This document shows, one piece after another, positions 1 through 64,000 of a DNA stretch of 64,000 bases (position 1 is its first letter; every line of letters begins with the position of its first letter). This stretch comes from Nannocystales bacterium. GTDB lineage: Bacteria > Myxococcota_A > Polyangia > Nannocystales > Nannocystaceae. Where the stretch lies: positions 96,001 through 160,000 of the forward strand of contig JBOEGF010000008.1 in NCBI GenBank assembly GCA_050633305.1, in the 5' to 3' direction. The notes beneath the pieces are model-generated. The model searched no databases and had not been told where the DNA came from. It saw only the letters and a list, made by a program, of their open reading frames with translations. A program made the translations under genes and the position numbers.

Positions 1-69
1 CACCCATCGCGCCCAGTCATCCACGTGGTGGAGCCTCGATCGATTCACGAGGACCCGCAAGCCTGCGGA

Positions 70-1308
70 CTACTCGTGTCGCAGCGCCTCGATCGGGTCC
101 AGGCGAGAAGCCCGGATGGCCGGATAGAGACCGGAGACCAACCCCACGCTCACCGAGACGCCGGTCGAAAGCAGGATCGAACTCGCGGTGACCACCGTCG
201 GCCAGTCCGCATAGAACGCGACCGCGTAGGCGATGCCCATGCCCAGCGTGATCCCAGCGACGCCGCCCAAGAACGAAAGCGCGAACGAGGTCAGCAGGAA
301 CTGGAAACGGATGTCCCGTCGGCGGGCTCCCACCGCCCGCCGGATCCCGATCGCCCGGGTCTGCTCCAGCACGGAGGCCAGCATGATGTTCATGATGCCG
401 ATGCCACCAACGAGGAGCGAGATGCCCGCAATACAGCCCATGACGATGTCGAACAGCCGCTGCGTTTGTCGGCTCTGCTCCAGCAGCGCGGCCGGTACGA
501 CGATCTCGTAGTCGCTCTCCCCACCGTGCAGCCGCTGCATCAAGCCCCCCACAACGGCAGCGACCTCGGTGGGCGACGCCCCCTCTTGGGTACGGATGAC
601 GATCTCCTCTAGAGGCGCATCGAGAGGGTCACGGTCGAACTTCCGAAGCCCCGTCGACAGCGGGACATAGATCTCGCGCGCCGTCGATGCGACCGCGACG
701 CCTTCGATGGTGTTGTCCTCGGTGCTCTCAGGGGCCAGGACCCCAACAACCTCCACCCACACGTCGTTGATCTTCACGTGCTTCCCAACCGCCGGCTCGG
801 GTCCGAACAGTTCTCGGCGCGCCGCAGATCCGAGCACGGCGACCTGCGCGTGTTCCTGCTCATCTCGGGCGTCGATGAAACGACCCTCACCAAGGCTGAG
901 CAAGGTCAGCTCCGCGTGCAGCGGCGAGACACCGAACACCGTCGCCTCGGTCTTCCCACCGGGCGCATGGATCGCGTAGGCATCGACCTTGAGCCTCGGC
1001 ACGACGTAGTCGACGTCCGGTACGGCCTCCTCGATCGCATGCACGTCGCGGGGCGAAACGCCGATCGACTTCTTCCGGATCTCGAGGAGGTCTTCTTTCT
1101 CGAAGCTCCTCGAGCGGACCAGCACGTTTCGCACACCCATCCGATCGATGAGGTCCATCGCCTGTTGTTCGGCGCCCGCACCGATCGACAGCATGGAGAT
1201 GACCGCCCCAACGCCGAACATCATGCCGAGCATCGTCAACGCGGAGCGCAGCTTGTGCGAGGCCAGGTTCTCCACCGCGGCGAAGAAGGCATCCGCGGGA
1301 CGCATCAT
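70..1308 (-). CDS. MacB/FtsX-like ABC transporter permease
   Basis: N-terminal 'HKLRSALTMLGMMFGVGAVI', large periplasmic loop, C-terminal 'ISLLVGGIGIMNIMLASVLEQTRAIGIRRAVGA' and 'GLYPAIRASRLDPIEALRHE'; 4-nt overlap with upstream gene. Confidence 0.95.
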   Translation of the reverse strand: MMRPADAFFAAVENLASHKLRSALTMLGMMFGVGAVISMLSIGAGAEQQAMDLIDRMGVRNVLVRSRSFEKEDLLEIRKKSIGVSPRDVHAIEEAVPDVDYVVPRLKVDAYAIHAPGGKTEATVFGVSPLHAELTLLSLGEGRFIDARDEQEHAQVAVLGSAARRELFGPEPAVGKHVKINDVWVEVVGVLAPESTEDNTIEGVAVASTAREIYVPLSTGLRKFDRDPLDAPLEEIVIRTQEGASPTEVAAVVGGLMQRLHGGESDYEIVVPAALLEQSRQTQRLFDIVMGCIAGISLLVGGIGIMNIMLASVLEQTRAIGIRRAVGARRRDIRFQFLLTSFALSFLGGVAGITLGMGIAYAVAFYADWPTVVTASSILLSTGVSVSVGLVSGLYPAIRASRLDPIEALRHE

Positions 1309-2588
1309 CGCGGACCTCCGGGCGTTTTCGGGCGCTCTGCCGACTTGGCGTCGTCATCCGCTCCCAACAAAGCGTCGGCGTCCTCGTGAGGGTCGCGCAG
1401 AGCCACTTGGTCCCCCGCCTCGATTCCGGATGTGATCACCACCCGGCCTGCACTCGCGCTTCCAAGCTCGACCACCGTCGCATCGAACCCGCCGACTCCC
1501 CGTTTGTAGACGATGCTCTTGCCGTCCTCATCGAAGATAGCCTGACGCGGGACCACCAGAGCCTCGGGTTCCTCCACCAGGATCGTGGCCTGGATGCGTT
1601 GCCCGATCCGCATGGTTTCGGGGTCGGTCTTGGCGAGTTCGAGCGTCACACCGAAGTAGTGCACGGGGACCTCGTGATGCTTCGGCTGCGCCAGCGTGTC
1701 CATTTTTTGGAGGGTGGCCTCGTAAGCCTGAGACGGATGAGCGTCGATCACCACCTCGGCGGGCAGCCCTGCCACGAGGTTGCCGGCGTCCGCCTCGAGG
1801 ACGTGGACCTTGGCCTCCAGCGCCGCGACATGTGGAAGCTCGGCGAGCTTCTGGCCGCGCCAAACGGTATCGCCGACCCGAATCGGGTCCCCGCGCCAGT
1901 TGCGTTTGAGGACGAGGATCCCGTCGTGAGGAGCCTTGACCTGCAACTTGGCCAGGCCTTCTTCGGCCCGCTGGACCTCCCGCGAGGAGAGGTTCTTCTG
2001 GATGGACAGCAGGTCGATCTGCTTCGAGGAGACCGCGCGCTCGATGTCTTTGACCCGCCGGGCGTGCCGAGCCTTGGCCTCAGCCAACTCGACATCGATG
2101 CTCGACTCCACGATCTCGTTGCGCGAGAGGATCTCGGCGTCGTCCGTCTCGAACTCCCGCGCCACGGCTGCCTCGGAGTCCGACAACGCCGCGGTCACAT
2201 CTCGCTTGGCCTCGTTCGCTCGCGCCGAGACGCCTTCCTTTTTCATCCTCTTGCTCGAAGCCGACACGTCGTCCTGGCTATCGGCAAGTGTTCGCTCCAT
2301 CTCCGAAGCGTCGAACTCGACCACAAGGTCGCCCTCTTTCACGGTCAGTCCGTCCTCGGCCACCCATGCGATCTTCATGGGTCGCTTCGAGTCCTGCGGT
2401 GCCGTGACCGAGGTGGCCTCCACCGCCGCCAGCAAGCCCTCCGCACGAACCCGGCGAACAAACGTCGCGGCGGGCTGCACCTCGAACGTCGGGACCTCCG
2501 CCTCCAACACGTCACCGAGACAACCAGCGCTGGTCGTCGCGGCACTCAGGGCCGCCAACCCGGAGACCATGAACACACGCCGTTTCAC
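1305..2588 (-). CDS. Efflux periplasmic adaptor (MFP/HlyD-like) subunit 3, putative lipoprotein
   Basis: Signal peptide ending 'AGC', lipoyl half-motifs ('EDGLTVKEGDLVVEFD', 'VKAPHDG'), coiled-coil hairpin, C-terminal 'ALVVPRQAI...SGIEAGDQV'. Confidence 0.9.
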   Translation of the reverse strand: MKRRVFMVSGLAALSAATTSAGCLGDVLEAEVPTFEVQPAATFVRRVRAEGLLAAVEATSVTAPQDSKRPMKIAWVAEDGLTVKEGDLVVEFDASEMERTLADSQDDVSASSKRMKKEGVSARANEAKRDVTAALSDSEAAVAREFETDDAEILSRNEIVESSIDVELAEAKARHARRVKDIERAVSSKQIDLLSIQKNLSSREVQRAEEGLAKLQVKAPHDGILVLKRNWRGDPIRVGDTVWRGQKLAELPHVAALEAKVHVLEADAGNLVAGLPAEVVIDAHPSQAYEATLQKMDTLAQPKHHEVPVHYFGVTLELAKTDPETMRIGQRIQATILVEEPEALVVPRQAIFDEDGKSIVYKRGVGGFDATVVELGSASAGRVVITSGIEAGDQVALRDPHEDADALLGADDDAKSAERPKTPGGPR

Positions 2589-3781
2589 GAGGAGACCTCC
2601 GATGGCAGCAGGACCTTGTCCCCCTCGGCGAGCCCACGGAGGACCTCGACTTGGTCGCCCGCTCGGCGCCCGAGTTCCACCGCGACCTCCTCACTGCCCA
2701 ACCCCTGGGCCCGACGAACGACGGGGCCCTGCGGTGTGGGCACGATCGCCTCGAGCGGCAGGAGCAATGCATCATCGATGCGCTCGGACTCGACCGTCCC
2801 GCGGAATCGCATCCCGGGCCGAAGCTTGACGGCATCGTTCGCCTCGAGTTCGATGCGAACGTTGGCCACCTTGAGCGGATTCTCGGGCGATGCTCGACGC
2901 ACGGTCCGGGAGATCTCGACGATCCGCCCCCGAATCTCGACATCGGCCTGAGCGTCGAGTCGCAGCGACACCGACTGCCCGACCGCCACCTTGCTGACAT
3001 CGACCTCATCGACTTGCCCTTGGCCCTCCATCTCATCCAGGGATGCCAGCGAGATCACGGGCTCACCACGCCACGCTGTGTCCCCGACCTTCTTCTTCTC
3101 GCCCCGCCAGTTTGCCTCGTAGATGACTGTCCCGGTGCGTGCGGCTTTGACCGCCATTCCGTCGATGGACGCCGTGATCTCCTCGACCCGCTGCTGCGCG
3201 CGGTCTCGCTTGCTGCGCCAACGACCCACGTCAAACCGGTCCCGCCGACTCGCAGCCTTCGCCTTGGTCTTTTGGAACTGCACCTTCTTTCGGGCGAGTT
3301 CGAGGTCGAGCTTGGCCTTCTCGAGCTCGATGACGGCAGTGATGCCAGCGGGGGCCTCCGCCTTGAGGTCGGCCTTACGCAGCTCCGCCTTCGCCTCGGC
3401 CAACGCCAGGCCCTCGTCCTCGCGTGCCATCTTCGAGGTGGAGACCTTCATCTTGAGCTGCGTGTCCGCCGTGTCTCGCTCGGCCTCTTTCTGGTCCAGA
3501 CGTTGCTTGAGTTCGGTGGTGTCGAGCATCAGGACCGGCTCGCCTTCCTTCGCGACCCCGCCCTCCTCCGCCATCATCGCGATCTTGTAGTTCCACACCC
3601 CGGAGATCGCCGGCGCGGTCACACGGACCGAATCGAGCGCCTTCATCTCGCCAGAGACTTCGACGCCGACGATCAGGACCCCGCGTTCAACGGCGACGGT
3701 TTTTCCTTCGGCAAGCTCGGCAGGGGCACCGTCGCACCCGAGCAACGCAAAGACGAACAGCAGTCCCAGCGCCCGCCTCAT
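2585..3781 (-). CDS. Efflux periplasmic adaptor (MFP/HlyD-like) subunit 2, putative lipoprotein
   Basis: Lipobox 'LLGC', 'EEGGVAKEGEPVLMLD', 'LRPGMRFRG', 'LLLPLEAI', 'GLAEGDKV'. Confidence 0.9.
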   Translation of the reverse strand: MRRALGLLFVFALLGCDGAPAELAEGKTVAVERGVLIVGVEVSGEMKALDSVRVTAPAISGVWNYKIAMMAEEGGVAKEGEPVLMLDTTELKQRLDQKEAERDTADTQLKMKVSTSKMAREDEGLALAEAKAELRKADLKAEAPAGITAVIELEKAKLDLELARKKVQFQKTKAKAASRRDRFDVGRWRSKRDRAQQRVEEITASIDGMAVKAARTGTVIYEANWRGEKKKVGDTAWRGEPVISLASLDEMEGQGQVDEVDVSKVAVGQSVSLRLDAQADVEIRGRIVEISRTVRRASPENPLKVANVRIELEANDAVKLRPGMRFRGTVESERIDDALLLPLEAIVPTPQGPVVRRAQGLGSEEVAVELGRRAGDQVEVLRGLAEGDKVLLPSEVSS

Positions 3782-4989
3782 GCCGCACCTCCGGGAGTGC
3801 GCACCCGGTCGCCCTCGGAGAGCCCCGACAACGCCGCGCAGCGTTGCGTGTCACACGGTCCGACGCTCACATCGACCTCACGTCCATCCTCCAGAATCGC
3901 CGTCGCTCCCTCGGACGAGAAGTGCAGCCCCGACCGCGGGACGAGCAGCACATCCTCGAGAATCGCGCTGGGCACCTCGACCTTGACCGAGAGCCCCGGG
4001 CGCATCTGCTCGGGAAGGTCGTCATCCAGCTCGACAACGACGGTGAATGCTTGTCGGGTGGACTCGCGCGAGGGACTTTGCGCGACCGCGCTCACCGAGC
4101 GAACGAAGCCCGAAAGCGGGACATCGGGAAAGGCGTCGACGGTGCACGTCACCTTCATCCCCCCCACCACACGCCGGTCGTCCACGTCGCTGAGCGTCGC
4201 TTTGACCAGCGTCTTGGAGAGGTCCGGGAGTTCCGCGACGGTGAGCCCGGGCCAGACCGTGTCGCCGACCTGGAGCTTGCGGCCCTCTCGAGGTTCCTTG
4301 CCCACGAGCACGATGCCATCGCGGGGTGCGGTGAGCGCGAGCGCATCCAGCTGCTCCCCCGCCGCTTTGTAAGCGCGCAGCGCCTTCTCGTAGGTGACGC
4401 GCTTGACCTGCTCATCGAGCCGCCCGCCTCCGCGAAGCGAATCGAGATCACGCTTCGCGGTCGTCTGAGCGACCTCGGCGCGCTGCAGCGCGATCTTGAA
4501 GTCCAGCGCCTCGCGGCGAGAGACCAAACTCTCCGGCACCCCGGCGTCGAGCTCGGCCTTGGCGACGGCGGTCTTCTGCGACTCCACTTCGAACTGCTTC
4601 TCCGCGACCTGCACTGCCGTCTCGGCCTGCTGGGTCTCCAACTCAACCCCCGCCTCCACAACCTTCACCTCAAGGTCGCCGAGTTTCTCGATCACCGACG
4701 AGTTGTCGAACTCGACAACCCGGTCTCCTTTCTTGACGACGGCGCCGTCCTCGGCCAACCACTTGATGGCGACCTGCCAGTTTTCCGTGCGCGGCGTCAG
4801 GAGTTCGACCGCATTCTCAGCCTCGAGTTCTCCGGTCAGGAGGATCGTCTGGCTGACAGAGCCCCGCTCGACGACCGCCGTCGGCACCGCCAGCTCGGGC
4901 TCCCCGTGCAACACCGTCGCGGCGGACTCGCAACCGCCCAACAGCGCGGCGCAGAGCATGAGCGTGGGGATGGAGAGGGTTCGTTTCAC
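3778..4989 (-). CDS. Efflux periplasmic adaptor (MFP/HlyD-like) subunit 1, putative lipoprotein
   Basis: Lipobox 'LGGC', 'EDGAVVKKGDRVVEFD', 'LTAPRDG', 'MRPGLSVKVEV', 'GLSEGDRV'. Confidence 0.9.
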   Translation of the reverse strand: MKRTLSIPTLMLCAALLGGCESAATVLHGEPELAVPTAVVERGSVSQTILLTGELEAENAVELLTPRTENWQVAIKWLAEDGAVVKKGDRVVEFDNSSVIEKLGDLEVKVVEAGVELETQQAETAVQVAEKQFEVESQKTAVAKAELDAGVPESLVSRREALDFKIALQRAEVAQTTAKRDLDSLRGGGRLDEQVKRVTYEKALRAYKAAGEQLDALALTAPRDGIVLVGKEPREGRKLQVGDTVWPGLTVAELPDLSKTLVKATLSDVDDRRVVGGMKVTCTVDAFPDVPLSGFVRSVSAVAQSPSRESTRQAFTVVVELDDDLPEQMRPGLSVKVEVPSAILEDVLLVPRSGLHFSSEGATAILEDGREVDVSVGPCDTQRCAALSGLSEGDRVRTPGGAA

Positions 4990-5696
4990 ATTGCCGCCAC
5001 TTCGGGTCCGGGGCCGTCGCCGATGACCTTGCCGTCCGCCAGCCGCACCGCCCGAGGACAGCGCGCCGCAACACTGGGCTCGTGCGTGACGATGACGATG
5101 GTGTTCCCCGCCGCATGCAGCGCGTCGAAGAGCGCCATGATCTCTTTTTCGGTGGCGGAGTCGAGGTTGCCGGTGGGCTCGTCGGCGAGCAGCAGGGTCG
5201 GCTCGCCCACCAGCGCGCGAGCGATGGCCACACGCTGCCGCTGTCCACCGGACAGCTCGACCGGCTTGTGGCCCAAACGGTCGCCGAGCCCAACCTTCTC
5301 CAGAGCCGCGATGGCCAACCGTTTCCGCTCTCGTCGAGGCGTTCCGCGATACAGCAGCGGAAGCTCGACATTGCGCAACGCCGAGACGCGGCCCAGAAGT
5401 TGGAAGCTTTGAAAGACGAACCCAATGTGCCGGTTGCGAACCCTCGACAGCGCGTCGTCCTCGAGCCCCTGCACGTCGTCCCCGTCGAGGCGGTAGACAC
5501 CACTGCTCGGGCGGTCCATGCAGCCGAGCAGATTCATGAGCGTGGACTTTCCCGAGCCGCTGCGGCCAACGATCGCGACGAACTCGCCCGAGTCGACTCC
5601 GATGCTGACGCCATCGAGCGCTGCAATGGTCTCCGTCCCCATCCGATAGGTTCGGGTGAGGTCAACAACTTCAATGATGCGGCGCGCGCTCTCCAT
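4986..5696 (-). CDS. ABC transporter ATP-binding protein (LolD/MacB-type)
   Basis: Walker A GRSGSGKS, signature LSGGQRQR, Walker B LLLADEPTGNLD, H-loop VTHE. Confidence 0.97.
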   Translation of the reverse strand: MESARRIIEVVDLTRTYRMGTETIAALDGVSIGVDSGEFVAIVGRSGSGKSTLMNLLGCMDRPSSGVYRLDGDDVQGLEDDALSRVRNRHIGFVFQSFQLLGRVSALRNVELPLLYRGTPRRERKRLAIAALEKVGLGDRLGHKPVELSGGQRQRVAIARALVGEPTLLLADEPTGNLDSATEKEIMALFDALHAAGNTIVIVTHEPSVAARCPRAVRLADGKVIGDGPGPEVAAM

Positions 5697-5839
5697 CCGA
5701 CTCGCGTCACACTGACCCCCCAGGCGGGAGCCAGGTTTCCTCCAGGGCGCATGGTCGCAAATCTACGAGCCGATCACACGAGCGAAGCGCCCACAATCAC
5801 CGGTGGGAACTCTGGGCATTCCGCGCCGTGGAACGCAGG

Positions 5840-6028
5840 TCAGGGCCACAGCCCCGCCCGGATCAGGTCACGAACCTCGACCGCCCGCAGTACCGTCTCA
5901 TCGACCTCGGCCCGTGGGGCCTGGGCCGGGTCCAGCGGCCGGCCCTCGGCCCGCAGCACGTCATGAACCGCAACGACGGCCTCGAGGGCGGACTGCGGCT
6001 CGCAAGGGAGCCGACCCCGACGATGCAT
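5840..6028 (-). CDS. Small hypothetical protein (62 aa)
   Basis: ATG at 6028 in the 5840-6142 ORF; strong G/C third-position bias; fills an otherwise empty gap; no recognised motif. Confidence 0.35.
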   Translation of the reverse strand: MHRRGRLPCEPQSALEAVVAVHDVLRAEGRPLDPAQAPRAEVDETVLRAVEVRDLIRAGLWP

Positions 6029-6219
6029 GCGTTCGACGACCCTTCGAAGCCGCCGGCGGCACGGACGGAAGGTCTCACTGAGCCGATACGGACGACGACG
6101 AGGAGCGGGCATCACAGCTGTCGTCGGCCGTGGGCGCCCCACGTTGCGAAAAAACGCCGTCCTGTACCCCCAAGGCGCTTGGCCCGACGCCGACCGCGCC
6201 GGTGATCTACGATGCGCGC

Positions 6220-7152
6220 ATGCCGTCCATCCGATGGTTCGCTCCCCTCGCCCTCAGCCTCGTGGCTTGCCATCCCAAGCAGTCCGAGCTGGACGAGATC
6301 AACCGAAGACTCGACGAGGTCTCGACGCAACAGCAGCAGCTGATCGAGAACCTCGACTCCCAGTGGGCCCAGGAGCGGCAGTCCGAACGCCAGCCCGTCC
6401 AGGCGGAGGGCCCGCGCGACGAGGTCACGGACCAGCTCGACGGGCTTCAACTTCAGCTTGATGCGCTCCGGACCGACCTCCGGGACCTTCAGAGCTCGGT
6501 GCAAGCCCAGAAGCGGGCCGCTGCCAAGCCTCGCCCCGGACGCCCTGACCCGGCCCAGCGATACCGCGTCGACATCGGTAAGTCCCATGTTCGCGGTCGC
6601 CGTGATGCGTTGGTGACCCTGATCGCGTTCACCGACTACCAGTGCCCGTTCTGCAAGCGGGTGCAGCCCACGCTCGAGGCTCTGCGCAAGCAATACGGCC
6701 GAAACATCCGCCTGGTCCACAAACACAACCCGCTACCCATGCACAACCGGGCCCTTCCAGCCGCGGTCGCAGCGGAGGCCGCGGGCAACCAAGGCAAGTT
6801 CTGGGAGATGCACGAGCGCCTCTGGGAAGACCCCCGAGCGCTCACCGACGAGACCATCGAACAGTACGCCCGCGAGCTCGGACTCAACATGCAGCGGTTC
6901 AGGCGGGACCTGAAGGACCCCAGCATCGTCAAGCGCATCGAGGCCGAGCAAAAACAGGGCACCGTCGTCGGTGCACGCGGTACACCGGCGTTCTTCGTCA
7001 ACGGAAAGTTCATCAGCGGCGCGCAGCCTCAATCGGAGTTCGAGCGGGCCATCGACGCCGCGCTCGTCGAAGCCCGCGAGAAGGTCAAGTCCGGCACCCC
7101 GCGGAAGAGCCTGTACAAGGCCCTGATGAAAGACGCCCTCACCGAGGTCTAG
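6220..7152 (+). CDS. DsbA-family thioredoxin-fold lipoprotein with N-terminal coiled coil
   Basis: Lipobox 'LVAC', 'FTDYQCPFC' CxxC, 'KHNPLPMH', cis-Pro loop 'GTPAFFVNG'; start moved to ATG 6220. Confidence 0.9.
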   Translation: MPSIRWFAPLALSLVACHPKQSELDEINRRLDEVSTQQQQLIENLDSQWAQERQSERQPVQAEGPRDEVTDQLDGLQLQLDALRTDLRDLQSSVQAQKRAAAKPRPGRPDPAQRYRVDIGKSHVRGRRDALVTLIAFTDYQCPFCKRVQPTLEALRKQYGRNIRLVHKHNPLPMHNRALPAAVAAEAAGNQGKFWEMHERLWEDPRALTDETIEQYARELGLNMQRFRRDLKDPSIVKRIEAEQKQGTVVGARGTPAFFVNGKFISGAQPQSEFERAIDAALVEAREKVKSGTPRKSLYKALMKDALTEV

Positions 7153-7261
7153 CAAGCACTTGCATGCCACGGAGCCGTCGCCGGTCGTGCCGGTGAGGCG
7201 CCTGCGGTTCCGCAGGACGGCCCGGCGCCCTCGCGCGCCCGAGTCTGGCTACTGTGCAGCC

Positions 7262-8098
7262 GTGCCCAAGGACCTGATCCTCCGCGAACGCGTGGCCGGG
7301 GTGATGACCCTGACCATGAACAACCCGGACCGTCTCAACGGTTGGACCATGTCCATGCTCGATGAGCTCGGGCATGCGCTCCGGGATGCGACGAATGACC
7401 CAGAGACGAAGGTCTTGGTCCTCACCGGGACAGGCCGCTACTACTGCGCTGGCGTCAACCTGGGGGGTTCGCTCAAGCTCGACCACCCCGCCTCTCTGCA
7501 CCGCTTCATCCTCGAGCGAAATCAGGAACTCTTCGACCAGTTCATCCGGTTTCCGAAGCCGATCTTGATCGCGGTCAACGGCCCTGCGATCGGAGCCAGC
7601 GTGACGTCGGCGTCCTTGTGCGATGGCATCATCGCCTCCGAGGCCGCGACCTTCTCCACCCCCTTCGCAGCGTTGCGCGTCCCGGCGGAGGGCTGCTCCA
7701 CCGAGGTGTTCCCCAAACTCTTGGGCGAGGCCGCGGAGCGTATGCTCGGGAAAGAGGGCTGGAAGCCCACCGGAAAAGAGGCGGTCGAGATTGGGCTCGC
7801 GCAATGGGTTTGCCCCGCCGACGCGCTGATGACCGAGGCGCAGCGAATCGCAGAGGATTGGATCGCGCAGGGGCGCGAACGGAGCTACCCCGTCGGGTTC
7901 AGCGCCGCCGACCTGGCAGAGATCAACGCCCGAGAATCCAAGGTGCTCGCCGGGGCCTTCCTCAGCACGCCGTTCCTCATGGCGCAGTACCGGTTCCTGC
8001 GCAGCAAGGGAAAGCTGCAACCCGCCGCAATGTTCTTCACCCTCGCGAAGACGCGGCCGCTGTGGAAGCGACTGCTGCCCCCCGAAGCCCGCGCCTGA
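7262..8098 (+). CDS. Enoyl-CoA hydratase/isomerase family protein
   Basis: 'LTMNNPDRLNG', 'YYCAGVNL', 'FPKPILIAVNGPAIG'; start chosen at GTG 7262. Confidence 0.9.
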   Translation: MPKDLILRERVAGVMTLTMNNPDRLNGWTMSMLDELGHALRDATNDPETKVLVLTGTGRYYCAGVNLGGSLKLDHPASLHRFILERNQELFDQFIRFPKPILIAVNGPAIGASVTSASLCDGIIASEAATFSTPFAALRVPAEGCSTEVFPKLLGEAAERMLGKEGWKPTGKEAVEIGLAQWVCPADALMTEAQRIAEDWIAQGRERSYPVGFSAADLAEINARESKVLAGAFLSTPFLMAQYRFLRSKGKLQPAAMFFTLAKTRPLWKRLLPPEARA

Positions 8099-8126
8099 CG
8101 CTCCTCGACCCTGCTACGCTCGGCCG

Positions 8127-9533
8127 ATGCTGCCCACGCTGGTCTTCGCGCTCTCGGGGGCACTCGCCGTTCCACAGCCAGCACCTCAACACGTGATCGG
8201 CGGAGATGTCGCGGAGGACTGCGAGTGGCCGAGCACCGTCTTGATGAGCGGTTGCAGCGGTACGCTGATCCACCCCGAGGTCGTCCTGTACGCCGCCCAT
8301 TGTCCCAACAGCGGCAGTGTCCGTTTCGGTACGGGCGGCGACGAACGGACTGTTGCCACGACCTCCTGCGCGCAAGCCCCGGAGTACCCCGCGACGGGCT
8401 TCGACTATGCGTACTGCCGACTCGCGCAGCCTGTGACCGACGTGCCGATCGTGCCGGTCATGATGGGTTGCGAACGCCAACAACTCGTCGTCGGCGCTCC
8501 CGCTTGGCTTGTCGGATTCGGCAACACCTCGAATGCGGGCGGAGGCTTCGGCACCAAGCGCTGGATCGAAGGCGAGGTCGCGGGGTTTCCGGCCGACGGC
8601 AAGCAAATCGGAGTCTTCTACGAGGACCCGAAGACCGGGATCTGCAACGGGGACTCGGGTGGCTCGGCTTTCGCTCAACTCGACGACGGCACCTGGCGCC
8701 TGTTCGGCATCGCCTCGACCGTTCCCGGCTCGTGCGGCGGAAGCTCGCAGCACATCCCGGCCTGGGCCGCGGTTGCGTGGATCGAGGAGGGCACGGGGCT
8801 CGACATCACCCCATGCCATGACGCGGACGGCGCCTGGAACCCCGGTCCGATGTGTGAGGGTTTCCCGACGGCGCCCGGTGACGACAATGGGCTGAGCTGG
8901 GACACCGCCTGCGGCCCCGGACCGCTCAGCGGCCTCGGGGCAACCTGCGGTGCGGCTGCAGGCCAGCCTCAGGACCGGCAGGCCCCGTCCCTCAGCTTCC
9001 TCGCTCCCTCCACGGGTCAGTACCCGGGTCCACTCTTTGAGACAGACATCGAGCTCGAAGTCGAGGACGCAGGCGGCATCCTTGATGTCGAGCTGTCGTT
9101 CGCAGACGAGACCCAAGCCTTCTTCGAAGCCCCGCCCTACACCGTTCCCAACGTCAGCTTCCCGGAGGGTGCGTGGGAACTCGTCGCTACGGCTCGGGAC
9201 TGGTCGGGGAACGTCGCCCAGACCTCGGTCACGATCGAGGTCGGCGCGGAGGCTGCCAGTACCTCGGGCGGCGGAGCCCGCGGGACGGGGGACGGATCTG
9301 GTTCGTCGGGGCTCGGGGGCGAAAGCGGGGACCCGTCGGGGAGCGAACCCGACGACCCCGAGACCTCGGCCGGTACGACCGCTCCTTCCGAAGATACCGA
9401 TGCAGGTGGGCCTGCGAGCTCGGAGAGTTCCGCCGACGGGTGCGGCTGCACAAGCGGATCGCGCTCGCACAGCTGGTTGTGGCTCGGCGTGCTGTGCCTC
9501 GCCACCCGACGACGCAAACTCGCCTCTGTGTGA
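8127..9533 (+). CDS. Secreted S1 (trypsin-like) serine protease with Ig-like domain and MYXO-CTERM-type sorting signal
   Basis: Signal peptide, 'VIGG' mature N-terminus, 'CSGTLI', 'YAAHC', 'GDSGG'; C-terminus 'GCGC'+hydrophobic stretch+'RRRK'. Confidence 0.9.
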   Translation: MLPTLVFALSGALAVPQPAPQHVIGGDVAEDCEWPSTVLMSGCSGTLIHPEVVLYAAHCPNSGSVRFGTGGDERTVATTSCAQAPEYPATGFDYAYCRLAQPVTDVPIVPVMMGCERQQLVVGAPAWLVGFGNTSNAGGGFGTKRWIEGEVAGFPADGKQIGVFYEDPKTGICNGDSGGSAFAQLDDGTWRLFGIASTVPGSCGGSSQHIPAWAAVAWIEEGTGLDITPCHDADGAWNPGPMCEGFPTAPGDDNGLSWDTACGPGPLSGLGATCGAAAGQPQDRQAPSLSFLAPSTGQYPGPLFETDIELEVEDAGGILDVELSFADETQAFFEAPPYTVPNVSFPEGAWELVATARDWSGNVAQTSVTIEVGAEAASTSGGGARGTGDGSGSSGLGGESGDPSGSEPDDPETSAGTTAPSEDTDAGGPASSESSADGCGCTSGSRSHSWLWLGVLCLATRRRKLASV

Positions 9534-10400
9534 CTACTTCGTAGCGTCGGTTGCCGGGTCGAAGTCCGCGGCGCTGTGACGCTCGGCCAACTGCTCGGAC
9601 TTCTCGCCCCACACGCGATTCACCTTGCGGCCCCGCTTCACGGCAGGACGCTCGCCGATCTGCTCAGTCCAACGCATGACGTTCTTGTACTCGTGCACCG
9701 ACAAGAACTCGGCCGCGTCGTACGCAGCGTTCTTCATCAGCGCCCCGTACCAAGGCCAAACCGAGATGTCGGCGATCGAGTACTCGGAGCCGGCGAGGTA
9801 CTCGTGCTCCGCGAGCCTGCGGTCCAACACGTCGAGCTGTCGCTTGACCTCCATCGCGAATCGGTTGATGGGATACTCCATCTTCGATGGGGCATAGGCG
9901 TAGAAGTGCCCGAACCCACCGCCGAGGTAGGGGCCGGAACCCATCTGCCAAAATAGCCAGTTCAGCGCTTCCGTCCGCTCGGCGTGCCCTTTGGGGAGCA
10001 AGGCCCCGAACTTCTCCGCGAGGTAGAGCAGAATCGAGCCCGACTCGAAGACCCGCACGTGTGGATCTTCGCTTCGGTCGAGCAGTGCCGGGATCTTGGA
10101 GTTCGGGTTGACGTCGACGAACCCGCTGCTGAACTGGTCGCCCTCTTGAATGTTGATCAGCCAGGCGTCGTACTCGGCCTCGCTGTGACCCGCCTCGAGG
10201 AGTTCCTCGAAGATGATGCCGGCCTTCACACCATTGGGCGTTGCGAGCGAGTAGAGCTGATACGGGTGTTCGCCGACCGGTAGGACCTTATCATGCGTCG
10301 GCCCCGAGATCGGTCGGTTGATGTTGGCGAACTTCCCCCCGCTCTCCTTGTCCCAGGTCCAGACGTTGGGGGGCGTGTAGGTCTTACTCGAATCGGTCAT
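9534..10400 (-). CDS. yghU: Glutathione-dependent disulfide-bond oxidoreductase (GST nu class)
   Basis: 'YTPPNVWTW', 'FANINRP', 'QLYSLATPNGVK', 'NPNSKIPAL', 'VFESGSILLYLAEK', 'GGGFGHFYAYAP'. Confidence 0.93.
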   Translation of the reverse strand: MTDSSKTYTPPNVWTWDKESGGKFANINRPISGPTHDKVLPVGEHPYQLYSLATPNGVKAGIIFEELLEAGHSEAEYDAWLINIQEGDQFSSGFVDVNPNSKIPALLDRSEDPHVRVFESGSILLYLAEKFGALLPKGHAERTEALNWLFWQMGSGPYLGGGFGHFYAYAPSKMEYPINRFAMEVKRQLDVLDRRLAEHEYLAGSEYSIADISVWPWYGALMKNAAYDAAEFLSVHEYKNVMRWTEQIGERPAVKRGRKVNRVWGEKSEQLAERHSAADFDPATDATK

Positions 10401-10535
10401 GGCTCGTTCCACCCTTGGCGCGATGAATTCGCTGCCGAGCGCCGCCATGTTACCCAGCGACCTTCGCTCTCCGACCGACTCGGCAAAAGAAATCCGGTTT
10501 TCCCGCCGGCGCCGACACCGGGCGCGATCGAAACC

Positions 10536-11552
10536 TCACCCAACGCCGTGGCGGCGTTCCCAGACAGACTTCTGCCGCGCGTCCAGCTCCGCGGTCGCGA
10601 CCGCCTTGCCCTTGATCAGGCACGCGAGCTGGTACTCGCGGAGGAAGTCCCGAAACTCCTCGGTCCCAAAGCGTGGCTTCCGCTCGGCCATCGCCTTGAC
10701 GTAGCCCAGCCACATCCCGAACCCACCGACAACATACGGCGGCCGTGTCATGCGAAACGCTGAGCTTGCGGTCATGTACGCGAGACCGGTCCCCATGTAG
10801 TGCTGTCCGAAGCCATGCCGCATGCGTCCGGTGAGCACGCCCTTGTGGCTCGAGCCCATCGGCCGCAGATGGACGAATCGAAGCTCCGGGTCATCCCAGC
10901 TGCAAGCGATCCAGCCCATCATCCGACACGTGTGGCAGTCGATGCCGTCCCACATCACTTCGCGTGCGAAGCCACCGATCTCTTCGAAGCATGTCCGGCG
11001 ATAGAACTTGGTCATCCCGACCGACATCTCATCGCCGCACTTCTCGCTGATGAGCGGGCCGTACGTGCGCTCGTAGTCGGGGACGGTCGCCGTGAGGTCG
11101 TGCTTGGGGTGCGCGGCGTTGTGGACCGCCTCAGCGTCGCGCTCCGGAAAGTACGGCTTGCCGCTACAGGTTCCGATGCGTGGATTGGCTTCCATCCGCT
11201 CGATGAGGGCCTCGAAGTATCGAGGGGGAAGATCGAGATCCAGGTCGAGCTTGGTGATGTACTCGAACTGGCTGACATCCACCTGATCCCACCCGTAGTA
11301 GAAGGTCTCGATCACGCCCGGGCCCACGCTCCGGCCGCCCCGGTCGGGCTTTCGGACGACTTGGATGAACTCGTGCTCCTGCTCGTAGCGCTCGAGCATC
11401 TCAGGCGTGGCGTCGGTCGAACCATCGTCGACGACCAGCAACAGCTTCGGCTGCACGGTCTGAGCGATGAGAGAATCGATCGTGCGCTGCAGGTACGCCG
11501 CTTCGTCGCGGCAGGGACAGATGACAAGGTAGTCGCGGCTCTTGGCGTTCAT
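10536..11552 (-). CDS. Glycosyltransferase family 2
   Basis: 'VICPCRDEA', 'VVDDGSTDAT', 'KLDLD' DxD motif. Confidence 0.9.
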   Translation of the reverse strand: MNAKSRDYLVICPCRDEAAYLQRTIDSLIAQTVQPKLLLVVDDGSTDATPEMLERYEQEHEFIQVVRKPDRGGRSVGPGVIETFYYGWDQVDVSQFEYITKLDLDLDLPPRYFEALIERMEANPRIGTCSGKPYFPERDAEAVHNAAHPKHDLTATVPDYERTYGPLISEKCGDEMSVGMTKFYRRTCFEEIGGFAREVMWDGIDCHTCRMMGWIACSWDDPELRFVHLRPMGSSHKGVLTGRMRHGFGQHYMGTGLAYMTASSAFRMTRPPYVVGGFGMWLGYVKAMAERKPRFGTEEFRDFLREYQLACLIKGKAVATAELDARQKSVWERRHGVG

Positions 11553-11566
11553 GAGGACGGCGTCCT

Positions 11567-12847
11567 TCAGCGAGGAGACACAGCGGCATCGAGGTCGACG
11601 CCATGAGCCCGCGCAATCGAGGCGGCGATGCGCCCAACGTTGAGGCTGAGGTCAAACTCCTCGACCACCCGCGCCCGACCCCCACGGGCCATCCGATCGC
11701 GCGCCTCGTCGTCGCGCAACAGTCGGGTGATCGCGGCTCCCAGTTCCGCACCAGACTCCGGTGCGACCAACAAACCGCTCTTGTTGTGGGCGACCAGCTC
11801 TCGAATCGAGGGGATGTCCCCCGCGATGACCGGCACGCCCGAAGCCATGGCCTCCATCAACACGACCGGGATTCCGTCGCGATCCCCCGACTTGGCGATG
11901 CGACAAGGCAACACAAAGAGGTCGGCCGCTTGAAGGCGCTCGCGCACCTCGTGGTTGGGCACGGGCCCGGTAAACTCGACCTTTCCCTGAAGCTTGAGGG
12001 AGTCGCGCAGCGACTCGAGCGCAGCCGCCTCTTCTCCACCGCCCATGATCGTGCAGTGATACCCGGGCATGTCTGCGGGTTGCTCCGCCAGCGCATGCAA
12101 GAGGAGGTCGAAGCCTTTCTTCTCGATGAGCCGGCCCACCGTCACGATGCGAATCGGTCCAGGCGGACGCGACGCGGGAGGGCTAAACTCGCTGACGTCC
12201 ACGCCGCAGCGCACGACCGGGAGGCGATGCTCCTCGAGCGTCCGTCGGCCCGACTCGGTCAGCAGCTCTTGATAGAACCGGTGGTGCCACTCGCTGATGC
12301 AGGCGCAAAACGCAGCCCGCTTGAGCTTCGTCCGCAGCATGGTTCGCTGGCTGAAGATGTCGACCGCGTGCCCGGTGAAGCTGAACGGTACCCCCAGCTG
12401 AAGCGCGAGCAGCATCGCAATCGATGCTGGAACGTGTGCCATGTGAGCATGAATGTGCTGCACGCCATGACGCCGCGCCGACTCGGCGGCACCGAGGACC
12501 CCGAGCGCTTGCCAGATCAGCTTGGCCCGCCGAAGCCCCGAGATATCGTCTCCGCCCAGCGCAAGCTTCCCTGCCAGCCCCAGCGTTCGCAGGGTGCTTC
12601 GAGGATGACGCGCGACCTCAGCGGCCGCGCTGCTCAACACTTTCGAGAGGCCGCGGTACAGCACCTCGGACTCGGAGGCGAGCGCGTCGAGGGTTGCCGT
12701 TCCCAGATCGAGCTCGGGGGGCCGTACCGACAGCGCCGAGACATCCCAGCCTGCTGCCCGCAGCCCCAACAGCTCACGATAGACGAACGTCTCGGAGCGC
12801 TTGGGCAGCATCGCTGCCACGTACATGACCTTGGGTCTGGCGGGCAT
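11567..12847 (-). CDS. Glycosyltransferase family 4 (WcaL-like)
   Basis: 'SETFVYRE', 'HIHAH', 'TVGRLIEKKG', 'DGIPVVLMEAMASGVPV'; ATG overlaps upstream TAA. Confidence 0.92.
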   Translation of the reverse strand: MPARPKVMYVAAMLPKRSETFVYRELLGLRAAGWDVSALSVRPPELDLGTATLDALASESEVLYRGLSKVLSSAAAEVARHPRSTLRTLGLAGKLALGGDDISGLRRAKLIWQALGVLGAAESARRHGVQHIHAHMAHVPASIAMLLALQLGVPFSFTGHAVDIFSQRTMLRTKLKRAAFCACISEWHHRFYQELLTESGRRTLEEHRLPVVRCGVDVSEFSPPASRPPGPIRIVTVGRLIEKKGFDLLLHALAEQPADMPGYHCTIMGGGEEAAALESLRDSLKLQGKVEFTGPVPNHEVRERLQAADLFVLPCRIAKSGDRDGIPVVLMEAMASGVPVIAGDIPSIRELVAHNKSGLLVAPESGAELGAAITRLLRDDEARDRMARGGRARVVEEFDLSLNVGRIAASIARAHGVDLDAAVSPR

Positions 12848-13866
12848 TACGAGTCGGCTCCTTTGTATTCGATGAGCGTGCCCTGCTGGTTGCGCAGACG
12901 ATTCCACGCGTACTTGAGCATTCCGGCAGCTTGCGGGAACTTGCTGGCGACCGCGGAGAGGGCAAAGATTCTGGCTTCGTCCGGGGGAAATCCGCGTCCG
13001 CGCGCGTACCGGTAGACCTTGAGCAGCAGGGCGGGATACGCCCCCAACCCGAGAATGCTCAACCCCCCAGACACGGGAGCGAACGGCACACTCATCGCAG
13101 GCGGACCGAGCGCCCAACCCAAGGTGGAGACCACCTCCTTGCGCCGGTACCCATCCTCCGATCCGTGGAGCGCGAACCCTTCGGCCCACGCATAACCGCA
13201 CCGTTTCGCCCGCTGCCACCACTGCGACGCGTTGGTCATCGCAGCGTCATGCAGCGTCATCTCGGCCTCGATGCGCTCGATGGTCCAGCCAGCACGACGC
13301 ATTCGAAGACACATCTCGGGCTCCTCGCCCGCGATCAAGTCCTCGCGATAGCCACCGATCTCCTGAAAGGTCCGGACCCGAATCAGCGCGTCACCTCCAC
13401 AGGCGTCGGCGATGCCGATCGGGGTGTCCCACTCGATGTCACACAGACGGTTGTAGACCGAACGCTCGGGGTAACGCTCGCGCCTGCGGCCGCACACGAC
13501 CGCACGACGAGGGTCCGCCCGAATCGCGTCCAGAGCCGTCGAGATCCAGGCGGGATCGAGTTCGCAGTCCCCGTCGACAAACTGGATGAACGCGACGTCC
13601 GGCGACTTGGCGAGCAACCGCTTGGCGCCGGCGTTGCGAGCTCGAGCCGCGGTGAACTTGATCGAGGTGTCGAGGTCGTGCACCTCGGCCCCCAAGCTCC
13701 GCGCGGTTTGGACACTGTCGTCGGTGGAGCCCGAGTCCACGTAGACGACGTGGGCAACCCGGCCAGGACCGGTGAGCATCGACTCCAGGCAGCGGCGCAA
13801 CCGCTCGCCTTCGTTCCGCCCGATCACGACTGCGCCGACGTTGGTGAAAGGCTGCTGCGAGGTCAT
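12847..13866 (-). CDS. Glycosyltransferase family 2
   Basis: 'VVIGRNEGERL', 'YVDSGSTDDS', 'ARARNAG', 'FVDGD', 'AGEEPEMC'; C-terminal hydrophobic segments. Confidence 0.92.
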   Translation of the reverse strand: MTSQQPFTNVGAVVIGRNEGERLRRCLESMLTGPGRVAHVVYVDSGSTDDSVQTARSLGAEVHDLDTSIKFTAARARNAGAKRLLAKSPDVAFIQFVDGDCELDPAWISTALDAIRADPRRAVVCGRRRERYPERSVYNRLCDIEWDTPIGIADACGGDALIRVRTFQEIGGYREDLIAGEEPEMCLRMRRAGWTIERIEAEMTLHDAAMTNASQWWQRAKRCGYAWAEGFALHGSEDGYRRKEVVSTLGWALGPPAMSVPFAPVSGGLSILGLGAYPALLLKVYRYARGRGFPPDEARIFALSAVASKFPQAAGMLKYAWNRLRNQQGTLIEYKGADS

Positions 13867-13922
13867 CGAACTCGCTCGTGAGATTCGGGGATAGCCCGGG
13901 CGATGTCAACACAGACGCGATG

Positions 13923-14600
13923 TCACGAATCGGGCTCTTGGAGCAGCTGCGCGTACTGAAGAGCCCGCGCTTTCTTGACCCGTTTCTTGGACAGGTCGAT
14001 GCCCACGCCGTTCAAGCCGTGGTGGTTGGCAACCGCCAGGATCGTGCCCCGTCCGCAAAACGGGTCCACGACCGTCGTCACGGTCTCGAGCCGCTGCAAG
14101 AAAGTGCAAACGGCCTCGGCCGCGCTGCTCGGCATCGCCCGAGACCACGTCATCACCCCGAGTCCATCGATGACATCCGGGCTCGCCAGGGAGTTCGGAA
14201 TGCGCCGGCCGACGGAGAAACACTGCAGGTGGCCGTAGGCGGGTCGGCCAAACGTCCGCAACCCCGGTTTCACACGGCAGACAACCTTGTGCCAAAGGCA
14301 TGCGCTGTCCGCCGCATCGGCGCCTGTATGAACGCGGTGCGCCTTGTCGATCCAAGCTCCATCCGACTTCACGTCCGTCTGGTAGAAGATCGCTACCCCC
14401 TGGGGGTGCACCGCCCGGCAGCAGGTCGCGACCGTCTCGGAGAACCAGGCCGTCCAAGCCTCCACCGACATACCCGGGAACTCGGAGACGTCGGGCAGAG
14501 ACGTGACGAGCGCGGACTCTGGGCCAAGGTCGTTCGCGGCGAGCCACTCCAGCCCGTCGCCGACCAGGACCTCTCGCTGAGGTGGGTTCGGGTCAGTCAC
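13923..14600 (-). CDS. SAM-dependent methyltransferase, N4/N6 DNA-methylase-like fold
   Basis: 'GDGLEWL...LVTSLPD' near N-terminus; SAM-binding 'VVDPFCGRGT' and 'GVGIDLS' near C-terminus. Confidence 0.75.
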   Translation of the reverse strand: MTDPNPPQREVLVGDGLEWLAANDLGPESALVTSLPDVSEFPGMSVEAWTAWFSETVATCCRAVHPQGVAIFYQTDVKSDGAWIDKAHRVHTGADAADSACLWHKVVCRVKPGLRTFGRPAYGHLQCFSVGRRIPNSLASPDVIDGLGVMTWSRAMPSSAAEAVCTFLQRLETVTTVVDPFCGRGTILAVANHHGLNGVGIDLSKKRVKKARALQYAQLLQEPDS

Positions 14601-14648
14601 CCGCGAGAAGCCTCGTACCGAGCTGGGCCGTCGAACATCGCCGGGATG

Positions 14649-15212
14649 CTACCCCACGGAACGGAACGTCTTCTTGAGCCGGACAGGACGCGGAAGCATG
14701 TTGTGCTCGATCGTCGTGCGTACCGTCACCGTATTGGACTTGGGATGCACGATGAAGCGCACCAGCGTGTGTTGGTCGCCCCCGGTGATGTCGACGATGA
14801 GCTTGCCTCCGCGCCATTTGAAGCGGCCTCGGTACTTGTCATCGACCGGGAAACTGCCGCCCCCGATCGTGCCACTGAACGCGGACTTCCCTCCCGAGCG
14901 GACGATGGAGACCTGGTCGCCGTCGACCGAGATCGACATCATTCGAGAGGGCTCCTGCGACTTCCAGATCTTCCGCCGAGCCAGCAGCCGCAGCGCCACG
15001 TTGAGGTCCTCGGTCGCCGCATCGATCTCGTCGCGTAGCTCCTGCAGCTGCGCATCGCCCCCCGCGTAGACGTACTGACCATGGTAGGCGCCCAGGCTCG
15101 GCTCATCGGCCTGCCCCGACGACGCGTCGGATCTCGCCCCCGCCGGCCCGGACCATGCGCCCAGCATGACGGCCGCCAGCCCCAACATTCTCGCCGTCCG
15201 ACCACCCTTCAT
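14649..15212 (-). CDS. Secreted hypothetical protein
   Basis: Signal peptide 'MKGGRTARMLGLAAVMLGAWSGPAGA' then a beta-rich domain; the upstream part of the track ORF is the shadow of the cyclophilin gene. Confidence 0.65.
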   Translation of the reverse strand: MKGGRTARMLGLAAVMLGAWSGPAGARSDASSGQADEPSLGAYHGQYVYAGGDAQLQELRDEIDAATEDLNVALRLLARRKIWKSQEPSRMMSISVDGDQVSIVRSGGKSAFSGTIGGGSFPVDDKYRGRFKWRGGKLIVDITGGDQHTLVRFIVHPKSNTVTVRTTIEHNMLPRPVRLKKTFRSVG

Positions 15213-15309
15213 CCCCACCTCGGAATTGTGACGCGAAACCGAGGCATCGACCAGGGCGTGAGTGTGGGATCGGGTACGCATCACGGATGGGGTAGCCTCC
15301 AGCTCTCCC

Positions 15310-16107
15310 ATGCAGCGACTTTGCATTTCCTTGGCTTCCTTCGTTCTCCTCGTCCCCGCGTGCGACTCCGGCGATGGCGATGGCGACGCGTCTTCCGCGA
15401 CCGATACAGGCTCGACGACCGGCGGTGCGGGTACCAGCGACGGCTCCGGTGGCATGAGCACTCCGGGGAACCCGTCGACGACTGTCACGGGCAACCCGAC
15501 AACCGCGACCAGCGGCCCACCTCCCACGGCGACCTCTGGCGAATCGTCCGGTAGCGGCTGGGGCAGCAGTGAATCGACGGTCAGCACCGGAACGACCACC
15601 GGCGGCAGCGGCTTCGTCGTCATGGAGACCTCCATGGGAACACTCACCATCGAGTTGTTCGCCGAAGAGGCTCCGATCACCGTCGACAACTTCCTCGCCT
15701 ACATCGACGCCGGTTTCTACGACGGCGTCGACGGTATGGGCGCGACGGTCTTTCACAGGGTGATCCCAGGCTTCGTCATTCAAGGCGGCGGTCTCACCGA
15801 CGAGCTTGTCGGCAAGGCGACGATGCCCCCCATCGTCAACGAGCACGGCGTCAGCGGTCTCACCAACCTCCGAGGGACGCTGTCGATGGCCCGTACCAAC
15901 GACCCCAACTCCGCCACCTCTCAGTTCTTCGTGAACGTGGTCGACAACGCGGGTCTGGACTCGGGGGACGGCTACGCCGTCTTTGCCCAAGTCGTGGAGG
16001 GTATGGACGTGGTGGACGCCATCGTCGCAGTACCGACCACCACAGTGGGACAGTTCGAAAACGTCCCAGTCGACGCGATCACCATCACCAGCGTCACCCT
16101 GGAGTGA
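15310..16107 (+). CDS. Cyclophilin-type peptidyl-prolyl cis-trans isomerase, lipoprotein with Ser/Thr/Gly linker
   Basis: Lipobox 'VPAC'; 'FHRVIPGFVIQGGG', 'GTLSMART', 'SATSQFFVN', 'GYAVF'. Confidence 0.93.
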   Translation: MQRLCISLASFVLLVPACDSGDGDGDASSATDTGSTTGGAGTSDGSGGMSTPGNPSTTVTGNPTTATSGPPPTATSGESSGSGWGSSESTVSTGTTTGGSGFVVMETSMGTLTIELFAEEAPITVDNFLAYIDAGFYDGVDGMGATVFHRVIPGFVIQGGGLTDELVGKATMPPIVNEHGVSGLTNLRGTLSMARTNDPNSATSQFFVNVVDNAGLDSGDGYAVFAQVVEGMDVVDAIVAVPTTTVGQFENVPVDAITITSVTLE

Positions 16108-16247
16108 TTCCGTTCGCCGTCGAAGACCGAGCGCCTGCGCGATACCGCGGGAAGCTCGGTCTCGATGAGGACACCTCTGCGTGGGGGGCAGATCGCAGCA
16201 TCGGCCCGAGGCGAATCATCCCTCGACTCGTGCTAGGACTGCTGCCG

Positions 16248-17615
16248 ATGCGCGAGCCCGGTCCCCGTGAGCTGTTCTTCGTTCCCCTGGGTGGGTCGGG
16301 CGAGATCGGCATGAACCTCAACCTCTACGGCCACGACGGTCGGTGGTTGATGATCGACTGCGGCATCACCTTCGAGCAAGAGAATGGGGTGACCCACGTG
16401 CTCATGCCAAACGTGCGGTTCGCCCACAAGCGACGCAAGCAGCTCGAGGCGCTCGTGATCACCCACGCCCACGAGGACCACCTCGGCGCCGTGGTGCATC
16501 TGTGGGACCAGCTGCAGTGCCCGGTGTACGCGACGCCCTTCGCTGCCGCCGTCCTCCGACGAAAGATCGGGGAGGCCGACATCGAAGGGGATCTCGATCT
16601 TCGCATCATCGATTGCAACACCCCGCTCGACTTGGGGCCGTTCACGCTCGAGTTTGTGGACGTCACGCACTCCACGGTCGAGTCCCAGGCGATCCTCGTC
16701 GGGACTCCCGTCGGCACGGTCCTGCACACCGGAGACTTCAAGCTCGACCCCGATCCGCTCGTGGGCCCCTCCACCGACCTCACCGCGCTCGGCAAGGCCG
16801 CCGATCGCAACATCGTCGCGGCAGTTTCCGACTCGACCAATGCCACCAAAGACGTGTCCAGCCGGAGCGAAGCCGAGCTCCGTGATGCCCTGGTTCAGCG
16901 GCTCGAGCGGGTGAAGACCGGCCGCATCGCAGTCGCGTGTTTCAGCAGCAACATCGCGCGCATCGACACCTTCATCAAGATGGCGGCACATCTCGAGCGG
17001 CACCCGGTCCTGCTGGGTCGTTCATTGCGGCGTATGGTCGGCTGTGCCCGCGAGACGGAATACCTCTCCGAGTCCGAGATGGAGATCGAGGTCCGCGACT
17101 TCGGCTACCTCCCGCCGAGCAAGCTCATGCTGATCTGTACCGGAACCCAGGGCGAGCCCGGCTCGGCGATGGACCGGATCTCGCGCGACGACCACCGTGA
17201 CATCAGCTTCGAGAGGGGCGACCTCGTGTTGTTCTCCTCAAAGATCATTCCCGGCAATGAAGACGGCGTGCACCGACTCCACAGCCAGCTGCGAGGCCGA
17301 GGCGTCGAGGTGGTCAGCGAGAACGAGGAGTTCGTCCATGTGTCCGGCCACCCCGGGCGCCCAGAGCTCCGCCGGGTCTACGAGCTCGCCCAGCCGGCTT
17401 CGATCGTCCCGGTGCACGGCGAGGAGCGCCACATGACCGCGCACGCCGAGCTCGCGACGGAGATGGGACTGCCCAGCGTCGTTCCGTTCAACGGAGCCGT
17501 CGTGCAACTCGTCCCCGGACCGCCAAAGATCATCGACAAGGTCGAGCACGGGCGGACCAGGGTCCCCGGCCGTGAGAGCGGGAGACGCCCCCCTCGCCAC
17601 AAGAAACGCCGCTGA
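16248..17615 (+). CDS. rnj: Ribonuclease J (metallo-beta-lactamase/beta-CASP)
   Basis: 'PLGGSGEIGMN', 'THAHEDHLG', 'HTGDFK', 'SDSTNA', 'FSSNIAR', 'TGTQGEP', 'HVSGH', 'PVHGE'. Confidence 0.92.
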   Translation: MREPGPRELFFVPLGGSGEIGMNLNLYGHDGRWLMIDCGITFEQENGVTHVLMPNVRFAHKRRKQLEALVITHAHEDHLGAVVHLWDQLQCPVYATPFAAAVLRRKIGEADIEGDLDLRIIDCNTPLDLGPFTLEFVDVTHSTVESQAILVGTPVGTVLHTGDFKLDPDPLVGPSTDLTALGKAADRNIVAAVSDSTNATKDVSSRSEAELRDALVQRLERVKTGRIAVACFSSNIARIDTFIKMAAHLERHPVLLGRSLRRMVGCARETEYLSESEMEIEVRDFGYLPPSKLMLICTGTQGEPGSAMDRISRDDHRDISFERGDLVLFSSKIIPGNEDGVHRLHSQLRGRGVEVVSENEEFVHVSGHPGRPELRRVYELAQPASIVPVHGEERHMTAHAELATEMGLPSVVPFNGAVVQLVPGPPKIIDKVEHGRTRVPGRESGRRPPRHKKRR

Positions 17616-17644
17616 GCTCTGCCCCGCGTGTGACAACCTCGGGC

Positions 17645-18046
17645 ATGGCGTTCCTCGAACTCGTCACGATCGTCGTAGAGGACTACGACCCGGCGATTGC
17701 GTTCTTCGTCGACGTGCTCGGTTTCGAGCTGACCGAGGACTCACCGTCCAGGACCAACGATGGGCGGCCGAAGCGGTGGGTGGTCGTCCGCCCACCCGGT
17801 GCAGCGACGGGCATCCTGCTGGCCCGCGCCGACGGACCTCGTCAGTCCGCGACCGTCGGTCAGCAGCTCGCAGGCCGAGTCGGGTTTTTCCTGCGCACCA
17901 ATGACTTCGAGCAGCGCGTGACAAAGATGAGGGCTGCGGGGGTCCAGTTCGTGTCCCCGCCCCGAAACGAGCCGTACGGAAAGGTCGCCGTCTTCGTCGA
18001 TGTCGCGGGCAACCGGTGGGACCTGCTGGGCCCCAAGCCGGACTGA
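17645..18046 (+). CDS. VOC/glyoxalase family protein
   Basis: 'VTIVVEDYDPAIAFFVDVLGF', 'KRWVVV', 'EPYGKVAVFVDVAGNRWDL'. Confidence 0.88.
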   Translation: MAFLELVTIVVEDYDPAIAFFVDVLGFELTEDSPSRTNDGRPKRWVVVRPPGAATGILLARADGPRQSATVGQQLAGRVGFFLRTNDFEQRVTKMRAAGVQFVSPPRNEPYGKVAVFVDVAGNRWDLLGPKPD

Positions 18047-18169
18047 GACCCGCCCGGACGCGAATGCCCTGCCCCGGACATGGATGTCGTGGCGGCCGGG
18101 CGGAGACCTCAGCCCAACCCCCTATGAGGCCGTCACCGAGTTGGCATCCGAGCTGCACTGGAGGGAGAC

Positions 18170-19192
18170 GTGGCTTGGCGTCAGCTCTACACCCCCGTTC
18201 TCGCGCTCCTGCCCGCTCTGGCTCTGGGCGGCTGTGACTCCGAAGATCCCGTCGTCGAAGATGGCATCGAGTCCAGCGACGAGAGCGACGCCGACGCCCC
18301 GGACGAGGAAGGCCAAGACGAGGAAGGCCAAGACGACGACGCTCAGGACCCGGAAGGTCAAGACGACGACACTCAAGACCCGGAAGACGATGGCGAGGAC
18401 GACGACTCCGACGCCCCACCTCCGCCGCCCAAGCCCGCAGCGGCCGTTCCTTGTGACGAAGACCAGGCCTGGGAGGGCTACGAGTGCGAGACACAAGAGG
18501 GGGAGCCCGGCTCACAACAGTGCATCATCCTCGACGACGAAGAGTTCTGGACACCGTGCACGACTGAGGAGGCCGAATGCGTCCCCGGGGACGGCTACGA
18601 CCAGGGTTGCCTCGGAGAGCTGTGTACCTGGAACGGCGAGGGCTTCGAGCGACACTCCTGGGAGGACGACGATTGCATCACGCCGTTGGTCCTGAACTTC
18701 GACCGCGGCCCGGTCGAGTTCGCTCCCGTCGCCGCCGCGACATTCGACCTGTCGACCGACGGCACCTGCACCAACACCGCGTGGCCGACTTCGCCCTGGC
18801 TTGCGCTCGACCGCGACGGCGACGGCATGATCAAGAGCGGCGCCGAGCTGTTCGGCAATGCAACCCAGATGAGCAGCGGTGGATTCGCCCAACATGGGTT
18901 CGCGGCCCTCTCCGAGCTCGACTCCAACCTCGACGGCAAGATCGACGCACAGGACGAGCGATTCTCCGAGCTGGTCCTCTGGAACGACCTCGATGACGAT
19001 CGCATCGGAGCCTACGCCGAGCTGCGGCCGCTGACCGAGAGCACGGTCGTCTCCATCGACCTCGGCTTCTCCCGCCGCGCCAACTGCGATGCGATGGGCA
19101 ACTGCGGCTTCGAACGCGCAGCGTTTGAGTACCAGCAAGCCGGGAGCACCGAGTTCGGCGAAGTCGTCGACGTTCGCCTGCTCTGCCAGTAA
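18170..19192 (+). CDS. Acidic lipoprotein with Cys-rich domain and C-terminal Ca2+-binding FrpC self-processing-module-like domain
   Basis: Lipobox 'LGGC'; 'TPLVLNFD...LALDRDGDGMIKSGAELFG...HGFAALSELDSNLDGKIDAQDERFSELVLWNDLDDD'. Confidence 0.8.
   Translation: MAWRQLYTPVLALLPALALGGCDSEDPVVEDGIESSDESDADAPDEEGQDEEGQDDDAQDPEGQDDDTQDPEDDGEDDDSDAPPPPPKPAAAVPCDEDQAWEGYECETQEGEPGSQQCIILDDEEFWTPCTTEEAECVPGDGYDQGCLGELCTWNGEGFERHSWEDDDCITPLVLNFDRGPVEFAPVAAATFDLSTDGTCTNTAWPTSPWLALDRDGDGMIKSGAELFGNATQMSSGGFAQHGFAALSELDSNLDGKIDAQDERFSELVLWNDLDDDRIGAYAELRPLTESTVVSIDLGFSRRANCDAMGNCGFERAAFEYQQAGSTEFGEVVDVRLLCQ
18302..18391 (+). repeat. Intragenic tandem repeats (2 x 15 bp exact, then 2 x 30 bp imperfect) encoding an acidic linker
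   Basis: GACGAGGAAGGCCAA twice (18302-18331), then GACGACGAC(G/A)CTCA(G/A)GACCCGGAAG... twice (18332-18391). Confidence 0.8.
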
Positions 19193-19242
19193 CAGCGCGC
19201 AAGCGTTGCCGGACGTGGGCAGCGCACCCACGGCATGCTGGT

Positions 19243-20007
19243 GTGGTGCGTCTCGTCCTCTCAGCCGTCGTCCTTCTGAGTGCGCTCTCGTGTACGCACC
19301 CACCCGCTGTGCAGTCCGACTGGGCCCCCACCTCACCGCCGTCGGGGGCTCCAGAGCCGGTCCCCGCCGTGGCCACAGACCCGGCCACGGTGGCGCAGAT
19401 GCACGCGCTTCTGGACACGACGGAGACGTTGCGCGATCTCGCCTCACGCGGCCGCTCGGAGGCGGTTCGGAAGGCCGCGGCCGAGTTTGTCGCGTCCCTC
19501 CGGCCCGACACCGCGACCCCCGGCCCGTGGCAGGACCCCCTCGCCAACATTCGTACGCAAGCCGAAACGCTCGCAACACACGAGAGCGATGCGCAGGCCG
19601 CCGCTGCACTGGCCCGGATCGCCCAAACCTGCGGCGACTGTCACGTGAGTGCCGACGTGCAAGCTCGCGTTGCCGCGAAGCTCGAGCAGGGCGCAGCGCC
19701 TCCCATGGGCACCACCGAACCCGAGGCGATGCGCGTGCACGACTGGTCCTCGCAGCGGATGTGGGACAGCCTGGTCATTCCCGACAAAGACCGATGGGTT
19801 GAGGGCACGACCATGTTTGTCTTGCTGCCCTCGTGCGTGGACTTGGACCCCGCCGACGTCGAACACACGCTTCGTTGTGACCGGGCCCGCGCAGTCGCCC
19901 GGCGAGCCCACATCGTCTCGGACCTCGACGGGCGCACATCGGTGATGGGGGACCTGCTGGGAACGTGCGCATCCTGCCACCGGGCGGCCTCGTCCCCCGC
20001 GGGCTGA
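19243..20007 (+). CDS. Diheme c-type cytochrome lipoprotein
   Basis: Lipobox 'ALSC'; two CxxCH motifs (CGDCH, CASCH), each at the end of a helical half. Confidence 0.8.
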   Translation: MVRLVLSAVVLLSALSCTHPPAVQSDWAPTSPPSGAPEPVPAVATDPATVAQMHALLDTTETLRDLASRGRSEAVRKAAAEFVASLRPDTATPGPWQDPLANIRTQAETLATHESDAQAAAALARIAQTCGDCHVSADVQARVAAKLEQGAAPPMGTTEPEAMRVHDWSSQRMWDSLVIPDKDRWVEGTTMFVLLPSCVDLDPADVEHTLRCDRARAVARRAHIVSDLDGRTSVMGDLLGTCASCHRAASSPAG

Positions 20008-20112
20008 CGCTCCACACCTCGCCGGTGTCCTGAGTCCGCGATCGGTTTGAATTCGGCCTTGCAACGCACGCCTCGAGTCCCTTCAGGCTGCGTTGCTCGG
20101 CGCTCGACGGAC

Positions 20113-22212
20113 CTAGTAACTGGTGCAGTCGTCTTGCGCGGCGTGATCACACCCGTCGCGGCCAACGTAGGACTGCGTGCTGCGGTTCGGCTCCATCGAT
20201 GCCGAGACAGGCGAGTTGAGTTCGACGAAGTCGATCCACCCCTGCGCGTACTCGGTGAACGTGTCGATGAACAGGCCCTCGTCGAACACGACCCCGAACG
20301 TGTCGTAGCCGTCGAAGCCCTGCGCGATGAAGCTGTTGGTCACCACGATGTAGACCGTGTCATCGACCAGCGGCATCCAGGTTGCACCAAGACGCGGGTT
20401 GCCTTCGAGGTTGAGGATACGTGAGCCCGCGGCTGCAGAGGCATCCACGTCGAATCGGAGGCCTGCGGCGTACGGGTACGATCCGGTGGACCCATCGTCA
20501 TCGAGGTGGTTGGAGAGCCCATCCTCGAGCGACTGGCGGATCTGGGTCCCGGTGAGTTCCAGCGTCACGAGCGTGTTGGAGAACGGAAGCAGATTGTACG
20601 CATCGGCGATCGTGTACTCGCCAGCGTCCACCGTCTCGCGGACCCCACCGGCATTCTGAATGGCGAAGTCCGCCGTGGGGGTGACGGTCATGAAGCCCGC
20701 TGCCACCACGTCTGCGATCTCACTCCCCATCGCGTAGCAGGCTTGAGTGCATTCCTCGGTCCCCGATTGCCCTTGCCCAGGGAACCGCTCCAGACACAGC
20801 GTCTGGGCGGCGCTCCCAATCGGGGTTTGCTCAAGCTTTGCGACCTGGCCTCGGTACCCGTCCAACACTGACGACGCGCCACGGTCCGCCGTGACCGCCA
20901 CGAGTTCCGGCGCCGCGGTGAGAGCCTCGACGACCGCCGCAACGTCGTCACCGACGAGAACCTCATCGCTCTCCTCTCCGAGTTGGTCGGTGTACTCGTA
21001 GACGAAGCTCTCCGCGTCGAACGGCATGCGCGGGGTCCCGGCGCACGAGGTCACGACTCCATCCCCGTCAAACTCGACATGGAGCTCGCCGAGCAGATGA
21101 GCGTACTCCCAGGCCTGCACCACACAGACGGGCTCCCCGTCGGCGTTGGTCACCTCGGTCGGGTAGTCGCCGCCGACCTGAAATCCCAGATTCGTCAGTC
21201 CTTCTCCGCCGAGTAGCGTGTGCGAGTCCCCGCCCACGATCACATCCACCCCAGTGAGGGCGGCCGCAAGTTCGAGGTCTTGCGCGTACTGGTAGTGCGT
21301 CACCAACACGACCTTGTCCACCTCCATCCCGGCCAGTTCATCGATGATGCTCTGCGCGGTCTCGGCCTCATCGAGCAGGACAGTCCCTTCGTCCGGCATC
21401 GAGCTGACCATCGTCTTCTGTGCGATGTCGATCCCGACGAAACCGACCTGTTCCCCTCCGAGGTCTCGGATGACATAGGGCTGGAGGTACCCCTCGGCGA
21501 GCGGGGATTCCTTGCCGGGTGCGACGTTGGCCGCAATGACCGGGGTCGAGCAGTCGCCCACCGCCAGCTCGTCCAAGAACGCGGCGAGACCCGCGTCGCC
21601 GTCGTCGAACTCGTGGTTGCCCAACGCGAACGCGTCAAAGCAGATCTCGTTCATCATCGCGGCATCGGCCGCGCCAGAGAACAGCGAGTAGTACAGCGTC
21701 CCGGTGATCGCATCCCCCGCGTGGACCTTCACGACGTTCTCGTTCTCCGCCTCGAGGCTTTCGAACAACGCCGTGAGCATCGGCATCCCTCCGAATCGCA
21801 CCTCGACCTCCTCGATGGCGCCACCTTTCGCCGTGGCCTCCGCGTTGAGGCCGAGACCACTGACATCGAGGTCGAAATCGTCCGCCTCGAGGTGCGAGTG
21901 ATGGTCGTTCATGTGAAGAATGGTCATGGAGAAGGCGGCGGCTTCCTCCGTGTCCGACTCCGACTCGGTGTCCGAACTGGGCCCGCTCGTTGACCCGGGC
22001 TCGCCCTCCGTGTCGGGGGCCGTCTCCGTGCCCGTGGTGGGCTCGACGACCCCCGTTGTGGGGGGATTGCCCGTCGTGGGGGGCGAGCCCGAGGTCTCAT
22101 CTCCCGAGTCCGTATCCATGTCTGCGGCGACGTCATCGCCACAACCAACGGTGGGCACAAGCAGGATCAAGCCGAACAGGAATGCAGGGGTGTTGTTCTT
22201 GAGGGTACGCAT
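20113..22212 (-). CDS. 5'-nucleotidase/metallophosphoesterase (NadN/UshA-like) lipoprotein
   Basis: Lipobox 'TVGC', linker, 'HMNDHHSH', 'HAGD', 'GNHEFD', 'GGDSHTLLG', C-terminal domain 'QNAGGVR', 'LLPFSN', 'GFDGY'. Confidence 0.92.
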   Translation of the reverse strand: MRTLKNNTPAFLFGLILLVPTVGCGDDVAADMDTDSGDETSGSPPTTGNPPTTGVVEPTTGTETAPDTEGEPGSTSGPSSDTESESDTEEAAAFSMTILHMNDHHSHLEADDFDLDVSGLGLNAEATAKGGAIEEVEVRFGGMPMLTALFESLEAENENVVKVHAGDAITGTLYYSLFSGAADAAMMNEICFDAFALGNHEFDDGDAGLAAFLDELAVGDCSTPVIAANVAPGKESPLAEGYLQPYVIRDLGGEQVGFVGIDIAQKTMVSSMPDEGTVLLDEAETAQSIIDELAGMEVDKVVLVTHYQYAQDLELAAALTGVDVIVGGDSHTLLGGEGLTNLGFQVGGDYPTEVTNADGEPVCVVQAWEYAHLLGELHVEFDGDGVVTSCAGTPRMPFDAESFVYEYTDQLGEESDEVLVGDDVAAVVEALTAAPELVAVTADRGASSVLDGYRGQVAKLEQTPIGSAAQTLCLERFPGQGQSGTEECTQACYAMGSEIADVVAAGFMTVTPTADFAIQNAGGVRETVDAGEYTIADAYNLLPFSNTLVTLELTGTQIRQSLEDGLSNHLDDDGSTGSYPYAAGLRFDVDASAAAGSRILNLEGNPRLGATWMPLVDDTVYIVVTNSFIAQGFDGYDTFGVVFDEGLFIDTFTEYAQGWIDFVELNSPVSASMEPNRSTQSYVGRDGCDHAAQDDCTSY

Positions 22213-22451
22213 GACTGCAACCACGCGAACGCATAGCCATCGAACGTCACGGCAACCTGCACGCCCCCACAATGACACCGGCTTGCGACACGCGCGACGA
22301 AGCACGGTCGCCGCAGTGCTCCGGCCGTGGCACTCGGCACAGCGCCGTTACGCGTTCGCGATCGCACACCCAGGCGGCGTGCAACATCCCCGAGACGGGC
22401 AAGAAACAGCGCTGCAATCGCGGCCGAGCCCACCCCGGCCGACCGAGCCAA

Positions 22452-22955
22452 TCACGGCGCTTCCTCGTCCGTGCCCCACAGCTCGGCGAATCGCGCGGCG
22501 GTCTCTTTCGTCGCGCCCGGCCCAAGACGAAACCCGAACGCAGCGGGTGGAAGCGGGAGTCCCGTCTCATCCAGAATACGGACTTTGGGGATCCGCTCCC
22601 CGGTGCGCTCGTCGACGACCAACAACGGCTCCTTGCCCTTGCCGAACACCCATCGGTCGCCCCACTGACGCAGCGCCGTCAGGACGGTGGCGAGATCCTT
22701 GCCACGGGGCGTCAGAACATATTCGTACCGTGGCCCGTGCACGCCCGCATCCACCCGCTCGAACACCTCGTGCTCCACGAGATGATCGAGCCGGCCGCTG
22801 AGCACGTTCTTGGAGATCCCCAAGACCGACTGAAAGTCGCCGAAACGTCGGGTGCCGAAGAACGCCTCGCGAATCAGGAGCAGGGTCCACCAGTCCCCAA
22901 GCACCTCCAGCGCTTGGGCCACAGCGCAGTTCTCTTCATCGAACCGGCGACGCAT
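22452..22955 (-). CDS. HxlR-family winged-helix transcriptional regulator
   Basis: 'NCAVAQALEVLGDWWTLLLIREAFFGTRRFGDF', 'RYEYVLTPRGKDL', 'LRQWGDRW'. Confidence 0.9.
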   Translation of the reverse strand: MRRRFDEENCAVAQALEVLGDWWTLLLIREAFFGTRRFGDFQSVLGISKNVLSGRLDHLVEHEVFERVDAGVHGPRYEYVLTPRGKDLATVLTALRQWGDRWVFGKGKEPLLVVDERTGERIPKVRILDETGLPLPPAAFGFRLGPGATKETAARFAELWGTDEEAP

Positions 22956-22960
22956 CAGAG

Positions 22961-22981
22961 TTATGGTTGCATAAAGGGACC
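22961..22981. promoter_or_regulatory. Candidate operator in the 46-bp divergent gap between the HxlR gene and the molybdopterin enzyme gene
   Basis: AT-rich inverted repeat TTATG-GTTG-CATAA (22961-22974) overlapping imperfect GGTT...GACC (22965-22981). Confidence 0.4.
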
Positions 22982-23001
22982 AAATTTTCGAGCATGCAGA
23001 G

Positions 23002-25257
23002 ATGGAGACGAGCGATTGGAAGCCGACGGCCTGCATCTTGTGCGAGTGCAACTGCGGACTGGAGGTCCAACTCGGGGGTGAAGACGGGCGGCGACTGGTT
23101 CGACTCCGCGGGGACAAGCGCCACCCCGTCTCCCGCGGCTACGCCTGCGAAAAGCCGCACCGTCTGGACCACTATCAGAACGCCCGCGACCGCCTGACCA
23201 CACCGCTACGCAAGCGTGCGGATGGCAGCTTCGAGGCCATCGACTGGGACACCGCGATCACCGAAGTCGCAGAGCGTCTGAGCGCGGTCAAGCAGGCCCA
23301 TGGCGGCGAGAGTATTTTCTACTACGGAGGCGGCGGCCAGGGGAACCACCTTCCGGGCACCTACGCCACGGCCACCCGCCGAGCCCTCGGCTCTCGATAC
23401 CGTTCCAGCGCGCTGGCGCAGGAAAAGACGGGAGAGTTCTGGGTCAGCCACAGGATGATGGGGTCGATCACCCGCGCCGATTTCGAACACTGTGATGTCG
23501 GACTCTTTCTGGGCAAGAACCCCTGGCACTCCCACTCGCTCCCGCGCGCTCGCGTGACGCTTCGCGAGATTGCACGCGACCCCAGCCGAACGCTGATCGT
23601 GATCGACCCCCGGCGCACCGAGACCGCGGCGCTGGCGGACATCCACCTGCAGGTGGTGCCCGGCGGGGATCCGTGGCTGATCAGTGCACTTCTCGCCGTG
23701 CTGGTGGAGATCGATGGCATCGACCACGCTTTCTTGGCCGAGCACGCACGAGACGGCGACCTCGAAACGGTCCGCACCGCGATTGAAGCCGTCGACATCG
23801 CGGACGCCTGTGGGCGTGCAGGCGTCGACGAGGCGGAGGTTCGCAAGACCGCGAGCATCATCGCGGGTGCCCGGGCGTTCGCGAGCTTCGAGGACCTGGG
23901 CGTTCAGATGTCGCCCGGCTCGACCCTTGTCAGCTACCTTCACCGCCTGCTGGTGTTCCTGACCGGCAGCGTGGGAAAGGCCGGAACCCACTACGCGCCC
24001 ACCACCCTCGCGGACATCGCCAACGGGGCGGTCAAGCGCAACAGCCCGGTCATGGACGCCCCCTTGGTGGGGGGTCTCGTGCCCTGCAACATGATCGCAG
24101 AGGAGATCCTCACCGACCACGAGGCTCGGTACCGGGCGATGATCGTGGAGGCAGCCAACCCCGCGCACTCCCTCGCCGACTCGCAGCGGATGCGTAAGGC
24201 CCTCGGTGCGCTCGACACCCTGGTGGTCATCGACGTGGCCATGACCGAGACCGCCAAGCTCGCCGACTACGTGCTCCCCGCGTCCAGCCAGTTCGAAAAA
24301 GCGGAGGCCACGTTCTTCAACTTCGAGTTCCCGCACAACGCGTTTCAGCTCCGGCAGCGACTGATGGACCCGGTTCCGGGAACGCTTCCGGAGGCTGAAA
24401 TCCACGCCCGGATCTGCGAGGCGCTGGGGGCGTTCACGGACGACGACCTGGAGCCCCTGCGCGAAGCTGCGGCCCAAAGCATGGAGGCCTACGGCCAAGC
24501 GATGATGATGCGGGTGCTCTCCAACGCGCGGCTCGCCCCGCTGGCACCCGTCATCCTCTATCGGACGCTTCCACTTCCGGATGCGGCCCGCGAAGGCGCT
24601 GTCCTGCTGGGCATCGTACTCAAGGCTGCGCTCAGTGGCGCGGATGGGCTCGCCGCGGCGGGCTTCGACGGACCTCCGATGCTCGCCGCGGGGAAGCTGT
24701 TTCAGGCCATCCTCGACAACCCCGCTGGCGTCGTCTACTCCAAGGGCGAGTGGAACGGTGCGGGGCCCTGGATCAAGACCGCCGACAAGAAGCTGCACCT
24801 CGCGCTTGCCGACATGCTCGAGGCCTGGGACAGCACCCTCACCCAAGCTCCTACGCGCGACGATGCCTTTCCCTTCGTCCTCAGCGCCGGCGAGCGACGC
24901 TCCTTTACTGCCAACACGATCATCCGTGACCCGGCGTGGCGGAAGAAAGACCCGCAAGGCGGCCTTCGGATCAGCCCCGATGATGCGGAGGCGTTGGGTG
25001 TGCAGAGCGGGGACGCGGTCCGGGTGACGACCAAGCGAGGCTCGGCCACGGTCACAGCGGAGGTCAGCGACACCATGCGTTCGGGGCATATCTCGCTCCC
25101 CAACGGTCTCGGACTGAGCTATCCCGAGGGCGACGCGACACCGACGACCGGGGTTGCGCCCAATGAACTCACGGCCAGCGAAGACCGCGACCCCTTCGTC
25201 GGCACCCCGTGGCATAAGCACGTCCGCGCCCGTCTGGAGGCCGTTTCGCCGTTGTGA
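23002..25257 (+). CDS. Molybdopterin-dependent oxidoreductase (DMSO reductase superfamily) with N-terminal 4Fe-4S motif, cytoplasmic
   Basis: 'TACILCECNCG...GYACEK', 'RLTTPL', 'IDPRRTETA', 'DVAMTETAKLADYVLPA', C-terminal 'ISPDDAEALGVQSGDAVRVTTKRG'; no Tat signal. Confidence 0.92.
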   Translation: METSDWKPTACILCECNCGLEVQLGGEDGRRLVRLRGDKRHPVSRGYACEKPHRLDHYQNARDRLTTPLRKRADGSFEAIDWDTAITEVAERLSAVKQAHGGESIFYYGGGGQGNHLPGTYATATRRALGSRYRSSALAQEKTGEFWVSHRMMGSITRADFEHCDVGLFLGKNPWHSHSLPRARVTLREIARDPSRTLIVIDPRRTETAALADIHLQVVPGGDPWLISALLAVLVEIDGIDHAFLAEHARDGDLETVRTAIEAVDIADACGRAGVDEAEVRKTASIIAGARAFASFEDLGVQMSPGSTLVSYLHRLLVFLTGSVGKAGTHYAPTTLADIANGAVKRNSPVMDAPLVGGLVPCNMIAEEILTDHEARYRAMIVEAANPAHSLADSQRMRKALGALDTLVVIDVAMTETAKLADYVLPASSQFEKAEATFFNFEFPHNAFQLRQRLMDPVPGTLPEAEIHARICEALGAFTDDDLEPLREAAAQSMEAYGQAMMMRVLSNARLAPLAPVILYRTLPLPDAAREGAVLLGIVLKAALSGADGLAAAGFDGPPMLAAGKLFQAILDNPAGVVYSKGEWNGAGPWIKTADKKLHLALADMLEAWDSTLTQAPTRDDAFPFVLSAGERRSFTANTIIRDPAWRKKDPQGGLRISPDDAEALGVQSGDAVRVTTKRGSATVTAEVSDTMRSGHISLPNGLGLSYPEGDATPTTGVAPNELTASEDRDPFVGTPWHKHVRARLEAVSPL

Positions 25258-25300
25258 TGGTTTCTTGGAGGGGAGCACTGAACATGGTATCAGCCGGTCT

Positions 25301-25705
25301 GTGAACGACCCCAACATCGTCCCTGAGCCCATTGTGAAGCTGATCGACGTGTTCGAGGCCCAGCTTCCCGAGGTCGAGTTCCCCGGAGTCAACGCGGCCA
25401 CGCTCCGCGAGCAGGCCACCACCGTCGACGCCGCTGCAGAGACCCTGGCGGCAGCCGAGGTCGCGTTGCGGGAAGCCAGGACTCAGCACGCCGAGGCCTA
25501 TGGGGCCCTGCGCACCGCAGCCGAGCGGGGCCTCGGCTATGCCCAAGTGTACGCCACCGACAACACCGAGCTGGCCGAGGCCCTCGCGGGCATCGAGCTT
25601 CGTCCCGCCAAACCGCGCCGCACCCCACCCAAGAAGCGCGCACGCAAGCCCAAGCCTACGCCGGACAATGTTGCCGAGCTGCCGCTTCAAGCCGAGACCG
25701 CGTAG
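25301..25705 (+). CDS. Hypothetical helical protein
   Basis: GTG start, good codon bias, coiled-coil middle, basic Pro-rich tail. Confidence 0.6.
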   Translation: MNDPNIVPEPIVKLIDVFEAQLPEVEFPGVNAATLREQATTVDAAAETLAAAEVALREARTQHAEAYGALRTAAERGLGYAQVYATDNTELAEALAGIELRPAKPRRTPPKKRARKPKPTPDNVAELPLQAETA

Positions 25706-25720
25706 GCTCGCGCCGCGGCC

Positions 25721-26917
25721 ATGACCGACGCCCCTCCCTCCCCGAGCGTTCGGAACGCCCGTTGGCTCGTCGTCTCCAAGGCGTCGGTCAAGCTGGGCGA
25801 CCTCCTGTGCGATGCCAAGACCACGGTGCCCTGGCTCTTGCTCTCGGCGGGGGCACCGGCGGGCATGCTTGGGCTGCTGGTGCCGGTCCGCGAGAGCCTC
25901 AGCATGCTCCCGCAGGTGTTCATCGCACCGTGGGTTCAGGCGGTCGAGCCTCGTCAACGCATGGCCGCCGCTGCGATCGGAGTTCAAGCGATGGCAGCTC
26001 TCGCGATCGCCCTCCTGGCCTTCAGCTTGCGTGGCGCGGCTGCGGGCGTCGCCGTCCTCATCGCACTTGGTGTTCTCGGCATCGGGCGGGCCTTCGCCTC
26101 CCTCGCGAACAAGGACGTCTTGGCGCGTGCCGTCCCCAAGGGCCGTCGCGGGCAGGTGACGGGCCGAGCCACGAGCATCGCAGGGATGATCGGGCTGGGC
26201 GGCGCGGCAGCGAGCTTGCTCGTCACCCGACCCGATTCGGTGAGTGTGCTCGTCCTCGTCGTGGGCGCCGCGAGTGCGGCGTTCGGCTTGGCCGCGCTTG
26301 CACTGCTCCGCGTGACCGAGGACGCAGCCCCGGCCAAGGCGAAGCAGCGTGCGTCGTTGCGGAGCGCGCTCTCCGACCCTCGCCTCCGCCGGTTCGTGGC
26401 GGTTCGGACACTCCTCGCCGCTTCCGCACTCGGGGGACCCTACATCGTGAGCCTTGGGCGCGACGGAGCCTCCACGCTGCAAACGCTTGCGGCGTTCGTC
26501 CTCGCCGGCGGTGCCGCTTCATTCGTCTCCGCGGGGTCGTGGGGGAGGTTTGCGGATCGCTCCGGCCGCGGTTGTATGGCGGCCGGCGGGACAGTTGCTG
26601 CGGTGGCTGCCTCCGGTGTCCTCGCGCTGCAGAGCCTCGCTCCCGCCACCACGGCGTGGGCATGGGCAGGCCTCTACTTCGCGTTCAGCGTTGGCTACGT
26701 GGGCGTCCGTGTTGGCCGCAAGACCTACATCGTCGACCTCGCTCAAGGCGATGCACGGACTCAGTTCGTCGCGTCCAGCAACACCTTAGTCGCCCTCGCC
26801 CTGCTGGCGTTGGGAGCCGGACTCGCGGTGTTGCCGAGCGCCACCGCAGCGATCACGGCGTGCACTGGACTCACGGTCCTGGGCGCCGCGGGCTGTCTCG
26901 CTCTGGCCCGCTCCTAG
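25721..26917 (+). CDS. MFS-like membrane transporter
   Basis: About 11-12 hydrophobic segments; loops 'VPKGRRG' and 'WGRFADRSGR'. Confidence 0.8.
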   Translation: MTDAPPSPSVRNARWLVVSKASVKLGDLLCDAKTTVPWLLLSAGAPAGMLGLLVPVRESLSMLPQVFIAPWVQAVEPRQRMAAAAIGVQAMAALAIALLAFSLRGAAAGVAVLIALGVLGIGRAFASLANKDVLARAVPKGRRGQVTGRATSIAGMIGLGGAAASLLVTRPDSVSVLVLVVGAASAAFGLAALALLRVTEDAAPAKAKQRASLRSALSDPRLRRFVAVRTLLAASALGGPYIVSLGRDGASTLQTLAAFVLAGGAASFVSAGSWGRFADRSGRGCMAAGGTVAAVAASGVLALQSLAPATTAWAWAGLYFAFSVGYVGVRVGRKTYIVDLAQGDARTQFVASSNTLVALALLALGAGLAVLPSATAAITACTGLTVLGAAGCLALARS

Positions 26918-26951
26918 GGCAGGAAGGCCGGCAGGCCACCACGCCCCCCGC

Positions 26952-27677
26952 CTACTCGACGTTGTGGAACACGGTCTGGACGTCGTCATCGTCCTCCAGC
27001 CGTGCGATCAGCTTGAGGACCTCGTCCATCTGTTCTTCGCTGAGTTCGGTGGTGGTCTTGGGGATCCACTCGAACCCAGAACTCACCGGCTCGATCTTTC
27101 GCTCCTCGAGGGCAGACTGCAGCGAGCCGAAGTCCTCGAATGCGCACCGCAGGATGACCTGCTCGGAGCCGTCCTCGCCCGTGCCGTCGAGCATCTCATC
27201 GAGGCCATGGTCGATGAGCTCGAGCTCCATCTCTTCGCGATCGAGCCCCTCGGGCTTGAGCCGAAAGATGCCGAGCCGGTCGAACATGAAGGACACCGAG
27301 CCTTCCGCGCCGAGGTTGCCGTTGCCCTTCTTGAAGGCGTTGCGAACATTGGCCACCGTCCGAGTCACGTTGTCGGTCGCCGTGTCGACGATGATCGCGA
27401 CCCCATGCGGGCCGTAGCCCTCGTAGATCGCTTCCTCGTAGTTGTCGGTGTCGTTCAGCCCCAGCGCCTTCTCGATCGCCGACGTGACGCGATCCTTGGG
27501 CATGTTGACCGCGTTCGCGTTTTGGATCGCGCGACGCAGCGTCGGGTTGGTCTCGGGGTCTCCTCCGCCAGCCTTGACCGCCATGGTGACCTGGCGGGTG
27601 GCACGCGTGAACGCCTTGTTGTTGGCGGCGCCACGCTTGAAGATCGCTTGCTTTCGGTTCTCGAAGTTGCGGCCCAT
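26952..27677 (-). CDS. yebC: YebC/PmpR family protein
   Basis: 'MGRNFENRK', 'GGGDPETNPTLR', 'NMPKD', 'YEGYGPHGVA', 'TDNVTRT', 'LEDDDDVQTVFHN'. Confidence 0.93.
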   Translation of the reverse strand: MGRNFENRKQAIFKRGAANNKAFTRATRQVTMAVKAGGGDPETNPTLRRAIQNANAVNMPKDRVTSAIEKALGLNDTDNYEEAIYEGYGPHGVAIIVDTATDNVTRTVANVRNAFKKGNGNLGAEGSVSFMFDRLGIFRLKPEGLDREEMELELIDHGLDEMLDGTGEDGSEQVILRCAFEDFGSLQSALEERKIEPVSSGFEWIPKTTTELSEEQMDEVLKLIARLEDDDDVQTVFHNVE

Positions 27678-27836
27678 GGGGGTCCTCCGTCGACGACCGT
27701 CCCCAAGGACGTGCTTCGTCGTGCGGGAGGCAGAGTAGCGCCGGTGCGCCAGCCCGTCGAGAGGCACCAGCCACCGGCGGGTCTGGACCCGGAGTGGTCC
27801 ACCCTCCGGGGTCCTCCGCCTGCTACGGTCGAGGAC

Positions 27837-28511
27837 GTGGATGATCGTCCTTCCCTCGATCTCGGCGAGCTGGGTCGCCTGCTCCAGCGGGTTGCGCCCC
27901 ACAAGACCGTCCCCGAGGTCATGGGTGCGCTCACCGCTCTCGCCAGTGCGCCTGCGTCCCCACACCCCTCGCAGTGGCTGTTGACCCTCACCGACGATGC
28001 TCGTTTCGAAGACGAGACCGACGCACGTGACTTTCTGCAGCAGGTCCTCGGTGCCTACCGAGAGCTGGATGCACTCCTACAGATGGGCGAAGCGGTGGGC
28101 CCGGACGCCGAGGACCCCCTCGTCGTGGCGCAATGGTGCCGCGGCTACTTCCAAACAGCTCGCAACGACGCGACCTGGTCCGCGGACACCGACTCGATGC
28201 GCCGGTTGATGCCGCTGGCGCTGCTCGCCGGGGAGCTCGACCGCGTGGGCCAGCCGGGCTCCGGTATGCACGGTGACGCCATGCGCTCCAAATGGACCGC
28301 CGCGCTCGGCGACCTGGCGTCGTCGTTCTACACGCAGTGGGCCGACGCCCGGGCCAAGCACCGACCCCAACCCCCGCGCGAAGACGAGCCGAGTCCCGCG
28401 CCCGACGGGGACGCCGTCCCTTTCAAACACAGTGCCCCCAAGCTCGGCCGCAACGCCCCGTGCCACTGCGGTAGCGGGAAGAAGTTCAAGCAGTGCCACG
28501 GCAAGCCGTGA
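27837..28511 (+). CDS. UPF0149/YecA-like protein with C-terminal SEC-C zinc-binding motif
   Basis: 'QWCRGYF'; C-terminus 'KLGRNAPCHCGSGKKFKQCHG'; start at GTG 27837 is uncertain. Confidence 0.8.
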   Translation: MDDRPSLDLGELGRLLQRVAPHKTVPEVMGALTALASAPASPHPSQWLLTLTDDARFEDETDARDFLQQVLGAYRELDALLQMGEAVGPDAEDPLVVAQWCRGYFQTARNDATWSADTDSMRRLMPLALLAGELDRVGQPGSGMHGDAMRSKWTAALGDLASSFYTQWADARAKHRPQPPREDEPSPAPDGDAVPFKHSAPKLGRNAPCHCGSGKKFKQCHGKP

Positions 28512-28692
28512 GCACGCCATGGACCTCGAGGTCGTGAGGTCATCGGCCCTCCCGCCGATCGGGCGGGACCTGCGCACAACGTCGAAAGGACGAAGGACTG
28601 ACACTGTCTCTTTGGGACAGACATCCACTCTTCCACAGTTCGGCCGCGGTGAGCCAGCGTTTGGACGCCAGAGGGACGAGGATTCCCCCGCC

Positions 28693-28720
28693 CACAACAA
28701 CCGTTCGAACGCGTGTTGTG
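28693..28720. promoter_or_regulatory. 28-bp near-perfect palindrome upstream of a lipoprotein gene
   Basis: CACAACA-AC-CGTTCGAACG-CG-TGTTGTG. Confidence 0.45.
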
Positions 28721-28766
28721 AGTCGGCCACTCGTGCAGCACCCGAAGCGCGACTACACTAGCCAAT

Positions 28767-29999
28767 ATGAAACGAGTTGGATTAGCCGCAAGGATTGCGT
28801 GCTGCGTGTTGGCCGTGCAGGCGCTCGCGTGCACAGGCAAGTCGGACAGCTCGACCGGGTCTCCAGGATCGAGTGCGTCTGGGGAGATGTCGGGAACCAC
28901 CACCGATGACGATGCCACCACCACAGGAGACGCGTGCGATTGGGGAGGCACACTTCACTTCGTCGCCCTCGTAGCCATTGTCGATGGAGAGGCGCAGTCC
29001 TCCGTTCTCATCGAAGAAGAGACCACGCTCCCGATCCCCGTGGTCTCCGACCTCCAGGGCGGCATCGTCTTCGGGACCTACGGCGAGGAAGTCCAGCTCG
29101 TCCGCCACGGCGCTGACGGTCTGCGGCTTGGCGCGCTTGGACTGCCATCCGGGCCACAAGACCTCACACGCGACGGCACAGGCCGCATCATCTACGCAGG
29201 TCGGTTCGACGAAGGTATGGCCTACGGAGTTCTCGACCAAGCCCTCGACCCCGTCGGCCCGCGACGCGTGTTGCCTTGGGGTGCACCCCTGCTGCAGCAC
29301 CAACTCAAGATCGCCGGACTCCCCGATGGCTCGATTGTCGTGGCAGGCGGAGGTCAGCGAGGAAGCGGTCGGTTGGTCAGCCGACTCGACCCCAGCGGCG
29401 ACGAAGTCTGGACAACGTCCTGGCCCGTGGGCTCCCAGCCGGACGACCACGGCAACGCACAAGTCGCGGGCATTGCCGTGCTCGCCGATGGCACCTCCGC
29501 AATCGCGCTCACCTCCGGTGATCTGTACGAAGGTGACCTGTCGCTCGAGGCATTCGCCGCCGACGGGCAGCACGCCTGGGCTGCCACGATCGAGGATGTG
29601 AGAGCGCAAGGACTGACCGTCAACGCCGACACGTTCGTCGTATCCGGCAGGGCGAGTTCCTCGGATGGCAACGCCTACGGATATGCTTCCGACGGAACGC
29701 GGATCTGGTCGACCCCGCTCGCGTCGTCGGGTGGAGGCGGTGTCCACCCCTGCGCTGAAACCGACTTCATCGCCGCGTCGGGCGCGGGGTTCACCCGAAT
29801 CTCGTCCGATGGAACGTCCACCGAGCATAGCCTCGACCTCATGGAACTCGTGCAGTCACAACTCTCCCCCGACCAGCCCTACGACGGTCTCGAGATCCAT
29901 CAGCACGACGCCGTGTGCACCTCCGAGGGTGCCGTGATCCTCGTGGCCGACGTCACAGTCTACACGGAGACCGCGGTCCTCTGCGACAGCGACCGGTGA
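28767..29999 (+). CDS. Secreted lipoprotein with beta-propeller-like repeats
   Basis: Lipobox 'ALAC', S/T/G linker, repeats 'LDPSGDEVW', 'FAADGQHAW', 'YASDGTRIW', 'LPDGSIVVAG'. Confidence 0.65.
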   Translation: MKRVGLAARIACCVLAVQALACTGKSDSSTGSPGSSASGEMSGTTTDDDATTTGDACDWGGTLHFVALVAIVDGEAQSSVLIEEETTLPIPVVSDLQGGIVFGTYGEEVQLVRHGADGLRLGALGLPSGPQDLTRDGTGRIIYAGRFDEGMAYGVLDQALDPVGPRRVLPWGAPLLQHQLKIAGLPDGSIVVAGGGQRGSGRLVSRLDPSGDEVWTTSWPVGSQPDDHGNAQVAGIAVLADGTSAIALTSGDLYEGDLSLEAFAADGQHAWAATIEDVRAQGLTVNADTFVVSGRASSSDGNAYGYASDGTRIWSTPLASSGGGGVHPCAETDFIAASGAGFTRISSDGTSTEHSLDLMELVQSQLSPDQPYDGLEIHQHDAVCTSEGAVILVADVTVYTETAVLCDSDR

Positions 30000-30027
30000 C
30001 CTGAGGCATTCGGGACAGCGCCCGGAC

Positions 30028-31311
30028 TCAGGACCCGCCAGCGTGACCACCGAAGTGGGTACGCGGCGGGTCTTTCTTCCATGCGAGCTGGATCGATGCC
30101 CCTCCGCCGGGCGCATCGAGGATGTGAAGACGTCCTCCGTGTAGCCGCATGATGCGAGAGACGATCGCCAAACCTAGGCCCGTCCCTCGAGTGTCCTTCT
30201 TCTTCGGCATCCGGACGAAGGGACGAATCACTTTGGGTCGGTCCAACTCCGGGATCCCCGGCCCGGAGTCCTGCACATCGATGATGCACTCGGCGTCGAA
30301 CTCCCGCACGCTGAGCTTGATCACCGGCCCCCCGTACGCGATCGCGTTGAGCAAGATGTTGGTCAATGCTCGATCGAAGAGCTTCTGGTTGGCGACTACG
30401 CATGCATCCAGGTCACCGCGAACTCGGACCTCCAAGTCCTCGGAGGTGGCGGTGACCTCGTTGACGATACGCCGGACACACGCACCCAGCCGGATGATGC
30501 AGGTCTGTAGCTTGGGGCGGTCCTGATCGAACTCGTCGAACGCGACGTACGTGAGCAGTTCGTCGAACAGGTTGTCGACCTGGCCGAGGTCGTTGACCAA
30601 CCCGTCGCTGTCCTTGCGCGAGCCCTCGTCCGCGCGACGATGCAGCTTGTCTACCCGGAAGCGCATGCGCGCGATCGGAGCACGCACCTCGTGTGCCACG
30701 GTCCGCAGAAGATCGCGTTCATCGGTGAGAAGTTGGCCGATGCGGTCGGCAAGCTGGTTGAGCGAGCCACCGAGGCTGTCGAAGGGATCCCCCTCGCTCC
30801 GCGTGGTTCGAGCGGAAAAGTCGCCCGCACACATCCGCGTCGCCAGTGTCTCGAGAGCTCGGATTCGACGGACGATCGGCCACGCAACCAAGGCCGCGAC
30901 CACCAGCGAAACAAGCAGTGCCAGTGCAAGCGCGGACGGGAGGCCCGCGACCGGACCCGGTGGTAACGGGCCCAACGCGACCTGCCCCACAGACTGCGCA
31001 GGCCGTTCCTCAGGGACCTGAACGACCACGTACAACCGGGACCCTCGCCACTCCGCGCGAGGCTCGGAGCCGCCCGCGCCCGGCTCTAGCAACACGTCGA
31101 GTTGGAGCCTCTCGGCGATTCGTCGGGCTTCCTCGCGCCGCTGCGTCGGAGGTGTGGCCGCCAGCGTTTCGGCGTGCAACTCGGCCTGCGGCCCCATCAC
31201 CAACAGCGCGAACTCCTCCTCCGAGTCGCCGATGACCAAGCGAGACAACAGCAGCGTAGCGACGGTGGTGACCAGCAGGACCGCCACCAACTTGGAGAAG
31301 CCCCCGGTCAA
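30028..31311 (-). CDS. Sensor histidine kinase with HAMP domain (RstB/CpxA-like)
   Basis: Two TM segments, HAMP, H-box 'AHEVRAPIARMRF', N-box 'NILLNAIAYG', 'DSGPGI', 'GTGLGLAIV'. Confidence 0.93.
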   Translation of the reverse strand: MTGGFSKLVAVLLVTTVATLLLSRLVIGDSEEEFALLVMGPQAELHAETLAATPPTQRREEARRIAERLQLDVLLEPGAGGSEPRAEWRGSRLYVVVQVPEERPAQSVGQVALGPLPPGPVAGLPSALALALLVSLVVAALVAWPIVRRIRALETLATRMCAGDFSARTTRSEGDPFDSLGGSLNQLADRIGQLLTDERDLLRTVAHEVRAPIARMRFRVDKLHRRADEGSRKDSDGLVNDLGQVDNLFDELLTYVAFDEFDQDRPKLQTCIIRLGACVRRIVNEVTATSEDLEVRVRGDLDACVVANQKLFDRALTNILLNAIAYGGPVIKLSVREFDAECIIDVQDSGPGIPELDRPKVIRPFVRMPKKKDTRGTGLGLAIVSRIMRLHGGRLHILDAPGGGASIQLAWKKDPPRTHFGGHAGGS

Positions 31312-32021
31312 TCCTTGGGCTCCAGGAACAGGTATCCTACGCCCCGCACGGACTTGATCCAGCGCGACCGTTTCGCGTCGTCACCCAGCTTGCTGCGCAG
31401 CCGACCAATGCGGACGTCGATGCTCCGCCCCAAACCGTCGTAAGCGCTCTCCCATACATCGCGGCTGAGTTGGTCCCGGGTGAGCGTCTGGCCCTCGTGC
31501 GACTTGAGGTAGACCAGCAGGTCGAACTCCGCGTCGGTCAGCTCGAGATGTTGCCCGCCCAAGCGAGCGGTTCGCCTGCCGCTGTCGAGTTCGAGCCCGG
31601 TCGGGTGCTTTCTCTGGGTCTCCTCTGCGGAGAATGCTTCGGTGCGGCGCAACAGCGTCCGAACCCGGGCCAGCAGCAACCGAGGCTCCACGGGCTTGCC
31701 CAAGTAGTCGTCCGCGCCCAGCTCCAAGCCGACGATCTCATCCACCCAGCCGGAGCGGGCTGTCAGCAACAGCAGCGGCCCTCGGTACCAAGCCCGAAGG
31801 TCCTTGCAGAGCTCGAGTCCGTCCTTCCCCGGAAGCATCAAGTCTAGGATCACCAGGTCGGGTGCAAGACGGCGGACCGCCTCCTCGGCCTCGTCGCCAT
31901 GGTCGACCACATCGACGGTCAATCCGTTCTCGCCGAGGTAGTCGGAGATCAGCGTCGAGAGTTCGGAGTCGTCCTCGACCAGCAGGATATTTCGCTGCAG
32001 ACGCGTCACCGTGGGTTGCAT
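31308..32021 (-). CDS. OmpR-family response regulator (RstA/CpxR-like)
   Basis: 'LLVEDD', 'LDLMLPGKDG', 'LTAR', 'GADDYLGKP', winged helix 'RSIDVRIGRLRSKL...IKSVRGVGY'. Confidence 0.95.
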   Translation of the reverse strand: MQPTVTRLQRNILLVEDDSELSTLISDYLGENGLTVDVVDHGDEAEEAVRRLAPDLVILDLMLPGKDGLELCKDLRAWYRGPLLLLTARSGWVDEIVGLELGADDYLGKPVEPRLLLARVRTLLRRTEAFSAEETQRKHPTGLELDSGRRTARLGGQHLELTDAEFDLLVYLKSHEGQTLTRDQLSRDVWESAYDGLGRSIDVRIGRLRSKLGDDAKRSRWIKSVRGVGYLFLEPKD

Positions 32022-32060
32022 CTTAGGCCACATCGCGCGGCTCGGCGTGCGGCCCGAGCG

Positions 32061-32097
32061 GTAACAGTGTGTAACGTTGCGAAACACCCACTGACTC
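32061..32097 (+). promoter_or_regulatory. Triple direct repeat with 10-bp period (OmpR-family binding-site architecture) upstream of exbB
   Basis: GTAAC-N5-GTAAC-N5-GAAAC followed by CACTGA; a related copy sits at 38666. Confidence 0.6.
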
Positions 32098-32139
32098 CCG
32101 TGGCCGGACGCGCGCATCCTTGGAAGGAGGCGAAACGAC

Positions 32140-32805
32140 GTGCAACCACCATCACACGGCTTGATTCCGAGCTTGATGAAGCTCCCCATCTTCGAAGCAG
32201 AGTGGGTCTTGTGGCTCCTCATCGGCCTCTCGCTTCTCTCGGTCGGCGTCATGGCTGAGCGGCTCCTGTTCTTCCGCCGACATGCCATCGACGTCGAGTC
32301 CGTGCGGAAGAAGTTCTCCAACCTGCTCGACGCTGGCGACATGCGAGGTGCCGCGACCCTCCTCGAGGGCTACGACAGCCTTGAGACGAACGTCGTCCTG
32401 TTTGGCCTTCGAGACTACGCCCGGGGCCCAGAGGCCGTCGGAGACCTTCTGCAGGCAGCGGCTCGGAAAGAACGCGCACGCTACGAACGCCGATTGCCGC
32501 TGTTGGCAACGATTGCGAGCAACGCTCCGTTTGTCGGCCTGTTTGGGACGGTGCTTGGGATCATCCGAGCCTTCAACGACCTCTCCACGAACATGGCCGA
32601 CGCCAGTGGGGCAGTCATGGGGGGCATCGCGGAAGCCTTGCTCGCCACCGCGGTCGGGCTGCTCGTCGCCATCCCGGCCGTCGTCGCCTTCAACATGTTG
32701 AAGACACGCGTGAAGGCCATCACCAACGACGGCAACCTCATGGCCGCGAGCCTCCTCGCACACCTCAAGGCTCCCAACCCGAACCTCGACCCCGAGGGGG
32801 AGTAG
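32140..32805 (+). CDS. exbB: MotA/TolQ/ExbB proton channel protein
   Basis: 'LATIASNAPFVGLFGTVLGIIRAF', 'GIAEALLATAVGLLVAIPAV'. Confidence 0.92.
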   Translation: MQPPSHGLIPSLMKLPIFEAEWVLWLLIGLSLLSVGVMAERLLFFRRHAIDVESVRKKFSNLLDAGDMRGAATLLEGYDSLETNVVLFGLRDYARGPEAVGDLLQAAARKERARYERRLPLLATIASNAPFVGLFGTVLGIIRAFNDLSTNMADASGAVMGGIAEALLATAVGLLVAIPAVVAFNMLKTRVKAITNDGNLMAASLLAHLKAPNPNLDPEGE

Positions 32806-32810
32806 TCCCC

Positions 32811-33221
32811 GTGGCGTCCAACGTCTTTGAAGACGATGGAGATGTGATCGCGGAGATCAACGTCGTCCCCTTCGTCGACATCGTCCTGGTGCTGCTGATC
32901 GTCTTCATGCTCACCTCGTCGCTCATCGCCCGCGCCAGCATCAGCGTTGAGCTTCCACGGGCCACGAGTACGGGGGAAGCCGCCAACAGCACCCTCAACA
33001 TCTCCCTCGACGCGGACAATCGGCTCTCCCTCAACGGTGACCTCGTCGACCTCGACACGCTCGGGTCTTCTGTGGCGAGAGCATCCTGGGAGGACGAGAA
33101 CGTCCAGGCTGTCATCTCCGCGGACCGCCGCGTGGACTACGGCAGTGTCATCCGAGTCATCGACGTCGTGCGCACCAACGGGGTGAAAACCTTCGCCCTC
33201 AACATCGAACGCGACGCCTAG
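32811..33221 (+). CDS. exbD: ExbD/TolR biopolymer transport protein
   Basis: 'EINVVPFVDIVLVLLIVFML', 'ISADRRVDYGSVIRVID'. Confidence 0.93.
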   Translation: MASNVFEDDGDVIAEINVVPFVDIVLVLLIVFMLTSSLIARASISVELPRATSTGEAANSTLNISLDADNRLSLNGDLVDLDTLGSSVARASWEDENVQAVISADRRVDYGSVIRVIDVVRTNGVKTFALNIERDA

Positions 33222-33243
33222 CGGGCAACGGAGCGCCGAGGAC

Positions 33244-34287
33244 GTGTCGAACAACTCCCCCCTGCCTGGTGTGCATGACCCTCGGGCGTACGCACGAGCC
33301 CGAGCCCGGACGCGCGCGAGCAACAGGGAGCGGATCCACAACCGCGTCGTTCACCCCATCGATGTTCCACGACTTCTGCGCGACCCCCTTGTCCGCTACA
33401 CCTCCCCCCTTCGTTCCACGGTCGCGGTCACGAGGCTCGTCATTCTCGCGGTCATCGCCCACGGGCTCACGATCCTCTTCTTCGCGGTCCTCGGCGCGGC
33501 CTTGGGGAACGACAGGTTCCAGCCCAAGAACGAACGGGTGCAGTTCGAGATTCACGACGCCCCGGATGCTCGCTCGCCCCTGATGACCGCCGCCATGGAT
33601 GATGGAGCTCCGAGCGCGCCGCCTCCCTCGCCACCCGAACCTGTGCCCGTCGAGACTCCACCACCTCCACCACCAGACCCTCCACGGCCAAGAAAGCCGC
33701 GGCGGACGCGTCGGCCCGCCCAAACCCCAACCCAAACCCAAACCTCCGTGGACGAGCCAGCCCCGCCCGAGTCCGAAAGCCCCGCTGCACCGCCGCGAAA
33801 GATCGGTGGGCTGGGTAAGGGATCCACGGCCAAGCGCGCCGACGGACCCGCATTCCCGACCGGCGATCCGTCGGGCTCCCCAGAGGGAACGAGTCCTGTT
33901 CACGGACCGGATGCGGCCGCGCACAGGTCGGATCGAAGCGCGGCGGGCTCAGCACCGCACGGCGAAGACAGCAACCAGCGGCCAGCCACCCGCATCCCGA
34001 CTCGCGACAAGGTGTTCCTCAAGCCCAAACGGCTCACCCCGAGCAAGCCCACCTACCCGCCCTCGCTTCGAGCCCAGGGTATCGAAGGCGAAGTGCAGGT
34101 CCGCGTGTTGATCGGGCCCGCGGGCGACGTCAGACGGGTCGACATCGCCAGAAGCTCCGGCCACGCCGCGTTCGACAACACGGCCAAGAAAGCCGCGCTC
34201 GCCGAGAAGTTCTCCCCGGCCAAACGGGACGGCGAGGCCGTCGAAACCAGCATCTCGTACACCTATCACTTTCGGATCGACGACTAG
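33244..34287 (+). CDS. tonB: TonB energy transducer (start uncertain)
   Basis: TM with His ('LAVIAHGL'), Pro-rich spacer, C-terminal 'PTYPPSLRAQGIEGEVQVRVLI...SSGHAAFD...FSPAKRDG'. Confidence 0.85.
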   Translation: MSNNSPLPGVHDPRAYARARARTRASNRERIHNRVVHPIDVPRLLRDPLVRYTSPLRSTVAVTRLVILAVIAHGLTILFFAVLGAALGNDRFQPKNERVQFEIHDAPDARSPLMTAAMDDGAPSAPPPSPPEPVPVETPPPPPPDPPRPRKPRRTRRPAQTPTQTQTSVDEPAPPESESPAAPPRKIGGLGKGSTAKRADGPAFPTGDPSGSPEGTSPVHGPDAAAHRSDRSAAGSAPHGEDSNQRPATRIPTRDKVFLKPKRLTPSKPTYPPSLRAQGIEGEVQVRVLIGPAGDVRRVDIARSSGHAAFDNTAKKAALAEKFSPAKRDGEAVETSISYTYHFRIDD

Positions 34288-35316
34288 ATGGCACCGGCAC
34301 CACAACCCCCTCGTTCACGGCGGCCCCGCAGCGCGTCAGTCCTCCCGCTCGTGGTCACCGTAGCGCTTGGCTGTCAACTCAAGCTCGAACCCGAAGACAG
34401 TCTGCAACAACTCGGCCCTCGCGCTCGTGTTCTCGCGATCCAGTCTGACCCTCCCGACCTCGTGCTCGGGGAGGCGGCCCAAGTGCGCGCGCTGGTCCAC
34501 CGACCGGTCGAGGGCCGTTGCGACCCCTCCGACATCATCGAGTACAGCTGGTCGTGGTGTCCTCTGCGCGACGGTGATGGGTTGGAGTGCGCCATCGATG
34601 AGGACACCGCCCGCGACGTTTGGGCGGCGGAAGGTGGCAACACGGAGTTCCTCGCCTACGACCTCGGCAGCGACCCCGAACCGTTCGTCGAGCACCTCAT
34701 CTCCGAGTCGGTCGGCGAAGCCCTGTGCCGGGCGCACGCGGGCTCCGATGGGACAGCAATGGCCCAATGTTTGGAGAGGGTTGGGGTCAGCGTCCGCCTC
34801 ACGGTCCGCGACTGTGGCGACGAGGACACCGCGATCTGGTCCCTCCCGTTGACCGACGCCGCCTCCAACCGCAACTCGAATCCCGACCCAAGCGGTACAC
34901 TGTCCTTCCGAGTTGCTGGGGGCAGCGATGCCCTCGGTGACGGGGAGGCCCTCCTCCGCGGCGAGAACTACGTTGCCACGGCCGAGTTCGACATCCCGAT
35001 CGAATGCTCCGCCAGCGGGGACGAAGACCCATGCCAAGCGGAACTGGTCTCCGAAGATGAGGACCCGCGCCGCGAAGAACTGACCACGACGTGGTTCTTC
35101 ACCCACGGCTCGCCCTTTCTGGAGGACGTCACCCAAGGCGCCGCCGGGCTGAGCACCTCGGTCAACGGCGCCGCGCTTCCAGACCCCCGCGAGAGCTACG
35201 TGGTGCTCGAGAACGAGGACCACGTTGGTGCCGCCCGGGCCTACCTCCTCGTCCGTGACGAGCGCGGCGGCGTGGGATGGGCGACCCACGACTACCGCGT
35301 GGTCGACCCCCTCTAG
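34288..35316 (+). CDS. Cys-rich lipoprotein associated with TonB-dependent receptor
   Basis: Lipobox 'ALGC'; 'RVLAIQSDPP', 'WSWCP', 'LVRDERGGVGW'; abuts tonB. Confidence 0.7.
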   Translation: MAPAPQPPRSRRPRSASVLPLVVTVALGCQLKLEPEDSLQQLGPRARVLAIQSDPPDLVLGEAAQVRALVHRPVEGRCDPSDIIEYSWSWCPLRDGDGLECAIDEDTARDVWAAEGGNTEFLAYDLGSDPEPFVEHLISESVGEALCRAHAGSDGTAMAQCLERVGVSVRLTVRDCGDEDTAIWSLPLTDAASNRNSNPDPSGTLSFRVAGGSDALGDGEALLRGENYVATAEFDIPIECSASGDEDPCQAELVSEDEDPRREELTTTWFFTHGSPFLEDVTQGAAGLSTSVNGAALPDPRESYVVLENEDHVGAARAYLLVRDERGGVGWATHDYRVVDPL

Positions 35317-35323
35317 GAGCATC

Positions 35324-38014
35324 ATGAACCGCTCCGCTGAACCACGGTTTCTCCGGCTGTGCCTGTGCTTGGCCGCCTTCCTATCCGCCGGTATGCCAGC
35401 GCATGCGGCTGCTCGAGAGCCCTCCGCGGCGCAGACCGATGAGGCGGCTGCTGACGATGGTCTCATCCCTCCGGCGCTTCTCGAAGACGCACAGCCTGTG
35501 TACCCCCGACGTGCGCAAGACGAAGGCGTGGTCGCCGTCGTGGTTGTCGAGCTCGAGCTCGACGAGACCGGCCGAGTTCAGGCCGTGTCCGTGAACAAAC
35601 CCGCCGAGGCCGCGGGGTATGGCTTCGATGAAGCCGCGGTCGCGGCTGCGAAGAATCTCGTGTTCGCACCCGCGCGTTTCAACGGCGAGCCCACGGCCGT
35701 GCGTCTGGACTATAGGTTTCGATTCGAGCTTCCCGAAGAAGCCGAATCCGCCGCACCTGCACAGGACGAAGGCAGCCCGGCGCCGATGGAGGAGACCCCC
35801 GCCGGGCTCTCCGAGCTTGCCGGACGTCTCCTCGAGCGGGGCACCCGTCTCCCTCTCGCAGGCGTCAGCGTCACGGTCTTTCGAGGACATGGCGACGACG
35901 CGATTGGATTCGAGACACAGACGGACGCCCGCGGTGAATTCGAGTTCAAGAACCTTCCGCAGGGACAATGGCGAGTTCTCGCGGACCCCGACGGGTACTA
36001 CCCCGTGCGCGAGACCGAAGCGCTCTCCACCAAGCAACGCACAAGCGTCCGGTACTACATCGAAAAACAAACCTACAACGCCTACGACGTCGTCGTTGAC
36101 GCGCAACGCGTGCGCCGCGAGGTCAGCAGCAGCACCATCTCTGCGGAACGCGCGGCGCGGATTCCCGGGACGTTCGGCGATGTACTTGGCGTTGTTCCGA
36201 CGTTTCCCGGCGTCTCGCGCACGCCCGCGAACAGCCTGGTCATTCGAGGGGCCGCCCCGGAAGACTCCAGCGTCCTGCTCAACGGGTCTGGCGTGCCCGT
36301 CCTGCACCACTTTGGTGGGTTGCGCAGCATCATGCCCTCGGGGATGGTGGAGAGCGTCCGATACTATCCCGGGAACTTCTCTGTCGAGTATGGGCGTTTG
36401 ATCGGCGGCGTCGTCGACGTGGAGATCAAGCAGCTCGCCCCCAAGAAGGTCGGTGGCTATGCAGACCTCAACATCTTCGATGCGGGAGCGTACGTCGAAG
36501 CTCCTCTCGGCAAGCGAGTTGCGATCGCGGCCTCGGCCCGTCGCAGCTACATCGACGCGTTGCTGGGTGCAGGCGGAGACAGCAAGGCCGTGCAACCGCG
36601 CTATTTCGATGTGCACACGCTGCTCAGCTACCGCCCCGGCACTGCGCACCACATTCAGACCCTATGGCTGTTCTCGAGCGACCGTCGGTCTCTGCTCTCG
36701 GAGACTCGCCCGGACACGCCCGAGGACCTCGAAACGATCCGGTTCCTGCGGGGGACGGCCGAGTACCACTACATCCCCAACGACAAGCTCGACAACGAGC
36801 TGAAGGTGACTTTTGGTCGCGACCGCGAGAACAGCGAGCTCAACGTGAGCTTCGACGAAACCGACCCCTTTAACCGAACAACCCGCTATCAGGTCCAGCT
36901 TCGCGAGGCGCTTCGCTACCGAGTCGTCGACGCGTTCGCGTTTCGGGTCGGGCTCGATGTCCTATTCCAGCACATCAACCGATCCGTCCGCCAGCCGCCC
37001 GCGATCGCCGAGGGACAGGGTCTCCCCACGGATCCCTCTGCCGGAGACGTCGAGACCGATGTAGAAGTCATCCAGCCCGTGACCACGCGGTCCTCGGGGG
37101 CGACGTACGCACCGGCAGGTTTTCTCGAACTCGAGGCGCGTCCGCACTCGAGCCTGCTCCTCGTCCCGGGCATCCGTGTCGAGTATTTCTCGCGGACGGA
37201 CAAAGTGGGCGCCTCCCCGCGGCTGACCGCGCGGCAGGGCCTGGGTGAACGCTGGGCCCTCGTGGGCGGTGTTGGGTTGTTCGTGCAAGAGCCAACCTTC
37301 GACGAAACAGACCGCTCGCTCGGCAATCCCCAGCTCGGCCTAGAGAAGGCGATCCACTACACCGTGGGCGCCACCTACGAGCCGCGACCCCACCTACGGT
37401 TCGGTGTCACGGGCTTCTACAAGACCATGTACGACCTGGTCAGCATCGTCACCGACGAGGAGGTCCCCGACGGCCAAGCACCCACCCTCACCAACGGCGG
37501 CAGCGGGCGCGCGATGGGTGTCGAATTCACAGCCTTACACGAGTTCTCCCACAATTTCTACGGCCAGGCCTCGTACACGCTCTCGCGCGCCGAGCGAACC
37601 GACGAGGGCGCCCGAACACGACGAAGGTTCGACTACGACCAACCCCACATCGTCACGTTGGTGGGCTCGTATCGCCTCCCGCGGAACTGGGAGGTCGGCC
37701 TTCGGTTTCGATACACCTCTGGCAACCTCTTCACGCCCCTGACCAGCGCGTACTACGACATCGAGACGCAAGAGTACCGCGCGGTCCCCGGCGCTCCGAA
37801 CACTGCGAGACACCCGGGGTTTCATCAACTCGACCTTCGGCTCGACAAGCGTTGGGTGTTCAAGCGCTGGATGCTCAACGCGTACCTCGACATCCAGAAC
37901 ACCTACAACCATCGGGAGAAGGCGTACGCGTACAGCCCCGACTATCGGACGCGGCGGGCAGCTGAGATCGGGCTCCCGATCCTGCCGATCATCGGATTGA
38001 GAGGCGAGTACTGA
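35324..38014 (+). CDS. TonB-dependent receptor with N-terminal TonB C-terminal-like and carboxypeptidase-regulatory-like domains
   Basis: Signal peptide; 'PVYPRRAQDEGV...GFDEAAVAAAKNLVFAPAR'; 'GRLLERGTRLPLAGVSV'; plug 'IRGAAPEDS...YPGNFSVEYGRLIGGVV'; barrel end 'YLDIQNTYN...IGLRGEY'. Confidence 0.9.
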   Translation: MNRSAEPRFLRLCLCLAAFLSAGMPAHAAAREPSAAQTDEAAADDGLIPPALLEDAQPVYPRRAQDEGVVAVVVVELELDETGRVQAVSVNKPAEAAGYGFDEAAVAAAKNLVFAPARFNGEPTAVRLDYRFRFELPEEAESAAPAQDEGSPAPMEETPAGLSELAGRLLERGTRLPLAGVSVTVFRGHGDDAIGFETQTDARGEFEFKNLPQGQWRVLADPDGYYPVRETEALSTKQRTSVRYYIEKQTYNAYDVVVDAQRVRREVSSSTISAERAARIPGTFGDVLGVVPTFPGVSRTPANSLVIRGAAPEDSSVLLNGSGVPVLHHFGGLRSIMPSGMVESVRYYPGNFSVEYGRLIGGVVDVEIKQLAPKKVGGYADLNIFDAGAYVEAPLGKRVAIAASARRSYIDALLGAGGDSKAVQPRYFDVHTLLSYRPGTAHHIQTLWLFSSDRRSLLSETRPDTPEDLETIRFLRGTAEYHYIPNDKLDNELKVTFGRDRENSELNVSFDETDPFNRTTRYQVQLREALRYRVVDAFAFRVGLDVLFQHINRSVRQPPAIAEGQGLPTDPSAGDVETDVEVIQPVTTRSSGATYAPAGFLELEARPHSSLLLVPGIRVEYFSRTDKVGASPRLTARQGLGERWALVGGVGLFVQEPTFDETDRSLGNPQLGLEKAIHYTVGATYEPRPHLRFGVTGFYKTMYDLVSIVTDEEVPDGQAPTLTNGGSGRAMGVEFTALHEFSHNFYGQASYTLSRAERTDEGARTRRRFDYDQPHIVTLVGSYRLPRNWEVGLRFRYTSGNLFTPLTSAYYDIETQEYRAVPGAPNTARHPGFHQLDLRLDKRWVFKRWMLNAYLDIQNTYNHREKAYAYSPDYRTRRAAEIGLPILPIIGLRGEY

Positions 38015-38655
38015 TGTCCGTTTTGCAACCCCTCCACATCGCTCTGGTCGCCGCCAGCCTGCTCGCCCCTGCCGAATCCCCAACAGGACCGGAACAGGCC
38101 CAGGTCCCGCCCGCGCCCGCTCCACACCAAGGGCACTTCGTCTCCGTCGGCCTCCACTACGGTGGTTTGCGCGCACGAGATACCCATCGCGACGGGTGGC
38201 GTCCGCTCTCCCACGGCCCCTTGCTCTCGATCCGAGCCGGGGAAGCGATCACGTCTTGGCTGGACCTCGGCGTCGACCTCGGGCTCGGTCTCGGCGTCGG
38301 CCCCGACTCGCTCCGACTCGGCCGCGTCACCGCGCACGCCCGCTGGTATCCCTTCGAGCACTGGTTCCTTCATACGGGGCTCGGGCTTGGTGCTTCGGGC
38401 GGGCCGGACCCGGACTACGACGGGTTTGACCGTGGACGTTTTGGCGAGCTGTACGTCGTGGGTCTCGGCACCAACCGCTACGTCACCCGCAGCACCCGCA
38501 GCGGAGGCTTCGCGCTCAGCCCCGTGCTTCAGGCTCAAGTCGGCCCCGACCCTGCCTTCACCACGATGGCGTTGTGGATCGGACTCGAGTTCACGTGGTG
38601 GTCGGGGCTGTCCCGCAACAAGCTCCGACTGCCACCGGAACGCGCCTACCGGTGA
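38014..38655 (+). CDS. Small outer-membrane beta-barrel-like protein
   Basis: Signal peptide, alternating amphipathic strands ('LDLGVDLGLGLG', 'WIGLEFTWW'); ATG overlaps the receptor TGA. Confidence 0.6.
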   Translation: MSVLQPLHIALVAASLLAPAESPTGPEQAQVPPAPAPHQGHFVSVGLHYGGLRARDTHRDGWRPLSHGPLLSIRAGEAITSWLDLGVDLGLGLGVGPDSLRLGRVTAHARWYPFEHWFLHTGLGLGASGGPDPDYDGFDRGRFGELYVVGLGTNRYVTRSTRSGGFALSPVLQAQVGPDPAFTTMALWIGLEFTWWSGLSRNKLRLPPERAYR

Positions 38656-38665
38656 TGCGGCGATT

Positions 38666-38702
38666 GCAACAGATCGTATCGGTACGCAACAAGCACTGAA
38701 TC
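38666..38702 (+). promoter_or_regulatory. Second copy of the 10-bp-period repeat element upstream of the serine hydrolase gene
   Basis: GCAAC-N5-GTATC-N5-GCAAC followed by CACTGA; 26/37 identical to 32061-32097 without gaps. Confidence 0.55.
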
Positions 38703-38749
38703 GACCGAAGGCCCGCGGCACGCTGATGTCAGGAGACACACCCGACATC

Positions 38750-40312
38750 ATGCATACGCGAACCTACCGACTGCTTGTCCTATCCCTTTCGATCCTCAGC
38801 ACCTCCGCTTGTACGGTCGACCACAACACCCCCCAGGCGGACACCGACTCGGACTCGAGCTCAGGCTCGAGTTCGAGTACGACCAGCAACGGCGACACAG
38901 GATCGGCAGAGGGCGACTCCACCGGCCCCGGCGAAACAGACGGCGGCGCAGCTCCGTTAGAGGAGGTCTTCGCGGACGCCGTGGCCGACGGGTTCTCGGG
39001 AGTCGCCCTGGTTCGCCACGAGGGGGAGATCGTCTTTCACGACGCGTCCGGGTTCGCATCCCGAGCCGACGAGGTTCCCAACACCCCCCAGACCCCGATC
39101 GTGATCGGGTCGATCACCAAGCAGTTCACGGGCGCAGCGGTCCTCCGATTCCGTGAGCAAGGAAGCCTCGAGCTCGACGCAACGCTAGGCGACTACCTGA
39201 CGGGGGTCCCGGCCGACAAAGCCGACATCACGCTCCACCAGTTGCTGACCCACACCGCCGGCGTCACCGGTTCCCTCGGCCCCGACGACGAAGAGGTTGG
39301 CAAGGATGAGTACCTGCAGCGCTTCTTCGACTCTGCGCTGGAGTCAGAACCGGGGACGTTCCACAACTACTCCAACGTGGGCTACAGCGTCCTGGCGGCC
39401 GTGCTCGAAGAGGTCTCGGGGAAGGGCTACCAGCAGATCCTCCACGACGAATTCTTCGAGCCTCTCGGGATGGACCACACGGGGCACTTGCTTCCGTCGT
39501 GGGATGGGCCGCTCCCCGCTATCGGCTACCTTGAGGACATGGCCGACGACCCTCTCGCTCGTCCCCATGACGCGCTCGGCTACTACTGGAATCTCCGGGG
39601 CAACGGCGGGCTGATCTCCACAGCGGAGGACTTGCTCCTGTGGGACGACGCTTTGAGTTCCCCCGGCATGGCCTTCGACGAGGAGTCTCTCGAACTCCTC
39701 ACCACGCCCCATGTCAGTGAAGGGACTGGAGCGCCGACGTTCTACGCATATGGATGGGTCATCGAGGAGACCCCGATCGGCTCTCTGGTGTGGCACGACG
39801 GCGGCAACGGCTTCTTCTACGGACACTTCTACCGGTACGTGGACGCGGACCTGCAAGTCGTCGTTCTTGCCAACGAGACGACTGACGCGGCGGACACGTT
39901 GACGCGCCAGCTCGCACAAGCCGTTCGTCCCGAGCTGACGCCCGAGACTTGGGAACTGCTCTTCCTGCAAGAAGGCGAACTCATGGACACGACCGACACG
40001 ATCGCGTTCGAAACCGACGTGCTCGAGGGCGAGACGCACGCGGTCGCGGTGTCTCTGTTCCTGACCGAAGGCGCGGGGCAATGGCAACTCCTCGACCCGC
40101 AGGGTGAAGCCGTCGAATCGGGCGTCGTCAGCCCAGATGCGCCGATCGATGGGCAGTTCATCGTCGAGGGAGATCCGGGAACGTGGCGACTCGAGCTAGA
40201 CGTCGACGGCGCCACCGGCGAGTTCCTGGCCGGCTGGGGCAGGCTGGTGGGCCAAGGCGCTCCCTGCCCAGAGGGTGCGCAGTGTGTGGAACTCCCCCCA
40301 CGAGCCCCTTAG
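38750..40312 (+). CDS. Beta-lactamase/AmpC-family serine hydrolase lipoprotein with C-terminal beta-sandwich
   Basis: Lipobox 'TSAC', linker, SxxK 'GSITKQF', 'LLTHTAG', YxN 'YSNVGY', 'WHDGG'. Confidence 0.88.
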   Translation: MHTRTYRLLVLSLSILSTSACTVDHNTPQADTDSDSSSGSSSSTTSNGDTGSAEGDSTGPGETDGGAAPLEEVFADAVADGFSGVALVRHEGEIVFHDASGFASRADEVPNTPQTPIVIGSITKQFTGAAVLRFREQGSLELDATLGDYLTGVPADKADITLHQLLTHTAGVTGSLGPDDEEVGKDEYLQRFFDSALESEPGTFHNYSNVGYSVLAAVLEEVSGKGYQQILHDEFFEPLGMDHTGHLLPSWDGPLPAIGYLEDMADDPLARPHDALGYYWNLRGNGGLISTAEDLLLWDDALSSPGMAFDEESLELLTTPHVSEGTGAPTFYAYGWVIEETPIGSLVWHDGGNGFFYGHFYRYVDADLQVVVLANETTDAADTLTRQLAQAVRPELTPETWELLFLQEGELMDTTDTIAFETDVLEGETHAVAVSLFLTEGAGQWQLLDPQGEAVESGVVSPDAPIDGQFIVEGDPGTWRLELDVDGATGEFLAGWGRLVGQGAPCPEGAQCVELPPRAP

Positions 40313-40454
40313 CGGCATCCGTCCGCCCACGCCCCGGAGCCTGCGTGTCGTGGTGCTCTGAACTTCGCGCGCGTCGTGGGGCCGAGCTTGGCCTTCGGAG
40401 CGAAAAGTCCCCGCGACGCCTGGTCAGGCGCGAGCACGCTGGTACCCTGCGACC

Positions 40455-41084
40455 GTGAGTTCGGCGCTCCCCCTCAAGTGTCGTTGCGGCAAGGTCCGCG
40501 GCAGCGTGGAACCGGTCTCTCCGTCGGTCGGCCGACGGGTCGTCTGCATGTGCGTCGACTGCCAGACCTTCGCGCGCTGGCTCGGAAACGAAGCCGACAT
40601 CCTCGATGATGTCGGCGGAACCGACCTCTATCAGACGACGCCCGCGAGGGTTCGAATCACCGAGGGGCACGACCAGGTTCAGTGCGCACGCCTCTCCCCC
40701 AAGGGCACGCTCCGGTTCTTCGCGGGATGCTGCCGGACACCCATCGCCAACGCGGCGCCGGGGCCCAGCATCCCCTTTGCCAGCATCTTTGGCGCATTCT
40801 CCGACCACGACGCCGCGGGCGTGTCCCGCGACGACGCGCTCGGCCCGGTTAAGCTTCGAATCCAGGCCAAGGGCGCAACCGGTCCGGCTCCCGCGGGCTC
40901 CCACGACACGATCGGCAAGGGGACGTTGGCGGGGATGGCCGTGGGTCTGCTGTGGGACCGCGTCTGCGGCCAGCACCGGCCCAACCCGTTTCGCAACGAC
41001 GACGGCTCTCTCCCGCGCGAGCCCGAAGTGATTCCCAAAGAAGAGCGTGCGCGCCTACTCGCGCAGTGCGGCCCCCAGAGCTAG
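40455..41084 (+). CDS. GFA/Mss4-like zinc-binding protein (DUF6151-like)
   Basis: 'LKCRCGKVRG', 'VCMCVDCQ', 'GCCRTPIAN'. Confidence 0.75.
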   Translation: MSSALPLKCRCGKVRGSVEPVSPSVGRRVVCMCVDCQTFARWLGNEADILDDVGGTDLYQTTPARVRITEGHDQVQCARLSPKGTLRFFAGCCRTPIANAAPGPSIPFASIFGAFSDHDAAGVSRDDALGPVKLRIQAKGATGPAPAGSHDTIGKGTLAGMAVGLLWDRVCGQHRPNPFRNDDGSLPREPEVIPKEERARLLAQCGPQS

Positions 41085-41121
41085 CCGCGGCCCAAGCCGC
41101 GGGCCCTGTTATCGTCGTGCG

Positions 41122-42195
41122 GTGCGGATCTTGTACGGCGTCGTGGGTGAGGGCATGGGGCATGCAACACGCTCGAGCGTGGTGCTGGAACACCTCCATG
41201 CCGCGGGGCACGACGTCCAGGTCATGACCTCGGGTCGGGCCAAGGATTTCTTGGCCGCCCGCTTCGAAGGTGTCCACGGGATCCACGGACTGCACTTCGT
41301 CACCGAACAAAACCGGGTCCGCATGGGCAAGTCGCTGTGGTCGAACGTGATCGCAGGTGTCTCCGGAGTGCCCCAAAACGTCCAGGCCTACTTCGACCTG
41401 ATCCACGAGTTTCGGCCCGAGATCGTCGTGAGCGACTTCGAGTCTTGGACGTACATCTACGCCAAGGCCCACGGTCTTCCGGTGATCAGCGTCGACAACA
41501 TGCAGGTCATCAATCGGTGCCGGCATCCCAAGGAGATCACGGAGGGCTACGAGGCTAGTTTCGACCTCGCCAAGGCCTTCGTGAAGTCCAAGCTTCCCTT
41601 TGCCAACCACTACCTCGTGACTTCGTTCTTCCGTCCGCCACTTCGGAAGAAACGCACGAGCTTGCTCCCGCCCATCCTCCGCCCCAGCATCCTCGAAGCC
41701 TCGCGCAGCGTGGGCGAGCACCTGCTCGTGTATCAGACCGCCGAAGGCAACGAGACGCTCGCCCAGACCCTCCAGGACACCGGCCTCCCCTGCCGTGTGT
41801 ACGGGATGCATCGGGGTCTCGACGAGGAGCTCATCGAAGGCAACCTCGTGCACCGACCGTTCTCCGAGTCTGGCTTCATCGAAGACCTCGCGAGCGCCCG
41901 CGCCGTGGTTGCTGGGGGCGGGTTCACGGTCATGAGCGAGTGCGTGTACCTGCGCAAGCCGATGCTCTCGGTCCCAATCCGGGCGCAGTTTGAGCAGGTC
42001 CTCAATGCCCGTTGGCTGGAGCGCCTGGGCTACGGGCGCTTTGCCAAGAACCTCCACGACCCCGCGGTCGTTCATGACTTCCTCGACGCCGTCCCCGGGT
42101 GCGAGGAGAAGCTGGCGGACTACACCCAGGACGGAAACCGCGACCTGCTGGCGGCTCTGGATGAACAGCTCGACCGCGCGGCTGCGGGGGTCTGA
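41122..42195 (+). CDS. MJ1255/VC2487-like GT-B glycosyltransferase
   Basis: 'RILYGVVGEGMGHATRS', 'VVSDFE', 'SVDN', 'GGGFTVMSE', 'QFEQVLNA'. Confidence 0.85.
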   Translation: MRILYGVVGEGMGHATRSSVVLEHLHAAGHDVQVMTSGRAKDFLAARFEGVHGIHGLHFVTEQNRVRMGKSLWSNVIAGVSGVPQNVQAYFDLIHEFRPEIVVSDFESWTYIYAKAHGLPVISVDNMQVINRCRHPKEITEGYEASFDLAKAFVKSKLPFANHYLVTSFFRPPLRKKRTSLLPPILRPSILEASRSVGEHLLVYQTAEGNETLAQTLQDTGLPCRVYGMHRGLDEELIEGNLVHRPFSESGFIEDLASARAVVAGGGFTVMSECVYLRKPMLSVPIRAQFEQVLNARWLERLGYGRFAKNLHDPAVVHDFLDAVPGCEEKLADYTQDGNRDLLAALDEQLDRAAAGV

Positions 42196-42202
42196 GGTTG
42201 CA

Positions 42203-42234
42203 CGGTGTCCCGTTTGTGCCCCGATGGGACACCG
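42203..42234 (+). terminator. GC-rich stem-loop downstream of glycosyltransferase gene (no U-tract)
   Basis: CGGTGTCCCGTT ... GATGGGACACCG, 12-bp stem with two G-U pairs, 7 nt after the stop codon. Confidence 0.45.
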
Positions 42235-42462
42235 GCCGATCGGTCCGCGCGGCGCGCGGCTGCACGCTGGTCCCGCACCCGGTCCGCGAGATACGCGGCG
42301 TAGGCTCAAAGACGTCACATCGTAGTTCAGCCGCTCCCATGGGACTTCTCTGACGCGAAACGCCTGCGAGGTCTCCGCGGGATCCGCAGAAACGACCGTC
42401 GATCACGTCGCCGCGCGGCGCGTCGCTTGCCCCGGGGACCGATCCGTGGGACAGGGGCGCCC

Positions 42463-43725
42463 GTGAAGTTTGATGCGCTGGGCCTGTGTGCCCCTATTCT
42501 CCGCGCCGTGACGGACGCTGGCTACACCGAGCCGACGCCCATTCAGCAGGACGCGATCCCCCCAGCGCTACAGGGCCGAGACGTCTTGGGTTGTGCGCAA
42601 ACCGGCACCGGCAAGACCGCCGCATTCTCCCTTCCCCTCCTTCAGCGGGTCGACCAGCTCGCCGGCGACGACCCCTGCGTCCGCGCCCTGGTGGTCACGC
42701 CCACCCGAGAGCTCGCAGCCCAGATCGGCGAGAGCATCGCGACCTATGGCAAGCACCTGGGCGACCTGTGGCACACCGTCATCTTCGGTGGGGTCAACGA
42801 GAAGGCCCAGATCAAGGAGCTCAAGCGCGGGGTCGACGTCATCGTCGCAACGCCCGGCCGCTTGCTCGACCTGATGAATCGCGGGTTCGTGGACCTCAGC
42901 AGCATCAACGTGTTCGTGCTCGACGAAGCCGACCGGATGCTCGACATGGGCTTCCTGCCCGACGTGAAGCGCATCGTCGCCAAGCTTCCCAAGAAGCGGC
43001 AGACGCTGTTCTTCTCGGCAACCATGCCTCCGGAGATTCGCGAGCTTGCCGAGAGCATGCTGCACGACCCCGTGTCGGTCGCCGTTGCCCCGGTGTCCTC
43101 CACCGCCGAGCGCATCGAGCAGCATCTGTACTTCGTCGACAAGTCGAACAAGCGCTCGCTGCTCGCGGAGCTGCTCTCCGACGGAAACATCAAGCGCGCC
43201 CTCGTGTTCAGCCGGACGAAGCACGGAGCGAACCGGATCGCGCAGTTCCTCGAAAAGCGCAACGTCGCCTCGGCCGCGATCCACGGGAACAAGAGCCAGG
43301 GCGCTCGGACCCGGGCTCTCGAAGGCTTCAAGAACGGCAACCTGCGTGTCCTTGTGGCCACCGACATCGCCGCCCGTGGCATCGACGTCGATGGCGTCTC
43401 GCACGTGATCAACTTCGATCTGCCCAACATCCCCGAGACCTACGTGCACCGCATCGGTCGTACGGCACGGGCCGGCAACTCCGGTATCGCCCTGTCCTTC
43501 TGTGAAGAGGAAGAGCGCGAGTACCTTGTCGACATCGAGCGGCTCATCAAGCGCCACATCCAGCGCATCGAAAGCCACGGGTTTGTCGCAAGCCAACCCG
43601 CTCCTCCGATGACCGACCTCGAGGGGCGCGGAAAGTCCGGAGGGTCGAACTCCGGCCGACGGAAGAGTGGCAGCCGGGGTCGAGGACGCGGGCGCGGTCG
43701 CGGCCGATCATCGGCGTCGCGCTGA
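42463..43725 (+). CDS. rhlE: DEAD-box RNA helicase (RhlE-like)
   Basis: Q motif 'PTPIQ', 'AQTGTGKT', 'PTRELA', 'TPGRL', 'DEAD', 'SAT', 'HGNKSQ', '[10 protein letters not shown]'; RG-rich tail. Confidence 0.93.
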
Positions 43726-43848
43726 ACCGGGGCACGCGACGAATCGAGCCGCGGGGTCTCGTGGGCTTGGCCCGCTCCTCGAAGGGAGGCTCCGGCGACC
43801 TCGCACCTCGCCCCAGACACCACGCCGCAGCGGGTGGACCCGAGCGCT

Positions 43849-45153
43849 TCACTCAACGGGCATACGTGCGCCGAGGCTGGCCTTCGCAGCGGCACTTCGG
43901 GGGATCGCGTCAACCGCAACACCGCCCGCCAACACCGATGGCGTGCCGTCCGAGAGATCGACCCACGCCAGTGCCAACTCGGATCCAACGCGCTCCAGGT
44001 GAGGGAAACCGGCGCGGCGCGACGCCTCGGTCGACGCGACTCGCAGGGGCTCCGAGCGTTCCCCGGAGCGGTTCACGCGGCGGATCCGAATCTCGGCGGC
44101 CTTCTCGACCGCCTCGATCCACACCACCGCCACGGAGTCATCGTCCAGCCAAACGAGGTCGACTCTTCCCAGGGGGTTGCCATCGTCTACTGCGACAGGC
44201 CGCGAGAACGGGCGGTTCCCATCCGCGAAGGCGACATGGACAGCCCCCACTTTCGTCGCGCCGGAGAACCACGCGACGGCAAGCGCCTCGCCCCGCGCCG
44301 ACACCGATGGACCGTTGACCGGGCACCCGTCGATGCGCCAGTCATCAACCCCTACCCGGCGCCGCTGCTCGGGCCCAGGTCCGGCGAGCCAGATGTCTCG
44401 GACTTCATTCTCGTCGCGGTCTCGGTACGCGACAACTGGACCCCGGGGGGTTGCACTCGCGGCGGTTTGACAGCAGTCGCACACGCGCTCGTCCACGACC
44501 CGGCGGTCGATGATCCCGGACTCCGACACCGTCGCCGACCAGAGCTGCACGGCCCCGCCGTGGCTCGTCGTCGATGCCCTGCCGTCCAACCAGAATGCAG
44601 TGGTCGTGCCGCTGGGGTCGGCCGCCCATGAGATGAATCCGAACTCCGGGCCCTCCAAAGCGTCCGAGACGGGACCCGGTTCGACCCAAGAGCCATCGGG
44701 GCGGGTCCGAGACCATTGCAGGTCGTAGCCATGCTCATCGCGTCGCTGCGGCCAGGCCGCGATCCAACCGTACGAAGTGGGCACCACGCTTGGCAGGTCC
44801 GCCCAGTTCTGGAGGAGCTCGGGGTTGGAGACGACGGTCTTCGTGGGTCCCTCATGTCCCCATTGCCGGGCACGAAGGCGGTGCCCCTGGCCATCCGGCT
44901 CCAGCCAGCTCAGCACCGCGCCGGAAGCACCCGCCGTCAAGCGGGGCGAGCCGGCGCCCGGTCGGGTGTCGAGAAACACCGGCTTCATCGGGAGCTGGCC
45001 GATGCCCGGGGCTTCAGCCTCGACCACGGGAGCTTCCGCGGGCGCGGGTGCCTCTTCCTTCGCACAGCCGACAGGAGTCAGAGCCACCGCGAGCACAAAG
45101 CAGATTGCAGGGCAGCTCGAGGACACCCCCGTAGGGTGGCACAGGCGCGACAT
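43849..45153 (-). CDS. BNR/sialidase-like beta-propeller lipoprotein with CDCC and GCPVNGP motifs
   Basis: Lipobox 'PVGC'; 'NWADLPSV', 'WLDGR', 'VCDCCQT', 'YRDR...RDI', 'WRIDGCPVNGP', 'RRAGFP'. Confidence 0.7.
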   Translation of the reverse strand: MSRLCHPTGVSSSCPAICFVLAVALTPVGCAKEEAPAPAEAPVVEAEAPGIGQLPMKPVFLDTRPGAGSPRLTAGASGAVLSWLEPDGQGHRLRARQWGHEGPTKTVVSNPELLQNWADLPSVVPTSYGWIAAWPQRRDEHGYDLQWSRTRPDGSWVEPGPVSDALEGPEFGFISWAADPSGTTTAFWLDGRASTTSHGGAVQLWSATVSESGIIDRRVVDERVCDCCQTAASATPRGPVVAYRDRDENEVRDIWLAGPGPEQRRRVGVDDWRIDGCPVNGPSVSARGEALAVAWFSGATKVGAVHVAFADGNRPFSRPVAVDDGNPLGRVDLVWLDDDSVAVVWIEAVEKAAEIRIRRVNRSGERSEPLRVASTEASRRAGFPHLERVGSELALAWVDLSDGTPSVLAGGVAVDAIPRSAAAKASLGARMPVE

Positions 45154-45158
45154 GACAT

Positions 45159-48100
45159 TCACCCCGGAACGGGAACACCCAACGTCGTGCAGATCGACTC
45201 CAGGACGTCGCTTCTCCGACTCGCCCACGTTGCAGCGTCCACGTGCAGCACGGTCCATCCCCGGAGCCGGAGGACCGCAGGACGATGCACGAACTGCTCA
45301 AAGGCCGAAGCACCCACCGCCCCCTCGTCGGTCATGACCGCGAGCGTGTAGGCTTCCTCGCCGGACTTCCCGACCGCCAACGGGATGCGGAAGTCCGAGG
45401 TTCCCATGTGCAGGGCGCAGCGCAGGCCCGTGGACTCGAGCGCCAACATCACCTGACTCGCCAGGGGCAGATGGCCGTCGAGCTTGGACCCAACCGCGAG
45501 CGCCTCCGCGGCAGCACGAGGTGTTCCGCGCACACCATCGAGAATACGCTCGGCAACCTCGAACCGGCGCTTGGACAGGGCGTGCGCATAGTCGAGGTAT
45601 CCCTTGAACAGCCGTGGACCTGTGTGCATCGAGTTGCCAACACGCAGCAACGCGGGGTCGAAGGAGGACACCACGTAGCACTCCGCCTTGGCTCGCGAGA
45701 TCGCGACGTTGAGCCGCCGCTCTCCGCCGCGCTGCCCCAGCGGGCCGAACCGAGCCGGCACATACAGCTCGCCCTCCCCCCCGCGACGTTTGCGATGCAC
45801 GGGGGCGTGGCCCAGGGAGAACACGATGACGTCGCGCTCGTCGCCCTGGACCGACTCCAGGTTCTTCACAAACGGGCGCTCGTCCAGCTCCTCGTGGGTG
45901 CTCGCCGTCTGCCACAGTCCCGCGAAGGTATCGTCATCGTCGAGTCGGGACTCGATCTGGTCGAGGATCGCAGCGCGCTGCTTGAGGTTGAACGTCACCA
46001 CGCCCACGCTCGGCGGCTTCGGCCGCCCGAGTAGCTCCGCGAGCAGCTCGACCACGCGCGAGGCCTCCACATGGTTGACCCCGCTGTCGTACGCGCCGCC
46101 CTCGACAGGAAGCCAACGCAGCGCCGACTCACCATGGGGTCCTGACGTGGAAGGGATGGTGAGGAGGTCCCCTTCGTACATCGCGTGGTTGGAGAACGCG
46201 ATCAGCTCCTCCTCGCGGCAACGGTAGTGCCACTTCAGGCCAGCGTGTGGACACCGATTGCGGGTGAGCGAGAGCAGCGACTCGGCGGCGAACATGTCCC
46301 GGGTCTGGGCCTGCGCTTCGGTCAGGTCGTCGTCCTCGGTGCTGCTCGAGCTCGCCTTGAAATACGAGGTCGGCGGCATCTGCTTCTCATCGCCCGCAAC
46401 AACAACCTGTTTGGCTCGGAGAAACACCGGCAGCCCAGATTCGACCGTGCACTGCGACGCTTCGTCGAAGATCACCAAGTCGAACAGCGGTGCCCTCGGA
46501 AAGAGCACCGTCATCGTCTCCGGCGAAACCAGCCAGCACGGGAGGACGTCGAGGATTCCGTCGTCCGCGAAGTCGCGCACGAGTTGCCGAAGCGGCATCA
46601 AGCTGCGTGACTTGGACGTCTCCTTGAGGAGCGACTCCTTGACCTTCTGCTCCGGCGTTCGGCGAGCGCGGTACTCGGCGTCCGGGATGGACAGCAGGTC
46701 GGCCTGATCCAGCGTCGCATTGATGCCCTGAACCTCGAGATCCGCGATGTCGCTCTCCAGCGTGGCGAGCTTGCCGATCGCTTCTTCGGCCCGCTGCCCC
46801 TGCGCCGGGCTGCCCAGGTCTCCCAGCGCAGGCAGAAACGCCTCGAGACGGCGCAGGTGGGCGTCGCCCCACGCCCGCGACAGCCCTTCGCGCCATGCCC
46901 TTGCGTCCTCGTCTGGGCTCGAGGTCCGCAGTGCATCGAGCCACACCCGGGCATCCGCGTGCACGATGTCGGTCTGGGCAAGCCAACCGTCTGCCTCACG
47001 CAGGCGATGCCCGTCGGCGCGAAGACGCGTGGCAAACGTCGGAAGGGCATCCAGCTCCAACGAGCCCAGGAAGGCAAACCGGGCGACCGCAGGGGCAAGC
47101 GCAGCCCGGACCTCGTCGTCCGCACGACGCTGTGCCTCGCGATGTTCCAGCATGATGCGAAGCGCTGCGAGCTGGGCGGCGTTGCTCGGCGGAGCCAGGC
47201 CAAGCACGCCAAGTGCTTCGGCGTGGATCCGCACGACCGTCACAGCCTCGGCCGAGGCCCGAAGCGTCTCGACGCTGGTCTGCGCGGCAGCGGCATCCTT
47301 GGGGGTCAGCTCCGGACGACCAAGGCCTTCGAACGCGTCGCGAAGCGCCTCCCAGGCCGTCGCCGCATCGATCCTCTGTTGTAGCTCCCCGAGGAAATTG
47401 GCGCTGAAGCCATCGGCCGCGCGTTCGGGCCAAACCTTCGGCAATGCATCCCGGACCTCGCCTCGTGTCCGCCACCACAGCGGGGAGAAGAACCGAACCA
47501 GTCGCCCGGCAAAGCTACGAAGCACCGCCACGTTGCGGGTGAACGCGTCGGTTGGAAGTGCCAACGGCGTGCCATGGGTCGCGAGCGCCGTCGATTCCGC
47601 CGACCATGCCGACGTCACCGCTTCAACGTCGAGGGAAGCGCCCGACCACACGGCGCACACCAGCGCCTCCGCTTGCTCGGCGAGCTCGAGCAGTGTGCGT
47701 ACAGCCGCGATTCCGTCGGCGGCCATGTGCAGCGTCGCGACAGGCACCGGGTGTTGTTCCCGCAACGGCCTGGACGTCTCCGCGCGCGCGACCGAGTCCG
47801 CCGTGACGCGCTGCAGAACAGCCAAGTCCTCATCGCCGAGGTCTGCCAGGCTCGAACGCTCGCCCTGGCACCGCCACCACCCGGCCGGGTCCCAGAGTTC
47901 GCCGTAGGGGTGCAAGCGCTCGACCAGTTCCAGCAGGCGGGTGAGGCCCTCCCGCGGGAGGTCCACGAGCGAGGGAGCCTTCATTGGAGGGTCTCCCCCT
48001 GCGAGCAGGGCCAGCAGCTCGCCGACACACAGCCCCACCTGTGGGTCTACATGCGCAAGCGTGCTGCGGCGGGTCTCGAGTGTCGTTCTGGCCCGCTCGT

Positions 48101-50876
48101 GGTCGGCCTGCAACACATCGGCTCGGGTCCGGTTGTGTTTGCGGGGCTTGAAGTCCTTGAGGCGGGCCGAGATCTTCGTGAACAACGCCTTGCGGTCGTC
48201 GCCGACGTCGTGGACGAGCGCGACGGCATCGTCGACTCCAACCCCTGCGAGGCGTTGCTGCACGACATCGAGCGCTGCCCGTTTCTCCGCAACAACGGCG
48301 ACCCGCGCTCCACGACGAAGCGCATCGGCCACCATGTTGACGATGAGCTGGCTCTTCCCGGTCCCCGGCGGTCCATCCACCACAGTGACCAGGTTCTTGG
48401 CGCACGCTGACGCGACGGCGCGCTGACTGGGGTCCGAAGGCAGCACGGGCCACCCTGGAACATGCTCGGGGATCGCAGGAGACGCGTCGCTTCGCAGACC
48501 CGCGGGGAGGAGCCCAAACCCGGCCGAGAGCACCTCGGCGAGCGGACGCGCTCCCTCCTCCAGTTCGCGAAGGAGCGCGTCGTAGTCATGCAGGAGCTCC
48601 GAACTCGACTGCGGGAACAAGCCCAGCACCGCGCACTCTTCCACGATCAGCAGCGCGTCGTCTCCGTCCAGCACATCGTCGCGGTCACGGAACGCACCGA
48701 GTGTTGTCCCCTCCACGCCAATCGAGACCCCAACCGCGCGAAGGCGGTCGATCAGCGCGGGCACATCCCCGGCGAGACCGTCGAGCTCTCGGGCGAGGTC
48801 GTCGGGAAGCGCGAGTCCGGCCTTGTCGAATAAGAGCCGCAGCAACGCCCCGTTCGCGACGGCCTCCTGGTCTTCGCGCGGCTCCAGCGAGAAGCCACGA
48901 GCGCCCCGCCCATCGCGTTCGAGCCGCACGGGACGAAGCACCAACGGCCCGCGCACGCCGTACGACTCCCCGGGGTTCTCGGCGACCTCGACCCGACCGA
49001 GCAACACCGGGTAGCCGATGCACAGATCGTTGGCGCCCGTCTCCTCCCGAGCGTCGCGCGCCAGCCGGTCGAGTTGGCGGAGTTCGTCGGCACAAGCACC
49101 GGCCGCTTCCTGCCGCCCGGCGTCTTCGGGCGTCACCAAGACCGCGGTTTTCCCGGCCTGCACCAGCGCAAGCGCTCGTTCGGGGGTGCCCTTTCGAACG
49201 GCCTCCAAACGGAACAGGTCAAAGACCCGGCGGCTGCGTGTGACCGACCGCAGGCGCACCGACGGACTGCGACCGTCCCCGGAGATCAGCGTGTCGCGCA
49301 GGCGCGCCAACGCGGCCAGCAACGCTTGCCGGTCCGCGGGCAACGCGGGGTCTTCAGCCTCGACGGAAGCCACCCGAGTCCGGCTCCGGAGCGAGACCCG
49401 AGCATCCAGGGACACGGACGAGAGCGGCGGCACGACCTCGACCTCCCGTTGTTCCAAGAACCCCGCGACGCCCTGGAGCGCATGGTGGTCATCTTCTTCG
49501 GCCCCCATCAGCCGAAGCAACCGGCGCGGGGAGATCGCGGTTGACCCGGTCCGGTGCACGGCATCGGCCAACGCCCCCAGCGCGTCGCGAACCTCAGCCA
49601 TTCGCGCGGGGAGCGGGATGGAGGTCGGCAGCTCCTCCGCCGCATCGAGCTCAACCCCCTTGGCGGCCGCCACGGGACCGAGCCAAGTCCGAAATGCCTC
49701 GCCTGCTCCGAGCGCCTCTCCAAGCGCCAAGACCATTCGAAGCTCCCTGGGATCGACAACGTCATCCGCCCCGATGACATGCGAGACCAGCAAGAATAGG
49801 CGGCGTACCAGGTCCTCGCCGCCAGCCCGCACCAACCCGGCGGTCTCGTAGAACTGGGCATGGGCCGCCTCGGGCTCCAGCGATGCGGACCAGTCGGCCA
49901 CATGCGAGCCGAACGCATCCTCGAGTGCGGCCAGTTCCTCGTCCGAGACCTCCCCGTCCGCGCCCGCGACAAGGACGCCGCATGCCAATGCGCACTCGAA
50001 CACAAACGCGGGGAGCTCGGCTCGCTCGTCCTCGATGCGCAGCGACCCGCCCCCCGACACCGCGCTCAGCTTCGCGGAGATCTCAGCATCGATCTCTTCG
50101 AGTGGGCGACCTCCAGTGCCTCCGGTAGCGCTGTGGAACCGGTCACTCTGCGAGAAGTGCCACAGCGCCCAAACCCGCAGCGACGACGCGGGGACCTCGG
50201 TCTGCGTCCGCACATGCTCCTTGCACTGCTCGAGATACGCCCCGGTGTCGTCTCCGAGCGTCTCCCCGCGCAGTCCGGTGGCTGCGATCATCTCGAGCCG
50301 GAGCGCGGCGTGCAGGTCTTGGCACGCCAGCAAGCCAAACCGGTCTGCCGTGATCTCTCGGGCCAAGACCCCGCGCTGCGTGAGTGCGACCGTCTGCGGA
50401 TCGAGGAGCCCCCGCCGTCCCATCGTGACCGCGACGCACAGCGCATCACCGCCCGTGTCTTGGGGACCGTGGGCCAAACAGTGCCCAAGTTCGTGTCCGA
50501 ACAATGCCCTCGCCGCACCATCGTCGAGCAGCGCGAGAAGTCGTTCGGAGACCTCGAGCATCATCGGTTCGGCAACTCGATGCAACGCGAGGTTCTCGTG
50601 CGCATCAGCGCGGAGCAGCTCGTGCGAAGCGGCCAGCGCGAAGGTCTGCTTCACCTCTTCGATGCGTTGGTGCGCCGCAGGGGCCATCGAAAGAGGAATC
50701 CGTCGGCCTTCTGCGAGCAACCGTTGCCGGACGCGCTGCGGGTCCGAGGGCACAATCGCCCTGCGATGGGCTTCGTAATCCACGATCGTGGCCGCAAGAG
50801 CCTCGGCGATTTCCCGCTCGAGGCCGAAGCGGACACGATCTGCATCGAGGTCGACAAGGACCGCGCGAACGCTCAT
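45159..50876 (-). CDS. 1905-aa fusion: M48-like peptidase + TerB-like + DUF4011 + Upf1/DNA2-like SF1 helicase + Vsr/REase-like domain
   Basis: HELGH and 'EITADR'; 'ADGEVSDEE' and 'ADDVVDPRE'; 'EETGANDL...GPLVLRPVRL'; GPPGTGKS, DEASQ, GDEKQMPP, HYRC, QGDERD, RLNVAISRAK; C-terminal 'GTSDFRIPLAV...LRGWTVLHV'. Confidence 0.85.
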   Translation of the reverse strand: MSVRAVLVDLDADRVRFGLEREIAEALAATIVDYEAHRRAIVPSDPQRVRQRLLAEGRRIPLSMAPAAHQRIEEVKQTFALAASHELLRADAHENLALHRVAEPMMLEVSERLLALLDDGAARALFGHELGHCLAHGPQDTGGDALCVAVTMGRRGLLDPQTVALTQRGVLAREITADRFGLLACQDLHAALRLEMIAATGLRGETLGDDTGAYLEQCKEHVRTQTEVPASSLRVWALWHFSQSDRFHSATGGTGGRPLEEIDAEISAKLSAVSGGGSLRIEDERAELPAFVFECALACGVLVAGADGEVSDEELAALEDAFGSHVADWSASLEPEAAHAQFYETAGLVRAGGEDLVRRLFLLVSHVIGADDVVDPRELRMVLALGEALGAGEAFRTWLGPVAAAKGVELDAAEELPTSIPLPARMAEVRDALGALADAVHRTGSTAISPRRLLRLMGAEEDDHHALQGVAGFLEQREVEVVPPLSSVSLDARVSLRSRTRVASVEAEDPALPADRQALLAALARLRDTLISGDGRSPSVRLRSVTRSRRVFDLFRLEAVRKGTPERALALVQAGKTAVLVTPEDAGRQEAAGACADELRQLDRLARDAREETGANDLCIGYPVLLGRVEVAENPGESYGVRGPLVLRPVRLERDGRGARGFSLEPREDQEAVANGALLRLLFDKAGLALPDDLARELDGLAGDVPALIDRLRAVGVSIGVEGTTLGAFRDRDDVLDGDDALLIVEECAVLGLFPQSSSELLHDYDALLRELEEGARPLAEVLSAGFGLLPAGLRSDASPAIPEHVPGWPVLPSDPSQRAVASACAKNLVTVVDGPPGTGKSQLIVNMVADALRRGARVAVVAEKRAALDVVQQRLAGVGVDDAVALVHDVGDDRKALFTKISARLKDFKPRKHNRTRADVLQADHERARTTLETRRSTLAHVDPQVGLCVGELLALLAGGDPPMKAPSLVDLPREGLTRLLELVERLHPYGELWDPAGWWRCQGERSSLADLGDEDLAVLQRVTADSVARAETSRPLREQHPVPVATLHMAADGIAAVRTLLELAEQAEALVCAVWSGASLDVEAVTSAWSAESTALATHGTPLALPTDAFTRNVAVLRSFAGRLVRFFSPLWWRTRGEVRDALPKVWPERAADGFSANFLGELQQRIDAATAWEALRDAFEGLGRPELTPKDAAAAQTSVETLRASAEAVTVVRIHAEALGVLGLAPPSNAAQLAALRIMLEHREAQRRADDEVRAALAPAVARFAFLGSLELDALPTFATRLRADGHRLREADGWLAQTDIVHADARVWLDALRTSSPDEDARAWREGLSRAWGDAHLRRLEAFLPALGDLGSPAQGQRAEEAIGKLATLESDIADLEVQGINATLDQADLLSIPDAEYRARRTPEQKVKESLLKETSKSRSLMPLRQLVRDFADDGILDVLPCWLVSPETMTVLFPRAPLFDLVIFDEASQCTVESGLPVFLRAKQVVVAGDEKQMPPTSYFKASSSSTEDDDLTEAQAQTRDMFAAESLLSLTRNRCPHAGLKWHYRCREEELIAFSNHAMYEGDLLTIPSTSGPHGESALRWLPVEGGAYDSGVNHVEASRVVELLAELLGRPKPPSVGVVTFNLKQRAAILDQIESRLDDDDTFAGLWQTASTHEELDERPFVKNLESVQGDERDVIVFSLGHAPVHRKRRGGEGELYVPARFGPLGQRGGERRLNVAISRAKAECYVVSSFDPALLRVGNSMHTGPRLFKGYLDYAHALSKRRFEVAERILDGVRGTPRAAAEALAVGSKLDGHLPLASQVMLALESTGLRCALHMGTSDFRIPLAVGKSGEEAYTLAVMTDEGAVGASAFEQFVHRPAVLRLRGWTVLHVDAATWASRRSDVLESICTTLGVPVPG

Positions 50877-50891
50877 CGAGCGCAGCGTACG

Positions 50892-51686
50892 TCACAGCGG
50901 GCCGCGCATGTGCACGAACCGAAATGGGACCCGCGCCCCTGCCTCGACCAGTCGCTGCGTGAAAGCGTCGACGTCTTCACTCACGACGCCCATCTCGGGT
51001 CCCGTCGCGTGCGCCCGCAGGGCGTGCAGCAGCGCGGTCGCGACCTCGACCGACTCCGCTCGGAACGGGAACGATCCCTGCCGCGCCAGGTCAAAGGTCG
51101 CGACGCCGCAGGGCATTGACCCGTCGACGAGGACCGCACGAACGAGCCCTGTGGGGCGGGACCGCACCGAGGCAAGCTGCCCCATCGGAAGCTCGAAGCG
51201 TTCCTCGAGCAGCGCGATCTGTTCCGGGTCCGGGTCGATGACCCCCGGGGTCCCCGACGCCGCGGGCAGCGAGTCGACAAGCGCCGGAGGAAACCGCAGC
51301 GAAGTACACGGGTGGTGAACCTCCAACCCCATAGATGCATAAAGCCCGAGCGCCGCAGTGTTGTCGTCCCGCACGTTGAGACGCCAGCTCGAGCAACCGG
51401 CACCCCGCATCTGCGACACGACACGATGCACCAAAGATCGCCCGGCACCGGTCCGCCGCGCCTGCGGGTCGACGACGAGATGCCGAATGTATCCGTCGTC
51501 TCCGAAGACCTGGGCGAAGCAGTACCCAACCGGCTGCCCTTGGGACTCGGCGATGGTGCTCAGCGGCGCAAGTTCGTCTCGCCATCGCTCCGGGGAGGGG
51601 GTCGGGTCCCCCGACTCCAACATGGGAAACCACCGCTCGAAACACGGGTAGTCGGAAGGCCGCCCGGGGCGCAGATGAATCCCCAT
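50892..51686 (-). CDS. GNAT family N-acetyltransferase with second C-terminal domain
   Basis: 'YIRHLVVDPQARRTGAGRSL', 'LNVRDDNTAALGLYASMG'; ATG at 51686. Confidence 0.85.
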   Translation of the reverse strand: MGIHLRPGRPSDYPCFERWFPMLESGDPTPSPERWRDELAPLSTIAESQGQPVGYCFAQVFGDDGYIRHLVVDPQARRTGAGRSLVHRVVSQMRGAGCSSWRLNVRDDNTAALGLYASMGLEVHHPCTSLRFPPALVDSLPAASGTPGVIDPDPEQIALLEERFELPMGQLASVRSRPTGLVRAVLVDGSMPCGVATFDLARQGSFPFRAESVEVATALLHALRAHATGPEMGVVSEDVDAFTQRLVEAGARVPFRFVHMRGPL

Positions 51687-51764
51687 CGTTCGAGGATACG
51701 CCTCTACGGCGGAGTCCTCGACCCCGGCCACATGGCCCGGGCCCCGGGCTGGTAGAGTCCGTGT

Positions 51765-54338
51765 GTGCCCAGACCGAATCGAGGAGGTCCGGCGAGCACC
51801 GAGCACACGCTCACCGACGCCGGACTGCGGCGGCGGGTCACGCTCCAAGCCGGCGACCGCGTCGGCCGATACCGAATCCTGCACACGCTTGGTTCGGGAG
51901 GCATGGGCACCGTCTACGCGGCGACCGACCCCGACCTCGACCGAACCATCGCGATCAAGGTCTTGCATGACCGTCCGGGTCGGAAGGTACGAGCGCAAGC
52001 CCTGCTTCACGAGGCCCAGGCGATGGCTCAGTTCTCCCACCCCAACGTGGTGACGGTCCACGATGTGGGCACCCATGAGGGACGGGTCTTCGTCGCGATG
52101 GACTGGGTCCGTGGACCTACCCTGAGGTCTTGGATGAAGGGCCGACCTTGGGACGCAGTGTTGCGGGCATTTTTGCAAGCTGGCCGAGGACTGGCCGCCG
52201 TCCACGCCGCCGGACTGGTCCACCGTGATTTCAAACCCGCGAACGTCATGCTGCACCCCGGCGGGCGCGTCGTCGTGATGGACTTTGGACTCGCGCGACC
52301 CAGCGATGACAGCAGCGGGCAAGCCGAGTGTTCCCCAATCCGGAGCGCTCACAACACGTACGACGACGACGTCAGCCGTGCTGGATCGGTGCAAGGCACC
52401 CCCGCGTACATGGCTCCCGAGCAGCACCTCGCGTTCGACGTTGACGCCCGTGCCGACCAGTTCAGCTACTGCGTCTCTGTCTTCGAGGGTCTGTTCGGCA
52501 AGAGGCCCTTCCGTGCCCGGACCGTCACCGAGTTGGTCATGCGGATCTCCGCAGGCGAGTTTGCCGATGTTCCGCGCAACGGCGTGCCACCGCGCATCCG
52601 CCGAACGCTGACCCGAGGCCTGGCCGAGCTTCCCAAGGACCGCTGGCCCAACATGGAGCGTCTGCTCGACCGCCTACAGCCCGCGGCGCGTGGCACCTGG
52701 ATGATCTGGGGCGCAGGGGCGGCCGCGTTGTCGACCGTCGCTTTTGCCGCCATTCCCCCGGCCGATCCGTGCGAGACCCGCTCAGACGCCGTTCGTGAGC
52801 TGTGGTCCAAGCAGCGCCGCAACACGCTCCTGACCGCCTTGCGCTCCTCACCCAAGCCGTTTGCCGACGAGACCGCGCAGCGAGTGGACACCACCATCGC
52901 GGCCTACGTGGATAGGCTCGCTGATGCACACGACGAGGCATGCCAGGTGAGCATCGACCCGACGTTGCTCGACCGACGGACTGCGTGTCTGAGTCAGCGC
53001 GCAGGGGCGGTCCGCGCCACGACCGATGCGCTCACCGCCTCGGCGGAAGATGGACTGCAGAAGGCCGTACAGGTGCTCGGACACCTGCCCGACGTCGAAG
53101 CCTGTCTCGACCCCGAGGCGCTCGCCCGGACCCACGAACTGCCCGCAGACGAGGCAAGGCGGGACGAGATCGGGCACGCCCGAGACGCGATCAGCGAGGC
53201 TCTCGCAATGAAGGAGGCGGGGGATCTCGAAGGTGCATACGCCCGCGCCAAGGCGGCGTTGGTTCTGGCCCGAGACGCTGGCTTCTCCCCGGTCGAGGCA
53301 GAAGCCCTCAACGCCTGGAGTGCAGCGCAGGAAGGCCGAGGAGACTATGCCGAAGCCGCCGCAACCTCCGAAGCTGCGTTCCACGTCGCACACTCGTCCC
53401 ACCACGACGTCGAAGCCCTCCGAGCGACGGTGCAGCTGGTCTACGTCGTCGGGTACCGACTCCAGCAACCGGACACGGCAGACGAGTGGTTGCGACACGC
53501 CGCCGCGTTGCTCTCCCGGATCGAACACCGCGGACTGGAGGCTCGGCTGATCAACAACGAGGCCACCCTGGCCTACAGCGCGGGTGACTATGACGGCGCC
53601 GTGCGAGGGTTCGAGCGGACCGCCGAGCTTCGCGAGTCCCTGCAAGGGCCCGAGCACCCCGACGTCGCCGCCGCGCACAGCAACATGGGGCTGGCTCTCA
53701 CCCGGCTCGGTCGTCTCGAAGACGCTCTGCAACACCACGCCCGTGCCCGCTCGTCGTGGGAAGCCTCGCTGGGGCCCTCGCATCCCATGGTCGCGATCTC
53801 TGTCCACAACCGAGCCCTCGTGTTCGAACAGATGAAGCATCTCGACGAGGCCGCGGCCGAGTACGAGCGGGCTATCGAGCTCCGGATTCGCAGCCAGGGC
53901 GCGGAGCACCCCTCCGTGGCCTTGTCTCTGAACAACCTTGGCCACGTGCGCAAGGACCAAGGACGCCCGCTGGACGCACTGGAGCTACACCAACGAGCGC
54001 TCGCGCTGTGGCACGAGGCGTACGGCCCCGAACACCGCAGGGTCGCCGAGGCGTTGGGCGGGATCGCCGAGGCCCTGAGCAAGCAATCGCGGTTCGAAGA
54101 AGCCTACCGGTTCGCGGACCGAAGCCTGTCGACGATGGCCGCGGTGGTGGGGACCCACCACCCAGACTTCGCCCACACCCTGATGACGCAGGCCGAGATC
54201 CTGGTCGCCCAGGGCGACGTCGGCGGTGCCATCGCGCGCTACCAGCAGGCTCGTTCGATTTTCGTGAATGCGCAGGGAACCGACTCGGCGATGGTGAAGC
54301 ACATCGACGCGGGCCTGAAGCAGCTCGCCACGCCATGA
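51765..54338 (+). CDS. Membrane-anchored Ser/Thr protein kinase with C-terminal TPR repeats
   Basis: 'LGSGGMGTVY', 'AIKVL', 'HRDFKPAN', 'DFGLAR', 'GTPAYMAPE', TM, TPRs 'HPDVAAAHSNMG', 'HPSVALSLNNLG'. Confidence 0.93.
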   Translation: MPRPNRGGPASTEHTLTDAGLRRRVTLQAGDRVGRYRILHTLGSGGMGTVYAATDPDLDRTIAIKVLHDRPGRKVRAQALLHEAQAMAQFSHPNVVTVHDVGTHEGRVFVAMDWVRGPTLRSWMKGRPWDAVLRAFLQAGRGLAAVHAAGLVHRDFKPANVMLHPGGRVVVMDFGLARPSDDSSGQAECSPIRSAHNTYDDDVSRAGSVQGTPAYMAPEQHLAFDVDARADQFSYCVSVFEGLFGKRPFRARTVTELVMRISAGEFADVPRNGVPPRIRRTLTRGLAELPKDRWPNMERLLDRLQPAARGTWMIWGAGAAALSTVAFAAIPPADPCETRSDAVRELWSKQRRNTLLTALRSSPKPFADETAQRVDTTIAAYVDRLADAHDEACQVSIDPTLLDRRTACLSQRAGAVRATTDALTASAEDGLQKAVQVLGHLPDVEACLDPEALARTHELPADEARRDEIGHARDAISEALAMKEAGDLEGAYARAKAALVLARDAGFSPVEAEALNAWSAAQEGRGDYAEAAATSEAAFHVAHSSHHDVEALRATVQLVYVVGYRLQQPDTADEWLRHAAALLSRIEHRGLEARLINNEATLAYSAGDYDGAVRGFERTAELRESLQGPEHPDVAAAHSNMGLALTRLGRLEDALQHHARARSSWEASLGPSHPMVAISVHNRALVFEQMKHLDEAAAEYERAIELRIRSQGAEHPSVALSLNNLGHVRKDQGRPLDALELHQRALALWHEAYGPEHRRVAEALGGIAEALSKQSRFEEAYRFADRSLSTMAAVVGTHHPDFAHTLMTQAEILVAQGDVGGAIARYQQARSIFVNAQGTDSAMVKHIDAGLKQLATP

Positions 54339-54366
54339 TCGCCCACGAAGGGGACGGGTCCATCCA

Positions 54367-55182
54367 CTAAAGGGACGCGTCCAGTCCCTCGAGATCGTCC
54401 CACCAACCGTCCGGCACGACAAACGCACGCTCCACCTCCGTGTCGACGCGCGCGACGAGTGCGGGTCGACGGAGGCCCCTCACCAGGTCTCGCGCTGCCT
54501 TCGAGGGCTCGCCACGCGCGTGCTCGGGGCTGAGCCACCACGGCTTCTCGAGGTCGCACCAAGGCGCATCGCCAAACGTCTCGGCGAACTCGGACGCAAA
54601 GTACCAGTGCCCGTGGTCCGCCTCCTCGTGCGCGCCCTCAGGCAGCCTCTTCTCCCCCCGCGGAGAGAAGAGCGCTCCCAGCATCAGAACCTCCGTCTCG
54701 TCCGGAAACGGAAGGTTCTCGGGCCACGCCTCCGCGTCGCGAGCCTGCCGGGCAACCGTGATTTGATGCGTCGCCAGCCGGTCGAGTTTGAGGTCGAGAC
54801 GGTCCCGCTTCCCGGGCCCAAGCCAGGCCGAGCAATGCGTGCCCGGTTTCGCGGCGAGGTAGTATTTCACCGCAACCTCGCGGTGCACGATGCGAGCGTC
54901 CCGGCGGAACAGGACGTCGAGTTCCCCGATCGTCCGGTTGCCGTCACGCAGCGGCTCGTTGGCGGCCAGAACCTCGACCCCCGGCATGCCGCGCAGCGCC
55001 GTGAGATGCACGCGCTCGAACCAGCGCCCGACCTGGCGAATCGGTGCCGGGCTCTGTCCTCCGCTGCGGCCCAGGCCGACGACAGACGCGACCGCCGTCC
55101 CGCGCTGCGTCCAGTAGGTGTCACGCATCAGTGGCGTTGCGGCCGCCAACCACGTCAGATCGAGGTCCAGTCGCGACAACAC
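54367..55182 (-). CDS. DUF1853-like protein (PD-(D/E)xK nuclease-like)
   Basis: 'VGRWFE', 'TIGELDVLF', 'HREVAVKYYL', 'WLGPGKRDRLDLKL', 'RAFVVPDGW'; start uncertain. Confidence 0.75.
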   Translation of the reverse strand: MLSRLDLDLTWLAAATPLMRDTYWTQRGTAVASVVGLGRSGGQSPAPIRQVGRWFERVHLTALRGMPGVEVLAANEPLRDGNRTIGELDVLFRRDARIVHREVAVKYYLAAKPGTHCSAWLGPGKRDRLDLKLDRLATHQITVARQARDAEAWPENLPFPDETEVLMLGALFSPRGEKRLPEGAHEEADHGHWYFASEFAETFGDAPWCDLEKPWWLSPEHARGEPSKAARDLVRGLRRPALVARVDTEVERAFVVPDGWWDDLEGLDASL

Positions 55183-55236
55183 ACAACAGCGTAGCAGGAC
55201 CCACCGTCGGCACCCTTGCGACCATCGCCATCGGTT

Positions 55237-55265
55237 TGTCGGGTTGGCGTGGCCTGGTTCGTCTA
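55237..55265 (+). promoter_or_regulatory. ECF42-type sigma promoter upstream of YCII gene
   Basis: TGTCGG-N17-CGTCTA; same boxes and spacing at 56893. Confidence 0.7.
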
Positions 55266-55297
55266 CGCTATGAGCCCCACCTTCGGGCCCGACTTCC

Positions 55298-55666
55298 ATG
55301 CTCTACGCAATGCTCATCTATCACGCCGAGGGCGCGTTCGACCACGACGGGGCCGACGATCGCGAGGCCATGTTGCTCCAGCACCGAACGCTGCAAAACG
55401 ACAGCAAGGCCGCCGACGCGTTCGTCGTCGCCACACAGCTCATGGATCCCCATACATCGACGGTCGTACGACGCAACGGGGATGCCATCTCGGTCCAAGA
55501 AGGCCCGTTTGCCGAGACCAACGAGGTGTTCGTCGGCTTCTACTTGCTGGAGTGCGAATCGCTGGAAGCCGCTGCGCGCTGGGCAGAACGCATCCCCCGA
55601 GCGACGGTGGAGATTCGCCCGGTCGCCTATTTCGAGGACCACAGCGGAAAAACCGTCGGTGAGTAG
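55298..55666 (+). CDS. YCII-related (DGPF-type) protein
   Basis: 'YAMLIY', 'EGPFAETNEVFVGFYLLEC', 'VEIRPV'. Confidence 0.9.
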   Translation: MLYAMLIYHAEGAFDHDGADDREAMLLQHRTLQNDSKAADAFVVATQLMDPHTSTVVRRNGDAISVQEGPFAETNEVFVGFYLLECESLEAAARWAERIPRATVEIRPVAYFEDHSGKTVGE

Positions 55667-56888
55667 CGCGGTCCATCGCGCGCTCCGCAGCGCCTATCCC
55701 CAGGCTCTGGCGACCCTCAACCGCATCGCGGGGGACTTGGAGATGGCGCAGGACGGCCTCCACGTCGCGGTGGAACGCGCACTCCTCCGCTGGGCCGATG
55801 AGTTGCCCGCCGAGCCCGTCGCCTGGCTCGTTCGCGCCGGACGCAACACGATCATCGATCAGCTCCGTCACCGGGCGATGAAGGAGCGCAAGGACGACGC
55901 GTTGCGGCAAGCGCTGGACGCGGACCGAGTCGACGACGACCAGCTTCGCTCCGCGTTTCGTGATGACATGGCGCGACTCGTGTTCACGTGCTGCGATCCC
56001 CGACTCAAACCGGACACGGCCGTGATGTTGACGTTGCACACGGTGGCGGGGCTCTCGGTCGACGAGATCGCCCGCGCCTACCTCATGAAGAACACGGCGA
56101 TCGAGCGGCGGATCAGTCGGGCTCGTCGCGCAGTCCGCGAGCTTGAAGGTGGTTACCAGCCGCCGACAGAATCCGAGCTGCCGGCCCGTCTGGACGCTGT
56201 ACTCGCGGTGCTGATGGTGCTGTTCACCGAAGGCTACAGCGCCCGGGAGACCGCGCCATTCCTGCGCCCCCAGCTCTGCGAACTCGCCATCCGCTCCACA
56301 CGGATGCTCGCGCGCTTGTTTCGCGAAGAGGCCGAAGTCCAGGGACTTCTGGCCCTGATGCTGCTTCAGCATGCTCGTGCAGAGGCACGTCTCCTCCCAC
56401 CGGACCGTCTCGTCTCCCTCGAGGACCAGGACCGCACGTTGTGGGACCAGGGGATCTGCAACGAAGGGCTGGCACTGGTCCAGAAGGCGTTGCTTCGCAA
56501 GCGGCTGGGCCCTTATCAGATCCAGGCCGCGATCGCTGCGGTCCATGCGAGTGCCGCGGACTATCAATCCACCAACTGGCAGGAACTCGTCCTCTTGTAC
56601 GACGCCCTGCTCCGGCACCGACCCAATTCCGTGGTTCGGCTCAATCGCGCCGTGGCGGTGTCCCGTGCTCGGGGGCCCAAAGTTGGGCTGGCCCTGCTCC
56701 GCGAACTCGCACCCGAGCCGGGCATGAGCACGTACTCCCCATACTTCGTGGTCCAAGGACACCTGCTTGCGGAATCAGGGAAGGGCTCACAGGCGGTCAC
56801 GGCGTTTGAGCGGGCCCTCACGCTGTGCACCAGCCCGCTGCAACGTCGACACCTCGAACGCCTCCTCGAGGACCTGCAAACGAACTAG
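55659..56888 (+). CDS. ECF RNA polymerase sigma factor with C-terminal TPR extension (ECF42-like)
   Basis: 'AWLVRAGRNTIIDQLR', 'DDMARLVFTCCDP', 'GLSVDEIARAYL', 'LFTEGY', 'LEDQDRTLWD', 'GPYQIQAAIAAVH', 'VRLNRAVA'; overlaps YCII gene. Confidence 0.9.
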   Translation: MSSAVHRALRSAYPQALATLNRIAGDLEMAQDGLHVAVERALLRWADELPAEPVAWLVRAGRNTIIDQLRHRAMKERKDDALRQALDADRVDDDQLRSAFRDDMARLVFTCCDPRLKPDTAVMLTLHTVAGLSVDEIARAYLMKNTAIERRISRARRAVRELEGGYQPPTESELPARLDAVLAVLMVLFTEGYSARETAPFLRPQLCELAIRSTRMLARLFREEAEVQGLLALMLLQHARAEARLLPPDRLVSLEDQDRTLWDQGICNEGLALVQKALLRKRLGPYQIQAAIAAVHASAADYQSTNWQELVLLYDALLRHRPNSVVRLNRAVAVSRARGPKVGLALLRELAPEPGMSTYSPYFVVQGHLLAESGKGSQAVTAFERALTLCTSPLQRRHLERLLEDLQTN

Positions 56889-56892
56889 ACGA

Positions 56893-56921
56893 TGTCGGGT
56901 TTGACCACGCCCCCTCGTCTA
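56893..56921 (+). promoter_or_regulatory. ECF42-type sigma promoter upstream of SnoaL-like gene
   Basis: TGTCGG-N17-CGTCTA, ending 6 nt before ATG 56928. Confidence 0.7.
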
Positions 56922-56927
56922 GGGGGC

Positions 56928-57290
56928 ATGACAACTCCAGCCAACATCTTCTCCGCCTACCTCGACGCGTTCACCGCAGGCGACCTCGAGAGCGCGTTCG
57001 CTCTCGTTGCGGACGACTTCGTATTTCACGGGCCGATGCTTCAGTCCAAAGGGAAGGCCGCGTTCGTGGAGGGAGCGTCCGGCTTGGGCGAGATCGTCAA
57101 AGGGCACGACATCCTCCGGCAGTGGAGCGACGGAGACGAGGCGTGCACCATCTACGATTTCCACATCGAAACTCCGGTCGGGAAGGCGTCGGTCACGATG
57201 ACCGAGTGGGTCCTTGTACGGAATGGGAAGCTCGCCCGCTCTCGGCTGGTGTTCAACAGCCCTGAGTTCACGGCCGTGATGCCCAGCTAA
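56928..57290 (+). CDS. SnoaL-like/NTF2 family protein
   Basis: 'YLDAFTAGDLESAFALVADDFVFHGP', 'EWVLVRNGKL'. Confidence 0.85.
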   Translation: MTTPANIFSAYLDAFTAGDLESAFALVADDFVFHGPMLQSKGKAAFVEGASGLGEIVKGHDILRQWSDGDEACTIYDFHIETPVGKASVTMTEWVLVRNGKLARSRLVFNSPEFTAVMPS

Positions 57291-57345
57291 GACGCGCCTG
57301 GCAGCCTCCCCACAAGCCGCGCCGGCCGGTGCACGCTCCCGACAC

Positions 57346-58194
57346 TCAGTCCTCGCCGACCGCAGTGATTCTCCGCAACAGAGCATCGCTTCGGGGGTCG
57401 GCGGGGAACTGGGTCTCGACCCTCACCGACGACAGCACAACGTCGGCCGACGTCCCGAGCATCGTCATGGTGCTGAACAGCGTGAGCGGCTCACCGTCGA
57501 CGTCCAGGCACAATGGGATGACCGGCGGAAAAGGAGCCGTGCTGCTGGGGAGGACCCCCACCGCCCTTCGGATTCTCGCCTCGACGTCCTTCGCGCCCGC
57601 GTGGGTCCGCGCCGCCAAATGAACGTGGGTGAGCACCATCGATGCGAACTCCGAAAGGTTGCGGATCCGCTTTCGAAGCGACGCGTCCTCGAACAGAGAG
57701 AGCAGCGCGTTGGACCCTTGCACCGGGGCGCCTCGGTGGACCTTCTGCGGGTCCGACGGCGGGCCCTCTGCCCCCCGGAGGAAGCATGCAAGCTGCACGT
57801 ACGCGTCATTCGCCATCACGAGGTTCCACGCCTCGTCCACCACCATCGAGGGGTAGGGATGGTGGCGGACCAGCAGGAACTCGACGGCGGACCGGACGTG
57901 CCTCGCCGTGCTGTCGTCGAGTTCGGTCGAGGGGTATTGCGGAGCCAGTCCTGCGGAGAGCAGCATCTCGTTGCGATGGAGCAGCGGGACGTCGAGGACC
58001 GATGTCAGCACCGCGATCATCTCGCGGCTAGGCTTGGCGCGTCCATTTTCGAGATAACTCAGGTGACGGGTCGAGACCTCGGCCTCCAGCGCCAAGGACA
58101 GCTGCGTGAAACGCCGACGCTGCCGCCAGCTCCGTAGCAACGCCCCGAAGCTTGGACTCGCCGCCACCGCCGTGTTGGACTCGCTCACCAACAT
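57346..58194 (-). CDS. XRE-family HTH regulator with MmyB-like ligand-binding domain
   Basis: 'FGALLRSWRQRRRFTQLSLALEAEVSTRHLSYLENGRAKPSREM', 'HHPYPSMVVD', 'VETQFPAD'. Confidence 0.9.
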   Translation of the reverse strand: MLVSESNTAVAASPSFGALLRSWRQRRRFTQLSLALEAEVSTRHLSYLENGRAKPSREMIAVLTSVLDVPLLHRNEMLLSAGLAPQYPSTELDDSTARHVRSAVEFLLVRHHPYPSMVVDEAWNLVMANDAYVQLACFLRGAEGPPSDPQKVHRGAPVQGSNALLSLFEDASLRKRIRNLSEFASMVLTHVHLAARTHAGAKDVEARIRRAVGVLPSSTAPFPPVIPLCLDVDGEPLTLFSTMTMLGTSADVVLSSVRVETQFPADPRSDALLRRITAVGED

Positions 58195-58243
58195 AGGTTC
58201 CCGCAGACCCCAGGCGCGCGGCAACCCACGGATGACAATGCCT

Positions 58244-59152
58244 CTAACATGCGATGGCCCTAAACCGTCGGGTGGCCTGGGCGGACGCCGTTCCTGGCTT
58301 GGCCATCGCCGCGGCTGCCATGGTCGCGACGAGCTTGCCCATGCTGCGACCGAGACCGGCGGCCATCATCGCGACCAGCAATCCGCCTCCGAATCGGGCT
58401 CGGGGAACCATCTCCCACCAGATCCGAACCCGGGTCCCCTCCCCCTCCCCCTTCGGCTCCACGATCCAGCCGCCGACCAGGGCCCGAAACGGGAAGGGAA
58501 AGTCGGGCGCCTCGGTGTCGAAACGAAGGCTGAATGCGCGGCCCGGATCCCATGCCGTGCACACCTCGGTCCATCCCTGGCCTTGCTGGTCCACGCAGCG
58601 GCGTGCAGCTCCCACACCGGGCGCATCCCCGTGCACAAGGTCCGAACTCTGCAGATCGGGGCTATGGTCCGCGATCGTCCCGAGGTCACTGATGACGTTC
58701 CACAGTTCGTCTGCGGGTGCTTCGGCGGAGACCTCGAGACAGACGCGGTGGGTGAACCCACTGTCGCGATCGGGGTGAGCGTACTGCCGCGCGAGCCCGA
58801 CGAGCTGGCCCGTCGCGCATGCGGCCACGACGGTCGCGACTCCCACCATGAGGGCGGACCCGGTCGTGTTGAACTGCTCGGGCAGAAGCACAAGCAGCGG
58901 TCCCGTGCCCACGACCCATGCTGCGTCGGCCGCGCTGATCAGCAGCACCGGAAGCGGCTTCACCGTGCGAGGCCGACCGACGAGAGCGACCACAGCCGCA
59001 AACACCAGCAGCTGGAGACCGACGATGCGGACCTCCCCGACCGCCGTGGTTCCCAGCCATGCGGCGACGACCCCGGGCGCCAGCGTTGCCAGGAGCCCGG
59101 TGCAGGTGCTGAAGACGGCGTTTGAGTACAGTGCGGTCCGAACGAGCGACAT
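58244..59152 (-). CDS. Membrane protein with C-terminal SRPBCC/START-like domain
   Basis: Four N-terminal TM segments; 'APADELWNVISD', 'GVGAARRC', 'EVCTAWDPGR'. Confidence 0.75.
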   Translation of the reverse strand: MSLVRTALYSNAVFSTCTGLLATLAPGVVAAWLGTTAVGEVRIVGLQLLVFAAVVALVGRPRTVKPLPVLLISAADAAWVVGTGPLLVLLPEQFNTTGSALMVGVATVVAACATGQLVGLARQYAHPDRDSGFTHRVCLEVSAEAPADELWNVISDLGTIADHSPDLQSSDLVHGDAPGVGAARRCVDQQGQGWTEVCTAWDPGRAFSLRFDTEAPDFPFPFRALVGGWIVEPKGEGEGTRVRIWWEMVPRARFGGGLLVAMMAAGLGRSMGKLVATMAAAAMAKPGTASAQATRRFRAIAC

Positions 59153-59184
59153 ATCCGCAGTCTGCGACTCCCGTGCCGCGTCGC

Positions 59185-59203
59185 CATAACCTGTCAGGTC
59201 ATG
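59185..59203. promoter_or_regulatory. Inverted-repeat operator candidate upstream of SRPBCC and XRE genes
   Basis: CATAACCTG-T-CAGGTCATG, 8 of 9 positions complementary. Confidence 0.55.
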
Positions 59204-59225
59204 TTGGGAGCGCCGGACAGGCCGC

Positions 59226-59675
59226 TCACCGCGCGCTCTTCTCGGCCCGGCGGGGTCGGCCGGCGTCGGCAGCAGCGATCAGCGGACACACCACCAGGTA
59301 CATCACCAAGGTGAACCCCGTCTCGAGGAGCACGAAGTCACCCGTGGACGTCATGACGTGTTTCGCGCCGACCATGCACACCCCGAAGCTCCACCCCAGC
59401 GGGAACGCGAGCACAAACAGCCTTCTGGTTCGGCGCCACCACGATCCTGACCCAGCGAGTCGCGCGCTCACGTAGGCCCAAAACGCGCCCTGCGTGAACA
59501 ACGAACCGAAGGCAAGCAACATCGAAATGTCCTCGCGGTGCATCTCTAGTGCCGCGTATTGCTCACGGAAGATCCCATACTTCCAGCCGAACCCGACCAG
59601 GAGTGTGGGCGCCACGAAAGCGAGGAACGCGAGCGCGAATCGGCTCGGGGAGTGGCGAGGGGTCGGACCTTGCAT
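59226..59675 (-). CDS. Hypothetical four-TM membrane protein
   Basis: Four hydrophobic segments; ATG 59675. Confidence 0.65.
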   Translation of the reverse strand: MQGPTPRHSPSRFALAFLAFVAPTLLVGFGWKYGIFREQYAALEMHREDISMLLAFGSLFTQGAFWAYVSARLAGSGSWWRRTRRLFVLAFPLGWSFGVCMVGAKHVMTSTGDFVLLETGFTLVMYLVVCPLIAAADAGRPRRAEKSAR

Positions 59676-59788
59676 CCCTCTGCAGACGAGCGTCCGGTCG
59701 AGAACCCGACACCGCCCCGCGGGGATGGCGAGCTGCAATCGGAACGACACGAGCCACCGTGGCGCGGGCTGGTATCGTCCGCGGCTCC

Positions 59789-61930
59789 ATGTCCGCTCGA
59801 ACCGCTCTGATGCTCGGCCTCGCCGCCACCTTGTGTGCCTGCGCCAACCCCAAGACGGCTTCGAGCACGCCCGCCTCACCGACCACGCCCGACGCCACCG
59901 TGACGACCACGAATCCCCTGCTCGCCGAATGGACTGGCCCCCACGGAGGCGTCCCCGACTTCTCTGCCATGGATCTCGCTCAGGTCGAGCCTGCCGCGCG
60001 CGAGGCGATGGCGGCTCACCTTGCTGAACTCGAGGTCATCGCCACCAACCCCGAGCCCGCCTCGTTCGACAACACCATCGTACAGATGCAGCGCGTCGGC
60101 CATGCGATGAACCGGTTCGAGGTTTACGTCGGCATCTGGTCGAGCAACATGTCGACCCCGGAGTTCCGCGACCTGTTCGCCAAACTCGCGCCCGTATTCT
60201 CCGAGTACGAGACCAAGATCATTCAGAACGAGCCCCTCTTCGCCCGCATCAAAGCGGTTCACGAGAGCCCCGAACTCGCCTCGCGCCCCGCCAGTGAGCA
60301 GCGCCTCGTCCAACTGGTCTACAACCGTTTTGCGCGGGCCGGTGCCAGCCTCGACACGGACGGCAAGGCCCGATACGCGCAGATTCAGTCTCGCCTCGCC
60401 GAGCTGCACGACGCGTTCGGCAACAACGTCCTCGCCGACGAGCAAAGCACCATCGAGCTCGGACCCGAAGACCTCGGCGGCCTGCCCGATGCATTCAAGG
60501 CCGCGATCAAGAAGCCTGACGCAGACGTCTGGGTGCTCCCGAACACCCGCTCGGCGATGGACCCCTTCCTCACCTACTCCACCCAGCGTGCGCTGCGAGA
60601 GAAGGTGTGGCGCGAGTACTACAGCCGTGGTGACCACGGCGATTCGCACGACAACAACAAGCTCATCGCCGAGATCCTCCAACTGCGGCACGAGCGGGCC
60701 AAGCTGCTGGGGTACGACAACTACGCGTCATGGCGCCTCGAAGACCGCATGGCCAAGACGCCGCAGCGGGCACGCGAACTGATGATGGGTGTGTGGCCGG
60801 CCGCCACCGCGACCGTCAAGGAAGAGGTCGCCGCGATGCAAAAGGTCGCCAACGCCGAGAAAGCGGGGATCACCGTCGAGCCGTGGGACTACCGGTTCTA
60901 CGCCGAGAAGGTCCGCCAGAAAACCTACGCCCTCGACTCCGATGAGGTGAAGCAATACCTCCAGCTAGGCCCGCTGCGTGAGGCCATGTTCATGGTCGCG
61001 GGCAAGCTGTTCGGCTTCGCGTTCACCCCAGTCCCCGAGGGTTCCATCCCCGTGTTCCACGCAGACGTGAAAGTGTGGGAGGTGACCGACGCGGCCAGCG
61101 GCAAGCACATCGGCTTGTGGTACCTCGACCCCTTCGCCCGCCCGGGAAAGCGTTCCGGAGCTTGGGCTTCGACCTACCGGTCCAGCCACACCTACGACGG
61201 TGAGATCACGGTCTTGGTGTCGAACAACTCCAACTTCATCAAGGCGCCCGAAGGCCAGCCCGTGCTCGTCTCCGCCGACGATGCGTCGACCTTCTTCCAC
61301 GAGTTCGGCCACGCGCTGCATGCTCTGAGCAGCAATGTGAAATACCCGGGCCTCTCGGGCGGCGTACGCGACTACACCGAGTTTCAGTCTCAATTGCTCG
61401 AACGATGGCTGTTCACCGACGCGGTGATCGACGGCTACCTCCGGCATCACGAGACCGGCGAGCCCATGCCGAAGGAGCTCGTCGCGAAGATCCGCAAAGC
61501 CGCCACCTTCAACCAGGGATTCAGCACGACCGAGTATCTCGCCTCGGCGATGATGGACCTCGAGCTGCACACGGTGGATCCGACGGGCATCGACCCCGAT
61601 GCGTTCGAGCGGGAGACCCTCGCAGAGTGGGGCATGCCCAAGGAGGTCGTGATGCGGCACCGCACCCCGCACTTCGGGCACGTGTTCTCCGGCGAGGGGT
61701 ACTCGGCGGGCTACTACGGATACATGTGGGCCGATGTTCTCACCGCCGATGCGGCAGAAGCGTTCGCGGATGCGCCCGGTGGATTCTACGACGAGGGCGT
61801 CGCAAAAAAGCTGGTCGAGCACTTGTTCGCGCCGCGCAACGCGGTGGATCCGGCGGACGCGTATCGAGCGTTTCGCGGCCGGGATGCGGACGTGGGTGCG
61901 TTGATGCGGGACCGCGGATTCGCCAAGTAG
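59789..61930 (+). CDS. dcp: M3 family metallopeptidase (peptidyl-dipeptidase Dcp-like), lipoprotein
   Basis: Signal ending 'LCAC'; 'NPLLAEW', 'RPGKRSGAW', HExxH 'FHEFGHALH', 'EFQSQLLE', 'GYSAGYYGYMWA'. Confidence 0.9.
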   Translation: MSARTALMLGLAATLCACANPKTASSTPASPTTPDATVTTTNPLLAEWTGPHGGVPDFSAMDLAQVEPAAREAMAAHLAELEVIATNPEPASFDNTIVQMQRVGHAMNRFEVYVGIWSSNMSTPEFRDLFAKLAPVFSEYETKIIQNEPLFARIKAVHESPELASRPASEQRLVQLVYNRFARAGASLDTDGKARYAQIQSRLAELHDAFGNNVLADEQSTIELGPEDLGGLPDAFKAAIKKPDADVWVLPNTRSAMDPFLTYSTQRALREKVWREYYSRGDHGDSHDNNKLIAEILQLRHERAKLLGYDNYASWRLEDRMAKTPQRARELMMGVWPAATATVKEEVAAMQKVANAEKAGITVEPWDYRFYAEKVRQKTYALDSDEVKQYLQLGPLREAMFMVAGKLFGFAFTPVPEGSIPVFHADVKVWEVTDAASGKHIGLWYLDPFARPGKRSGAWASTYRSSHTYDGEITVLVSNNSNFIKAPEGQPVLVSADDASTFFHEFGHALHALSSNVKYPGLSGGVRDYTEFQSQLLERWLFTDAVIDGYLRHHETGEPMPKELVAKIRKAATFNQGFSTTEYLASAMMDLELHTVDPTGIDPDAFERETLAEWGMPKEVVMRHRTPHFGHVFSGEGYSAGYYGYMWADVLTADAAEAFADAPGGFYDEGVAKKLVEHLFAPRNAVDPADAYRAFRGRDADVGALMRDRGFAK

Positions 61931-61987
61931 CGAGTACTGGGCACGGCCGGGAACGCTGCCCGGCAGCAGCGGCCTGCGCGCAGGACG

Positions 61988-62007
61988 GCTTTCGAATTCG
62001 AAAGCAA
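61988..62007 (+). promoter_or_regulatory. Ada box overlapping a perfect 18-bp palindrome upstream of ada
   Basis: AAT-N6-GCAA at 61995-62007; GCTTTCGAATTCGAAAGC at 61988-62005. Confidence 0.65.
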
Positions 62008-62075
62008 GACGCCGGGTGTCGGGGCGAAGTGTCGGGCGTACGGTTCATGGGCACGTACCCGACCGGACCGCGTCC

Positions 62076-63140
62076 ATGACTTCACCAGCGAAACAGCGCG
62101 CCGCCGCCGTCCTCCAAGACCCCCGGTGGGCAGCGATCCTCTCTCGAGGCGAGGGCAGCTTCCTCTACTCGGTCAGCACGACCGGGGTCTACTGTCGCCC
62201 TTCATGCGGGTCGCGACGGCCCCGACCCGAGAACGTCGCATTCCACGAGGACGCCGAGGCCGCCCGCAACGCCGGTTTTCGGGCCTGCAAACGGTGCGAC
62301 CCAGAGGGACCCAGCCGCTCGGAGCGACGAAGTGCGCTCGTCGAAGAGCTCTGCCGCTGGATCGAGCAGAGCGAGGAGCCCCCTTCCCTGCAACAACTTG
62401 CCGACCGCGCCGGACTCAGTCCCTCGCATACGCACCGGATGTTCAAAGCCGTGACCGGCGTAACGCCGCGGGCCTACGCCGCGGCGAACCGGGCACGCCG
62501 GGTTCGGCAGGAACTCAAGAGCGCAGGCAGCATCACCACCGCGATCCATGCCGCGGGCTACAACTCATCCGCCCGGTTCTACGAGGAGTCCAACGAGCTC
62601 CTCGGCATGACACCGACCGAGTTTCGCCGCGGTGCGGCGCAGCTCCCCATCCGGTTCGCGGTCGGCGAATCCTCGTTGGGCTCCGTGCTCGTGGCAGCCA
62701 CAACCCGAGGCGTATGCGCGATTCTCCTCGGCGACGACCCTGAGGCACTCGTGCACGACTTGGAGCGCCAGTTCCCAGACACCGAGTTGGTCGGGGCCGA
62801 CCAAGCTTTCGAGGCGTTGGTCGCGAACGTGGTGGGACTCGTCGAGGACCCCACGGTTGCCAGCACCGTGCCGCTCGACATCCGCGGGACCGCGTTTCAA
62901 CGACGGGTTTGGGACGCGCTGCGCAAGGTCCCCGCGGGCGAGACCATCAGTTACTCGGAGCTTGCCCGCAGGACCGGGTCGCCGCGTTCGGCACGGGCCG
63001 TCGCCCAAGCGTGCGCCCGCAACACCCTGGCGGTCGCCATTCCCTGCCACCGAGTGGTTCGCGCAGACGGATCTGTGTCTGGCTACCGCTGGGGGGTCGA
63101 ACGGAAGGTGGAGCTGCTCGAACGCGAGGAAAAGGCGTGA
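62076..63140 (+). CDS. ada: Bifunctional transcriptional activator / O6-methylguanine-DNA methyltransferase Ada
   Basis: Zn motif 'GVYCRPSC...GFRACKRC', AraC-type HTH, 'GTAFQRRVW', active site 'IPCHRV'. Confidence 0.95.
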   Translation: MTSPAKQRAAAVLQDPRWAAILSRGEGSFLYSVSTTGVYCRPSCGSRRPRPENVAFHEDAEAARNAGFRACKRCDPEGPSRSERRSALVEELCRWIEQSEEPPSLQQLADRAGLSPSHTHRMFKAVTGVTPRAYAAANRARRVRQELKSAGSITTAIHAAGYNSSARFYEESNELLGMTPTEFRRGAAQLPIRFAVGESSLGSVLVAATTRGVCAILLGDDPEALVHDLERQFPDTELVGADQAFEALVANVVGLVEDPTVASTVPLDIRGTAFQRRVWDALRKVPAGETISYSELARRTGSPRSARAVAQACARNTLAVAIPCHRVVRADGSVSGYRWGVERKVELLEREEKA

Positions 63141-63877
63141 ACCCTAACTCCGCCCCATCCCTTCCCCAGCCCGACATCGCAGCCCGTCTCGGTGCGATGA
63201 ACTGGGCTCGGGTGACCCAAGAACTCGATGAGGACGGGTGCGCGACACTGCCCACGCTTCTGCACCCAGCGGAGTGCGAGCATCTGCGCGCCACGTACCG
63301 CAATGGTGAGGCGTTCCGCTCGCATATCGACATGGAACGGTTCGTGTTCGGACGCGGTGAGTACAAGTACTTCGCGTACCCCTTGCCGCCTCTTGTCGCC
63401 GCCCTACGCACCGCTCTGTTCCAGCGATTGGCCGCGATCGCGAATGCCTGGAGCGCTGCGCTGGGGAACGACACGCGCTATCCCGCCGAGCACAGCGCAT
63501 TCGTCGACCGTTGCCACGCCGCCGGACAGACCCGGCCCACGCCGCTGTTGCTGCGATACACCGAGGGCGACTACAACCGCCTTCACCAGGACCTCTACGG
63601 GGAGCACGCCTTTCCCCTGCAGGTTGCCGTGCTCCTCTCCGAGCCCGGACGCGACTTCACCGGCGGCGAGTTCGTCCTGACCCAGCAGCGACCACGCGCT
63701 CAGTCCCGAGTCCACGTGGTGCCACTGCGTCAAGGCGACGCCGTGGTGTTTGCAACCCACCACCGACCTGAGCCCGGAGTCCGTGGTTTTCGGCGGGTCA
63801 ACCTCCGGCACGGTGTCAGCGTCGTGCGCTCGGGTCGACGGCATTCGCTGGGAGTCATCTTCCACGACGCGAAGTGA
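63137..63877 (+). CDS. 2OG-Fe(II) oxygenase (DUF2086-like)
   Basis: 'FGRGEYKYF', 'QTRPTPLLL', HxD 'LHQD', 'FTGGEF', 'RHGVS', 'GVIFHDA'; GTGA overlap with ada. Confidence 0.88.
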   Translation: MNPNSAPSLPQPDIAARLGAMNWARVTQELDEDGCATLPTLLHPAECEHLRATYRNGEAFRSHIDMERFVFGRGEYKYFAYPLPPLVAALRTALFQRLAAIANAWSAALGNDTRYPAEHSAFVDRCHAAGQTRPTPLLLRYTEGDYNRLHQDLYGEHAFPLQVAVLLSEPGRDFTGGEFVLTQQRPRAQSRVHVVPLRQGDAVVFATHHRPEPGVRGFRRVNLRHGVSVVRSGRRHSLGVIFHDAK

Positions 63878-63931
63878 CCTGCTCTCTGAGTTCACGAGCA
63901 AGAAACGGAGCGCCGCCGAAAAAAGCCGCTG

Positions 63932-64000
63932 CTAGACACTGTTCACGAAGGCGAGGTCGAAACGTGCAGGGACGCCGTGGCGGACCCACCGACCTCGGGT
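63932..64000 (-). CDS. Possible 3' end of a gene entering from beyond the window
   Basis: Open frame TRGRWVRHGVPARFDLAFVNSV* ending at TAG 63932, convergent with the oxygenase gene. Confidence 0.3.
   Translation of the reverse strand, partial: TRGRWVRHGVPARFDLAFVNSV

Follow-up and report, generated by a model that had tools for sequence, protein, structure and literature searches.

The window, that is, the whole stretch of 64,000 nucleotides analysed here, contains on its minus strand a gene for a protein of 1905 amino acids in which an M48-type metallopeptidase is joined to a helicase. The features of this gene and its two neighbours are the following:

50892..51674, minus strand: GNAT acetyltransferase gene, upstream, 16 nt before the gene start
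45159..50876, minus strand: whole gene, a single intact open reading frame of 1905 aa in the order M48, TerB, winged helix (wH), DUF4011, SF1 helicase, degenerate Vsr/REase
50049..50849, minus strand: M48-type zinc metallopeptidase domain, about aa 10-276
50481..50495, minus strand: HELGH, aa 128-132, zinc ligands H128 and H132 and catalytic E129, intact in the window copy
50340..50357, minus strand: EITADR, third zinc ligand E174, plus D178; by motif, the equivalents of BepA E201 and D205
50175..50195, minus strand: VPASSLR, remnant of the HPX4R plug (family form HPEHSLR); the His and about 10 residues before it are missing
49647..50021, minus strand: TerB-like helical domain, aa 286-410, with two acidic loops
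49935-49961 and 49743-49769, minus strand: TerB acidic loops, D307/E314 and D371/E378
49377..49616, minus strand: winged-helix-like domain, aa 421-500, with a weak fold match (Z about 5.5)
48507..49334, minus strand: DUF4011-containing region, aa 515-790, Pfam match at aa 594-682
49023-49046, minus strand: EETGANDL, DUF4011-like motif, position exact
48351..48374, minus strand: Walker A GPPGTGKS of the Upf1/IGHMBP2/Dna2-type SF1 helicase, motif intact
46680..48131, minus strand: long all-helical insert within the helicase, aa 916-1399
45567..46679, minus strand: C-terminal helicase part, with Walker B DEASQ (46452-46466), QGDER and motif VI all intact
45177..45494, minus strand: Vsr/REase_MTES_1575-like domain, canonical catalytic residues missing
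43849..45153, minus strand: downstream co-directional gene without a Pfam match, adjoining the gene in the related genomes G403 and G405

A chimera or frameshift confined to this assembly, which the first-pass annotation of the sequence had named as a possible artefact, was ruled out as the origin of the gene: the frame is uninterrupted, GC3 stays at 0.72-0.89 throughout, and 157 fetched proteins carry the fusion. The gene start is backed by homologues and by a remnant of the gene in another genome of the genus (G402). All motif positions proposed by that annotation were exact on re-check, and its domain calls (M48, TerB, DUF4011, helicase, and a Vsr/REase-like fold) are supported by Pfam, fold matches, and motifs. 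Three features come in addition to these calls: a winged-helix-like domain (aa 421-500), a tail whose catalytic residues are lost, and, in the window copy, the loss of the HPX4R plug.

In a Pfam search with the whole protein, DUF4011 (aa 594-682), AAA_11, AAA_12, and MTES_1575 (aa 1807-1899) were matched, and M48 and TerB were not matched at E ≤ 0.01. With aa 1-500 alone, TerB (E 0.0016, 19.1 bits vs a cut-off of 24.4) and M48 (PF01435; E 0.0024, 18.2 bits vs a gathering score of 20.3) both stayed below threshold. Among 14 aligned homologues, TerB was matched in 13 and M48 in 11 at E ≤ 0.05, the best M48 match having an E-value of 1.4e-7. We modelled aa 1-790 with AlphaFold (pLDDT 89), and a wide structural search returned two TerB structures as the best fold matches (2ou3, Z 8.5; 2h5n, Z 8.1), followed by the M48 proteases 3c37 (Z 7.8, rmsd 4.8, 159 aligned), BepA (6sar, Z 7.1), ZMPSTE24 (6bh8, Z 6.8), and Ste24 (4il3, Z 6.3), with winged-helix proteins at aa 423-503 (Z about 5.5); Z values of this size are mid-range and carry weight only in combination with the motifs. 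Foldseek on the same model returned no hit at E ≤ 0.001, the first one listed being BepA at E 0.43, and neither a PDB sequence search with aa 1-520 nor an ESM Atlas search with the wH domain gave a usable result. The TerB loop residues D307, E314, D371, and E378 were kept in 72/72 homologues. Since the best 19-residue hydropathy window of the whole protein is only 1.98 and lies within TerB, the protein is likely soluble.

The model of aa 720-1905 (pLDDT 88) matches the fold of Upf1, IGHMBP2, Dna2, and Sen1, with a Foldseek E-value of 2.6e-10 to Upf1 and a Z of 18.8 to IGHMBP2. Walker A and Walker B are 636 aa apart in the window protein, and the spacing in the family is 507-1025 aa (median 650, n = 145).

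Five of the seven genomes of the genus carry the gene, in a housekeeping locus. It directly follows the GNAT gene in G000, G403, G404, and G405, lies on a short contig in G401, and is missing from the GNAT site in G406. G402 has the same neighbours, and there the first 9-10 codons are fused to sequence resembling the last ~30 bases of the gene. The motif GTCGA(C/T)CT is found at both gene ends in the window; read from its sequence, the G402 remnant is a deletion scar. We regard the GNAT gene as context and not as a partner, because its position is conserved across the genus and G402 and G406 have it without the fusion gene. The same applies to the downstream gene, which is adjacent in G403 and G405, absent from G404, and located elsewhere in G406. 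An obligate partner gene was ruled out, as the neighbours do not recur beyond the genus, and so was a defence island at the window locus, where the neighbours encode the GNAT protein, a kinase-TPR protein, a DEAD helicase, and a glycosyltransferase and where no GC dip was seen. A sigma-70 promoter scan gave no usable result, and one DNA run returned short pieces over 25/30 bins, with no joints and no piece across the gene.

Spread and neighbourhoods of the fusion family

Using aa 1-510 as query, we obtained 72 proteins, every one with DUF4011 and AAA_11; M48, TerB, and the Walker A domain occur together in 157 of 277 fetched proteins. The peptidase-TerB-helicase fusion that had been proposed from the window alone is thus real and conserved. 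Five of the 158 proteins having the C-terminal helicase part are without M48. These begin at or after TerB, and one of them is the shortened counterpart of a protein also found at full length (P0077 and P0279); for P0106 and L096, a split or a truncation is a possible explanation. A search for shorter forms yielded three proteins, two of them labelled partial.

The spread of the family over Myxococcota, Gammaproteobacteria, and Opitutaceae is patchy, with fusion loci in Myxococcota, Rhodanobacteraceae, Fulvimonas, Amphritea, Gilvimarinus, Hydrocarboniphaga, and Opitutaceae. The N-terminal module was matched to any extent in 46 and almost in full in 13 of 401 genomes of the window phylum, in a survey that scored only three candidates per genome. 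No member was found on the plasmids searched (best identity 36%) or on the viral contigs searched, and a metagenome scan with P0218 gave two loci, one of them a normal fusion. Free-standing M48 or M48-TerB genes (~350-540 aa) are widespread, including two in the window genome, and are the apparent source of the N-terminal module. As for a two-gene ancestor of the fusion, five divergent M48-TerB-wH proteins of 450-530 aa came from short contigs and are at most candidates.

In order to compare gene neighbourhoods, up to three ORFs per side were scanned by Pfam at 41 of 44 fusion-type loci (209 ORFs), and 22 stand-alone M48(-TerB) loci (119 ORFs) served as a control, at a stricter E-value; PADLOC was then run on a selection of 81 neighbours, 65 of them at fusion loci and 16 at control loci. 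Neighbour ORFs were called by our own heuristic, and many loci stop at contig edges. We found defence neighbours at 10/41 fusion loci compared to 1/22 control loci, a difference for which the Fisher p (0.079 two-sided, 0.045 one-sided) is overstated by kinship. The remaining 31/41 fusion loci are without recognised ones, and stand-alone M48(-TerB) genes are rarely beside defence genes, the single control case being a ResIII-type helicase. BREX neighbours are present at L084, L091, L103, and L113, a type I RM system at L075, a DruE-like gene with UvrD and an integrase at L079, the candidate systems PDC-S06 and PDC-S27 at L087 and L073, respectively, and Gabija between integrases at L097. In Fulvimonas soli (L089), the gene lies inside a CRISPR I-G operon, between cas8g on one side and cas4-cas1, cas2, and the array on the other; at L113 it lies inside a BREX operon, between brxC and pglX, and it directly follows brxC in L103 and brxHI in L084. 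Embedding in defence operons has been used to predict defence genes, as described in the accessible text of 10.1101/2024.01.29.577857. The link of the family to defence is moderate: the defence association of homologues that the first-pass annotation proposed to score is visible in the counts, but it comes with the two-sided p above and with a window locus of housekeeping character.

ProA of Prometheus (NCBIfam NF058533) is the best named profile for the window protein, with 524 bits over aa 811-1898. Both combine DUF4011, a helicase carrying a long insertion, and an REase domain in a single protein, to judge from the accessible text on Prometheus (PMC13700489). However, the window protein is far below the profile cut-off of 1500 bits, with seven homologues at 468-561 bits, and it differs from ProA in having M48, TerB, and wH and no catalytic REase residues. 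The C-terminal DUF3320 of ProA was not found in the window protein, which ends ~5 aa past the REase domain, with no Pfam match. An M48-TerB fusion is not among the variants covered in the accessible text (WYL extension, lost domains, split gene), and Prometheus is described there as related to R-loop-acting enzymes, with a proposed role in nucleic-acid sensing (PMC13700489). The best PADLOC model is the candidate PDC-S37 (PDLC05009; 513 bits for the window protein, 455-542 with three homologues). This match comprises helicase and tail only (aa 811-1896, profile 291-1335 of 1550), with nothing in aa 1-590.

The closest models are therefore ProA/Prometheus and PDC-S37 and not Hhe, which had at first been taken as the nearest system. 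Hhe (NCBIfam NF042953, PADLOC PDLC02194) has the order DUF4011-helicase-Vsr in common with the window protein, and Hhe WP_021314612.1 is 33% identical to it over the C-terminal 496 columns. The window protein scores 338 bits vs a cut-off of 2000 for Hhe (seven homologues 293-355, true Hhe 2735). Hhe is without an M48, TerB, or wH match, and its N-terminus is unmatched by the M48/TerB profiles of the family; the earlier view that the peptidase-TerB extension does not belong to canonical Hhe was borne out in this respect. TerB and a helicase also occur together in Shango, a tested anti-phage defence; it differs in consisting of three genes (a TerB-like protein, an ATPase, and a helicase) and in having a DEAD/DEAH helicase, and no protease is named in the accessible text (10.1101/2022.11.11.516204). 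With M48 peptidases (BepA, HtpX, Ste24/ZMPSTE24) the family shares the fold, HExxH, ExxxD, and HPX4R. Unlike these and the free-standing M48-TerB proteins, it has the helicase fused on, and in the window copy the plug is missing. The window protein is a member of neither Hhe nor Prometheus but probably works like both in sensing.

No description of an M48-TerB-DUF4011-helicase fusion was found in the literature searched, which leaves most subscription journals outside. To this extent the first impression of an architecture not previously described stands, but the scaffold is akin to Hhe/Prometheus. Profile annotation names family members only "DUF4011", "AAA", or "RecA" and overlooks both changes, the loss of the nuclease residues and the gain of a protease module.

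Nuclease-like tail and zinc site

In the window tail, the Glu of FE is changed to Ala, the Asp of RID to Pro, the Glu of IECDG to Met, and the Asp of RD to Phe, and the His of YH is deleted; the MTES_1575 Pfam match lies just at the cut-off (38.4 vs 38.2 bits). Across 154 family tails, the IECDG Glu and the YH His are each found in 0/154 and the RID Asp in 3/154, the RD column being mostly His, Phe, or Tyr. A search for the motif [ILV]E[CF]DG found it in no member (0/146). The RID Asp is kept in 9/35 locus-derived proteins, mostly of a gammaproteobacterial branch, and an acidic residue occupies the ECD Asp column in 134/154 tails, with a conserved xDE pair. In contrast, catalytic residues are kept in 3/3 canonical DUF4011-type helicases from relatives ((S)xFE, xID, xECDG, YH, and RD), and Hhe WP_021314612.1 (SDFE, FIDL, IECDG, YH, and RD) and a DUF3320 protein likewise keep all Vsr catalytic residues. 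The tail nuclease looks dead across the family, so that the Vsr/REase-like domain of the first-pass annotation is upheld as a fold but not as a canonical catalytic site. With these residues missing throughout the family, the protease looks more like a substitute for the nuclease than like a further component of an Hhe-like set, which is how it had been taken. In Hhe, the Vsr-site mutant E1731A loses the weak activity against T7, according to the accessible text of 10.1101/2022.06.16.496414. We infer that E1731 is the IECDG Glu of Hhe; in the fetched allele WP_021314612.1 this Glu is residue 1727, and residue 1731 is Ala.

HExxH and the third ligand are kept in 149/157 fusion proteins, the plug His (HPEHxxR) in 143/157, and both in 142/157; D178 and R234 are kept in 72/72 homologues. 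For BepA, the accessible text of 10.64898/2026.07.01.735768 describes the HPX4R His as a fourth zinc ligand and an off-switch held by Asp205 and Arg252, and loss of this His (H246 variants) raises proteolysis. As zinc site and plug are both kept in most members, the M48 protease looks latent in the family. A complex prediction of M48-TerB with the nuclease-like tail scored 0.01 and gave no answer either way.

The window copy belongs to a clade of nine members (P0001-P0008 and G405) whose monophyly has an SH-aLRT of 100 in a quick tree of 61 rows chosen from the full-length set and which sits within the intact members. The plug His is kept in 0/9 of these. The zinc site is kept in 4/9 (P0001, P0002, P0004, and P0006), the window copy included, and the other 5/9 lost zinc ligands via different substitutions on separate branches; in most of these, the conserved NAA segment that precedes the active-site helix has changed as well. 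The mean M48-to-helicase distance ratio is 4.91 in the window clade (28 pairs) compared to 1.36 in the sister group (253 pairs), which corresponds to a ~3.6-fold faster drift of the M48 domain; the TerB ratio rises from 1.19 in the sister group to 2.1 in the clade, and the ratios of the tail (1.98 vs 2.09, clade vs sister) and of DUF4011 (1.9 vs 1.49) change little, all of these ratios being descriptive only because the pairs are not independent. The protease in the window genus is likely decaying. Helicase and TerB stay conserved in this protease-losing clade, so the protein can be useful without the protease. An E129A change in the window allele could be uninformative, given a housekeeping locus and a protease-decaying clade.

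A candidate nucleic-acid-gated protease and its alternatives

Since the cutting domain has lost its catalytic residues and a zinc-protease module is present, the family likely defends by cutting protein, not DNA. We tentatively favour a reading in which the Hhe/Prometheus-related helicase senses phage nucleic acid and then unlatches the latent zinc protease as the effector. DUF4011, the winged helix, and the nuclease-like tail would recognise a nucleic-acid structure of phage origin, the helicase, driven by ATP, would pull the plug His off the zinc as it moves, and the freed protease would cleave a host or phage protein, with TerB possibly tuning activation through metal or ligand binding. It is conceivable, if rather doubtful, that the Upf1-type helicase follows phage DNA, RNA, or R-loops and that the protease, in place of the nuclease, is released only once the target is reached, to strip off or cut proteins on the nucleic acid of the invader. 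Under the reading of a nucleic-acid-gated protease, the window genus would show decay of the system in progress. The window copy, if acting at all, would act through its intact helicase, because the protease is likely decaying in the genus.

The conservation of helicase, TerB, and DUF4011 in a clade from which plug and zinc ligands have disappeared, together with the invariant TerB loops (72/72), would also suit a helicase that defends alone or with a host partner, M48-TerB being a sensor or decoy for a phage protein or signal and proteolysis being secondary; Shango defends with TerB and a helicase, according to the accessible text of 10.1101/2022.11.11.516204. We consider this unlikely, as the full catalytic set found in 142/157 proteins across phyla would be needless for a pure binding module and as the genus without the protease has in two genomes lost the gene altogether (G402 and G406).

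A housekeeping function in repair appears quite improbable. By analogy to SprT/Wss1, a helicase-tethered protease might clear DNA-protein crosslinks or stalled complexes, with the non-cutting Vsr fold as a damage sensor. The 31/41 loci without defence neighbours, the synteny across the genus, as expected of a chromosomal gene, and the closest solved folds (IGHMBP2, Upf1, Dna2, and Sen1) are consistent with such a role. However, only 13/401 sampled genomes of the phylum have a near-full N-terminal module, the family is scattered over phyla and found within cas and brx operons, and every closely related profile family consists of defence proteins.

It is very unlikely that the tail is still a nuclease with a rebuilt site (the xDE pair, plus the RID Asp in one branch) and that the protease is a second effector of an Hhe-like protein. 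The acidic ECD Asp column (134/154), the RID Asp in 9/35 locus-derived proteins, and a MTES_1575 score that is still at the cut-off point in this direction, but four or five canonical residues are gone together, [ILV]E[CF]DG is found in none of the 146 members, and the family scores 31-58 bits compared to 115-121 in canonical relatives. Hardly to be expected, finally, is a window copy that is deregulated and not dying, i.e. an ungated protease (plug His lost, H128, E129, H132, and E174 kept) resembling the more proteolytic BepA variants without H246 in the accessible text of 10.64898/2026.07.01.735768: the zinc site is intact in P0001, P0002, P0004, and P0006, but its ligands were lost by different substitutions on separate branches in 5/9 clade members, most of which have an altered NAA segment, and the M48 domain drifts ~3.6-fold faster.

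If the favoured reading of a helicase-gated protease is true, the family would represent an effector swap on a known defence scaffold, with the same helicase sensor wired to proteolysis. Sensing and killing would then come apart in the Hhe/Prometheus group, which is still poorly understood, and release of the plug would provide a direct read-out of what these helicases detect. BepA and ZMPSTE24, the M48 proteases compared here, act at membranes; the M48 proteases would gain a cytoplasmic, nucleic-acid-gated member. Intact alleles are present in named isolates (Fulvimonas soli, Gilvimarinus agarilyticus, Amphritea pacifica, and Pseudenhygromyxa), which makes the claim of a protease effector testable.

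Two further links to defence lie in domains shuffled between the family and defence proteins. A C-terminal extension of >80 aa is present in 54/146 members, and its profile matches the C-terminus of BREX PglZ (E 5e-16). The wH domain recurs N-terminally in a DS-11-type CBS anti-phage protein of a relative (L067).

Extra and shared terminal domains in the family

Two family members, one of them from Nannocystis (P0044 and P0057), carry an additional exonuclease domain (PF00929) in their N-terminal 320 amino acids, which is possibly a regained nuclease effector. At the other terminus, a small C-terminal domain common to about one third of the family (P0033, P0114 and others) is also present at the C-terminus of one BREX PglZ protein (L084:2496-5450). 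At this BREX-associated locus, the family gene and the PglZ gene lie within one cluster.

Short, stand-alone and otherwise joined M48 proteins

A divergent M48-TerB-wH group of 450-530 amino acids (P0216, P0218, P0232, P0241 and P0270) ends past the winged-helix-like domain (wH), and HExxH is missing in three of these five proteins; their genomic context was sought and not found. At three loci, an unfused M48(-TerB) gene has other genes upstream of it: in L121 and L130 these are an Hsp70-like gene and unknown ORFs of 390 aa, and in L124 a caspase-domain gene. These arrangements possibly represent a separate proteolytic conflict system. Additionally, a 1551-codon open frame (L069:5363-10018, plus strand) combines an M48 domain with a 2-hydroxyglutaryl-CoA dehydratase D-component, and may be a fusion or two in-frame genes.

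Genomic surroundings and gene loss

Near the gene in the window, we found ordinary myxobacterial-type signalling genes:

51765-54338, plus strand, Ser/Thr kinase-TPR gene, divergent from GNAT
55298-56888, plus strand, YCII gene with ECF sigma factor carrying DUF6596

In a congener without the gene (G402), a clean deletion scar was identified (L159; G402:C11 near 84900-84947, minus strand): the entire 5.7-kb gene is gone, and its first codons are fused to its own 3' end via a short repeat found at both ends. The family gene embedded in the Fulvimonas soli cas operon is followed downstream by a type I-G CRISPR array (L089:17890-20850) of ~40 repeats, counted by eye. A DS-11-type CBS anti-phage protein (L067:17718-19016, minus strand; NF053863, 280 bits, above the cut-off) has the winged-helix-like domain twice at its N-terminus, one copy being clear and the other weak. 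The defence island that holds its gene also includes type I RM genes and encodes a canonical helicase-REase of 1272 aa.
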